From a virus (lineage: Duplodnaviria; Heunggongvirae; Uroviricota; Caudoviricetes): a stretch of DNA of 6,052 nucleotides. Of this stretch, positions 1 to 6,052 are shown in pieces. Positions within the stretch are counted from its first letter, which is position 1; the number at the start of each line of letters is the position of its first letter. Location of the stretch: the IMG/VR virus record IMGVR_UViG_2651869755_000005, one strand, 5' to 3'. Both the position numbers and the translations under genes were made by a program. The notes beneath the pieces are model-generated. The model was not told the origin of the DNA and ran no database searches. It saw only the letters and a program-made list of their open reading frames with translations.

Positions 1-206
1 TGGCGGAGAGCATCAATGGTCTTTACAAAGCGGAGGTAATACACCGTAAGAGCTGGAAAAACCGTGCAGAAGTGGAACTGGCCACACTCACGTGGGTGGA
101 CTGGTATAACAATCGACGATTGCTGGAAAGGCTGGGCCATACTCCTCCGGCAGAAGCAGAAAAAGCTTATTATGCTTCCATCGGAAACGATGATCTGGCA
201 GCCTGA
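1..206 (+). CDS. IS3-family transposase OrfB, C-terminal part (5' end outside window)
   Basis: Open frame 3..203 with stop TGA at 204..206; conserved DDE-transposase C-terminal motif W-V-D-W-Y-N-x-R-R-L. Confidence 0.8.
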   Translation, partial: AESINGLYKAEVIHRKSWKNRAEVELATLTWVDWYNNRRLLERLGHTPPAEAEKAYYASIGNDDLAA

Positions 207-248
207 GTTCACAGATAAAATACTCTCCAGGAAACCCGGGGCGGTTCA
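1..248 (+). mobile_element. 3' end of an IS3-family insertion sequence (IS629-like), truncated by the window start; right inverted repeat ends at ...GGGGCGGTTCA (pos 248)
   Basis: Frame-3 translation of 3..203 gives a typical IS3-family orfB C-terminus (...ATLTWVDWYNNRRLLERLGHTPPAEAEKAYYASIGNDDLAA*). The sequence 207..248 is the reverse complement of the terminal repeat TGAACCGCCCCGGGTTTCCTGGAGAG... that I recall for IS629/IS1203-type elements. Exact IS identity is from memory, not a search. Confidence 0.8.
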
Positions 249-419
249 GCCGCAGATGAGCTTGTCCATATGACTGCGAGAATTAACCGTGGTGAGGCGA
301 TCCCTGAACCAGTAAAACAACTTCCTGTCATGGGCGGTAGACCTCTAAATCGTGCACAGGCTCTGGCGAAGATCGCAGAACTCAAAGCTAAGTTCGGACT
401 GAAAGGAGCAAGTGTATGA
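249..419 (+). pseudogene. P: 3' remnant of lambda-type replication gene P (about 56 codons), truncated upstream by the IS insertion
   Basis: Frame continuous from the IS boundary (249) to stop TGA 417..419, ending ...KAKFGLKGASV. The stop overlaps the ren start (ATGA at 416..419), the P-ren arrangement of lambda. No intact N-terminus or promoter-proximal start exists downstream of the IS end. Confidence 0.6.
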
Positions 420-706
420 CGGGCAAAGAGGCAATTATTCATTACCTGGGGACGCATAATAGCTTCTGTGCGCCGGACGTTGCCGCGCTAACAGGCGCAA
501 CAGTAACCAGCATAAATCAGGCCGCGGCTAAAATGGCACGGGCAGGTCTTCTGGTTATCGAAGGTAAGGTCTGGCGAACGGTGTATTACCGGTTTGCTAC
601 CAGGGAAGAACGGGAAGGAAAGATGAGCACGAACCTAATTTTTAAGGAGTGTCGCCAGAGTGCCGCGATGAAACGGGTATTGGCGGTATATGGAGTTAAA
701 AGATGA
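416..706 (+). CDS. ren: Ren-like protein (lambda ren homolog), 96 aa
   Basis: 96-aa ORF (MTGKEAIIHYLGTHNSFCAPDVAALTGATV...) matching the length and, as far as I recall, the sequence of lambda Ren; start overlaps the upstream stop (ATGA); position between P and ninB as in lambda. Confidence 0.8.
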   Translation: MTGKEAIIHYLGTHNSFCAPDVAALTGATVTSINQAAAKMARAGLLVIEGKVWRTVYYRFATREEREGKMSTNLIFKECRQSAAMKRVLAVYGVKR

Positions 707-731
707 CCATCTACATCACTGAGCTAATAAC

Positions 732-763
732 AGGCCTGCTGGTAATTGCAGGCCTTTTTATTT
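732..763 (+). terminator. Rho-independent terminator, tR2-like, between ren and ninB
   Basis: Perfect 8-bp GC-rich stem AGGCCTGC (732..739) / GCAGGCCT (748..755) with an 8-nt loop, followed by TTTTTATTT (755..763). Confidence 0.6.
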
Positions 764-779
764 GGGGGAGAGGGAAGTC

Positions 780-1220
780 ATGAAAAAACTAACCTTTGAA
801 ATTCGATCTCCAGCACATCAGCAAAACGCTATTCACGCGGTACAGCAAATTCTTCCAGACCCAACCAAACCAATCGTAGTAACCATTCAGGAACGCAACC
901 GCAGCTTAGACCAGAATCGAAAGCTTTGGGCTTGCCTTGGTGACGTCTCTCGTCAGGTTGAATGGCATGGTCGCTGGCTGGATGCAGAAAGCTGGAAGTG
1001 TGTGTTTACCGCAGCATTAAAGCAGCAGGATGTTGTTCCTAACCTTGCCGGGAATGGCTTTGTGGTAATAGGCCAGTCAACCAGCAGGATGCGTGTAAGC
1101 GAATTTGCGGAGCTATTAGAGCTTATACAGGCATTCGGTACAGAGCGTGGCGTTAAGTGGTCAGACGAAGCGCGACTGGCTCTCGAATGGAAAGCGCGAT
1201 GGGGAGATCGGGCTGCATGA
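780..1220 (+). CDS. ninB: NinB (Orf-family recombination mediator), 146 aa
   Basis: MKKLTFEIRSPAHQQNAIHAVQQILPDPTKP... is near-identical to lambda NinB as I recall it; strong SD (GGGGAGAGGGAAG) ahead of ATG 780. The track's upstream TTG at 762 is rejected as start. Confidence 0.9.
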   Translation: MKKLTFEIRSPAHQQNAIHAVQQILPDPTKPIVVTIQERNRSLDQNRKLWACLGDVSRQVEWHGRWLDAESWKCVFTAALKQQDVVPNLAGNGFVVIGQSTSRMRVSEFAELLELIQAFGTERGVKWSDEARLALEWKARWGDRAA

Positions 1221-1744
1221 CTATCAAATCAAATACGCCAGCACACGACAAGGACTGCTGGCAAACGCCGCTTTGGCTTTTTGATGCACTGGATATTGAG
1301 TTTGGATTCTGGCTGGATTCGGCAGCGAGCGACAAAAATGCTCTGTGCGCTCACTGGCTAACTGAGGACGACGACGCGCTCAATTCTGAGTGGGTAAGCC
1401 ACGGTGCAATCTGGAATAACCCACCGTACAGCAATATCAGGCCGTGGGTGGAAAAAGCCGCTGAGCAGTGTATACAACAGCGACAGACGGTAGTGATGCT
1501 TGTGCCAGAGGATATGTCTGTCGGATGGTTCAGCAAGGCTCTGGAGAGTGTTGACGAAGTTCGTATTATCACTGATGGACGGATTAATTTTATCGAACCA
1601 TCGACAGGGCTGGAGAAGAATGGAAACAGCAAAGGCTCCATGCTGCTGATTTGGCGACCGTTCATCAGTCCTCGACGGATGTTTACTACCGTATCCAAAG
1701 CGGCATTGATGGCGATCGGGCAGGGCGTCAGGAGGGCTGCATGA
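1217..1744 (+). CDS. Phage-type DNA N6-adenine methyltransferase (small Dam-like), 175 aa
   Basis: Catalytic motif IV N-P-P-Y within ...[11 protein letters not shown]...; size and context typical of lambdoid nin-region Dam-like methylases. ATG 1217 overlaps the ninB stop (ATGA) with a GGGGAGA SD about 9 nt upstream; upstream Met codons in the track ORF (from 1157) would overlap ninB and are rejected. Confidence 0.8.
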
Positions 1745-1917
1745 GACGACAGCGACGAAGCATCACCGACATAATCTGCGAAAACTGCAAATACCTTCCA
1801 ACGAAATGCTCCAGAAATAAACGCAAGCTAATCCCAAAAGAATCTGACGTAAAAACCTTCAATTACACAGCCCACCTGTGGGATATCCGGTGGCTAAGAT
1901 ATCGTGCGAGGAAATGA
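1741..1917 (+). CDS. ninE: NinE, 58 aa
   Basis: [29 protein letters not shown]...[19 protein letters not shown] matches lambda/DLP12 NinE as I recall it; ATG 1741 overlaps the methyltransferase stop (ATGA). Confidence 0.85.
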
Positions 1918-1919
1918 CA

Positions 1920-2261
1920 ATGGATTATTCACAGTTAAGTGATTTTGAAATTAACAGAATGGTAGGAGACATAATTTTTAAAGGCCTTTGGGCAAGTAAA
2001 CCGGAAACATCAGGGAATAACACCAACAAATGGTATTACGGAAATGCTGATACAACTTTTGAGCCATTAAATCATTTGCCTGACTACTGCAATGATCCGA
2101 GCGCTTCATGGCCGATTATTGAGAAATACAGGATTTCTATCTTAGACCAGTTAACTGAATGGTGTGTGGATGCAAAAGGCGTAAGCCCAATATTTGATAC
2201 CAGACCTCTCCGCGCCGCCATGATTGTCTTTCTCCTGATGCAGGAGGCCAATAATGCTTAG
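1920..2261 (+). CDS. Hypothetical nin-region protein, 113 aa, function unknown
   Basis: Long ORF in the same orientation; ATG 1920 preceded by GAGGAA SD at 1908..1913, 2 nt after the ninE stop. No motif I recognise ([24 protein letters not shown]...[13 protein letters not shown]...). An in-frame alternative start exists at 1914. Confidence 0.7.
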
Positions 2262-2448
2262 CCCATCTCAATCCCTTCAATACCTGAAAGAAAGCATAGA
2301 GCGGGCTTCAATGTGCACAGAGTGGATTCTATCTAGGTTTAGCGCATACAGAAGATTGCCGGTAAAGGGCATGCCAAGCAAGTCGATGCTGCATATGCAA
2401 AAGAATGCGCGCTGGAAGGTATGGCGAGAACACAGGTTATGTGGCTAA
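2254..2448 (+). CDS. Hypothetical small protein, 64 aa; N-terminus possibly NinF-like; 3' part overlaps an out-of-frame ybcO-like remnant
   Basis: ATG 2254 preceded by a strong SD (CAGGAGG, 2241..2247) and overlapping the upstream stop by 8 nt. The basic C-terminal third lies over sequence that in another frame encodes a YbcO-like C-terminus, so the 3' end may be fortuitous. The NinF resemblance of [10 protein letters not shown]... is a weak recollection. Confidence 0.5.
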
Positions 2449-2471
2449 AAGAGGGGGTTATTAAGGCGTGA
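2343..2471 (+). pseudogene. ybcO: 3' remnant of a ybcO-like (DUF1364 nuclease-like) gene lacking its 5' two-thirds
   Basis: Frame beginning after stop 2340..2342 reads ...[29 protein letters not shown], matching the C-terminus of DLP12 YbcO as I recall it. Its stop (2469..2471) overlaps the rusA GTG start, as in DLP12. No N-terminal Cys-rich YbcO portion is present upstream. Confidence 0.45.
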
Positions 2472-2830
2472 ATACCTACAGCATCACATTACCCTGGCCT
2501 CCGAGCAATAATCGCTATTACCGCCATAATCGCGGGCGCACGCACGTCAGCGCAGAGGGGCAGGCATACCGCGATAACGTCGCCCGAATCATTAAAAACG
2601 CAATGCTGGATATCGGCCTGGCTATGCCTGTGAAAATCCGCATTGAGTGCCACATGCCGGATCGCCGTCGCCGTGACCTGGATAATCTGCAAAAAGCCGC
2701 TTTTGACGCACTCACTAAAGCAGGTTTCTGGCTGGATGATGCTCAGGTCGTTGATTACCGCGTTGTGAAGATGCCTGTTACCAAAGGTGGGAGGCTGGAA
2801 CTGACCATCACCGAAATGGGGAATGAATGA
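2468..2830 (+). CDS. rusA: RusA Holliday-junction resolvase, 120 aa
   Basis: [120 protein letters not shown] matches E. coli DLP12 RusA as I recall it; GTG start at 2468 with GAGGGGG SD upstream. Confidence 0.92.
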
Positions 2831-2967
2831 TGTTTGAGTTTAATATGGCAGAACTTCTTCGCCACCGCTGGGGGCGTCTGCGCTTATATCGTTTCCCCGG
2901 TTCTGTTTTGACCGATTACCGAATACTGAAGAATTACGCCAAAACCCTGACAGGAACAGGAGTATGA
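2827..2967 (+). CDS. ylcG: YlcG-like small protein, 46 aa (not in the ORF track because under 60 aa)
   Basis: Manual translation from ATG 2827 (overlapping the rusA stop): [46 protein letters not shown], stop 2965..2967; matches DLP12 YlcG as I recall it and sits in the conserved position between rusA and Q. Confidence 0.7.
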
Positions 2968-3052
2968 AGTCAGAGATAACAATCAACTAATACTGTTTTG
3001 TTGATTTTTGCTTGTAATTGGCGTTCTGGTCTGATTTTTGTGGAGTAAGTTG

Positions 3053-3436
3053 ATGCGTGATATTCAGATGGTTCTTGAGCGTTGGGGTGCGTGGGCGGCT
3101 AATAATCATGAAGATGTGACCTGGTCGTCCATTGCCGCCGGTTTTAAGGGATTAATTCCTTCAAAAGTAAAATCTCGCCCGCAATGTTGTGACGATGACG
3201 CGATGATCATTTGCGGGTGCATGGCCCGTCTGAAAAAGAACAACAGCGATTTACACGATTTATTAGTAGATTATTATGTATGTGGTATGACATTCATGTC
3301 ACTGGCAAGTAAGCATTGCTGCTCGGATGGTTATATCGGGAAAAGGTTACAGAAGGCTGAGGGCATAATTGAAGGGATGTTAATGGCATTAGATATCCGG
3401 TTAGATATGGATATCGTTGCTAATAATTCTAATTGA
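3053..3436 (+). CDS. quuD: Q-family late-gene antiterminator (QuuD-like), 127 aa
   Basis: [31 protein letters not shown]...[16 protein letters not shown]... matches DLP12 QuuD in length and sequence as I recall it; ATG 3053 with GGAG SD at 3042..3045. Track start 3038 (TTG) rejected. Confidence 0.88.
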
Positions 3437-3454
3437 TATGCAATTGTTTACTAA

Positions 3455-3486
3455 AAGTTATTAAAAATGGGGCGTGGAAACGCCCC
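3455..3486 (-). terminator. Candidate rho-independent terminator on the - strand (likely nmpC terminator)
   Basis: Stem GGGGCG (3469..3474) / CGCCCC (3481..3486) with loop TGGAAA; on the - strand the hairpin is followed by ATTTTTAATAACTT (complement of 3455..3468). Confidence 0.5.
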
Positions 3487-3573
3487 CAAAATAAAGGGTA
3501 ATATATAACAGAAGGTTTATATAGTAAGAAGCAAGGTAGTGCTTCTAAAGGAAGTGGCTTGAGGGCTCCACTT

Positions 3574-3613
3574 ATATGTTGCGGAGGCAAAGCCTCCCGC
3601 AACATATCTTTTT
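3574..3613 (+). terminator. Strong rho-independent terminator on the + strand downstream of quuD
   Basis: About 14-bp stem ATATGTTGCGGAGG / CCTCCCGCAACATAT (one bulged C), loop CAAAG, followed by CTTTTT (3608..3613). The - strand side lacks a T-tract, so it is + strand specific. Confidence 0.6.
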
Positions 3614-3624
3614 CGTAAGTCAGA

Positions 3625-4707
3625 TTAGAACTGATAAACCAGACCTACAGCGACGATGTCGTCGGTATCAATACCAGCTGTTTTGGTAAACTTACTATCG
3701 TCAATTAAGTTGATTTTGTAATCAACAAAAGTAGACATGTTTTTATTAAAGTAGTAAGTAGCACCGACATCGACATACTTGACTAAGTCTCGGTCACCAT
3801 GAACACCAAGGTCTTTACCTTTTGACTGAAGGTAAGCAACAGATGGGCGCAGACCGAAGTCAAACTGATATTGTGCTACTGCTTCAAAGTTTTGTGCTTT
3901 GTTTGCAATATGGTTATTACCAAAAACGGTCATATTCTGAGTTTCAGAATATGTGGTAGCCAGATAGATATTGTTCGCATCATATTTCAGGCCTGCAGCC
4001 CATACTTCCGCATTTTTGCCGGAGGCATTGAATTTGCTCTTACCATAGGCGACCTGACCGTCAGTGCGATCTGATTTAGCATAGGTTGCACCCACGCCGA
4101 ATCCTTCATACTCATAAGTAGTGGAGAAACCGAAACCATCACCATTGGCTTCAGTTACGTCAGTGCGGTCATTTTTACCCTGATACTGAGCAGCAAAGTT
4201 CAGGCCATCGACCAGACCAAAGAAGTCGTTGTTACGATAAGTTGCAACACCAGTAGTGCGACCAGTCATGAACACATCTGTTTGGGTCCAGGTATCACCA
4301 CCGAATTCTGGCAGAACGTCAGTCCACGCACCGATGTCGTATGCTACACCGTAGTTACGGCCGTAATCGATGGAGCCGTAATCACCAAATTTCAGGCCTG
4401 CAAATGCAAGACGGGTTTTGTCTTTGGAAGAACCTTGAGATTCAGCACGGTTGCCTTTGAATTCATATTCCCACTGACCGAAACCAGTCAGTTGATCGTT
4501 GATTTGGGTTTCACCTTTGAAGCCAAGACGGGCATAAGTAGTATCACCATCATCTGCATCATTAGAGGAGAAGTAGTGCTTGGCATTAACTTTCCCGTAT
4601 AGATCCAGCTTGTTACTGTCTTTATTATAAATTTCAGCTGCCTGAGCAGACATCGCCATCAGTACTGATGCAGCTACAGCAGAAATTGCCACTGTTAATT
4701 TTTTCAT
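3625..4707 (-). CDS. nmpC: Outer-membrane general porin of the OmpC/OmpF/PhoE family (NmpC-like), apparently intact, with signal peptide
   Basis: Signal peptide [23 protein letters not shown] then [16 protein letters not shown]...; C-terminal ...VGLVYQF with terminal Phe typical of beta-barrel OMPs. Start ATG (complement of 4705..4707) chosen over the track's upstream Met (4767) because of the signal peptide and an AAGGG SD. Position and orientation between quuD and essD match DLP12 nmpC. Confidence 0.9.
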
Positions 4708-4990
4708 TGTACGCCCTTTTTTTGAACTATTATTAAAAAATGATGTCACTGCGCGATAAATATTCATCTAATCAATGTGATTATTTCAAGATGTAAGTTT
4801 TAGTTTCTCATTTAATTTGTGAAGTAGATCTCTATTTTTATCTGAACCTTTTCTATCTAATCCTATTCATGGCTCTTGTCTGAACAAAAATAAATCTATT
4901 AGCTAATTTATATTAATGGCACTTATTTATAAGTGCTCTATAATTCTTTAGCTTAATTTAAACAAACTAAAAATAACATCGGAAATTATT
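4708..4990 (-). promoter_or_regulatory. AT-rich upstream/5' leader region of the porin gene (promoter not mapped)
   Basis: Long AT-rich non-coding stretch upstream of the porin start, containing an 18-bp inverted repeat (4919..4936) and several TCTAT/ATCTA repeats; porin genes usually carry long regulated leaders. No -35/-10 pair is assigned with confidence. Confidence 0.4.
4919..4936. repeat. Perfect inverted repeat GCACTTAT-TT-ATAAGTGC (8-bp arms, 2-bp spacer)
   Basis: Read directly from the sequence; arms are exact reverse complements. Candidate dimeric regulator operator, about 215 bp upstream of the porin start codon. Confidence 0.5.
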
Positions 4991-5133
4991 AACTGATTAT
5001 TTGTTGAAGTTTTCTTATGTATTTGTGGTGGTGTTTTGAACACTCGGTGGCATTCTCACAAATATCATTTAGTAGTTTACGTACGTAAAAAATTGGTTAT
5101 GCTGTTAAGAGTGGTTACTTCGTCACACAGCTT

Positions 5134-5166
5134 AAACCCGCCGTCGAGCGGGTTTTTCCATTTTTT
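5134..5166 (+). terminator. Rho-independent terminator on the + strand about 130 bp upstream of essD (candidate tR'-like late terminator)
   Basis: Stem AAACCCGC (5134..5141) / GCGGGTTT (5148..5155), loop CGTCGA, followed by TTCCATTTTTT (to 5166). The - strand side has only a 3-T run. Confidence 0.65.
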
Positions 5167-5295
5167 GAGTCTCGATATTAGCTGATAACCCAATACCTGA
5201 GTTATTCACTGACTCCGAATCTGTTACGTTTCTGCCTTTATTGCGATACGTAATATCCCCTTAATTTACACCCGCTTTGTCTGCGAGGTGGGGTT

Positions 5296-5511
5296 ATGAA
5301 ATCCATGGATAAGTTAACAACGGGTGTCGCCTATGGCACCTCAGCAGGTAGTGCCGGTTACTGGTTTTTACAGCTGCTCGATAAAGTCACGCCCTCACAG
5401 TGGGCAGCAATAGGTGTGCTGGGTAGCCTGGTATTTGGCCTGCTGACGTACCTGACAAACCTTTATTTCAAGATTAAAGAAGATAAGCGCAAGGCTGCGA
5501 GAGGTGAATAA
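5296..5511 (+). CDS. essD: Holin, phage 21 S-like pinholin (EssD-like), 71 aa, with dual-start motif
   Basis: [71 protein letters not shown] resembles DLP12 EssD / S21 as I recall them; Met1-Lys2-Ser3-Met4 gives the two-start holin/antiholin arrangement; GAGGTGGGG SD upstream; two hydrophobic segments. Confidence 0.9.
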
Positions 5512-6008
5512 TGCCTCCATCATTACGAAAAGCCGTTGCTGCTGCTATTGGTGGCGGAGCAATTGCTATAGCATCAGTGTTAATCACTGGCCCAAGTGGT
5601 AACGATGGTCTGGAAGGTGTCAGCTACATACCATACAAAGATATTGTTGGTGTATGGACTGTATGTCACGGGCATACAGGAAAAGACATCATGCTCGGTA
5701 AAACGTATACCAAAGCAGAATGCAAAGCCCTCCTGAATAAAGACCTTGCCACGGTCGCCAGACAAATTAACCCGTACATCAAAGTCGATATACCGGAAAC
5801 AATGCGCGGCGCTCTTTACTCATTCGTTTACAACGTGGGTGCTGGCAATTTCAGAACATCGACGCTTCTTCGCAAAATAAACCAGGGCGATATCAAAGGC
5901 GCATGTGATCAGCTACGTCGCTGGACATATGCTGGCGGTAAGCAATGGAAAGGTCTCATGACTCGTCGTGAGATTGAGCGTGAAATCTGTTTGTGGGGTC
6001 AGCAATGA
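5511..6008 (+). CDS. rrrD: Phage lysozyme with N-terminal signal-anchor-release (SAR) domain (RrrD/R21-like), 165 aa
   Basis: N-terminal Gly/Ala-rich weakly hydrophobic segment [20 protein letters not shown] followed by a lysozyme domain (...[16 protein letters not shown]...); start overlaps the essD stop (TAATG); pairing with a pinholin is the phage 21 arrangement. Confidence 0.9.
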
Positions 6009-6052
6009 ACAGAGTAACCGCGATTATCTCCGCTCTGGTTATCTGCATCATC
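6005..6052 (+). CDS. rzpD: Rz-like spanin (i-spanin), N-terminal 16 codons only; runs off the window end
   Basis: ATG 6005 overlaps the rrrD stop (ATGA); [16 protein letters not shown] is a typical Rz N-terminal transmembrane anchor; conserved S-R-Rz gene order. Confidence 0.7.

Follow-up and report, generated by a model that had tools for sequence, protein, structure and literature searches.

The locus analysed here raises the question of how a lambdoid prophage came to carry the tail end of its replication gene P fused to the end of an insertion sequence (IS), and of what this joint implies for the prophage. The window, i.e., the whole stretch of 6,052 nucleotides that was analysed, is the entire contig LJYC01000078.1 of the draft assembly GCA_001306715.1 and starts inside the IS. 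Because the contig breaks within this element, its left side is unreadable and no more than the final 248 nt of the IS can be seen. According to a first-pass annotation, an IS629-like insertion had decapitated P and left the genes downstream intact. The features on which our evaluation of this proposal relies are collected in Table 1.

Table 1. Features of the window, with the evidence on which each assignment is based.
Feature	Position	Strand	Basis
Right-hand 248 nt of a 1310-bp IS629/IS1203-type IS (IS3 family)	1..248	+	Identity to the L015/L036 copies
Transposase orfB, 3' end, 67 codons + TGA stop, reading toward P	3..206	+	Pfam; OrfB C-terminus in L015
Right terminal inverted repeat (IRR), ending ...GGGGCGGTTCA	224..248	+	Complementarity to the left repeat (IRL); flank divergence of four copies
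Replication gene P, 3' remnant, codons 178-233 + stop	249..419	+	Identity to phage 2G7b
GCC, would-be right copy of a 3-bp target duplication if an insertion occurred here	249..251	+	Inferred only
ren, intact, 96 aa	416..706	+	Identity to WP_000145931.1 'protein ren' in L015 and to phage 2G7b
Intrinsic-terminator-like hairpin + T-run right after ren, position of lambda tR2	732..755	+	Analogy
nin region + Q	780..3436	+	All identical to phage 2G7b
ninB	780-1220	+	NinB Pfam 1.1e-54
dam-type methylase	1217-1744	+	2G7b identity
ninE	1741-1917	+	2G7b identity
ninX	1920-2261	+	2G7b identity
DUF1364 remnant	2382-2471	+	2G7b identity
rusA	2468-2830	+	2G7b identity
ylcG	2827-2967	+	2G7b identity
Q (quuD)	3053-3436	+	2G7b identity
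NmpC/OmpD-like porin gene, intact (360 aa), located after Q and before the late promoter region	3625..4707	-	
Late promoter-like site, position of pR'	4916-4944	+	Lambda analogy
Terminator-like hairpin, position of tR'	5134-5155	+	Lambda analogy
Holin essD	5296-5511	+	2G7b identity
Endolysin rrrD	5511-6008	+	2G7b identity
Rz, first 48 nt, cut by the contig end	up to 6052	+	2G7b identity

An IS629/IS1203-type end joined to the remnant of P

The 67 C-terminal codons of OrfB were read at 3-203, with the stop codon at 204-206. Their product matched the Pfam families rve_3 (8.8e-9) and rve_2 (1.1e-7), and its residues are the same as those at the OrfB C-terminus in the complete genome LC-1302-2020 (locus L015). 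The element terminates with ...CCCGGGGCGGTTCA at position 248, and the same 14 terminal bases were found in four complete copies of 1310 bp (L001, L003, L004 and L015). Complete copies begin with TGAACCGCCCC, giving the termini pattern TGAACCGCCCC...GGGGCGGTTCA. Since the flanks of the four copies diverge right after TTCA, the boundary of the IS could be placed exactly at 248/249. Besides, the IRR is complementary at 23 of 25 positions to the IRL of a full copy, TGAACCGCCCCGGGAATCCTGGAGA. Positions 1-248 match the final 248 nt of the copies in LC-1302-2020 and MMC-J-0105 (L036) at 100%, and differ by 4 mismatches (244/248 identical) from copies labelled by PGAP as 'IS3-like element IS1203 family'. 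In L015 and L036, the full copies that share the end seen in the window measure 1310 bp, and their annotation includes a programmed frameshift. Copies of this type share 96.0% identity over 1310 bp with an IS1203-labelled copy, which fits the 4-5% by which sub-types of IS629 differ, IS1203 being an isoform of IS629 (PMC3271280). The nucleotide comparison, through the terminus, the inverted repeats and the identity to IS1203-labelled copies over both the visible end and the full element, is thus in agreement with the IS629-like assignment made at first, the element being of the IS629/IS1203 type. Identical copies of the IS are frequent on E. coli plasmids.

The role of P is to load DnaB, the helicase of the host, at the O-bound origin. 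In the window, positions 249-419 correspond to nt 532-702 of P of phage 2G7b and are identical to them over the whole length (171/171). The phage gene has 702 nt and 233 codons; the break falls exactly after codon 177, in frame, and leaves 56 codons and the stop. This identity confirms that the reading frame at 249-419 is the 3' end of P, cut down to about its last 56 codons, as had been proposed, and other lambdoid phages agree with it: the segment 249-760 has 99.2-99.4% identity to phage 21, H-19B and lambda-named isolates. Within the remnant, an internal ATG at 270 opens the 49-aa ORF that is called by gene callers. The overlap with ren that had been described is also present, the ATG of ren (416-418) and the stop of P (417-419) sharing the ATGA at 416-419, and ren has its own AAGGAG 8 nt upstream. 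The 56-aa tail gave no match against Pfam, including the PF06992 family, at E <= 0.01, the fragment being too short. The P sequence of the window is a gene remnant, not a full-length P gene. As P is the DnaB helicase loader, a prophage without its codons 1-177 would be unable to replicate in the manner of lambda. The probable loss of autonomous replication that had been predicted for this prophage is therefore supported, the absence of these codons being read from the contig and the rest following from the established role of P.

The junction itself was recovered repeatedly. Four other independently assembled metagenome contigs (L008, L010, L012 and L013) contain it, identical to the base; they are 99.9-100% identical to the window over the full length and carry 53-139 nt of the IS. 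Owing to its presence in five independent assemblies, the junction is considered real. The opposite view, in which an assembler created a chimera at a repeat and the joint between IS and P is absent from the genome, draws on the fact that the window is a short draft contig beginning inside a multi-copy repeat, and on the contigs of many assemblies that break within a few bases of the same point of P. It is very unlikely, since the junction was assembled from five data sets which, judging by their contig names (an NCBI isolate, k141, k95 and two scaffolders), involved different assemblers and k-mer sizes, and since 53-248 nt of IS are attached to it in each of these five assemblies. The exact right junction was seen only in short contigs, each of which also breaks in the IS. 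It had no match in 5,426 complete E. coli genomes, in the GTDB species representatives or in the JGI metagenomes.

Contigs ending near this point of P were also observed without the IS. Partial P sequences of exactly 177 or 178 residues were found at contig ends in 136 and 32 blocks, respectively, of the assembly collection, with various immunity regions. These partials (loci L016-L035 and L040-L049) break at P nt 533-535, i.e., window 250-252, 2-3 nt from the IS joint. They are likely due to a base difference between co-resident P alleles, together with the look-up of only two lengths. A hot spot or a mosaic boundary at the IS joint was set aside, as this ascertainment and the allele difference would explain the pattern. 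In another contig (L021 4406-5100, Logan SRR30293171_395), P has a 10-nt deletion and a divergent allele exactly from nt 534, resulting in P(1-178) and a stop, followed by a 49-aa tail ORF; there, P is broken differently at the same spot.

Relatives and the origin of the joint

The prophages of the complete genomes MMC-J-0105 and LC-1302-2020 adjoin ybhC at the lambda attachment site. Both contain an IS whose last 248 nt are those of window 1-248, located at a deletion joint in O (11318-12627 in L036 for MMC-J-0105 and 9321-10630 in L015 for LC-1302-2020). In both, exo to cII are missing and no target duplication is present at the IS in O. The prophage of MMC-J-0105 consists of int, xis, two small genes including ea8.5, the IS, O without its first 54 nt, the complete P and ren, everything from beyond ea8.5 through cII being absent. 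Its IS has the same orientation as in the window and reads IRR followed by GAG at O nt 55, its left flank being ...CAGCAATG and its right flank GAGCGTAAT... This joint lies 1377 bp upstream of the joint of the window and involves the same IS end. In LC-1302-2020, the same IS is inverted; it has O, from nt 58 onward, on one side and an int gene short of about 65 codons on the other. Judging from this gene content, the closest complete relatives would already be non-inducible remnants with the IS at a deletion joint. As 72 blocks of the assembly collection contain the truncated MMC-type O', the MMC type appears as the commoner form.

The O joints of the two genomes are offset by 3 nt, with the IS in opposite orientations. 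In MMC-J-0105, IRR is followed by GAG-CGTAATG. In LC-1302-2020, IRL is followed by CGTAATG, and IRR is in addition followed by GAG-AATCAAC inside int. The two forms seem to be related by a flip of the IS together with the GAG triplet, GAG serving as microhomology to int; two independent insertions 3 nt apart may also account for the difference.

IS629-type copies recur in the replication and nin regions of unrelated lambdoid prophages, including L003 (1770-3079, CFSAN027346), L001 (4596-5905, 24AR0357), CFT073 and others. One of these copies stands by P nt ~127 at a deletion joint, another one is located in ninB with a GTAC duplication, and several split ren. In O26/O111-type strains, many copies were found between cII and O.

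With regard to the origin of the joint in the window, the fusion of the IS to the P remnant is confirmed. That an IS insertion produced it is not supported in this form; the left junction that an insertion predicts was not found, and the IS of the relatives is at a deletion joint. A simple insertion would involve one IS629-type copy entering an otherwise complete P after nt 531-534. Beyond the IS, one would then expect the first 177-178 codons of P and a GCC duplication, and the upstream region would be either complete or of the MMC type, a second IS copy being present at O. For a duplication of 3 bp, the predicted left side is ...CGTAAGGCC joined to TGAACC, and the product has 178 residues and stops on the TGA of the IS itself. 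A simple insertion is rather unlikely, although several observations are in its favor. Indeed, IS629 makes duplications of 3-4 bp (PMC3271280), illustrated by GAC in L004 and GTAC in L001, and the break in P is clean, in frame and at a codon boundary. IS629-type copies of other strains are found in ren, ninB, P and O, and the copy number of the IS is probably high in related strains, the query with the IS/O junction having 23 matching places in MMC-J-0105, presumably mostly IS copies. A precedent is a short contig with IS ends on both sides (L053 1-1612, ENA ERZ28665848 scaffold_6183). It contains 53 nt of the IRR end, GAG, truncated O, P from nt 1 to ~663 and 54 nt of the IRL end, i.e., an MMC-type prophage with a second IS629-type copy, in the same orientation, in P at ~nt 663. 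This contig proves a simple second insertion into P in the same prophage lineage and demonstrates that local re-insertion into P does occur there.

The same contig also weighs against a simple insertion at codon 178, since a comparable piece with two IS ends was recovered for the event at nt 663, whereas the left junction or its product (P1-178, TGA and IRL) was present in no contig read, the right junction being found in at least five assemblies of the same collection. Both P(1-178) and P(1-177) are present in the assembly collection, and the contigs read stop at P nt 533-535 and carry no IS there. The sole exception is L021, in which P(1-178) is followed by more P sequence, with the 10-nt deletion, and not by an IS. 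Being contig-end partials, these sequences were not counted as evidence of insertion. The P products predicted for duplications of 1, 2, 4 or 5 bp were absent from the collection in a look-up of exact sequences, which is blind to a left fragment with a single substitution. P(1-178) followed by an IS end was found in 0 of all ten contigs carrying the 265-aa truncated O. The reading covered 24 of the 32 blocks for P(1-178) and 24 of the 72 blocks for the 278-aa O', some blocks with the shortest contigs being outside it. A BLAST search with a synthetic left junction gave no one-piece match in the 5,426 complete E. coli genomes, and pattern scans for this junction gave no match in the JGI metagenomes or in the GTDB representatives.

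We therefore favour a deletion over a simple insertion, on the grounds that at least five recoveries of the right junction stand against none of the left one among the contigs read, and that a double-IS contig was found for the event at nt 663. The position of the IS at the O deletion joint in the relatives, in one of them in the orientation of the window, also makes an IS-adjacent deletion more likely. The window is thus probably the right arm of a 2G7b-like lambdoid prophage in which the joint with P originated from an IS-associated deletion, in a lineage that already had the IS at a deletion joint in O. The starting point would have been the arrangement of MMC-J-0105, with int-xis-ea8.5, the IS, and O without its first 54 nt followed by P and ren. 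The loss of 1377 bp between the right end of the IS and P nt 532 would have removed O' and P codons 1-177 (P nt 1-531) and would leave IRR followed by GCCGCAG, exactly the arrangement observed. Such a loss could have occurred in one step, through an adjacent deletion leaving the IS intact. It could also have required two steps, a second copy in the same orientation landing in P (nt 531-534), comparable to the one in L053, and recombination between the two IS copies then yielding the same product. Deletions adjacent to IS629 extend from a few bases to more than 40 kb and include a class that leaves the IS intact, as described in two studies (PMC9330008; PMC9943667), and a 3-4 bp duplication was present at only 21 of 47 IS629 sites in O157 (PMC3271280). 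In terms of geometry, a deletion starting from the MMC type brings IRR against P codon 178, which is what the window shows. Replicative inversion of the same arrangement was rejected, because according to our own derivation it would set IRL, and not IRR, beside this codon.

Some points speak against the deletion. The left flank of the IS in the strain of the window lies beyond the contig, and the junction was present in no long-read or complete genome searched. The 5.8-kb identity to the relatives does not prove a shared upstream deletion, because 2G7b, as a free phage, matches just as fully and possesses the whole early region. Given the 23 matching places in MMC-J-0105, the P gene of an otherwise complete prophage could quite possibly have received an insertion independently. 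If the deletion started from the MMC type, as preferred here, the prophage had probably ceased to be viable by the time P was affected. Going by the complete relatives, the remainder of O, the origin, and the early and immunity region (exo-cII; pL, pR, N, cI) would also be absent. Such upstream losses would render the element non-inducible irrespective of P, the nin-Q-porin-lysis arm being kept intact. The structural genes are located outside the window.

A broader history was also considered, in which one IS629-type copy trims the lineage stepwise and directionally, through local re-insertion and through deletion or flipping at microhomologies of a few bases, with the Q-porin-lysis-iss arm under selection. 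It draws on three variant joints, O nt 55, O nt 58 (with an inverted IS) and P nt 532, together with the second copy at P nt 663. We regard this history as improbable. If it were true, the lineage would be a natural time series of IS-driven prophage domestication.

The right arm and transcription from the IS end

Downstream of the joint, window 249-6052 is identical to phage 2G7b (LR595866.1) at 5804 of 5804 positions, and is also 100% identical to the prophages of the complete genomes LC-1302-2020 and MMC-J-0105. Because of the identity to the phage, the downstream genes are considered intact at the sequence level. The earlier statement that ren and the recombination, Q and lysis genes appear intact is consistent with this base-for-base match. 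The prophage remnant and the phage record thus have 5.8 kb in common without one difference. The DUF1364 remnant between ninX and rusA (2382-2471) is a pseudogene without its N-terminus according to the annotation of the identical RefSeq region; since phage 2G7b has it too, it does not point to decay of this prophage in particular. In the complete relatives, a bor/iss gene follows the lysis genes, just past the end of the window. Rfam and tRNA scans of the window returned nothing.

It had also been suggested that the outward-facing end of the IS provides promoter activity into ren and the nin genes. This suggestion was not borne out, as no sigma-70-like site passed the promoter scan of 1-900. 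The best match under relaxed conditions reached 8/12 (CTGGCA-18-AATACT at 195-224, inside the IS). A functional rewiring, in which an outward promoter of the IS or read-through from the transposase gene keeps ren and nin/Q expressed, would be compatible with the other readings of the locus and is improbable. Read-through into P'-ren would be possible, since no terminator-like site was found on the + strand between the orfB stop (206) and 732, and ren has its own Shine-Dalgarno sequence. Besides the negative scan, the hairpin at 732-755, directly 3' of ren, speaks against such rewiring. We take this hairpin, from what is known of lambda, to be the equivalent of tR2; in this position, it would stop transcripts that are not antiterminated before the nin genes. 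Moreover, if the lineage is of the MMC type, the N gene is absent and no antitermination would occur, and a literature search gave nothing specific on an outward promoter of IS629. Transcripts leaving the IS would accordingly read P'-ren and mostly end at 732-755. That read-through from the IS expresses the P tail of 49-56 residues or ren with an effect on the host is a more remote idea.

Comparison with known systems and meaning

The element resembles IS629/IS1203 in E. coli O157 and other pathotypes, with the same length of 1310 bp, the same termini and 96% identity (Rump 2011, PMC3271280). Elsewhere, IS629 likewise shows a preference for prophages, which hold 62% of the copies in O157 (PMC3271280), and has the same outcomes, i.e., truncated genes, junctions free of duplications and adjacent deletions leaving the IS intact. 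For these outcomes, Ooka 2009 and Kusumoto 2011 are taken as cited in PMC9943667 and PMC9330008. Unlike those cases, the joint between IRR and P codon 178 is present in 0 of 5,426 complete E. coli genomes, and the host lineage of the window appears commensal or extra-intestinal and not O157, with relatives from rectal swabs and iss/bor present.

The closest textbook analogue is the cryptic prophage DLP12 of K-12. Its P gene survives solely as the 3' remnant peaD (312 nt), at a deletion joint by exoD, ren is split by an IS3-family element (IS3C), and the same right arm, rusA-ylcG-quuD-nmpC-essD-rrrD-rzpD-borD, is retained. DLP12 is 90-98% identical to the window. However, the IS in ren of DLP12 is IS3 proper, whereas the IS of the window stands at the break in P; nmpC is broken by IS5 in K-12 and intact in the window; DLP12 is located at argU, whereas the relatives of the window are at the lambda attachment site; and the arm of the window still matches a phage genome on deposit at 100%. 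The prophages of MMC-J-0105 and LC-1302-2020 are closer, with the 5804-nt right arm and the IS 100% identical and the IS at a deletion joint of the replication region. They differ from the window in that their joint lies at nt 55 or 58 of O and leaves P complete and, in LC-1302-2020, by the inverted IS and the truncated int. Escherichia phage 2G7b (genus Nesevirus), which we assume to have been isolated as a viable phage, has the same sequence at 249-6052 and an uninterrupted O-P-ren, and differs by the absence of the IS, a full P of 233 codons and a full early region. Nothing usable on this phage was found in the literature.

The decay of a prophage by an IS629-type element is ordinary, already known biology, and the importance of this locus beyond its annotation is small. 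A contig that starts inside an IS displays one junction, so that an insertion and an IS-adjacent deletion are indistinguishable without the other side, which calls for caution with contigs beginning in an IS in short-read assemblies. For the prophage itself, the finding indicates that the contig belongs to what would be a non-replicating remnant, despite an arm that is base-for-base identical to a deposited phage. The variant joints in an otherwise identical prophage provide a modest, tidy example of the erosion of the replication region by an IS629-type element.

Follow-up and report, generated by a model that had tools for sequence, protein, structure and literature searches.

The protein encoded at positions 1217-1744 of a 6,052-nt stretch of Caudoviricetes DNA (the window, meaning the whole stretch that was analysed) is very probably a stand-alone, AdoMet-dependent N6-adenine methyltransferase of the phage Dam family that most likely targets GATC and that, as part of a delayed-early nin cassette, methylates replicating phage DNA. 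Its GATC target, the timing of its expression and its biological benefit are the parts of this explanation that we infer. Both the literature and standard annotation already cover the gene (dam), where it lies and what it is likely to do. Its value as a discovery is small: curated HMMs and standard pipelines name the gene, and hundreds of phage records hold it.

At a nucleotide identity of at least 95%, the 528-nt gene is carried by 244 phage records, including Stx1- and Stx2-converting phages, HK140, Sf101 and many lambda-like isolates, and by 1,566 of 5,426 complete E. coli genomes (29%), with up to five copies in each. The E. coli copies are almost always annotated as ‘phage N-6-adenine-methyltransferase’, between NinB and NinE. 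A tblastn search found the family in 1,910 phage records, with Escherichia, Klebsiella, Vibrio, Lactococcus and other hosts. The counterpart enzyme of VT-2 was reportedly cloned and assayed in 2001 (Radlinska and Bujnicki, cited in PMC6602927 and PMC7139368).

Gene structure, family and target of the methyltransferase

Direct reading of the window gives an intact ORF of 175 codons plus stop on the + strand, running from ATG at 1217 to TGA at 1742-1744 and holding the codons for NPPY, catalytic motif IV of the amino-methyltransferases (residues 68-71, positions 1418-1429). Upstream lies ninB (780-1220, +; Orf recombination mediator; PF05772, E = 1e-54) and downstream ninE (1741-1917, +; PF05322, E = 3e-40). 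The start of dam shares bases with the stop of ninB in an ATGA at 1217-1220, its stop shares bases with the start of ninE in a second ATGA at 1741-1744, and an AGGAGG stands at 1730-1735, just before the latter joint. The 175-aa ORF with NPPY and its ATGA coupling to both neighbours, as described from the sequence alone, are thus what the letters hold. The overlaps are nothing special to dam, because genes of lambdoid nin regions commonly overlap through ATGA (passages of PMC8022706, citing Kroger and Hobom 1982 and Cheng et al. 1995). In a mechanical ORF list the dam frame reaches back to GTG 1157, which would yield 195 aa. This start was rejected, since homologues from many genera begin at the M1 position (ATG 1217) and PGAP calls an identical 528-nt CDS in a 100%-identical genome. 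Minus-strand ORFs beneath dam (1351-1698, 1153-1335 and 1229-1354) were taken for shadows of the coding strand, as nothing about the + frame is left to explain. An Rfam scan of both strands of the window returned no match.

Assignment to the phage Dam family, the check proposed in the sequence-only reading, was upheld by two curated models well above their cutoffs. Pfam PF05869, ‘DNA N-6-adenine-methyltransferase (Dam)’, matched with E = 2e-65 and 220 bits (cutoff 28.1) over profile positions 1-167 of 169, and the NCBIfam equivalog TIGR01712, ‘phage N-6-adenine-methyltransferase’, matched with 264.8 bits (cutoff 97.05) over positions 1-165 of 165. The protein also matched phrog_111 (‘DNA methyltransferase’), its best PADLOC models were those for orphan methyltransferases (‘oMTase’), and PGAP names the gene ‘phage N-6-adenine-methyltransferase’ (WP_001703013.1). 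In an alignment of 45 homologues of 59-98% identity, N68, P69, P70 and Y71 are invariant, as are F31, L33, D34 and A36. The latter residues belong to a motif-I-like segment, FWLDSAAS (residues 31-38, positions 1307-1330, +), which is the counterpart of LDAAAS in T1 Dam and a putative AdoMet-binding loop.

In the AF2 model, NPPY comes straight after strand 64-67, although confidence in this model is low in places (pLDDT below 50 at residues 34-38 and poor across residues 34-50). The predicted fold is that of a class-I (Rossmann-like) AdoMet methyltransferase with NPPY following a core beta-strand, so the location of NPPY in a non-methyltransferase fold, which would have told against the assignment, is not what the model indicates. 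The closest solved structural relatives of the model are N6-adenine methyltransferases, and weaker Foldseek matches are of the same kind. A sequence search of the PDB found no relative and no solved structure for a phage Dam family member, its sole match being SdiA at the noise level (E = 0.3). With its 175 residues, the protein amounts essentially to a bare catalytic domain without a separate target-recognition domain. By full-length HMM, motif and fold, the protein belongs to the phage Dam family PF05869. The D12-class N6-adenine methyltransferase HMM that describes the classical Dam of E. coli and T4 (PF02086) did not recognise it; the earlier label ‘Dam-like’ therefore holds for function but does not extend to family-level homology with E. 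coli or T4 Dam.

The family assignment also bears on the substrate. A methyltransferase acting on RNA instead of DNA would have a precedent in the Stx-prophage enzyme M.EcoPA8orf6770P, which is annotated as a DNA adenine methyltransferase and prefers 16S rRNA (PMC10810198). We regard this as extremely improbable for dam, given that the precedent comes from a different family: it is an MT-A70 enzyme with DPPW, encoded next to int, whereas the dam protein has NPPY and no MT-A70 Pfam match, and is encoded in the nin region. Gong et al. (2023) described a Stx-prophage ‘16S rRNA methyltransferase’ that was considered as the same gene and rejected on the same features, being an MT-A70 protein with DPPW encoded near int.

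Target specificity, which had been thought unreadable from the sequence, becomes inferable through phage VT2-Sakai. Its orf32 (BAA84315, ‘similar to DNA methylase’) sits between homologues of ninB (nin146) and ninE (nin60), and its product is identical to the dam protein at 173 of 175 residues, the substitutions being D51A and N135K. The two genes agree at 518 of 528 nt, and 8 of the 10 nucleotide differences are synonymous, as purifying selection would lead one to expect. In passages citing Radlinska and Bujnicki (2001), M.EcoVT2Dam ‘is known to target 5'-GATC-3'’ (PMC6602927) and Dam-like activity ‘has been shown for ... VT-2’ (PMC7139368). We take M.EcoVT2Dam to be VT2-Sakai orf32 by elimination: in a codon-pattern scan of the whole VT2-Sakai genome for (D/N)PP(Y/F/W), orf32 was the only match inside an annotated gene. 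A sizeable unassigned ORF near int, orf4, was ruled out as M.EcoVT2Dam since it encodes DUF551. Because the dam protein is 99% identical to the product of orf32, the only methyltransferase candidate of VT2-Sakai, and because GATC specificity is reported for the VT-2 enzyme, we infer that the window allele has a GATC target, which the near-identity and the citing papers support well. PMC6602927 gives 99.2% ‘similarity’ to M.EcoVT2, a figure that matches no whole number of mismatches in 175 aa. The EC958 prophage enzyme M.EcoMIV (a ‘Dam homolog’ reported to be transcriptionally silent) was also considered as the same gene and rejected, as it belongs to PF02086.

An active adenine methyltransferase with a non-GATC, relaxed or non-specific target, as in some phage-borne orphan enzymes, is quite unlikely. 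The lack of a recognisable target-recognition domain and the two substitutions that set this allele apart from VT2-Sakai orf32 would fit such an enzyme, and non-specific prophage methyltransferases do exist in E. coli, e.g., homologues of M.EcoGI/GII (PMC6602927). However, a protein this close to that of VT2-Sakai (99% identity) is unlikely to have changed its specificity, and the variable positions 51 and 135 fall outside the conserved family columns of the 45-homologue alignment. The methyltransferase table of PMC6602927 has the non-specific enzymes as entries separate from M.EcoVT2, and in that study strains with M.EcoVT2Dam copies have methylomes without an unexplained m6A motif attributable to M.EcoVT2Dam. 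GATC itself is mildly depleted relative to base composition: the window has 14 sites where 23 are expected, and the 19-kb stretch of prophage has 49 where 76 are expected. This gives no clear signal for or against GATC methylation. Alongside these counts, CTAG occurs once where 23 were expected. GATC-poor prophage regions have been reported in E. coli methylomes (PMC4659465, PMC6602927).

Mosaic joints and genomic neighbourhood

The 11-mer GGGCTGCATGA occurs exactly twice in the window, at the ninB stop/dam start (1210-1220, +), where the homology breakpoints fall, and at the dam stop/ninE start (1734-1744, +). Positions 330-1220, comprising the end of P, ren, a terminator and ninB, are approximately 98% identical to phage lambda, as is ninB taken separately at the nucleotide level. 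This homology breaks exactly at the left GGGCTGCATGA, beyond which lambda has ninC. VT2-Sakai shows the reverse pattern, with 50% identity over the last 110 nt of ninB and, from the left GGGCTGCATGA onward, 98.1% over dam and 95.7% over ninE; ninE travels with dam (111 of 116 nt identical to VT2-Sakai). The lambda ninC/ninD joint carries GCTGCATGA, and the corresponding sites in the lambda segment lie at about 875-885 and 1744-1754. That lambda has ninC in this slot had been noted beforehand and is borne out, with ninD also between ninB and ninE. The accompanying description of dam as ‘inserted’ is right in that the gene lies between ninB and ninE; it is better regarded as an alternative cassette at a mosaic joint, because lambda homology stops and VT2-Sakai homology starts at GGGCTGCATGA. 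The lambdoid nin region has several such alternative cassettes, and dam is one of them.

Many distant Dam homologues end in -AA or -VA before the stop, though the remaining C-terminal tail varies. Together with the shared GGGCTGCATGA flanks, these conserved endings suggest conservation of the joint sequence as such, either because it couples translation or because it serves as a linker in recombination. In at least one E. coli genome (NZ_CM176350.1), ninB-dam is followed by a ninC-like gene with a PAPS-reductase domain in place of ninE, so the dam cassette occurs with several different genes on its right. Six database protein clusters (P0002, P0005, P0011, P0016, P0023 and P0093) show the Dam domain fused to a NinE, NinB, RusA, Q or PF05269 neighbour domain, and most likely arose as artefacts, from frameshifts or from gene calling at ATGA overlaps, and not as real fusions.

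The neighbours of dam include NinB, NinE, NinX, RusA and Q, for which PADLOC gave no matches. No restriction endonuclease was found among the ORFs of the window, as had been claimed for it, and none is annotated across 19.4 kb of identical prophage. Between ninX (1920-2261) and rusA (2468-2830) lies a 64-aa ORF (2254-2471) whose first 22 residues match phrog_672, and PGAP annotates a DUF1364 pseudogene fragment without its N-terminus at about 2382-2471; the region looks like a deletion scar within the nin region. Further downstream, an OmpC/NmpC-type porin gene (3625-4707, -) lies between the Q antiterminator gene (3053-3436) and the lysis genes essD/rrrD (5296-6008). Stx phages carry stx in this slot, and the porin gene is therefore a lysogenic-conversion cargo gene. 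A strong terminator-like hairpin is present at 3469-3486 (-).

Expression and role in intact phage and in the defective prophage

A terminator scan and comparison with lambda identified a tR2-like intrinsic terminator at 732-765 (+), upstream of ninB-dam-ninE, with an 8-bp stem containing 6 GC pairs and then TTTTATTTGG. Between ren and ninB, lambda has the corresponding segment with a single base changed, and we take this lambda segment to be tR2. In an intact phage, dam would therefore be a pR-driven, N-dependent delayed-early gene, transcribed from pR once N antitermination passes tR2. Its product would methylate fast-replicating phage DNA that outpaces the capacity of host Dam, such that progeny genomes would exit with full GATC methylation. 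These genomes may thereby be protected from GATC-cutting, methylation-sensitive restriction in the next host and may be seen as ‘self’ by Dam-dependent host processes. Such completion of GATC methylation, on replicating as well as packaged DNA, is the most economical mechanism. The timing accords with Phi24B, whose 528-bp dam encodes a protein 100% identical to that of VT2-Sakai. When Phi24B was induced with norfloxacin, this gene belonged to a group expressed in step with the lytic cycle (PMC3342100). By qPCR, four of the five CMAT genes tested in that study, CM2 (dam) among them, were placed with the lytic cycle.

E. coli hosts already have a Dam that methylates GATC. Epigenetic marking of the lysogen, a role suggested in the sequence-only reading, loses ground on this account, as it does on the tR2-like terminator and the lytic-cycle expression of Phi24B dam. 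It is unlikely that the main role of dam is played in the lysogen, where prophage-expressed Dam would supplement the host enzyme or stand in for it, with effects on epigenetic switching or on the stability of the lysogen. An antibody screen of lysogen cultures did detect the product of Phi24B dam, and the authors of that study put forward the speculation that in lysogens it acts in addition to host Dam (PMC3342100); the presence of the gene in 29% of complete E. coli genomes, at up to five copies, also fits a role there. Yet the qPCR results of the same study put CM2 (dam) with the lytic cycle, the gene stands behind tR2 in the pR operon, and host Dam leaves little to add, with about 99.9% of the GATC sites of such strains methylated by it already (PMC6602927). 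In the present copy, moreover, pR and N are deleted, and a consensus scan found no promoter-like site on the + strand upstream of dam.

Apart from a missing stretch of 1,372 bp that comprises O and most of P, the window corresponds to the prophage that lies beside ybhC in E. coli MMC-J-0105. The first 249 positions of the window (1-249, +) form the 3' end of an IS3-family element and match the corresponding element end of MMC-J-0105 at 100% identity. They abut a truncated P of which the last ~170 nt remain (250-419). The 1,372 bp are missing directly at the end of this element, which looks like an IS-adjacent deletion. In the annotation of the MMC-J-0105 locus, the IS3-family element has two hypothetical genes (next to int and xis) on one side and the replication gene on the other, and no repressor, cro or N is annotated there. 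Because repressor, cro, N, O and most of P are absent, the prophage is defective, lacking the immunity region and pR as well. Read-through from the IS3-family element would meet the 732-765 terminator without N. This copy of dam is intact but, because of its setting in such a prophage, is probably weakly expressed or silent.

A different picture would join two features of this locus: read-through from the IS3-family element would transcribe dam and supply a second GATC methyltransferase, while the GGGCTGCATGA joints would serve as recombination ‘linkers’ that move dam between lambdoid phages. The support for this combination is anatomical, and we consider it very unlikely. If the read-through were real, the host would hold a second, differently regulated GATC methyltransferase that could shift the timing of hemimethylation or rescue the loss of host dam.

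Comparison with known systems

The closest known system is orf32 of VT2-Sakai (M.EcoVT2Dam), which has the same length, the same ninB-dam-ninE order with ATGA overlaps and likewise no endonuclease partner. The two loci differ in the ninB allele, that of the window being of the lambda type (50% identical over the last 110 nt), and in the element itself, which in the window is a defective lambda-like prophage with a porin gene instead of stx. The HK97 dam protein is 99% identical to that of Phi24B (PMC3342100).

Phage T1 Dam (ST20, 237 aa) belongs to the same Pfam family, PF05869, and shares the motifs W.TP, LDAAAS, NPPYS, GR..FI and KGS with the dam protein. A passage of PMC7139368 that cites a JBC 1987 reference presents it as an orphan phage enzyme specific for GATC, and its database record notes similarity to the dam protein of Haemophilus phage HP2. 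In contrast to this likeness, the two proteins are 33% identical, the T1 protein has an extra N-terminus of ~45 residues and a 14-residue insertion, and T1 is a virulent phage with the gene in another genomic context. The Dam enzymes of E. coli and T4 (PF02086, alpha class) have the same reported target and chemistry (Gm6ATC) and are also orphans; as the dam protein lies outside that classical family, the resemblance is functional. In lambda, the slot between ninB and ninE is filled by ninC-ninD, joined through the same GGGCTGCATGA / GCTGCATGA overlaps, but the genes are unrelated to dam, ninC being annotated as a PAPS-reductase-like protein.

Follow-up and report, generated by a model that had tools for sequence, protein, structure and literature searches.

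A conserved ninX gene and a probable ninF-ybcO recombination scar between ninE and rusA of an Escherichia coli lambdoid prophage

Introduction

[quoted passage not shown] In lambda ninE is followed directly by ninF and there is no ninX, whereas P22 has both, in the order ninE-ninX-ninF-ninG, and in the P22 record ninX (1223..1561) and ninF (1554..1730) overlap by 8 nt. NinF of P22 and lambda is described by Pfam PF05810, a model that spans the Cys-rich residues 20-44 of the protein. In phage 82 and its like the gene that overlaps rusA is ybcO (orf96 of phage 82; PF07102, DUF1364; PDB 3g27). For NinX the literature found under the terms NinX, DUF2591, PF10765, and 1r7l consists of mentions in genome annotations, with no functional work among it.

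Here we examine a window, 6,052 nt of viral DNA (IMGVR_UViG_2651869755_000005) that represents the early-right (nin) part of a lambdoid prophage of E. coli, and within it the block of two overlapping ORFs that separates ninE from rusA. A preliminary description of this DNA had taken the two ORFs for a translationally coupled pair of unassignable function, plausibly anti-defence, superinfection-exclusion or toxin/antitoxin-like cargo. Our analysis indicates that the block very probably consists of one real gene, ninX, and a ninF'/'ybcO recombination scar that happens to be open in one frame; where lambda has ninF alone and P22 has both genes, this locus carries ninX and a ninF stub. The arrangement is ordinary mosaicism of lambdoid prophages, a phenomenon already known.

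Results and Discussion

Layout of the block between ninE and rusA

The two ORFs of 113 and 64 aa, their 8-nt overlap and their good ribosome-binding sites were confirmed from the ORF list, the sequence, and the Shine-Dalgarno (SD) sites, and the Pfam matches of both flanking genes place the block in the exchangeable nin slot, as had been proposed. The neighbors named at the outset, a ninF of the lambda type and a ybcO of the DLP12/phage 82 type, also proved to be the relevant ones. The features of the block are as follows.

1741..1917, plus strand: ninE, 58 aa, left flank of the slot (Pfam PF05322 NinE, E 2.9e-40, full length; PGAP "NinE family protein")
1920..2261, plus strand: ninX, 113 aa (PF10765, phrog_444, RefSeq)
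2242..2261, plus strand: ninX-ninF junction, apparently inherited (SD AGGAGG 2242-2247, ninF ATG 2254, ninX TAG 2259-2261)
2254..2448, plus strand: ORF64, a chimeric ORF of 64 aa, pI 10.4 (ORF list, sequence)
2254..2316, plus strand: ninF', the first 21 codons of a P22-type ninF (codon-by-codon comparison with P22, blastn end point, four-way comparison)
2317..2381, no strand assigned: filler of 65 nt (found only in scar copies and Stx1-type phages)
2382..2471, plus strand: 'ybcO, the last 29 codons and stop of ybcO/DUF1364, residues 68-96 of 96 (PGAP pseudogene)
2468..2830, plus strand: rusA, 120 aa, right flank, GTG start (Pfam RusA, E 6.9e-23; PGAP rusA)

The ninE gene shares 96% nucleotide identity with that of P22, and on the other side rusA has its own SD (AGGGGG, 2452-2457), at a position homologous to the one marked as the RBS in the phage 82 record X92588. 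A megablast search with positions 1700-2900 recovered the arrangement in full from 560 of 5,426 complete E. coli genomes; identity over this span is 100% in some of them and 99.8% in Nissle 1917, ATCC 11775, and NU14. RefSeq gives the gene order as NinB, phage N-6-adenine methyltransferase, NinE, NinX, DUF1364 pseudogene remnant, rusA, ylcG, quuD, porin, and essD. No RNA family was found in the window with Rfam, and a promoter and terminator scan of 1700-2900 returned background level only.

Assignment of the 113-aa ORF to NinX

The mechanical ORF call for the first frame begins at GTG 1878, and the 113-aa ORF begins at ATG 1920, 7 nt after an SD (GAGGA, 1908-1912). An alternative ATG at 1914 shares bases with the ninE stop (TGA 1915-1917, forming ATGA). 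Since its SD spacing is just 1 nt, and since most NinX homologues begin with MDYS, as does the protein read from 1920, we consider ATG 1920 the better start; PGAP places the start there as well.

The protein that had been set down as unassignable scores 62.1 bits on Pfam PF10765 (Phage_P22_NinX, formerly DUF2591), for which the cut-off is 22.6; the match spans its residues 2-108 and model positions 1-114, and the same model is matched by 36 of 36 aligned NinX homologues. It further matches phrog_444 (E 7.6e-44), and in the 100%-identical genomes it is RefSeq WP_000386643.1, "phage protein NinX family protein"; NCBIfam gave no model. The large protein search returned 930 relatives from Escherichia, Salmonella, Citrobacter, Enterobacter, Klebsiella, and other genera, nearly all of them with PF10765, and the exact 113-aa sequence occurs on at least 1,000 contigs. 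With 930 homologues and a Pfam match, this ORF stands clearly above chance. The conserved NinX blocks (MDYSxLSDxEIN, DYCNNPxDAWPII, and a third block) are all present, and the alignment has as invariant positions Y3, I11, C57, R98, A100, M101, and I102. Its position is likewise that of P22 ninX, immediately behind ninE and sharing the identical 8 nt with the start of ninF, with 94-96% nucleotide identity to P22 on both flanks. By these sequence comparisons the ORF is assigned to NinX as a real and conserved gene of the nin region, already annotated in hundreds of genomes. The profile search proposed in the preliminary description thus yielded an assignment for the 113-aa protein, and gave no match for ORF64 in either Pfam or NCBIfam.

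Mosaic structure and predicted fold of NinX

Comparison with P22 at the DNA level gave 96% identity over 1746-1956 (ninE and the 5' end of ninX) and 94% over 2107-2316 (the 3' end of ninX and the 5' end of ninF), with no similarity over 1957-2106, the middle of ninX. The proteins follow the same pattern: 12 of 13 residues are identical over residues 1-13, only 4 of 41 over 14-54, and 43 of 46 over 68-113. Another homologue (P0032) shows a different distribution, with 67 of 67 residues identical over 1-67 and 26 of 46 over 68-113. These block-wise identities to P22 and P0032 indicate that ninX is an intragenic mosaic of two blocks, with the joint at the conserved DYCNNPxDAWPII motif. Compared with P22 NinX, then, the protein of the window belongs to the same family over the full length of the model and is near-identical to it at both termini, whereas its residues 14-54 are unrelated, as expected of a different allele of a block-mosaic gene.

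Of the two structure predictions, the one for NinX was confident and the one for ORF64 was so only in part (pLDDT 84.5, pTM just 0.47). The AlphaFold2 (AF2) model of NinX, built from a 36-sequence alignment, reached a pLDDT of 85.7 and a pTM of 0.79, with low confidence in the variable segment 20-55, and has the fold of an alpha/beta/alpha sandwich like that of PDB 1r7l, on which, as a phage ABA sandwich, the model superposes over the whole domain. We take 1r7l to be the structure that defines the Pfam "phage ABA sandwich" domain PF18066; with that profile only 1 of the 36 NinX homologues makes contact, at E 0.23, and the window protein does not. Sequence and profile searches of NinX against the PDB returned noise only (E >= 0.04). 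The likeness is one of fold, the sequence identity of NinX to 1r7l, a Bacillus cereus prophage protein, and to 4pup, a Burkholderia cenocepacia protein, being 12-15%, and as both of these are without known function it gives no mechanism. All significant neighbors of the NinX model in BFVD are uncharacterised or unnamed phage proteins.

NinX is acidic (pI 4.5). Its conserved residues are mostly core hydrophobics together with D2, S4, S7, D8, E10, N12, D55, C57, N58, and R98, and no catalytic or metal-binding signature was found among them, in agreement with the earlier observation that the protein has no catalytic motif and no known function. From the predicted fold, the charge, and the variability we suggest, with low confidence, that NinX may be a binding protein without enzymatic activity, its specificity set by the variable blocks. 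It would bind another macromolecule during early lytic growth, with the exchangeable and highly variable blocks forming the specificity surface. NinX remains a widespread accessory protein of lambdoid phages with a confidently predicted fold and no function assigned.

Anatomy of the 64-aa ORF

ORF64 runs from the ATG at 2254 to the stop at 2448 and overlaps ninX by 8 nt (ATGCTTAG, 2254-2261), with an SD (AGGAGG, 2242-2247) placed 6 nt before the start codon. It consists of three pieces, the blastn breakpoints of which are P22 to 2316, the filler of Stx1 phages 2288-2388, and ybcO-rusA from 2382 onward.

The first piece, ninF', matches P22 ninF codon for codon over codons 1-21 (94% nucleotide identity), and the homology fades between about 2306 and 2318 with the blastn end at 2316; at the protein level phrog_672 is matched by residues 1-22 only (E 3.6e-4). 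This piece supplies the SD, the start codon, and the 8-nt ninX overlap, so what had been read as the coupling of a functional pair appears to be the P22 ninX-ninF junction, inherited as such. Here the likeness to NinF ends, for ORF64 lacks the NinF domain. Of the NinF motif C-x2-C ... C-x2-CC only Cys21 is kept, and ORF64 gave no match to the Pfam NinF model at E<=10, under conditions in which the P22 NinF control scored 50.4 bits against a threshold of 27.5. The idea that ORF64 is a divergent NinF was rejected on these grounds, the Pfam model covering exactly the part that is deleted.

Among 5426 complete E. coli genomes, about 590 have the 65-nt filler at >=95% identity, always within the scar; the only other place where it turned up, at 88% identity, is a stretch without annotation that follows ninE in Stx1-type phages (about 250 genomes). 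Searches of phage and E. coli DNA and the protein search with ORF64 brought up no parent for it. In these phages the ninF breakpoint, the filler, and then an AT-rich stretch (1444-1956 in SH2026Stx1) are followed by a large minus-strand hypothetical gene (from 1956) resembling moron cargo; the filler may mark an old boundary of cargo insertion.

From 2382 the DNA follows ybcO(orf96)-rusA at 98.7% identity to PhiR68_2 and 95.2% to phage 82, and the ybcO part itself (2382-2471) is 92-98% identical to the 3' ends of intact ybcO genes. The reading frame of 'ybcO is the -1 frame relative to ORF64; translated there, the DNA gives YbcO residues 68-96, and its TGA overlaps the rusA GTG as GTGA, just as it does in intact phages. 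PGAP annotates a "DUF1364 domain-containing protein, missing N-terminus" pseudogene at exactly 2382..2471. Unlike YbcO, the remnant has no start codon, and none of the N-terminal cysteines (Cys13/21/39/54/57) and histidines (His32/58/66) remains, all of them belonging to the deleted part; the comparison with the solved structure 3g27 was made by sequence. In its own frame it scored 17.7 bits on the Pfam YbcO model (positions 62-92), below the threshold of 29.9, where the intact PhiR68_2 YbcO used as a control scored 138.7 bits; ORF64 gave no score with this model. An internal restart of the ybcO remnant was considered and rejected, as ATGs occur in its frame only at 2421 and 2439, from which the products would have 16 and 10 aa, and no AGGAGG-type SD is seen upstream of either.

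The same region has been joined in other ways elsewhere. In E. coli the chimeras P0011-P0015 carry unrelated N-termini, one of them an HTH regulator (PF01381), in front of an ORF64-type tail, and in another E. coli genome the segment corresponding to 2363-2392 of the window adjoins an ead/Ea22-like gene. Recombination has therefore joined sequences repeatedly at position ~2363, and the filler may be composite.

Taken together, the three pieces and their frames indicate that ORF64 is an accidental frame over a recombination scar linking the ninF start with an out-of-frame ybcO tail. The identity of all pieces, their breakpoints, and their frame relations were observed directly, and from them we infer an order of past events. 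An old illegitimate recombination or deletion would have removed the body of ninF, whatever came next, and the first 67 codons of ybcO, leaving behind ninF codons 1-21, the 65-nt filler, and the last 29 ybcO codons fused to an intact rusA. The adjacent ninX is an accessory gene of the early-right (nin) operon of lambdoid phages, conserved and non-essential. Ribosomes would start at the inherited ninF ATG, read on through the filler and, out of frame, through the remnant of ybcO, and stop at the TAA at 2446-2448, and the product would be a by-product that belongs to no protein family.

Coding tests and distribution of the 64-aa ORF

In the comparison with phage 82 over 2382-2467, substitutions number 5 synonymous to 2 non-synonymous when read in the ybcO frame and 0 to 5 when read in the ORF64 frame, and comparisons with mEp237 and 4A7 gave a similar pattern. 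The scar copies themselves (2E9, mEp332, Chlobot, ev207) differ by 8 distinct substitutions, 6 of which alter the ORF64 residue; this test has low power, since these copies diverge by at most 3%. Beyond ninF' the frame remains open for 43 codons, which is expected by chance with p = 0.06 (segment shuffles) to 0.13 ((61/64)^43), and one frame of the reverse strand is likewise open over these 129 nt. The length of ORF64 is not above chance.

A search among 5.8 billion (5.8e9) proteins found only 20 relatives of ORF64, every one in E. coli. Some are ybcO genes that a frameshift carries into the tail of ORF64, others are scar copies with varied tails, and others have unrelated N-termini joined at "KGMPSK". 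The 64-aa ORF, which had been presented as a gene, is thus better seen as a probable frame artefact of a degraded ninF/ybcO region, unconserved outside near-identical E. coli prophages. A further scar copy is found in Stx1 phages, where the ninE-ninF junction is of the lambda type, the start has changed from GTG to GTA, and an in-frame CAA has become TAA, with the ninF breakpoint being shared; this shared breakpoint next to a dead start indicates that the scar is of old date and that elsewhere it is plainly non-coding.

ORF64 is intact in the common E. coli variants and in the five phage copies that were translated, which come from records of 97-100% identity and include isolated phages; its exact sequence occurs on at least 1,000 contigs, and about 11% of complete E. 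coli genomes have the scar. As ninF' keeps the SD, the ATG, and the ninX overlap, ribosomes can start there, and because this initiation region is that of a real gene, ORF64 is probably translated. The AF2 single-sequence model shows a helical hairpin, so a folded, small, basic peptide may result; the model does not discriminate between the readings weighed below.

Alternative readings of the block

The alternative that survives best, which we regard as unlikely, grants that the ORF64 peptide is meaningless and holds that translation across the 200-nt scar keeps rusA coupled and shields the transcript from Rho-dependent polarity. It draws on the position of the ORF64 stop, 3 nt 5' of the rusA SD and 19 nt 5' of GTG 2468, on the GTGA overlap by which ybcO meets rusA in intact phages, and on the preservation of the frame in all five translated phage copies; in addition, PMC8022706 describes the nin genes as chained by start/stop overlaps and the nin region as containing Rho-dependent terminators. 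However, the openness of the frame is within chance, rusA has an SD of its own, and public variants occur with other tails (stop read-through, frameshifts, other junctions, and partial records; P0001, P0002, P0005-P0010). Rho is, moreover, already suppressed in this operon, as N-mediated antitermination does so in the lambda early-right operon.

Improbable, in our estimation, is a wider reading in which either NinX diversifies as an inhibitor of some host factor, an anti-defence protein with a 1r7l-like fold being one example, or ORF64 is a translated proto-gene or a bridge that couples rusA. The conserved core of NinX, its block-swapped hypervariable surface segments, and its acidic charge are what suggest that it could be such an inhibitor; for ORF64 it is the strong inherited start and the frequency of the scar in E. 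coli genomes. If the latter held, this phage mosaic joint would be a modest case from nature of a new gene arising or of coupling being repaired.

Far less credible is the view closest to the preliminary description, that ORF64 is a functional new peptide, a basic helical hairpin acting alone or with NinX as accessory cargo of the anti-defence, exclusion or toxin/antitoxin kind. The good SD and start codon, the probable translation, the abundance of the exact sequence and of the scar in E. coli genomes, and the two helices of the model would all suit such a peptide, as would the opposite charges of the two products. Against this, two thirds of ORF64 is filler and out-of-frame ybcO, the substitutions set out above (none synonymous against intact ybcO, and mostly non-synonymous among scar copies) do not look like those of a coding frame, homologues were not found outside E. 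coli, the Stx1 copy is non-coding, PGAP makes no call, and the pTM is low. Neither ORF has a PADLOC-DB match at E<=1 or a Pfam toxin/antitoxin domain. The two also fail to behave as an obligate pair: lambda carries ninF alone, ninX stands here with no NinF domain next to it, and the tail of ORF64 occurs behind unrelated N-termini. With PADLOC empty and the two genes occurring independently, defence or toxin/antitoxin cargo was rejected.

Least of all do we credit a programmed -1 frameshift at A_AAG_GGC (2364-2370), an X_XXY_YYZ heptamer lying 3' of the last stop in the ybcO frame (2340-2342), which would carry ribosomes from ORF64 into that frame and give a NinF'-YbcO' fusion ending at GTGA: chance alone would supply about 0.25 heptamers of this pattern in 64 codons, the 80 nt downstream have no more folding stability than shuffled versions of them (z 0.34), the Stx1 copy has AAAGGAC in its place, and the fusion would have neither functional domain, so this candidate was rejected as being at chance level, with no stimulatory structure and not conserved. 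A_AAG_GGC is not known to be among the efficient slippery sequences of E. coli.

Annotation in public databases

The reading of ORF64 as a chance frame over a scar bears directly on its annotation. Both sequences of the block are already public, on at least 1,000 contigs each, as NinX family protein and as "protein ninF". The latter name, evidently owed to the shared ninF start, is attached to ORF64 in the phage RefSeq record ev207, in NCBI clusters, and in many GenBank and UniRef entries, through which it has been propagated. It is a misnomer and misleading, since ORF64 has no NinF domain and consists mostly of filler and ybcO out of frame. The current PGAP makes no ORF64 call and annotates the 'ybcO remnant alone at that place, which is the better description. 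In two genomes a locus tag is skipped exactly at ORF64, between NinX and DUF1364 (RS16305 in NZ_CP091756 and RS24155 in NZ_CP022686), which suggests that an earlier "ninF" call was withdrawn. The locus matters little for discovery, and provides a clean worked example of lambdoid mosaic joints both at gene boundaries and inside genes.

Remainder of the window

At the left of the window (1-420) stands the right end of an insertion sequence of the IS3 family, with a transposase C-terminal ORF at 72..206. Directly next to it is a lambda-type replication gene P truncated to its last 49 codons (270..419), and ren follows at 416..706. Given this truncated P beside the IS3-family end, the replication module of the prophage appears to be disrupted. 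In the collection of complete E. coli genomes searched, none matched the IS3/P junction in one piece. Downstream of rusA, a phage-borne, OmpC/NmpC-like porin gene lies on the minus strand at 3625-4767 (a 380-aa ORF annotated "porin OmpC"). This porin moron is placed between quuD (PGAP annotation corresponding to 3053..3436 of the window) and the lysis genes, as in prophages of the DLP12/PA-2 type, and the lysis genes themselves comprise essD at 5296..5511 and a lysozyme-like ORF at 5511..6008.

Follow-up and report, generated by a model that had tools for sequence, protein, structure and literature searches.

In the DLP12 prophage of Escherichia coli K-12 the Holliday-junction resolvase gene rusA is found in the order ninE-ybcO-rusA (ybcO-rusA, b0549-b0550), and phage 82 carries the pair orf96-rus. 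The DUF1364 domain of YbcO has been classed as a His-Me finger domain, often located beside RusA and Q (PMC5714182). In phage P22 ninF directly follows ninX, with the ATG of ninF overlapping the stop codon of ninX, and the NinF proteins of P22 and lambda (PF05810) contain a Cys-rich core of 25 residues (P22 residues 20-44). Mosaic joints in lambdoid phages are formed via illegitimate or relaxed homologous recombination (Martinsohn et al. 2008, PMC2327257; De Paepe et al. 2014, PMC3945230). They show an abrupt switch in identity, connect blocks from different phages, spread through homologous flanks and occur in viable carriers; usually they lie at gene borders.

The locus described here has the last 29 codons of ybcO in common with K-12 DLP12 and phage 82, as well as the TGA/GTG overlap with rusA and, further downstream, the order ylcG-quuD-porin-essD-rrrD. 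Compared with K-12 DLP12, however, YbcO residues 1-67 are missing, and upstream ninX together with a truncated ninF (ninF') takes the place of ninE. The similarity to P22 comprises the first 21 codons of ninF, its position directly after ninX and the ATG/stop overlap, whereas the Cys-rich core is replaced by unrelated sequence. The joint resembles other lambdoid mosaic boundaries in the four respects given above, but it is placed inside two genes and destroys both of them. The phages AU6Stx1 and SH2026Stx1 as well as about 250 EHEC genomes carry the same filler segment (88% identical over 2312-2388), attached to a decayed ninF at the identical point. There, in contrast, the pseudogene has a lambda-type ninF head mutated in the start and third codons, and beyond 2388 it is a moron that follows, not ybcO-rusA.

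The window (the whole stretch of 6,052 nucleotides that was analyzed) represents the part of a DLP12-like lambdoid prophage that extends from the early-right/nin region to lysis. It comprises the end of an IS3-family element (1-248), the 3' end of P, ren, ninB, a gene for an N6-adenine methyltransferase, ninE, ninX, an ORF of 64 codons (referred to as the 64-aa ORF), rusA, ylcG, quuD, an ompC/nmpC-type porin gene on the minus strand, essD and rrrD. For the coordinates of the features discussed see Table 1. The whole window was contiguous in none of the complete E. coli genomes searched. At its left end (248/249) the terminal inverted repeat of the IS3-family (IS629-like) element (...CCCGGGGCGGTTCA) directly adjoins the C-terminal codons of P, which looks like the outcome of an IS-adjacent deletion. 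In a comparison with the closest complete genome (NZ_CM128543.1), the window lacks 1,373 bp, namely the greater part of P and a portion of O. The porin gene between quuD and essD (3625-4707, PGAP coordinates) is intact and encodes 360 residues; its K-12 equivalent, nmpC, is split by IS5.

Table 1. Features of the junction region (window coordinates) and left partners joined to the TA at 2363-2364 (locus identifiers).
Feature	Position or locus	Strand	Basis
ninX, P22-type, intact	1920..2261	+	Pfam PF10765, E 7e-17; tblastn with P22 NinX, E 6e-39; PGAP: NinX family protein
ninF 5' remnant, codons 1-21, P22-type allele	2254..2316	+	tblastn with P22 NinF; DNA identity to P22
Chimeric 64-aa ORF: NinF residues 1-21, filler, ybcO out of frame	2254..2448	+	Pfam, polymorphism, database variants
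72-bp filler between the ninF and ybcO remnants	2317..2388	+	local alignment; Stx1 phage copy
ybcO (DUF1364, His-Me finger nuclease) 3' remnant, codons 68-96 and TGA, pseudogene	2382..2471	+	tblastn, 3g27, PF07102, PGAP
GAGGGGG, possible rusA Shine-Dalgarno sequence, inside the ybcO remnant	2451..2457	+	read from the sequence; conserved in K-12
rusA, Holliday-junction resolvase, intact, GTG start	2468..2830	+	Pfam PF05866, E 7e-23; PGAP: rusA
Left partner: lambda P codon 33	L008/L009
Left partner: P codon 47	L213
Left partner: cro-like gene, codon 61	L010/L011
Left partner: site beside Ea22-like pseudogene	L013, strain AST198 at att-lambda
Left partner: second Ea22/exo-side site	L023
Left partner: site near cIII	L076

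According to the original prediction, the frame whose stop codon overlaps the start of rusA encodes the C-terminus of YbcO, lacks the Cys-rich N-terminal region and was joined to a different module inside ybcO. A tblastn search of the window with K-12 YbcO indeed aligned residues 68-96 to 2382-2468 with 27 of 29 residues identical (E = 2.9e-15, or 2.4e-12 once scaled to a 5-Mb search space). This match is far beyond chance, and the peptide reads as it had been quoted. It also matches residues 67-96 of the YbcO structure (PDB-entry 3g27, E = 7e-13). Against the Pfam profile PF07102 the remnant covers only positions 62-92 of 92 with 17.7 bits (gathering cut-off 29.9 bits), while K-12 YbcO as a control reaches 144.8 bits over positions 2-92. 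In the DNA alignment, near-identity to K-12 ybcO-rusA starts abruptly at about 2382 and runs on into rusA. The overlap of the remnant's TGA with the GTG of rusA (GCGTGA) is identical in K-12. No significant tblastn match to YbcO residues 1-67, the Cys-rich, His-Me finger part of the protein, was obtained anywhere in the window in any frame. The remnant has no start codon, and translation of 2331-2471 showed that two TAG codons (2334-2336 and 2340-2342) interrupt its frame on the upstream side, just where the prediction had placed the stops.

The extent of the remnant had been predicted as 2343-2471. This assignment holds for 2382-2471, but the segment 2343-2381 is merely open in the same frame and does not belong to ybcO: apart from two to three residues in Klebsiella and Enterobacter phages, the residues preceding VDAAY were matched by no DUF1364 gene in a tblastn search of 50,697 phage records. 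PGAP describes exactly 2382-2471 as 'DUF1364 domain-containing protein, incomplete, missing N-terminus'. The remnant is thus already known as a DUF1364 pseudogene through routine NCBI annotation.

On the other side of the joint, P22 NinF residues 1-21 align to the start of the 64-aa ORF with 17 of 21 residues identical (81%, E = 2.8e-8). The P22 ninX-ninF DNA is 94% identical to the window up to 2316, and the similarity fades between about 2316 and 2323. The N-terminus of the 64-aa ORF is therefore derived from ninF, an origin that the original prediction had put forward for comparison. The Cys-rich NinF core (C..C...C..CC) is absent from the ORF, which matched no Pfam family up to E = 1; for P22 NinF as a control PF05810 was recovered at residues 20-44 (E = 2e-13). 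The last approximately 20 residues are encoded by ybcO DNA in the wrong frame. The same C-terminal tail is present on frameshifted full-length YbcO proteins (P0017-P0020), in agreement with what had been predicted for this end of the ORF. The mosaic junction as such is real and enters ybcO at codon 68; it consists, however, of three modules instead of the two that had been assumed, because a filler of 72 bp is located between the ninF and ybcO remnants.

The local alignment of the filler with the rest of ninF, with the 5' end of ninG and with ybcO scored no better than that of shuffled sequence. Its interpretation as decayed ninF or as a divergent DUF1364 allele is thus unsupported. A distant-mode blastn search against phages and E. 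coli genomes returned only copies of the same segment, and neither tblastn with the peptide of the ybcO frame nor a protein search with the 64-aa ORF led to a source. The filler accompanies a ninF head in the Stx1 phages and a ybcO tail in the window. The Stx1 phage copy diverges after the equivalent of 2388 and continues into the moron, unrelated DNA with a gene of 590 codons on the opposite strand; the crossover between filler and ybcO is located within approximately 2382-2390. Since the Stx1 phages carry ninF' and the filler without ybcO, the joint between ninF' and the filler is probably older than the one between the filler and ybcO. In the Stx1 phages (in AU6Stx1 at 2453-2577 and 2956-4728 of locus L006) and in the approximately 250 EHEC genomes, the lambda-type ninF head ahead of the filler is mutated from GTG to GTA at the start codon and from CAA to TAA at the third codon. 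The opposite-strand gene of the moron has no annotated function.

Based on these comparisons we regard the region, with high confidence, as a fossil recombination scar in which P22-like ninE-ninX-ninF' plus 72 bp were fused into codon 68 of ybcO. One ancestral, non-homologous joining would have brought this segment into a DLP12/phage-82-like ybcO-rusA-ylcG-Q block, removing the zinc-ribbon core of NinF as well as the whole catalytic part of YbcO and leaving a tail of 29 ybcO codons that still abuts rusA. By accident, the joining would also have created the 64-aa open frame, which runs from the ninF start through the filler into ybcO DNA out of frame. Either one or two recombination events may have been involved. 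Both remnants are probably non-functional as proteins. The ybcO tail was probably kept for the ribosome-binding region of rusA and because there was no selection for its removal, and the recombinant block would afterwards have been passed on both vertically and through normal homologous exchange between lambdoid phages and prophages.

More than 150 loci with this rusA allele display only two upstream architectures and their deletion derivatives. About 77 loci have the order ninE-ybcO(1-96)-rusA, and about 65 have ninX-ninF(1-21)-filler-ybcO(68-96)-rusA, to which nine deletion derivatives have to be added. In all of the approximately 75 remnant-bearing loci the remnant starts at YbcO residue 68, which indicates that the junction arose once and then spread. 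Similarity ends abruptly on both sides of this single, shared breakpoint, and the flanks belong to different phage lineages, as expected for a lambdoid mosaic junction. The recombinant block was detected in 568 of 5,426 complete E. coli genomes (at least 80% coverage of a 1900-2900 query), including Nissle 1917, UTI89, ATCC 25922 and APEC O1. The junction is also present in 27 phage records corresponding to 21 distinct isolated phages, among them mEp332, ev207 and PhiR11_1. Its occurrence in so many genomes and isolated phages implies that the loss of YbcO and NinF is tolerated; both proteins are dispensable for viable lambdoid phages. The finding itself is a scar of ordinary lambdoid mosaicism, one more gene-destroying joint in the dispensable nin region. 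A literature search for ybcO/ninF junctions returned nothing specific. A metagenome scaffold (L213, 1178-1465) shows ybcO codons 1-60 connected to the C-terminus of lambda O across a run of N; we discarded this joint as a scaffolding artefact.

The 64-aa ORF could also be seen as a real, functional chimeric gene, i.e. a new NinF-like small protein born by fusion. Its length is well kept, with 13 of 14 alleles (63 of 64 copies, IMG/VR) encoding the full 64 residues and the remaining allele an in-frame expansion to 70 residues, and the overlap of its ATG with the ninX stop codon would allow translational coupling. Some RefSeq phage records (NC_049949.1, ev207; NC_049953.1, ev099) even label it 'protein ninF' and leave the ybcO remnant unannotated. 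As the Pfam core of NinF has been lost, this label is misleading, and PGAP calls no gene for the ORF in E. coli genomes. The 14 alleles differ at 13 polymorphic sites in 2254-2471. Within this small sample the polymorphisms amount to 10 nonsynonymous and 2 synonymous ones in the 64-aa frame (one of the latter in the stop codon) and to 5 nonsynonymous and 1 synonymous in the ybcO frame, so that neither frame looks constrained. The lack of nonsense mutations in the ORF is uninformative with only 13 SNPs. Moreover, frameshifted and truncated variants are present in the protein database (P0001-P0010), and in deletion derivatives the N-terminal 36 residues are replaced by fragments of P or Cro or by non-coding DNA. 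Given these variants and the missing Pfam family, we consider a functional gene quite improbable; the ORF is most likely a by-product of the joining. Homologues that stay in frame through the region formally exist in many phages, an observation which the original prediction had named as speaking against a ybcO remnant. They leave that reading unrefuted, because all of them represent one recombinant allele (at least 97% DNA identity) without purifying selection. The 70-residue version (locus L064) results from an 18-bp tandem duplication at the equivalent of approximately 2268-2285, by which SLQ is repeated.

Two further readings concern the ybcO tail. In one of them it is a full-length ybcO broken by a frameshift or a sequencing error, and frameshifted full-length alleles do exist elsewhere (P0017-P0020). 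The DNA upstream of the remnant, however, is ninX/ninF and not ybcO, residues 1-67 are missing in every frame of the window, and the structure is identical in hundreds of independent assemblies. The alignment with K-12 DNA and the tblastn result refute this reading, to which we assign practically no weight. In the other, the tail acts as a cis element for the expression of rusA-ylcG-Q, providing the ribosome-binding site and possibly upstream signals, and is not neutral debris. A Shine-Dalgarno-like GAGGGGG lies within the remnant and is likely the ribosome-binding site of rusA; no other role of the tail would seem plausible. Everything rightwards from 2364 is retained in seven of the nine deletion derivatives, and the other two break in the filler (2340-2341 and 2367-2371); breaks closer to rusA occur in only two loci (2453/2454). 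Positions 2410-2427 of the remnant show 100% conservation, but other parts of it are polymorphic, and a search of 2200-2470 for promoter-like or terminator-like sites gave none. A regulatory or RNA role of the region was rejected for the same reason, together with the absence of an Rfam family and of meaningful repeats in our searches. A cis-acting tail is conceivable, though we would not favor it; it would add to the scar explanation and not compete with it.

Inside the filler, the TA dinucleotide at 2363-2364 (CCGG-TA-AAGGG; CCGG-TA-AAGGGCATGCC) has served repeatedly as a deletion breakpoint. In different defective prophages, six or more unrelated sequences have been joined on the left to the rusA-side DNA that begins at 2364, always via the shared TA (Table 1); the right-hand breakpoint is fixed, whereas the left-hand one varies. 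The evidence consists of proteins P0011-P0015 and of loci from NCBI, Logan, IMG/VR and one complete genome, and also includes locus L214. Several of the partner sites are themselves used in other combinations. The site at P codon 33 is also joined to the 3' end of ninX (L022). The second Ea22/exo-side site is found with two further right partners (L172, L089), and two further left partners are attached to its opposite flank (L066 and K-12 DLP12). A TA in lambda O acts as the right site in L089; in L204 it forms the left site and connects to the filler at 2340-2341. In K-12 DLP12 (L002, approximately 73-75 and 376-378) both boundaries of pseudogenes, xisD|exoD and exoD|peaD, are TA joints. The wider class of TA junctions is represented by L022, L066, L089, L172, L204, L028, L036, L018 and L153.

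An all-against-all comparison of the loci, counted manually, yielded TA in the shared bases of 20 out of approximately 33 non-IS deletion junctions; IS-related junctions in the same data carry a different signature. The 27 parental TA sites have the symmetric consensus C-S-G-N-TA-N-C-S-G. GG-TA or TA-CC is present in 11 of these 27 sites as compared with an expected fraction of about 12% (binomial p ~2e-4), a value to be read with the sites not being fully independent and the sample having this locus as its starting point. At -1 and +2 the bases invariably stem from different parents, and the exchange therefore takes place inside the TA. A metagenome scan added no partners with a non-G base at -2. 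A general scan contributed the TA junction at 2340-2341 (lambda O to filler) and an ordinary 5-nt microhomology junction (L190).

We tentatively propose, as a possibility we hold to be less probable than its opposite, that the TA at 2363-2364 belongs to a discrete set of re-used breakpoints at which a sequence-specific break-and-rejoin process deletes, and sometimes inverts, lambdoid prophage DNA. The pattern would fit a dimeric nuclease whose cuts leave TA overhangs of 2 nt that are religated afterwards; a recombinase acting on a TA core would fit as well. Joining by random microhomology is disfavored because the sites are re-used. Gyrase, with its 4-bp stagger (PMC6379681), was rejected as the cause, since a crossover inside the TA argues against the exchange of 4-nt overhangs. 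IS-mediated adjacent deletion was rejected as well: no IS end is located at the joints, and junctions of the IS type differ. The lambda nin5 deletion is not of the TA type but is flanked by a 10-nt direct repeat. An insertion at the 2363 site was found in none of 85 loci. As to the responsible enzyme, YbcO itself, Ea31/Ea59, a serine recombinase or a restriction system are pure guesses. If the proposal is true, sequence-specific cutting or recombination is one of the forces behind the decay of prophages in E. coli, beyond random illegitimate recombination and IS elements, and the TA junctions provide defined sites for testing such an activity. A literature search for TA-type prophage deletions or sequence-specific break-and-rejoin in lambdoid prophages returned nothing specific.

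A more complex rearrangement was observed in locus L094 (approximately 3219-3224 and 4513-4514). It combines an inversion with a deletion, and its breakpoints coincide with TA sites or directly adjoin them; one of the joints is offset by 1 nt. The breakpoints include the P-gene site that is used in the exoD|peaD joint of K-12.

Follow-up and report, generated by a model that had tools for sequence, protein, structure and literature searches.

The quuD-nmpC spacer as the putative 3' UTR of the porin gene

The 188-nt spacer between the late antiterminator gene quuD and the convergent porin gene nmpC (positions 3437-3624) is most likely the hairpin-rich 3' untranslated region (UTR) of nmpC. It would end in that gene's own terminator and, with the gene and its promoter region, form a transferable module rather than a Q-dependent transcription unit. 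The module travels without Q, and a homologue of the late promoter pR' lies at 5076-5157. Therefore, we do not assign the spacer to a Q unit. At the level of sequence, three things could be demonstrated: where the module begins and ends, that its helices are conserved with compensatory changes, and where the pR' homologue lies.

The window (the whole 6,052-nt stretch of DNA analyzed here) represents the right arm of a lambdoid prophage that resembles DLP12/PA-2. After the end of a transposase gene, its + strand carries ren, ninB, a DNA methyltransferase gene, ninE-like genes, rusA, ylcG, and quuD, in that order. The main features are as follows.

1-206, 3' end of an IS3-family transposase gene, about 200 bp upstream of ren
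732-765, + strand, strong intrinsic terminator between ren and ninB (AGGCCTGC...GCAGGCCT then TTTTATTT; d-score +35)
2468-2830, + strand, rusA
3053-3436, + strand, quuD, late antiterminator Q of the Q21/Q933W family, 127 aa
3457-3486, - strand, helix E and its U tail, intrinsic terminator of nmpC at the left end of the nmpC module (found by scan)
3502-3523, - strand, helix D, an A-U-only hairpin in the AU-rich stretch before the terminator (lambdoid class only)
3527-3546, - strand, helix C, AGAAGCA/UGCUUCU (in every independent fold)
3552-3573, - strand, helix B, with the near-invariant loop CCCUCA (3 of 8 pairs change on both sides)
3574-3607 (to 3615 with the + strand tail), helix A, directly after the nmpC stop region (-21.4 kcal/mol)
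3625-4707, - strand, nmpC/lc porin gene, intact, 360 aa from MKKLTV, stop codon at 3627-3625
4708-5072, - strand, nmpC upstream/regulatory region, AT-rich (27% GC versus 46% in the flanks), right part of the inserted module
5076-5157, + strand, pR' homologue (-35 TTTACG at 5076-5081, -10 TATGCT at 5098-5103, hairpin and T run at 5134-5157)
5296-5511, + strand, essD holin gene
5511-6008, + strand, rrrD endolysin gene

In this prophage copy, the early region (immunity, replication, and nutR) is seemingly interrupted or replaced. The ren-ninB terminator occupies the position of lambda tR2, and a strong tR2-like terminator site was listed at 732-755 by our consensus scan. QuuD gave a full-length match to Pfam PF06530 (E = 6.7e-54, residues 1-118), which was named the Q21/Q933W family by Yin et al. 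(10.1101/651190). NmpC matched Pfam Porin_1 (E = 1.9e-151), and its amino acid sequence is 90.7% identical to Lc of PA-2 and 81% identical to NmpC of P7. Rfam returned no matches at E <= 1 for the whole window on both strands.

The region is common. The 301 bases around the spacer were present in 2501 of 5426 complete Escherichia coli genomes and in 37 phage records, including those of isolated lambdoid phages, PA-2, and a 434 hybrid. We also considered whether the spacer might be a dispersed repeat of the REP type. This was ruled out by its copy number, which had a median of one and a maximum of three per genome.

Two crossed hairpins with modest and lineage-dependent + strand potential

A sequence-only reading of this DNA had proposed that two terminators cross between quuD and nmpC, so that each transcript passes the hairpin of the other before it ends. 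The - strand hairpin and T run are as it described them (stem 3469-3486 and tail 3457-3468, read directly and located by script). The + strand hairpin is also where it was placed (hairpin 3574-3607, T run 3609-3613), but the word "strong" suits the stem and not the U run, which is modest. The crossed geometry itself was upheld because each hairpin scored as a terminator in its own direction only. The d'Aubenton-Carafa-type scores were +6.5 for helix A and -13.6 for helix E on the + strand and -25.8 for helix A and +9.0 for helix E on the - strand, with a threshold that is uncalibrated for the modern energy parameters used (the hairpin at 5134-5155 itself scored -2.3). Each hairpin has its U run on a single side, so neither qualifies as bidirectional. 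The predicted 3' ends on opposite strands overlap by about 150 nt because the long nmpC UTR contains the hairpin of the other direction.

The number of terminator-like sites in the window was not above chance (7, versus 5.9 +/- 2.1 in shuffled sequences). None of 200 shuffles folded as well as the 188-nt spacer on either strand (z = -4.0 and -5.4). Therefore, our verdict that these structures exceed chance comes from folding against shuffles and from conservation with compensatory changes, not from the pattern count.

Helix E has the makeup of an intrinsic terminator. Its stem and loop, GGGGCGT-TTCC-ACGCCCC at 3486-3469, are followed by ATTTTTAATAAC at 3468-3457, giving a 7-pair stem with 6 G-C pairs, a loop of 4 nt, and the tail AUUUUUAAUAAC with 5 U in its first 8 positions. 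The stem was invariant and the loop varied among eight E. coli variants. Three of the seven pairs change on both sides, and the U run is kept in all classes, including P7, E. fergusonii, and IncK. Helix E closes the nmpC module in lambdoid, P1-like, IncK, and E. albertii copies. DNA homology to the E. albertii copy stops directly after the U run, which suggests that the helix E terminator marks the end of the module. Judged by sequence, helix E is the real nmpC terminator, and the nmpC transcript should end at about 3460-3464, within the U run. The Term-seq supplements PMC7815308 and PMC12207403 had no entry for the locus when searched by gene name and predicted K-12 coordinates. K-12 3'-end data are uninformative for helix E because IS5 lies in nmpC. 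(The insertion follows nmpC codon 346 in K-12 and in the 434B hybrid.)

Helix A is a hairpin of 15 pairs with one bulge, ATATGTTGCGGAGGC-AAA-GCCTCCCGCAACATAT. The consensus scan missed it because of the bulge, and it was recovered in both whole-spacer folds. Next on the + strand comes CTTTTTCG at 3608-3615, so that the RNA would have a stem-loop with the U run CUUUUUCG (5 U in 8). The hairpin is kept in all copies; its T run is T5, T4, or T3, absent (P7), or poor (L209), depending on the lineage. The + strand tails were as follows.

Window and most DLP12/PA-2 types: CTTTTTCG, d-score +6.5
Several E. coli variants and E. albertii: CTTTTAG, d-score +4.0
L007 remnant: CTTTGAG (T3)
Q-linked L209 class: CCTTTATT (run CCUUUAUU), d-score -19.4
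P7 class: TCTTACCT (run UCUUACCU), d-score -20.6

The earlier suggestion that this hairpin ends transcription after Q and shields the porin gene is plausible for this lineage. However, helix A is also kept in copies without Q (P7 and IncK), where the T run can be lacking altogether. Since the hairpin persists in copies without the U run, we regard any + strand role as secondary and lineage specific. The run is T5 here but T4, T3, or poor in relatives, and so there is no demonstrated selection for + strand termination. Any putative termination at helix A on this strand would be modest and restricted to certain lineages.

A probable 165-nt nmpC 3' UTR with compensatory changes

Read on the - strand, the nmpC 3' UTR is 165 nt long and has four helices (A, B, C, and E). 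In the mRNA, the stop codon would be followed by helices A, B, and C, then the AU-rich stretch, and then helix E with its U run. All 10 sequences that were folded independently gave this same order, ending in a terminal hairpin and U run. MAFFT misaligned helices A and C between classes, so we built a curated alignment of the helices only. In this alignment, 97.9% of the cells in 30 pairs could pair and 9 of the 30 pairs changed on both sides, compared with 0 to 1 in slid controls, although the alignment (A3) was curated by hand around the proposed helices, which favors them. The compensatory changes mostly separate just two or three lineages and thus represent few independent covariation events.

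Helices B, C, and E also pointed to one strand. In helix B, G.U intermediates fit the nmpC-sense strand only. Helix C has one compensatory A-U to G-C change between classes, and a G.U wobble in the Res13 type fits the nmpC-sense strand only. All four scored G.U wobble events in helices B, C, and E were on the nmpC-sense strand, and a fifth was read from the L209 copy of helix E. These G.U pairs would be A.C mismatches on the + strand, which argues that selection acts on the porin mRNA. Helix A was uninformative in this respect, with one variant favoring each strand. It has three inner stem sequences in three classes, all on an AUAUG...CAUAU base, and the stem of the third, Q-linked class is wholly different (AUAUGCUGAGAAG/CUUCUCAGCAUAU). 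Helix D was absent from the P7 and IncK folds, and its region may just be single stranded and AU rich.

The CCCUCA loop of helix B (3557-3562, - strand) is kept in all classes except for CCCUUA in E. albertii. It hardly varies among the lambdoid, P1-like, and IncK copies, in which the surrounding stem covaries.

No such tail follows the chromosomal orthologues of the ompD type (in Salmonella, Citrobacter, Enterobacter, and others), where a single short terminator lies about 20 nt downstream of the stop codon. This suggests that only the mobile gene has the long structured UTR. IMG/VR yielded only NmpC relatives that were 100% identical and contributed no diversity, for which a degenerate DNA pattern search served better. 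A match to a Salmonella "phage," SPF_0923, was discarded as a chromosomal ompN region without UTR homology. Our literature search found no prior description of this long covarying UTR and nothing relevant on a small RNA derived from it.

nmpC and its UTR as inserted cargo between Q and pR'

QuuD is about 81 to 84% identical to Q proteins of the 933W/VT2-Sakai type, over residues 1-120 only (tblastn). DNA homology to Sakai stops near 3385 and resumes at 5073 with pR'. Relative to Stx phages, this break indicates an insertion of about 1.65 kb (roughly 3413-5072) after Q codon 120 and before pR'. Lambda_ev066 shares these nin genes and has a Q that is 87.5% identical (residues 1-120), with an antisense lipocalin gene in the slot. 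In these sequence comparisons, the Q-pR' slot behaves as a cargo insertion point.

Morons are independent promoter-gene-terminator cassettes in the late regions of lambdoid phages. The nmpC segment fits this description, with junctions at about 3413 and 5072 relative to Sakai, a lipocalin gene in its place in ev066, 27% GC upstream of the gene, and the conserved terminator E. The UTR, the gene, and the AT-rich promoter region would constitute one transferable moron, here lying between about Q codon 120 and pR'. In K-12, a sigma-70 promoter (PnmpC) with a mapped start site has been reported (PMC11677980).

The module also occurs in elements of other kinds. P7, which is P1-like and has no Q, is homologous to the window from 4769 down to 3493, so that the match continues for 130 nt after the stop codon. 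Helices A, B, C, and E likewise accompany nmpC in phage-plasmids of E. fergusonii, in an IncK plasmid, and in a prophage remnant of E. albertii that adjoins host genes.

Q proteins of this family diverge fully after the motif ...L(D/E)MD at about residue 120. Their tails are DIVANNSN in the window, 24 residues overlapping the pR' -35 in Sakai, ADCLR in ev066, and IDVTKLN in L209, and their 3' ends lie at 3400-3436 in the window, 1400-1516 in L005, 2840-2878 in L013, and 1959-1990 in L209. From these alignments, the Q 3' end looks like a point of recombination or cargo insertion with a dispensable tail. In ev066 (L013 2977-3010), a + strand terminator with a stem and a T8 run immediately precedes the 3' end of the antisense lipocalin gene, and this Q-lipocalin junction was present in 1107 of 5426 E. 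coli genomes. In E. coli Z1323CEC0015 (L007 3148-4479), an IS3-family element lies in the spacer between helices C and D (window position about 3522-3528), and no quuD is annotated upstream.

A probable Q-dependent unit upstream of essD

The segment at 5076-5157 is the probable Q-dependent unit, before essD. Window positions 5073-5157 correspond to Stx-phage DNA that covers the end of the Q gene and the bases directly behind it. They are 78% identical to VT2-Sakai DNA annotated as the late promoter, qut, and first terminator, and our consensus scan listed a terminator-like site at 5134-5155. Judged by this homology, Q acts at a predicted promoter 1.65 kb downstream of its own gene, across the inserted porin cassette. 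In Sakai, the primary start of PR' was mapped by dRNA-seq, and Term-seq placed the 3' end of tR' 258 nt downstream (PMC7547250). By our own arithmetic, 258 nt fits the distance in AP000422 between the annotated promoter and the second of its annotated terminators. What the window has in common with Sakai is only the promoter and first hairpin, and the mapped tR' of Sakai is the second terminator.

Alternative explanations for the spacer

The sequence-only reading had also raised the idea that the + strand hairpin is the tR' of a Q-dependent unit with its promoter in 3487-3573. We consider this extremely improbable. All that speaks for it is a -10-like TATAGT followed by a hairpin and T run. 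The motif, which lies at 3520-3525 and not at 3519-3524 as first given, has no usable -35, as had been recognized (the best candidates match 1 to 3 of 6 bases), and it is not conserved in the P7 class. Our scan found no promoter-like site in 3487-3573, a segment that is nmpC 3' UTR and is present in elements without Q. Downstream of 3613, such a unit would read nmpC antisense and not late genes, and the true pR' homologue lies at 5076-5103. Furthermore, the 434B hybrid carries the region with IS5 in nmpC and has a complete lysis cassette annotated downstream. A coding function is also very improbable. The candidates are PA-2 ORF1/CPT_434B_68, starting at ATG 3577 on the + strand, and a 58-aa ORF at 3605-3429 on the - strand. 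ORFs are annotated here in J02580 and OL657227, and there is a GAGGG 10 nt upstream of ATG 3577. However, single-base indels among close variants (alignment columns 42, 90, 212, and 220) break the frames, and we rejected both small-ORF readings for that reason. The + frame (3577-3690) encodes about 37 aa here versus 69 aa in PA-2, its start codon is inside the helix A stem, and variation in the spacer tracks base pairing, not codons. PA-2 ORF1 and CPT_434B_68 are probably spurious.

The spacer might instead hold two dedicated convergent terminators, with helix A serving the early quuD operon, helix E serving nmpC, and the crossing selected for complementary 3' ends. Each hairpin does score in its own direction only, helix A is followed by T5 or T4 in all but one close DLP12/PA-2-type copy, and in ev066, too, a + strand terminator precedes the antisense gene at the Q-antisense-cargo junction. 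Even so, we think this explanation unlikely, since P7 and IncK keep helix A with neither the T run nor Q, and the Q-linked L209 class has a poor tail. Also, going by the established biology of lambda, polymerase that starts at pR and is modified by N would be expected to read through such a terminator, so that early transcription through Q during infection would ignore the site. We favor the spacer as the nmpC 3' UTR, in which helix A and its short U run probably stop part of the unmodified RNA polymerase leaving quuD. This partial stop would limit antisense transcription into nmpC in a lysogen, and polymerase modified by N or Q would be expected to ignore the + strand signal. This role has two weak supports. 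One is the + strand terminator that ev066 has ahead of its antisense cargo gene. The other, which is indirect, comes from K-12, in which addition of an rrnB terminator to the spacer caused no change, and the authors of that study inferred that existing intrinsic terminators block quuD read-through (PMC11677980).

DISCUSSION

This analysis settles the transcription map for a prophage region that is very common in E. coli. The spacer is an ordinary terminator region of a cargo gene, with an unusually long covarying 3' UTR. Assigning it to the porin cassette averts the mis-annotation of a second late unit or of the small ORFs of PA-2 and 434B. It also draws attention to a covarying, unannotated 3' UTR that travels with a porin gene of lysogenic conversion.

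The architecture of helices A to C is compatible with stabilization of the mRNA or with a 3' UTR-derived small RNA. Helices A to C, the AU-rich stretch, and the terminator might conceivably constitute a functional RNA (either a regulatory small RNA derived from the 3' UTR or an element acting in cis on stability or insulation), and we offer this as a tentative suggestion with a rather low likelihood. Such an element would be carried with the porin gene among lambdoid phages, P1-like phage-plasmids, and conjugative plasmids, and the CCCUCA loop would be its candidate interaction site. The transcript of the Stx-phage late promoter gives the small RNA StxS in enterohemorrhagic E. coli. Hfq-dependent small RNAs derived from 3' UTRs, such as MalH, and StxS from pR'-tR' share with the nmpC 3' UTR a terminator after an AU- or U-rich stretch and conserved stem-loops, with the CCCUCA loop as a further point of likeness. 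The likeness is one of predicted architecture alone, and the nmpC UTR has no Rfam family.

The arrangement also resembles convergent genes with overlapping 3' UTRs or bidirectional terminators, in that quuD and nmpC converge with a predicted overlap of about 150 nt. Unlike bidirectional intrinsic terminators, neither spacer hairpin works in both directions by its score.

The pR'-Q element-tR' late unit of lambda-type phages (Q21/Q933W) has its counterpart in the predicted unit at 5076-5157 and in a Q of PF06530, whereas the spacer at 3437-3624 is not that unit. In Stx phages, the end of the Q gene contains the -35, whereas the window pR' homologue is about 1.65 kb from Q.

The closest comparison is with the lc moron of PA-2 and the nmpC moron of DLP12 (qsr'), which have the same gene in the same place between Q and the lysis genes. 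As in other morons, nmpC has its own AT-rich promoter region and terminator, its composition deviates, and it is absent or replaced in related phages. However, it ends in a 165-nt multihelical 3' UTR and not in a bare terminator, and nmpC with this UTR is also found in P1-like phage-plasmids and an IncK plasmid.

Follow-up and report, generated by a model that had tools for sequence, protein, structure and literature searches.

An intact NmpC/Lc-type porin gene on the opposite strand between the Q and lysis genes of a DLP12-like lambdoid prophage

The window analyzed here, the whole 6,052-nt stretch of DNA taken from the Caudoviricetes record IMGVR_UViG_2651869755_000005, carries an intact, full-length general-porin gene of the OmpC/OmpF family at positions 3625-4707. 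Very probably, this gene is the classical porin gene of lambdoid prophages, called nmpC in DLP12 (qsr') and lc in phage PA-2, in an intact allele that forms a self-contained lysogenic-conversion cassette. Porins encoded by prophages are a standard example of such conversion, altering passage through the outer membrane and the binding of phages, colicins and antibodies. The gene, its prophage location and the associated ipeX RNA have all been described previously, and there is no new biology in the locus.

The ORF listing contains a minus-strand frame of 380 aa (3625..4767) with an internal ATG at 4707. Read from this ATG, the coding sequence comprises 361 codons with the stop and encodes 360 aa ending in GLVYQF, with zero internal stops; the frame had been described from the sequence alone as uninterrupted over 360 codons, and the translation indeed shows neither frameshift nor premature stop. 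The Pfam model PF00267 (Porin_1) covers the product end to end (profile 1-337/337, E=1.9e-151, 504.7 bits for a cut-off of 23.7 bits), PHROG 410 matches it over its full length (1-360/360), and residues 24-360 align with the crystal chains of OmpC, OmpK36 and PhoE (E ~1e-137). Residues 1-23 are assigned as the signal peptide because residue 24, the first of AEIYNK, aligns with residue 1 of the mature OmpC chains. The peptide is of the cleavable Sec type and ends in A-x-A immediately before this mature N-terminus. The PA-2 lc record (J02580, "protein 2"), which describes an intact phage-borne porin with an identical N-terminus, likewise carries a signal peptide of 69 nt, or 23 codons, annotated as experimental. 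In an alignment of 30 homologues, Y358, Q359 and F360 are invariant, the C-terminal Phe being the β-signal for outer-membrane assembly, as are P133, G136, G137 and D138 around the PEFGGD motif of constriction loop L3 (within residues 131-140). The Porin_1 match, the alignment to OmpC chains and the YQF end thus bear out the earlier description of a complete OmpC/OmpF-family porin with a signal peptide and C-terminal Phe on the opposite strand.

Two other readings of the frame were rejected. The profile match over the full length and the conservation of invariant residues rule out a pseudogene or chance ORF. Starting at ATG 4767, as in the 380-aa form, would leave the signal peptide buried inside the product; the MKKL start is the one used by both RefSeq and the PA-2 record, and the alignment with mature OmpC begins at residue 24 of the shorter form. 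In an AlphaFold2 model, strands and long loops follow one another as expected, but the mean pLDDT is only 68, which is moderate, and L3 is poorly modelled; the 16-stranded barrel fold is better supported by the 66% full-length identity to the solved OmpC.

The gene and its surroundings are organized as follows:

3053..3436, plus strand: quuD, Q-family antiterminator and left neighbor (Pfam Phage_antitermQ, E=7.7e-54)
3459..3624, minus strand: putative ipeX-type 3' UTR of the porin, ending in an intrinsic terminator (hairpin 3486..3469, then ATTTTTAAT)
3574..3613, plus strand: terminator-like hairpin with CTTTTT after it, in the gap separating the stop codons of Q and the porin
3625..4707, minus strand: nmpC/lc-type porin coding sequence (signal peptide codons 1-23 at 4639-4707; mature protein at 3628-4638)
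4780..4809, minus strand: weak candidate for the porin promoter, GAGAAA-18-AATAAT plus an extended -10 TG (relaxed scan only, 8/12 matches)
4818..4833, unstranded: CRP-like site TGTGAAGTAGATCTCT, ~110-125 nt upstream of the porin ATG
5076..5103, plus strand: putative pR' homologue TTTACG-16-TATGCT, pointing away from the porin and toward the holin
5134..5166, plus strand: tR'-like intrinsic terminator, AAACCCGC...GCGGGTTT then TTCCATTTTTT, from a terminator scan
5296..5511, plus strand: essD, phage-21-type holin, right neighbor and among the first late genes (Phage_holin_2_1, E=2e-35)
5511..6008, plus strand: rrrD, lysozyme, right neighbor and among the first late genes (Phage_lysozyme, E=1.3e-45)

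The flanking Pfam matches agree with the initial placement of an opposite-strand porin between the Q gene and the lysis genes, within a DLP12-like lambdoid prophage. The three neighbors quuD, essD and rrrD are annotated in the same way in identical genomes. The quuD(+)-porin(-)-essD(+) order is common to DLP12, CFT073, NCTC86 and 36 phage records, and the longer rusA-ylcG-quuD-porin-essD-rrrD order is that of DLP12. QuuD is 81% identical to the Q protein of the Stx phage SC370 and only distantly related to the Q21 structures (E=4e-8). When the two phages are aligned, the gap between Q and the pR'/tR' homology block spans 87 nt in SC370 and 1688 nt in the window. GC content is 27-37% in the spacer upstream of the porin, 37-40% at the ends of the cassette and 46-54% in the nin and lysis genes. 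The porin unit is therefore an extra, moron-type segment of ~1.6-1.7 kb that separates Q from pR', the late promoter.

The position of the late promoter sets the relation between the porin and lytic transcription. Window positions 5073-5157 align at ~78% with SC370 492-575, and the pR' assignment at 5076-5103 is putative by homology to SC370 494-522, itself annotated as "pR'; putative late promoter". Directly 3' of it, the tR'-like terminator (fold of -12 kcal/mol) aligns with a terminator annotated at SC370 555-577, is identical in K-12 DLP12 and is presumed to be the target of Q antitermination; the Q21 literature describes the layout Q-pR'-SDPE-terminator. A further plus-strand promoter-like site at 4916-4944 scores better than the pR' homologue, and it too lies to the right of the porin and is directed away from it. 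The porin had been described as embedded in the late region. The SC370-based alignment contradicts this for the late operon, since the cassette lies between Q and pR'. Stx phages of the SC370/933W type also carry cargo at the Q-pR' junction, but their tRNAs and stx are downstream of pR'/tR' and Q-dependent, whereas in the window the cargo precedes pR', runs on the opposite strand and has signals of its own, and so would be expressed in the lysogen independently of Q.

The antisense placement could itself be regulatory, with phage late transcription colliding with the porin and shutting off its expression upon induction. The porin gene is convergent with Q, and N-antiterminated early transcripts running past Q would be antisense to it. 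However, the pR'/tR' homologue is located beyond the 5' end of the porin and directs transcription away from it; transcripts of the late, Q-modified kind therefore do not cross the gene. A strong plus-strand hairpin at 3574-3613 also stands between Q and the porin (-21.9 kcal/mol, z = -6.2). K-12 and PA-2 retain it with the bulge displaced, and it may act as a barrier to transcription that leaves Q without antitermination; on the minus strand this hairpin belongs to the porin 3' UTR and has no U-run after it. Finally, a shut-off occurring minutes before lysis would presumably be of little consequence for a stable outer-membrane protein. We therefore regard a regulatory role of the antisense placement as unlikely. 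Read-through of both kinds had been proposed to oppose porin expression: the late part of this proposal falls with the orientation of pR'/tR' (5076-5166), and the early part holds only for transcripts that are N-antiterminated past Q, which alone could run antisense through the porin and which meet the 3574-3613 hairpin in their path.

On its own strand, the porin is flanked by candidate expression signals. The CRP-like site departs from TGTGA-N6-TCACA at two positions and aligns with the CRP/CAP site annotated in PA-2 lc. The weak candidate promoter next to it lies in upstream spacer of 27-29% GC; a stricter scan returned no minus-strand sigma-70 promoter upstream of the porin. At the other end, terminator scanning and folding place a hairpin at 3486..3469 (-13.8 kcal/mol), and the 3' UTR as a whole adopts a multi-hairpin fold (z = -6.2 relative to shuffles). 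Because ipeX lacks an Rfam family, the 3' UTR was assessed by alignment and folding; an Rfam scan of the whole window with E up to 1 gave no match. Over positions 3437-3624 the window shares 95% identity with the K-12 and PA-2 ipeX region, and the UTR measures ~165 nt, compared with 167 nt reported for ipeX. In two papers, ipeX is reported to repress ompC and ompF, or to lower OmpC and OmpF synthesis (PMC5069750; PMC3333887). This region identity, together with the published accounts, suggests a 3' UTR of the ipeX type with putative regulatory activity. We also considered svsR, a prophage sRNA of NC101, as a possible link; it maps to the 3' end of cI, regulates lamB and is unrelated (PMC12247714).

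Published data show that genes encoding the same or nearly the same protein are expressed. In CFT073, nmpC/c1560 is expressed preferentially at 37°C at both the RNA and protein levels (PMC12890032). The CFT073 gene at the matching locus encodes the identical protein accession, and gene order and position suggest that c1560 is the CFT073 copy of the window locus. In LF82 lysogens of Perceval, NmpC stands 10-fold over background (PMC9928086), and outer-membrane proteomics detected NmpC in 89% of isolates of uropathogenic E. coli (UPEC; PMC9609314). Absence of the protein from outer-membrane preparations, which the sequence-only reading had named as a finding that would count against it, thus runs counter to the CFT073, LF82 and UPEC results on identical or near-identical proteins.

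The same data bear on the reading that the gene, while intact, is effectively silent in its source strain, kept only because the prophage is recent and contributing nothing to the outer membrane. In its favor, the title of Prilipov et al. (1998) calls nmpC a "quiescent" porin gene in E. coli B, so that an intact gene is no guarantee of expression in every background; the upstream region lacks a convincing sigma-70 promoter; and DNA this AT-rich (27-29% GC) would usually be silenced by nucleoid proteins. Against it stand the RNA and protein from the CFT073 gene at 37°C, the expression of the 99.3% identical Perceval locus at 10-fold over background, the prevalence of NmpC in UPEC outer-membrane proteomes, and the retention of the frame, the signal peptide and every family-invariant residue across thousands of copies. 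We judge a silent gene to be quite improbable.

The alignments to K-12 nmpC and Salmonella OmpD that had been proposed as a check give protein identities of 91.9% to K-12 NmpC (with IS5 removed in silico) and ~80% to Salmonella OmpD, with the frame intact; identity is also 91.9% to PA-2 Lc and falls to 66% for K-12 OmpC. In DLP12, nmpC (b0553) lies as in the window between quuD and essD in the same orientation, and rusA, ylcG, quuD, essD and rrrD are shared; the 3' UTR is 95% and the upstream spacer 92.6% identical. The nin regions differ, with ninB-dam-ninE-ninX in the window and ybcN-ninE-ybcO in K-12. PA-2 DNA is 88.7% identical to the window over 1.9 kb including both intergenic regions, and its annotated CRP site is conserved. 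A literature search on PA-2 with OmpC or Lc found nothing relevant. The Salmonella enterica OmpD porin belongs to the same clade, and several phage records give the window gene that name; at the protein level, to which this comparison was confined, its signal peptide (MKLKLVAVAVTSLLAAGVVNA) and loops L4-L8 differ from those of the window porin.

That the gene is instead a second chromosomal ompC, a host paralogue lying by chance beside phage remnants, is barely credible: it carries the RefSeq name "ompC: porin OmpC" and passes the cut-off of the NCBIfam OmpC model NF007841 (521 versus 484 bits), but this is a subfamily model and not an equivalog, hence the RefSeq label, and the protein is only 66% identical to K-12 OmpC versus 92% to PA-2 Lc and DLP12 NmpC, matches PHROG 410 end to end, and sits between Q and the holin whereas ompC adjoins micF, with the whole locus and both intergenic regions 99-100% identical in plaque-forming temperate phages such as 2G7b, ev017, PhiR11_1 and Perceval. 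By identity and by locus, the gene is thus not OmpC proper (the b2215 orthologue), and its scores are under the cut-offs of the PhoE and OmpF equivalog models. The correct annotation is nmpC/lc, a phage-borne porin of the OmpD clade.

The uninterrupted NmpC/Lc gene is real but ordinary: it is long known, common, annotated and expressed in close strains. As had been stated in the sequence-only reading, the K-12 DLP12 copy is disrupted by an IS element: MG1655 b0553 is annotated as a pseudogene joined from two pieces, IS5B sits 58 nt short of the stop at the 3' end of the gene, and the product reads into IS5, while the window copy is intact. An intact copy is not remarkable. Only 297 of 5426 complete genomes carry the K-12-type IS5 junction, making the intact gene the norm and the K-12 pseudogene the exception. 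Full-length copies are present in roughly 2500 complete genomes, and coding sequences at least 99% identical to that of the window are found in 1215 records. The exact protein (WP_000737271.1) is encoded by CFT073, NCTC86 and MMC-J-0105 and on at least 1000 contigs, under the names OmpC or "porin protein LC". The temperate phage 2G7b matches window positions 3400-5300 at 100% identity, and Perceval, among others, matches them at 99.3%. The value of the window therefore lies mainly in correct annotation, as an nmpC/lc gene that is uninterrupted, like the copies of most natural E. coli isolates, and located outside the late operon. As the gene is intact, its ipeX 3' UTR is still joined to the porin promoter, a linkage that studies in K-12 cannot model.

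In the lysogen, leftward transcription would start from the porin's own promoter region, which is AT-rich, carries the CRP-like site and has its promoter placed provisionally; this site would fit the catabolite and temperature control reported for the NmpC/Lc porin. The precursor would be exported via Sec, with removal of the 23-residue signal peptide, and the C-terminal YQF would presumably direct insertion by BAM as a 16-stranded, trimeric general-diffusion porin. The porin transcript would also carry the ~165-nt structured ipeX-type 3' UTR, for which the lowering of OmpC and OmpF is taken from the papers cited above. Since the porin and an OmpC/OmpF-repressing ipeX UTR are on one transcript, the cassette would replace host porins with the one encoded by the phage, and the unit probably works as a porin swap. 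The presumed benefit of such a swap would include altered permeability, removal or change of phage receptors, and protection against superinfection, possibly excluding other phages.

PA-2 Lc and K-12 NmpC are 98.9% identical to each other, and the window porin diverges by 8% from both, which places it in a different surface-loop allele class. It is identical to NmpC/Lc over residues 1-148. Of its 30 differences from K-12 NmpC, 25 are located in the long loops L3-L8, and the periplasmic turns have none; it is five residues shorter, with indels in L4 and L5. We tentatively propose, as a possibility held with less than even confidence, that identity through residue 148 followed by loop-restricted divergence in L3-L8 reflects recombination and diversifying selection by phages or antibodies, and that a distinct allele class travels with ipeX as an exchangeable porin-swap module, insulated from lytic transcription by its position upstream of pR' behind a plus-strand terminator. 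If so, lysogens carrying different loop alleles would differ in their phage-receptor and antigenic profiles, and possibly in permeability.

The minus strand of the window carries a reading frame at 3625..4767 in the six-frame list which, counted from the ATG at 4707, runs uninterrupted for 360 codons and a stop, ending in ...VGLVYQF, with no internal stop or frameshift in its translation. Its product matches Pfam Porin_1 over the entire profile (1-337/337, E=1.9e-151) and scores 521 bits against the NCBIfam OmpC-subfamily model, for which the cut-off is 484 bits. Residues 24-360 align to solved OmpC, OmpK36 and PhoE chains (E ~1e-137); residue 1 of the mature solved porins falls on residue 24 (AEIYNK), which makes residues 1-23 (MKK, a hydrophobic core and AQA) the signal peptide. 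The same N-terminus is annotated as such in the record of lc, the porin gene of lambdoid phage PA-2. The product has the PEFGGD motif in L3 and ends in YQF, and neither varies among 30 homologues. The sequence-only reading of a complete OmpC/OmpF-family porin gene at 3625-4707 (-), with signal peptide and C-terminal Phe, thus holds. We rejected the in-frame ATG at 4767, 20 codons upstream (4708-4767 (-); 380 aa), since a start there would leave the signal peptide internal and RefSeq annotates a CDS of 1083 nt. Several database entries named "NmpC precursor" or "porin protein LC" list longer products (380 or 385 aa), which are probably start-codon mis-calls.

Protein identities of the porin are:
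K-12 NmpC (IS5 removed in silico): 91.9%
phage PA-2 Lc: 91.9%
Salmonella OmpD: ~80%
K-12 OmpC: 66%

This ranking assigns the porin, by sequence, to the nmpC/lc type; RefSeq names it "porin OmpC", a label at the subfamily level. As the earlier reading stated, K-12 nmpC is IS-disrupted: the MG1655 gene is a pseudogene with IS5B sitting 58 nt from its 3' end, whereas the window copy is intact. The K-12-type nmpC::IS5 allele also occurs in "mutant phage 434 isolate 434B" (OL657227.1, 31-2327), inside a part annotated "approximate region of 434 nonhomology", and looks like a qsr'-type substitution acquired from its K-12 host's prophage DLP12.

The gene order around the porin is as follows:
1-~250, 3' end of an IS3-family element, opening the window
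270-419, last 49 codons only of a P-like helicase-loader gene (PHROG 109 positions 184-233/236)
416-706, ren, directly after the loader remnant
between ren and rusA, ninB, dam, ninE and ninX
then rusA, ylcG and quuD, the last at 3053-3436 (+) and encoding the Q protein
3625-4707 (-), porin, between quuD and essD
5296-5511, essD, a phage-21-type holin gene, followed by the lysozyme gene rrrD

These neighbours are those of a lambdoid prophage, in the same arrangement as in K-12 DLP12 (qsr'), and they bear out the antisense placement of the porin between Q and the lysis genes. In MMC-J-0105, otherwise 100% identical to the window, intact replication genes lie downstream of IS3, and the two matching segments together extend over 1373 nt more than the window does, so that an IS3-adjacent deletion has probably left the prophage of the source strain replication-defective. 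A DUF1364 gene fragment lies just upstream of rusA (~2382-2470 (+)), annotated in CFT073 and MMC-J-0105 as a pseudogene without its N-terminus; homology to K-12 DLP12 (97%) starts at 2382. The lysis cassette (5296-6008) is of phage-21 type, its holin belonging to the P21 holin S family (PF04971) and its lysozyme having an N-terminus that resembles a signal-anchor-release segment. In three genomes identical to the window (L001, L004 and L008), the next cargo gene after this cassette, downstream of the window after rzpD on the minus strand, is iss/bor (increased-serum-survival lipoprotein), which gives this prophage arm a second lysogenic-conversion gene.

QuuD and the Q protein of Stx phage SC370 share 81% identity; in the SC370 record, pR' (494-522) overlaps the end of Q and a terminator follows at 555-577. 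This segment aligns to window 5073-5157, giving:
5076-5103, pR' homologue (TTTACG-16-TATGCT), from the alignment to SC370
5134-5166, tR'-like terminator, from the alignment to SC370 and terminator prediction and folding

The Q and pR' homology blocks lie 1688 nt apart in the window vs 87 nt in SC370, so the porin cassette has been inserted between the two. The cassette lies outside the late operon, divergent from the pR' homologue, and not within the late region as first proposed. This layout does not support the suggestion that late read-through opposes porin expression: late, Q-modified transcription would start to the right of the porin 5' end and run away from it, so that it could not oppose the porin. 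Only early transcripts that read past Q could cross the gene antisense. The stretch separating Q from the porin stop holds a strong hairpin on the plus strand, with CTTTTT after it (3574-3613; -21.9 kcal/mol, z=-6.2), which would halt non-antiterminated polymerase. The spacer upstream of the porin has 27-29% GC and a CRP-like site at 4818-4833, just where the PA-2 record also marks a CRP site; promoter scans of this spacer gave no confident placement for the porin promoter. The region's highest-scoring sigma-70-like site (4916-4944 (+), ATGGCA-17-TATAAT, 10/12) lies in the same AT-rich spacer, ~160 nt upstream of the pR' homologue. Its -10 element is kept in K-12 and reads TATGAT in PA-2. The site may be an additional promoter directed rightward, or AT-rich DNA may have produced the match by chance.

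The porin terminator does not adjoin the stop codon but lies ~140 nt beyond it (hairpin 3486..3469, then ATTTTTAAT). The resulting 3' UTR of ~165 nt folds as a series of hairpins (z=-6.2) and shares 95% identity with the ipeX region of K-12 and PA-2. ipeX is reported to lower OmpC, and OmpF too (PMC12197685; PMC5069750; PMC3333887). An intact porin gene keeps the porin promoter and the UTR linked in the window, whereas IS5 parts them in K-12; the window would thus likely hold a working unit that makes the phage porin and turns down host porins. The prophage may benefit through exclusion of phages using OmpC or OmpF; phage PA-2 itself uses OmpC.

Seven complete genomes, NCTC86 among them, carry window 3400-5300 at 100% identity, and a search with this segment found matches in 3340 of the 5426 complete E. 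coli genomes. In 2502 genomes a single place covers at least 80% of the porin CDS, and 1215 records hold a CDS at least 99% identical to it. The exact 360-aa protein occurs on at least 1000 contigs, NCTC86, CFT073 and MMC-J-0105 sharing the accession WP_000737271.1. Temperate phage 2G7b carries the 1.9 kb of 3400-5300 at 100% identity, and PhiR11_1, ev017, Lambda_4C10, Perceval and others carry it at 99.3-99.9%. On functional phages, intact copies are the rule, and the K-12-type nmpC::IS5 junction is found in only 297 genomes; intactness, which had seemed noteworthy, is the normal state.

Published work also supplies the expression and outer-membrane proteomics that had been proposed as a check. 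CFT073 nmpC/c1560 is expressed preferentially at 37 °C as mRNA and protein (PMC12890032); by position, c1560 should be the CFT073 gene at this locus, the product of which is identical to the window porin. In an LF82 lysogen, transcription of the NmpC gene carried by prophage Perceval exceeds local background 10-fold, and the gene is counted among the Perceval morons (PMC9928086), and outer-membrane proteomics of UPEC found NmpC in 89% of isolates (review PMC9609314). The original observation was correct and its identification essentially so, but the feature is a well-known, widespread, already annotated prophage porin of reported expression.

Loop variation is the sole aspect with some residual novelty. 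Residues 1-148 are identical to K-12 NmpC, and nucleotide identity drops from ~98% to 60-80% past codon ~180. In the predicted model, the long loops L3-L8 hold 25 of the 30 differing positions and the periplasmic turns hold none (hypergeometric P ~2e-8, descriptive only since the sites are clustered); L4 and L5 also contain indels. Mosaic variation of this kind, directed at the surface, is usual for porins, and some of the loop sequences are similar to those in porins of E. fergusonii and other Escherichia.

Follow-up and report, generated by a model that had tools for sequence, protein, structure and literature searches.

A porin gene inserted between the antiterminator and lysis genes of a lambdoid prophage

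The window, i.e. the whole 6,052-nucleotide stretch of DNA analysed here, was recognised from its gene calls as the nin-to-lysis segment of a lambdoid E. coli prophage, which carries the following genes:

762-1220: NinB
1157-1744: Dam methylase
1878-2261: NinX
2468-2830: RusA
3038-3436: antiterminator Q (Pfam PF06530, E = 7.7e-54)
3625-4707, minus strand: porin of the nmpC/lc/ompD type
5296-5511: holin, S21-type
5511-6008: lysozyme

The gap between the porin and holin genes is strikingly AT-rich, as the original prediction had judged by eye: GC contents of 0.24-0.27 were determined in 200-nt stretches over 4701-5100 versus 0.36-0.57 elsewhere, and that of 4768-5130, the interval first proposed as a divergent control region, is 28.1%. 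Judged by sequence identity, this gap is the intergenic region that lies between nmpC/lc and essD in lambdoid prophages. Escherichia phage 2G7b and an E. coli NCTC86 prophage match the segment 4700-5300 with 100% identity, and a match is present in about 3,280 of the 5,426 E. coli genomes that are complete. Orthologous DNA with 90-92% identity over the same segment was found in the PA-2 lc region (GenBank J02580; Blasband, Marcotte and Schnaitman 1986), in the nmpC-essD region of the K-12 prophage DLP12 and in phage 434. PA-2 and DLP12 have the gene order of the window, Q - porin(-) - holin(+), and are identical to it from 5076 to 5200, whereas in K-12 and 434, unlike the window, an IS5 sits in the porin gene and 17 bp are deleted at 5233-5249. 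The porin gene is an extra gene ('moron') inserted in a lambdoid prophage before the phage lysis genes. No Rfam family matched anywhere in the window at E ≤ 1.

All start-site and protein-binding data used below come from the K-12 or Stx-phage counterparts rather than from the present haplotype. The K-12 counterpart of the region is 90% identical to this haplotype, and the about 10% of positions that differ lie mostly in 4900-5060.

The left edge carries a porin promoter with a probable CRP link

Four features were located at the left edge of the gap:

4708-4753, minus strand: porin 5′ UTR, with start codon ATG at 4707-4705 and transcription start near 4752 (±1)
4760-4789, minus strand: porin sigma-70 promoter, with -35 TTGAAA at 4789-4784, -10 GAATAT at 4765-4760 and an 18-bp spacer
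4815-4836, unstranded: CRP site, with core TGTGA-AGTAGA-TCTCT at 4818-4833
4728-4740, plus strand: opposing promoter, with -10 TATTAT at 4728-4733 and start A4740

The proposal that this DNA controls the porin gene is supported, with the K-12 transcription start, conserved promoter hexamers and a CRP site all upstream of the porin, while its left boundary needs to be moved. The porin starts at ATG 4707 (MKKLTVA...) and not at 4767, as the PA-2 lc annotation indicates, together with the signal peptide and the K-12 transcription start, which maps downstream of 4767. The promoter core therefore lies to the left of the earlier boundary; with the longest open reading frame, the porin start is placed 60 bp off and the real promoter is hidden by it. 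In the K-12 SMRT-Cappable-seq data, a reverse-strand start at 576,870 is assigned to the operon of b0553 and b0552 (PMC6131387 supplement). Mapped to the window through the alignment with K-12 and NC_000913.3 coordinates, and allowing for the one-base offset of that table from Cappable-seq at two shared starts, this K-12 start falls at 4752 ±1, which leaves a 5′ UTR of about 45 nt.

The TGTGA-N6-TCTCT at 4818-4833 is the sole 8/10 match to TGTGA-N6-TCACA within the window, with 3/5 matches in its right half, and its centre is about 73.5 bp upstream of the porin start, a distance good to ±1-2 bp. Class I CRP sites are centred near -61.5, -72.5 or -82.5, and a site at -73.5, as placed by the alignment, is of class I geometry. 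The least variable 20-mer of the region, 4823-4842 (diversity 0.001), contains part of the CRP site. A CRP site is annotated at the counterpart of 4818-4833 in the PA-2 record J02580, is placed identically in K-12 DLP12, and nmpC is listed among the known CRP targets and was retrieved by genomic SELEX as well (PMC3105977). CRP, which had earlier been named merely for motif scanning, thus has published support as a documented specific regulator of the nmpC/lc porin.

Alignment with chromosomal ompD orthologues, comprising Salmonella arizonae, three Citrobacter, several Enterobacter species, Lelliottia, Huaxiibacter and Klebsiella spallanzanii, showed that the -35 and -10 hexamers and the CRP half-site have been conserved in 10 genera or species, and the porin promoter hexamers are among the least variable stretches in the relatives of the window as well; besides these hexamers and the CRP site, no conserved blocks were seen in either alignment. 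Chromosomal ompD (Salmonella, Citrobacter, Enterobacter) has a GATCACA half-site, a -35 and a -10 in the same order as here, with the -35 within AAACTTAnnnnTTGAA(A/C). It differs in its -10 (TAAAAT versus GAATAT), in a CRP-to--35 distance about 9 bp longer than in the porin insert and in a longer 5′ UTR (about 70 nt, compared with about 45 nt here), and it has nothing in common with the window upstream of the CRP site. An ompD-type sigma-70 promoter at the left edge would thus read leftward into the porin gene, and CRP bound about 73 bp upstream would activate it, as homology, annotation and the K-12 data suggest.

The porin is homologous to OmpC and OmpF, and an OmpR-dependent promoter of the ompF/ompC kind could accordingly be imagined, its OmpR boxes lying within the AT-rich DNA. 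The -35 region CTTACATCTTGAAATAATCA (minus strand, 4797-4778) presumably resembles the ompC C1 box, a lead that we count for such control. This stretch, however, is the -35 element itself and aligns with the ompD promoters, no conserved tandem boxes were found upstream of the -35 in the alignments of relatives and of ompD, and the documented regulator is CRP. NmpC was, moreover, reportedly first found by Pugsley and Schnaitman in 1978 as a porin that ompB (ompR/envZ) mutants produce, and this speaks against OmpR control. On this indirect evidence, dependence on OmpR, which the original prediction had named beside H-NS, is highly improbable and does not share the published support for CRP and H-NS control; a CRP-activated sigma-70 promoter is preferred.

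The same edge would also give a transcript in the opposite direction. A strong plus-strand Cappable-seq start of K-12 (U00096.2:576,081, relative read score 90) corresponds to A4740 of the window, seven bases past TATTAT; it faces the porin start, with a transcript overlap of about 13 nt, and has no entry in the K-12 SMRT-Cappable-seq operon table (PMC6131387 supplement). An RNA from 4740 may run across the AT-rich region as an unannotated transcript, which could compete with or regulate the porin promoter. An 18-codon leaderless open reading frame beginning at 4740 is not proposed as a gene, because it is truncated in an 81%-identical prophage remnant.

The AT-rich spacer corresponds to an H-NS-bound promoter island of K-12

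Between the CRP site and the right edge lies one further element:

4850-5070, unstranded: variable AT-rich spacer of the porin insert, K-12 'promoter island' 576129_354 (nmpC/essD)

This spacer is the most variable part of the locus in the alignment of relatives and has no counterpart upstream of chromosomal ompD. The low GC content (0.24-0.28) lies within the porin insert, which is missing in other phages with the same PR′ module.

Panyukov and Ozoline (2013, PMC3661553) list the K-12 island 576129_354, between nmpC(-) and essD(+), among their 78 promoter islands, describe it as horizontally acquired and give it the score 'A', i.e. H-NS-bound in all compiled ChIP-chip studies. It maps to about 4788-5140 of the window, which is almost exactly the interval of the original prediction, and this binding of the K-12 counterpart lends support to the H-NS control that had been suggested (PMC3661553). 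The motif scan did not add to it: the Lang high-affinity H-NS motif is not enriched, with 1 site versus 1.4 expected. Likewise, a consensus promoter scan yielded 1 site in 3400-5400, fewer than the 5.8 ± 2.5 of shuffled sequences, so that the label 'promoter island' rests here on the published PlatProm analysis. The high density of predicted starts that marks the K-12 promoter islands was not reproduced in the window, with the reservation that the predictors differ, PlatProm for the islands and a simple consensus scan for the window. By analogy with K-12, H-NS likely coats the porin control region, and the AT-rich 200 bp upstream of the porin promoter would most likely serve as an H-NS platform that silences acquired DNA.

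The inverted repeat at 4919-4936 is a variant of one haplotype

Two overlapping features within the spacer were analysed for a regulatory role:

4919-4936, unstranded: inverted repeat GCACTTAT-TT-ATAAGTGC, a haplotype-specific variant
4916-4944, plus strand: promoter-like site ATGGCA-17-TATAAT, overlapping the inverted repeat

An 18-bp perfect palindrome had been singled out here as a good candidate operator for a dimeric regulator. Its coordinates stand and two perfect 8-bp arms are present; since the central TT is non-symmetric, it is not strictly a perfect 18-mer. When the 363-bp region was shuffled 2000 times with its dinucleotides preserved, 14% of the shuffles contained an inverted repeat as good or better (arms ≥ 8 bp, spacer ≤ 10), so the repeat does not exceed chance (p = 0.14).

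The palindrome is not conserved among relatives. In PA-2, K-12 DLP12 and 434, the left arm is GCTGTTAT, which leaves two mismatches; PA-2 and DLP12 have TG at 4921-4922, and the AC of the present haplotype completes the palindrome. Among 122 homologous IMG/VR loci, the perfect symmetry (GCAC left arm) occurs in just 17, while the left arm is of the GCTG type in 86 and of the GTTG type in most of the remainder; that is, about 86% of the related phage loci have a different left arm, mostly GCTGTTAT or GTTGTTAT. As these loci were retrieved with the right arm as anchor, right-arm variation is undercounted among them, a gap filled by two comparisons independent of this anchor: the 81%-identical prophage remnant has GGTTGTTATTTATGATTGAC and E. 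albertii has GAGCATAAATACCTGTAATT at the palindrome position, both asymmetric and with neither arm kept. In a 70-sequence non-redundant alignment, the left-arm stretch 4903-4922 is a local diversity peak. The perfect palindrome, furthermore, always co-occurs with a block of other substitutions in 4946-5000, by which the present haplotype also differs from PA-2 and DLP12, and this constant company marks it as a haplotype marker rather than a selected site.

What speaks for an operator, bound by a dimeric host or phage regulator of the porin or of the divergent transcript, is the presence of two perfect arms between two divergent promoters, together with the right arm and the adjoining TCTATAAT being fairly well kept in E. 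coli prophage copies. Against it stand the rare symmetry, the degeneration of both arms in the remnant and in E. albertii, the diversity peak at the left arm, the frequency of such repeats in shuffles and the absence of the element upstream of chromosomal ompD. The palindrome is also remote from the porin and PR′ starts, at about 175 and 180 bp respectively, and from both mapped promoters, at about 170-190 bp, which is beyond the normal operator range, and none of the listed K-12 plus-strand Cappable-seq starts is adjacent to its counterpart. An operator is therefore very unlikely here, and a functional palindrome is the least likely of the open readings.

The haplotype that carries the palindrome could alternatively make or strengthen a plus-strand sigma-70 promoter at 4916-4944, giving a ∼210-nt RNA from ∼4951 to the terminator at 5134-5160, across PR′. 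This site is the sole consensus match in 3400-5400 (10/12), and the T-to-A change at 4921, which completes the palindrome, also improves the -35, the first hexamer in K-12 being the weaker ACGGCT instead of ATGGCA; AT-rich H-NS-bound islands are, besides, known for cryptic promoters (PMC3661553). Even so, the -35 is still poor (4/6), no plus-strand Cappable-seq start is listed at the K-12 counterpart, no conserved structure or Rfam family lies downstream, and the predicted transcript would cover the most variable part of the locus. We consider such a promoter improbable, and the palindrome is in all likelihood an incidental feature of one haplotype with no sign of function. What catches the eye here is thus to be corrected to a haplotype accident.

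The short direct repeats that had been reported beside the palindrome hold in part. TCTAT has four copies (4831, 4852, 4895 and 4937) versus 1.24 expected (p about 0.016), an enrichment that is weak evidence because the motif was picked after looking at the sequence, while ATCTA has two copies, which is not significant. The TCTAT repeats are, with good confidence, incidental to the AT-rich sequence of one haplotype. A long imperfect inverted repeat (4777-4806/4964-4993) and four short direct repeats (D1-D4) were put down to chance in AT-rich DNA, as K-12 and PA-2 do not keep the ATCTAATC repeat intact. The majority palindrome variant (CTGT-N8-AGTG) was also considered as a LexA-like site and discarded, with a match in a single half-site.

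The right edge carries the late promoter PR′ and a leader terminator

The following features were identified at the right edge:

5076-5110, plus strand: late promoter PR′, with -35 TTTACG at 5076-5081, -10 TATGCT at 5098-5103 and start A5110
5077-5088, plus strand: dyad TTACGTACGTAA, followed by an A-tract to 5092, a probable Q-binding element
5104-5122, plus strand: near-invariant block GTTAAGAGTGGTTACTTCG, covering the start and the initially transcribed region
5134-5160, plus strand: intrinsic terminator (tR′-type), with an 8-bp stem AAACCCGC/GCGGGTTT, a 6-nt loop CGTCGA and a short U run

TTTACG and TATGCT are 16 bp apart, and A5110 is seven bases past TATGCT. The Stx-phage PR′ start was mapped by dRNA-seq to 258 nt before the tR′ 3′ end (Sy et al. 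2020, PMC7547250); in Stx2 phage II this start is A1538, seven bases past TATCAT, and the homologous base here is A5110. In K-12, the plus-strand Cappable-seq start U00096.2:576,452, a weak one (score 1.7), maps exactly to 5110. The start at 5110 is thus backed, through alignment, by two independent datasets, both on orthologues.

A 'lysis-gene terminator' had been placed at 5134-5160. The hairpin is real by terminator scan and RNA folding and is conserved in Stx phages, SfII and many IMG/VR phages, whereas its assignment to a lysis gene does not hold: it occupies +25 to +51 of the PR′ transcript, about 135 nt before the holin gene, and is therefore a leader terminator of the tR′ type. The 'terminator' thus belongs to a promoter-terminator cassette that had been overlooked. 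The Term-seq 3′-end tables of Adams et al. (2021) list nothing close to the K-12 terminator, nor anything for essD/nmpC, so that its use in vivo is putative. As a separate observation, the right 60 bp of the AT-rich region, whose content had been missed, is PR′ with a putative Q-loading site.

In SfII and many IMG/VR phages, a near-identical version of the segment 5073-5157 precedes the lysis genes; 933W-type Stx phages have one of 78% identity, located right where the Q gene ends. In the latter, the identity runs from the -35 to the first hairpin of PR′-tR′, the source of the StxS small RNA, their Q is about 75% identical to that of the window, and their mapped PR′ start is at the base homologous to A5110. 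They differ past the first hairpin, where the similarity stops, the 258-nt leader and the 74-nt StxS part both being missing in the window, and at the dyad centre, which is GATC in Stx phages versus GTAC here.

Phages that differ in Q clade and in upstream insert share the block 5104-5122, which probably holds a sigma-dependent pause element. Within its invariant GAGTGGTTACTTCG at +1 to +13, the best -10-like hexamers, TACTTC and TTACTT, are without a key base; the Stx-phage hexamer TACATT fits a -10-like pause element better. A second 'CRP site' of the PA-2 record (5110-5130) was rejected, as it is below the 8/10 consensus and represents +1 to +21 of PR′, a block also kept in porin-less phages.

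The arrangement was further compared with the phage 21 cassette (Yin et al. 2019; OL657228), whose Q is of the same Pfam family (PF06530) and a distant relative of the window Q (PDB 6P18, E = 4e-8). In phage 21, QBEu and QBEd fill the 16-bp promoter spacer, and the candidate dyad of the window is in the equivalent place; the start is 7 nt after the -10, as here; the pause element is at +2 to +8; the terminator, annotated at +2 to +50, ends near +50, as here; and an S21-type holin and a SAR endolysin follow downstream, as in the window. On the other side, the phage 21 promoter has no DNA similarity to PR′ of the window, its element is a direct repeat (ATTGAGCA, AATGAGCA) versus a candidate inverted repeat plus A-tract here, and its Q abuts PR′, whereas a 1.65-kb porin insert lies between them here.

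A composite region described before in its parts

The region is very probably a composite of three parts, i.e. a porin promoter on the minus strand, a variable AT-rich spacer and the late promoter PR′. At its right end, RNA polymerase would start at 5110 and, without Q, would stop at the 5134-5160 hairpin; within the promoter spacer, the dyad and A-tract are the probable docking place of Q (3038-3436, Q21/933W family), which would then load onto the paused polymerase, leading to read-through into the holin and endolysin genes. The DLP12 lysis operon is stated, in one account (PMC7918800), to be controlled by its Q, RpoE and Hha.

The observed features are real but ordinary. The locus is the long-known lc/nmpC regulatory region, adjoined by a Q-dependent late promoter of the usual kind, and everything of substance has been reported before for its counterparts in PA-2, DLP12, phage 21 or Stx phages; the analysis matters little as a discovery and is useful as a correction.

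The dyad in the PR′ spacer partitions with the Q clade

By the shared invariant block around the start, GTTAAGAGTGGTTAC, 217 loci were collected. Their upstream similarity ends at about -38, with many unrelated sequences beyond. At -34 to -18, the position of the phage 21 QBE, a dyad and A-tract were found in discrete types: one with TTACGTACGTAA here and TTACGATCGTAA in Stx phages, and GCGTACGC, GCGGTCCGC and TGTTATAACA in other clades. Every dyad type has a Q clade of its own, although the remainder of the module is common to all, and Q identities are 69-100% within a dyad type versus 39-67% between distinct dyad cores; the variants TTACGTACGTAA and TTACAATCGTAA belong to one Q clade (Q identity 79-85%). 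Because the dyad type partitions with the Q clade while the module is shared, the dyad fits as a specificity element, and TTACGTACGTAA plus the A-tract is probably the Q-binding element, for which we propose it as the candidate.

It is a tentative possibility, taken jointly, that, within the Q21 family, Q proteins of the 933W/DLP12 branch bind an inverted repeat with A-tract in the PR′ spacer instead of the direct repeat of Q21, and that the head-to-head RNA from 4740 is regulatory. If true, a swap of the ∼12-bp dyad would change Q specificity in an otherwise near-identical pause/terminator module. We have not found inverted-repeat recognition by Q of this branch described, and it may already be known.

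The SfII gene between Q and PR′ was considered as a second porin and dismissed, having no similarity. The distance from Q to PR′ is 0.6-2.9 kb in most sampled loci, the insert being the 1.65-kb porin unit in the window, so insertion of extra genes at this junction is common. With the Q-PR′ junction as a recurrent insertion point, annotation pipelines that seek PR′ beside Q will miss it.

A dyad in the PR′ spacer covaries with the Q clade

Comparison of the related loci L127-L221 revealed that the spacer between the −35 and −10 elements of the Q-dependent late promoter PR′ carries a short inverted repeat followed by an A-tract (window 5077-5092), and that this dyad falls into discrete types, i.e. 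TTACGTACGTAA, TTACGATCGTAA, GCGTACGC, GCGGTCCGC and TGTTATAACA. Each dyad type was accompanied by a single clade of the antiterminator Q, whereas the types share both their start-proximal block and their terminator. Judged from these sequences, the dyad with its A-tract is probably the element bound by Q, although the candidate is an inverted repeat whereas the Q-binding element of phage 21 is a direct repeat. In one related prophage, L048 (IMGVR_UViG_2627853732_000001), an apparent IS1 end (…CAGTAAGTTGGCAGCATCACC) was found between the PR′ −35 and −10, at about the equivalent of window 5088; such an IS1-like insertion would cut the late genes off from both the PR′ promoter and the Q site.

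Recurrent insertion between Q and PR′

The stretch from the Q stop codon to PR′ (window 3437-5072) has received insertions repeatedly. In most phages sampled, Q and PR′ were 0.6-2.9 kb apart and the inserts differed, such as the porin gene in the window and an unrelated minus-strand gene of 340 aa in SfII. By contrast, the Q reading frame of 933W-type Stx phages extends into the PR′ dyad, and that of phage 21 stops just upstream of the PR′ −35.

The PR′ leader differs among relatives

K-12 DLP12 and phage 434 are 17 bp shorter in the PR′ leader (window 5233-5249), downstream of the terminator and upstream of the holin start, which leaves a small inverted repeat (5224-5232/5245-5253) with a single arm. 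A hairpin equivalent to the promoter-proximal one is retained in Stx phages; together with its 7-U run it occupies about +24 to +49 (1561-1586 in L004, Stx2 phage II). Because the published Stx-phage PR′ transcript extends over 258 nt to a second terminator (PMC7547250), this first hairpin may terminate inefficiently, which, if true, bears on the tightness of the window terminator 5134-5160.

Flanks of the porin gene

Elements located around the porin gene:
3486-3469, minus strand, terminator-like hairpin GGGGCGTTTCCACGCCCC within the Q-porin gap (3437-3625)
about 3577-3609, second, GC-rich inverted repeat TTGCGGAGGCAAAGCCTCCCGCAA immediately beyond the porin stop codon
4728-4733, plus strand, promoter −10 TATTAT upstream of the K-12-mapped start A4740

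The small RNA IpeX has been reported at the nmpC 3′-end in K-12; Rfam returned no match in the entire window (E ≤ 1). Cappable-seq data of the K-12 counterpart, mapped to the window, placed a strong plus-strand start at the A4740 equivalent (score 90). This start faces the minus-strand porin start near 4752 head-to-head, so that the two promoters overlap and ∼13 nt are common to both RNAs. The plus-strand transcript, which opens with an 18-codon ORF, would traverse the entire AT-rich region.

A copy of the porin upstream region, 81% identical to window 4700-5036, was found in E. coli USMARC-49610 (L006 3001-3337, at 2.027 Mb). Unannotated, and having neither the porin gene nor PR′, it adjoins emrE-ybcL-ybcM near fliE and is a decayed DLP12-like remnant.

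Follow-up and report, generated by a model that had tools for sequence, protein, structure and literature searches.

In phage lambda, late gene expression follows a simple logic: transcription from a constitutive promoter, pR' (TTGACT-17-TAAATT, followed by AACGATGGGTTAATTCG), gives a short transcript, the 6S RNA of 194 nt, which is terminated at tR', and Q causes read-through into the S-R-Rz genes. The Q protein of lambda belongs to family PF03589. This family is unrelated to that of Q21, which in the definition of Yin et al. (PMC9388147) is PF06530. [quoted passage not shown] The QBE of Q21 is a direct repeat (TGAGCA-N2-TGAGCA) located at -25 to -12, i.e., between the -35 and -10 hexamers (PMC6606751), and 21PR' contains a -10-like pause element at positions +2 to +7, with a bubble at +3 to +15. 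Salmonella phage SF3, whose Q is Q21-like, has the direct repeat as well, and its leader contains a hairpin and a U-tract within about 60 nt.

The late promoters of the Stx phages are of special relevance here. The promoter of 933W overlaps the 3' end of the Q gene, whose stop codon is located 21 nt before the leader, and downstream of it are a second terminator, the small RNA StxS, tRNAs and the stx genes. The primary start of PR' has been mapped by dRNA-seq in both Sakai Stx phages, and Term-seq placed the 3' end at the Sakai tR' 258 nt downstream of this start (Sy et al., PMC7547250).

Control of the lysis genes of Escherichia coli prophage DLP12 by Q has already been published. PMC7918800 deals with a promoter, essDp, for the same prophage type, Q gene and target operon (essD-ybcS-rzpD) as those studied here, and cites Rueggeberg et al. 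2013 for control of the DLP12 lysis operon by the Q-type antiterminator of the phage and Rueggeberg et al. 2015 for its control by RpoE. Action of Q on a promoter before essD, with nmpC in between, is already proposed in that literature. Here, we analyzed a 6,052-nt stretch of DNA, referred to below as the window, and compared its late control region with those of the systems described above.

Results

Gene content and occurrence of the module

The window covers the nin-to-lysis region of a lambdoid prophage of the DLP12 type. It begins with the 3'-terminal part of a transposase gene of the IS3 family (1-206), which is followed by genes for NinB, a Dam-type methylase, NinE, NinX and RusA, and then by quuD (3053-3436, + strand), a late antiterminator gene of the Q21 family (Pfam PF06530). 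Next comes an intact porin gene of the nmpC/lc type (3625-4707; Pfam Porin_1, E 1.9e-151), which is located on the - strand and is hence antisense to late transcription; in phage records, this porin is annotated as lc, NmpC or OmpD. The first late genes are essD (5296-5511, + strand), encoding an S21-type holin (Pfam Phage_holin_2_1, E 2e-35), and rrrD (5511-6008, + strand), encoding a SAR endolysin (Pfam Phage_lysozyme, E 1.3e-45).

The region is widespread. Positions 3400-5320 are 100% identical to E. coli NCTC86 and other chromosomes, and are matched over at least 80% of their length in 2,464 of 5,426 complete E. coli genomes. The Q-porin-holin module is present at 99-100% identity in phage records such as those of 2G7b, ev017, 4A7 and D2, and at 89% identity in the classical PA-2 lc locus; E. 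coli K-12 MG1655 has the module with an IS5 element inserted in nmpC. Among the phage and chromosome records that we inspected, none contains an annotated promoter or terminator at the equivalent of positions 5076-5166. The GenBank record of PA-2 annotates the equivalent of 5110-5130 as a CRP site.

QuuD matches Pfam PF06530 with an E-value of 6.7e-54, and Q21 chains in the PDB with an E-value of 4e-8, and therefore a Q-family antiterminator gene is present. At the sequence level, QuuD is a clear member of PF06530 and a distant relative of the structurally solved Q21: it has 127 residues, versus 162 for Q21, and the two align only over residues 8-88. The Stx-phage proteins are much closer. According to tblastn, residues 1-120 of the 127 residues of QuuD are 81% identical to Q of 933W, and 81-84% identical across 933W and other Stx-phage Qs. 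The last seven codons of quuD, from about position 3412, are part of the inserted cassette described below.

A probable 933W-type late promoter upstream of essD

A sensitive BLAST search of positions 4960-5300 against phage records gave hundreds of matches to Stx phages, all of which fall within 5073-5157. This segment shows 78% identity to the segment of VT2-Sakai/933W that contains pR', qut and the first terminator and that lies directly after Q. In VT2-Sakai, it begins within the last codons of gene Q and is annotated as "putative late promoter" (TTTACG-16-TATCAT), "putative Q-utilization" and "possible rho-independent terminator"; in the SC370 record, the homologous segment is labelled pR'. 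The pR' regions of 933W, VT2-Sakai (Sp5) and H-19B share with the window the -35 hexamer TTTACG, the half-sites of a palindrome, a -10 hexamer of the form TAnnnT, a AAGAGTGGTTAC leader, and a first hairpin with U-tract. An earlier note on this DNA, made from its letters alone, had proposed that a pR' plus tR' arrangement precedes the lysis genes, and this idea is supported by the homology with 933W and VT2-Sakai, by the 81% identity between QuuD and Q933W, and by the covariation between palindrome and Q that is presented below.

The homology places the -35 hexamer of the predicted + strand promoter at 5076-5081 (TTTACG, as in the annotated late promoters of 933W and SC370) and its -10 hexamer, 16 bp further downstream, at 5098-5103 (TATGCT, aligning with TATCAT of 933W). 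This promoter, TTTACG-16-TATGCT, matches the sigma70 consensus at 8 of 12 positions and falls below the threshold of our promoter scan, which detected six sites in the window versus 10.5 in shuffled sequences, i.e., fewer than expected. Among about 120 loci from IMG/VR and GenBank, 13 different hexamers occupy the -10 position, and 11 of these fit TAnnnT. Because the hexamer varies and yet keeps this pattern, it behaves as a working -10 element.

The putative transcription start was derived from that of the Sakai phages by alignment. The U-tract of the second annotated terminator of VT2-Sakai ends at position 995 of the corresponding locus (L002), and hence an RNA of 258 nt would start at 737-739 of this locus. 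These positions are the A/G of gataAGAG, and they align with 5109-5111 of the window. We therefore infer that transcription from pR' starts at about A5110 (±2, + strand), which corresponds to position 577229 of MG1655.

The discriminator and the initial transcribed region (GTTAAGAGTGGTTACTTCGTCACACAGCTT; 5104-5133, + strand) are conserved, and the latter is the presumed site of sigma70-dependent pausing and Q loading. Positions 5103-5157 are 96% identical to the leader that follows the Q gene of phage 1720a-02. The leader is common to all six promoter classes defined below and, with changes, is also found in mEp390 and APSE-7. Within the initial transcribed region of the window, we found no convincing sigma70 pause element, only two weak candidates, whereas 21PR' has a clear one. 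The better conserved of the two, AAGAGT (5107-5112), which stands at a distance of 17 bp from the palindrome, coincides in part with the start site; in TACTTC (5116-5121), the T at -7 is missing, and its counterparts are TACATT in 933W and TTCTTC in mEp390. The likeness of the initial region to that of lambda pR' is not significant, as 104 of 2000 shuffled sequences score as well.

The promoter-proximal terminator

The + strand intrinsic terminator claimed at 5134-5166 was confirmed, and is predicted to be the first tR', at about +25 to +57. The terminator scan detected a stem at 5134-5155 consisting of 8 pairs, 5 of which are G-C, with a 6-nt loop and followed by TTCCATTTTT; the tail of the terminator reads U5-CCA-U6, and the inverted repeat AAACCCGC/GCGGGTTT is 100% complementary. 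The hairpin, which corresponds to positions 577253-577274 of MG1655, is present in both the MFE and the centroid folds of RNA 5110-5166 (-12 to -14 kcal/mol). The scan taken alone is no better than chance, since it detected seven terminator-like sites in the window versus 5.9 ± 2.1 in shuffled sequences. What makes this terminator credible is not its score but the conservation of its structure while the stems change: a hairpin and U-tract are found at the same position in all related loci, with at least four stem sequences (CCCGC/GCGGG, CCUCGC/GCGGGG, CCCUGCC/GGCGGGG and CCGCC/GGCGG). It also holds that no + strand gene ends at this site, as far as real genes are concerned; a 49-aa open reading frame with a TTG start (5036-5185) spans it and has no Pfam match.

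Termination in the U-tract would yield an RNA of about 50 nt from a start near A5110, and not one of 90-100 nt, as had been predicted from a start further upstream. The label "6S-like" given to this RNA holds by analogy with lambda 6S only. It is also not StxS, which corresponds to the last 74 nt of the 258-nt PR' transcript: the homology with the Stx phages stops at 5157, and L002 787-1000 has no match better than E 1.8 in the window. An Rfam search with the whole window (E ≤ 1) gave no match, and among tables of K-12 3' ends and start sites, the supplements of Adams et al. 2021 contain no entry for essD or for coordinates beginning 57722, 57723, 57727 or 57728.

The arrangement downstream of the hairpin differs from that of 933W: the region leads straight to the holin gene, no StxS is present, and no second terminator was found between pR' and essD (5160-5300). 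Detection of the 258-nt PR' RNA in Stx phages (PMC7547250) implies that at least part of the polymerases pass the homologous first hairpin, and by analogy the hairpin at 5134-5166 may be a leaky terminator. As no second terminator precedes essD, leakiness would mean basal expression of the lysis genes.

Is termination then the main role of the hairpin? It might instead act as a leaky pause or RNA-stabilizing element, or form the 3' part of a regulatory small RNA that has its own role in the lysogen. The 3' ends of typical small regulatory RNAs resemble a hairpin with U-tail, and the predicted RNA of about 50 nt ends in just such a structure; moreover, conservation of the leader goes far beyond what a mere terminator would require, and the transcripts of the Stx phages run on to the second terminator. 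However, a hairpin and U-tract that are kept in spite of changes in the stem are the hallmark of an intrinsic terminator, neither an Rfam match nor similarity to StxS was found, and the hairpin is the only barrier before the lysis genes in the window. We therefore consider a main role other than termination unlikely, though it is the alternative that fares best.

A porin cassette separates Q from its probable late promoter

Comparison with 933W and three other related loci (L098, L050 and L067) showed that homology to the relatives ends at 3411-3412, at about codon 120 of the Q gene, and starts again at 5073-5076. The DNA in between (3412-5072) is a porin cargo cassette of 1.66 kb, versus some 84 bp at the same place in 933W, and other relatives contain unrelated antisense cargo of 0.6-2.5 kb at this position. 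In the window, 1673 nt separate the stop codon of Q from the leader downstream of it, and the porin gene (3625-4707, - strand), antisense to late transcription, lies between the two, which confirms the earlier claim that this gene separates Q from the region upstream of essD. By these alignments, the window holds a 933W-type Q and a 933W-type pR' that have been pulled apart.

The cassette contains hairpins flanking the porin gene. One of them (3469-3486; GGGGCGTTTCCACGCCCC, then ATTTTTAATA) is terminator-like on the - strand, was detected by the terminator scan and in the fold of 3437-3625, and is the probable end of the porin transcript. The other, at 3574-3613 on the + strand, is a strong hairpin with a 15-bp stem followed by CTTTTT (z = -4.3 in the same fold), which probably shields the porin gene from read-through from quuD. 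An analogous bidirectional terminator is annotated right after the Q gene of mEp390, in which the order is Q, terminator pair, antisense gene, conserved leader and holin gene.

Palindrome classes match the Q helix-turn-helix

The -35 hexamer TTTACG forms the left half of a perfect 14-bp palindrome, TTTACGTACGTAAA (5076-5089), which is centred at about -27.5 and is followed by an A-tract. This sequence occurs exactly only once in the window. Its counterpart in 933W, TTTACGATCGTAAA, differs at the central two bases and is still a perfect palindrome. IMG/VR was scanned with a leader pattern, the loci obtained were analyzed together with those from GenBank, and each locus was paired with the nearest upstream Q gene, which resulted in 64 distinct Q sequences. 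Across these loci, about 120 in total, the centre of the palindrome is positioned 24-24.5 bp upstream of AAGAG, usually with an A-tract next to it.

The palindromes fall into six classes (TTTACGnnCGTAAA, GCGTACGC, GCGGTCCGC, TTCGTTACGAA, TGGAATTCCA and TGTTATAACA), and for the 64 distinct Q sequences the class tracks the type of the Q helix-turn-helix without a single exception. Helix-turn-helix regions of the same class have an identity of at least 51% (median 80%), and those of different classes one of no more than 61% (median 37%); the N-terminal part of Q discriminates the classes less well. A telling case is that of the class F Qs, which are 82% identical to QuuD over residues 1-60 but only 44% in the helix-turn-helix, and which go with a different palindrome. 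Four of the six classes contain both Q genes adjacent to the leader (stop codon at 9-44 nt) and displaced ones (630-2465 nt). Since displacement over such distances is common in this Q family, adjacency of the promoter to Q is not essential to function.

As the class of the palindrome follows the Q helix-turn-helix whether Q is near or far, the palindrome is probably the Q-binding element of these promoters, although physical linkage could account for part of the association. The palindrome at 5076-5089 is thus a candidate QuuD-binding element, through which QuuD would act on the promoter at 5076-5110. Its geometry is unlike that of Q21, the sole relative with structural studies: the putative element of the window, which spans -34 to -21 and lies over the -35 hexamer, is an inverted repeat, and the direct repeat TGAGCA-N2-TGAGCA is absent from 5070-5110 by inspection.

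Other candidate promoters for the lysis genes

The promoter published for the DLP12 lysis genes lies elsewhere. The reporter of PMC7918800 spans "-121 to +650", and its forward primer, Pdlp12Fw, maps to 4635-4654 of the window, which places the published +1 near 4756, corresponding to about 576875 of MG1655, some 350 bp upstream of the site proposed here and outside the pR' module. Around this position, at approximately 4723-4756 on the + strand, GAACTAT (4724-4730) and TCACT (4746-4750), separated by N15/16, resemble a sigmaE promoter. The reverse primer, Pdlp12Rv, has no match in the window with three or fewer mismatches; in its printed form, it seems to differ by indels from about 5400-5421, and the +650 end is therefore approximate. 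If essDp were the Q-responsive promoter, 5076-5166 would be a relic or a terminator only. The published citations for control by RpoE and a Q-type antiterminator fit such a site. Nevertheless, essDp is located upstream of the porin gene, in a region that 933W and other relatives lack. In addition, the reporter fragment (4635 to about 5421) includes the whole 5076-5166 module; as it contains both promoters, the reporter data of PMC7918800 cannot separate them. The two promoters may both be present. We know of no member of this Q family that loads without a promoter-proximal binding element, and consider it improbable that essDp is the promoter to which QuuD responds.

Less probable still is the promoter that the earlier note had proposed, which consists of TTGAAC (5036-5041) and CAAATA (5059-5064) or AAATAT (5060-5065), and which would start transcription at about 5071 and produce an RNA of 90-100 nt ending at 5166. 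These hexamers are indeed present, with a spacing of 17-18 nt, and the AT-rich spacer between nmpC and essD is listed as a "promoter island" of K-12, so that weak starts there are plausible. However, no more than 6-7 of 12 positions of the proposed promoter agree with the consensus, our promoter scan did not list it, and 5036-5065 belongs to the right flank of the porin cassette, which is missing in relatives such as L098 and 933W that share the palindrome and the leader but have other cargo. The motifs TAGTAG (5070-5075) and TACGTAAAAAAT (5082-5093), which had been regarded as transcribed pause or qut elements, exist as well, but they coincide with the conserved -35/palindrome of the homologous promoter: they sit in and around the -35 hexamer, the palindrome and the spacer, and being promoter DNA upstream of the predicted start, they would not be transcribed. 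We thus find it very improbable that the TTGAAC promoter drives the lysis genes.

Very improbable, too, is a pR' directly after quuD (3437-3573), with the hairpin at 3574-3613 as its tR' and a Q-modified polymerase that crosses the porin gene and the 5134 hairpin on its way to essD: this is the textbook place for pR', and a strong + strand hairpin with CTTTTT is there, but the region (including 3487-3573, between the two porin-flanking hairpins, which the earlier note had named as the alternative place for a promoter) lies within the variable cassette, has no promoter-like site according to the scan, lacks the palindrome, which is found only at 5076-5089, and is not homologous to the pR' of any member of this Q family, and mEp390, with its terminator pair and antisense cargo after Q, nevertheless has the conserved leader beside its holin gene.

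Discussion

The Q-porin-holin module is found in genome records of phages such as 2G7b, ev017, 4A7, D2 and PA-2, and lambdoid phages are viable only with a functional late promoter that depends on Q. We consider it likely that the region 5076-5166, which is homologous to 933W pR', is the late-gene control module of this DLP12-type prophage and is used by QuuD in trans. According to the mechanism that we propose, the sigma70 promoter TTTACG-16-TATGCT (5076-5103) would start transcription at about A5110. When QuuD is not present, the polymerase would soon meet the hairpin and U-tract at 5134-5166, where many transcripts would stop as an RNA of about 50 nt. QuuD, produced from 3053-3436, would diffuse to the palindrome at 5076-5089 and load onto polymerase that is held in the conserved initial transcribed region. 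As has been shown for its relative Q21, it would then enable the polymerase to resist terminators, which would allow transcription of essD-rrrD-rzpD and of the late genes further downstream.

The start site, the 3' end of the RNA and the dependence on Q are extrapolated in this scheme from the related phages, and the efficiency of the terminator is likewise a prediction. The logic of the circuit would be that of lambda, in which the transcript of a constitutive promoter is soon terminated unless Q brings about read-through into the lysis genes, and the circuit would be run by a Q protein of another family. A difference with 933W is the antisense porin cassette (3412-5072) with its flanking hairpins, which has been inserted between Q codon 120 or so and the promoter. 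Because Q would act in trans, this insertion would leave the circuit undisturbed.

In view of these results, the element at 5076-5166 is ordinary lambdoid biology. Q control of the DLP12 lysis genes as such has been described in the literature cited by PMC7918800; what we add is that pR' at 5076-5110 is, by its homology, a 933W-type late promoter of the Q21 family that is unannotated in the records inspected.

The palindrome classes point to a more general possibility, for and against which we see about equal grounds: in the QuuD/Q933W branch of the Q21 family, the QBE may be an inverted repeat at about -27.5 that lies over the -35 hexamer, with six or more specificity classes that correspond to types of the Q helix-turn-helix. 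If this is true, the loading geometry of this branch differs from that of Q21, and may involve a symmetric Q dimer taking the place of sigma region 4 at initiation or immediately afterwards. DLP12 would then respond to Q through the sigma70 promoter pR' at 5076-5110, and not through the sigmaE promoter that the literature puts near 4756. Since Q acts in trans, the gap between Q codon 120 or so and this element would also have turned into a site at which antisense cargo is generally inserted, such as genes for porins and anti-phage defence.

These results set coordinates for the late promoter of a module that is present nearly whole in at least 2,464 of 5,426 complete E. coli genomes, with the DLP12 prophage of K-12 among its carriers, and they suggest another position than the published one for the promoter of the DLP12 lysis genes. 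These genes have been linked to biofilm formation, vesicle production and envelope physiology. The six pairs of palindrome and helix-turn-helix provide a specificity table for Qs of the 933W branch, which are the controllers of Shiga toxin release, and prophage cargo such as defence genes can be sought in the gap between Q and pR'.

Left End of the Window and Hairpins Flanking the Porin Gene

Positions 1-206 of the window hold the 3' end of an ORF for a transposase of the IS3 family, with an rve_3/rve_2 integrase core. The presence of this transposase end suggests that an insertion sequence has disrupted or cut short the early region of the prophage. A terminator-like hairpin on the + strand, formed by AGGCCTGC...GCAGGCCT and followed by TTTTATTTGG, is located at 732-755, just upstream of ninB, the position occupied by tR2 in lambda.

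Two further hairpins lie in the 3437-3625 region, where quuD and the porin gene converge. One is a terminator hairpin on the minus strand (3469-3486), and the other, on the + strand (3574-3613), has a 15-bp stem and is accompanied by CTTTTT. The folding of the 3437-3625 region was much better than that of shuffled sequences (z = -4.3).

Annotations near the Predicted Late Promoter

The published sigmaE-type promoter "essDp" of DLP12 corresponds to positions 4723-4756 of the window, with its +1 at about 4756, when placed from the construct coordinates and the primer (PMC7918800). The mapped essDp adjoins the start codon of the porin gene, on the opposite strand; the 933W-type pR' predicted by homology lies about 350 bp downstream of it.

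The conserved leader of pR' is labelled as a CRP-binding site (window 5110-5130; 1730-1750 in our PA-2 locus, L001) in the 1986 GenBank record of phage PA-2 (J02580). The leader annotated in this way contains a TCACA half-site only, and the T that creates this half-site (GTCACA vs. GCCACA) is present in all porin-linked copies and in few others.

An ORF with a TTG start (5036-5185) spans both the promoter and the terminator. A hypothetical protein is annotated within this region in some phage records. The deduced 49-aa product has no match in Pfam, and the ORF is probably not a gene.

The Q Region in a Phage 434 Isolate and in APSE Phages

The Q region of the laboratory phage 434 isolate 434B (L004, OL657227.1) has been replaced by a K-12 DLP12-type substitution, which the GenBank record labels "region of 434 nonhomology" and nothing more. 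In this substitution, an IS5 element is present within the porin gene, the pR' leader is the same as that of the window, and the lysis cassette is of the S21 type.

The Q proteins of the APSE phages belong to the same family as QuuD, with which they share about 45% identity. In the Hamiltonella phage APSE-7 (L130, 1596-1690), downstream of Q come a GCGGTCCGC palindrome, an extended -10 (TGTTAATGT) and then a leader that has diverged, and this stretch is located directly upstream of the toxin cassette (CdtB), which is variable. In these phages the toxin cargo is located downstream of the apparent pR'.

Variable Cargo between Q and pR'

Alignments showed that all Q proteins of the QuuD family share a common sequence as far as ...RL(E/D)MD, near residue 120, beyond which they diverge (window 3412-3436). 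The C-terminal tail is 7 aa long in QuuD vs. 24 aa in Q933W, and its coding sequence comes from whatever makes up the left end of the cargo or the promoter.

In this Q family (loci L008-L127, IMG/VR), the gap that extends from Q codon ~120 to pR' (window 3412-5072) is a hotspot for cargo. Across these loci the gap contains one to three ORFs, which nearly always run antisense to late transcription. Several of these cassettes, of one to three genes each, are without any match. In other loci the gap carries a KAP NTPase that matches PADLOC PDC-S20 (L026; E 1e-177), a HEC-04-like ATPase (L108; E 4e-47) or an HNH protein with a match to PDC-M68A (L054; E 8e-27). The porin is another cargo of this gap, beside the NTPase, the ATPase and the HNH protein.
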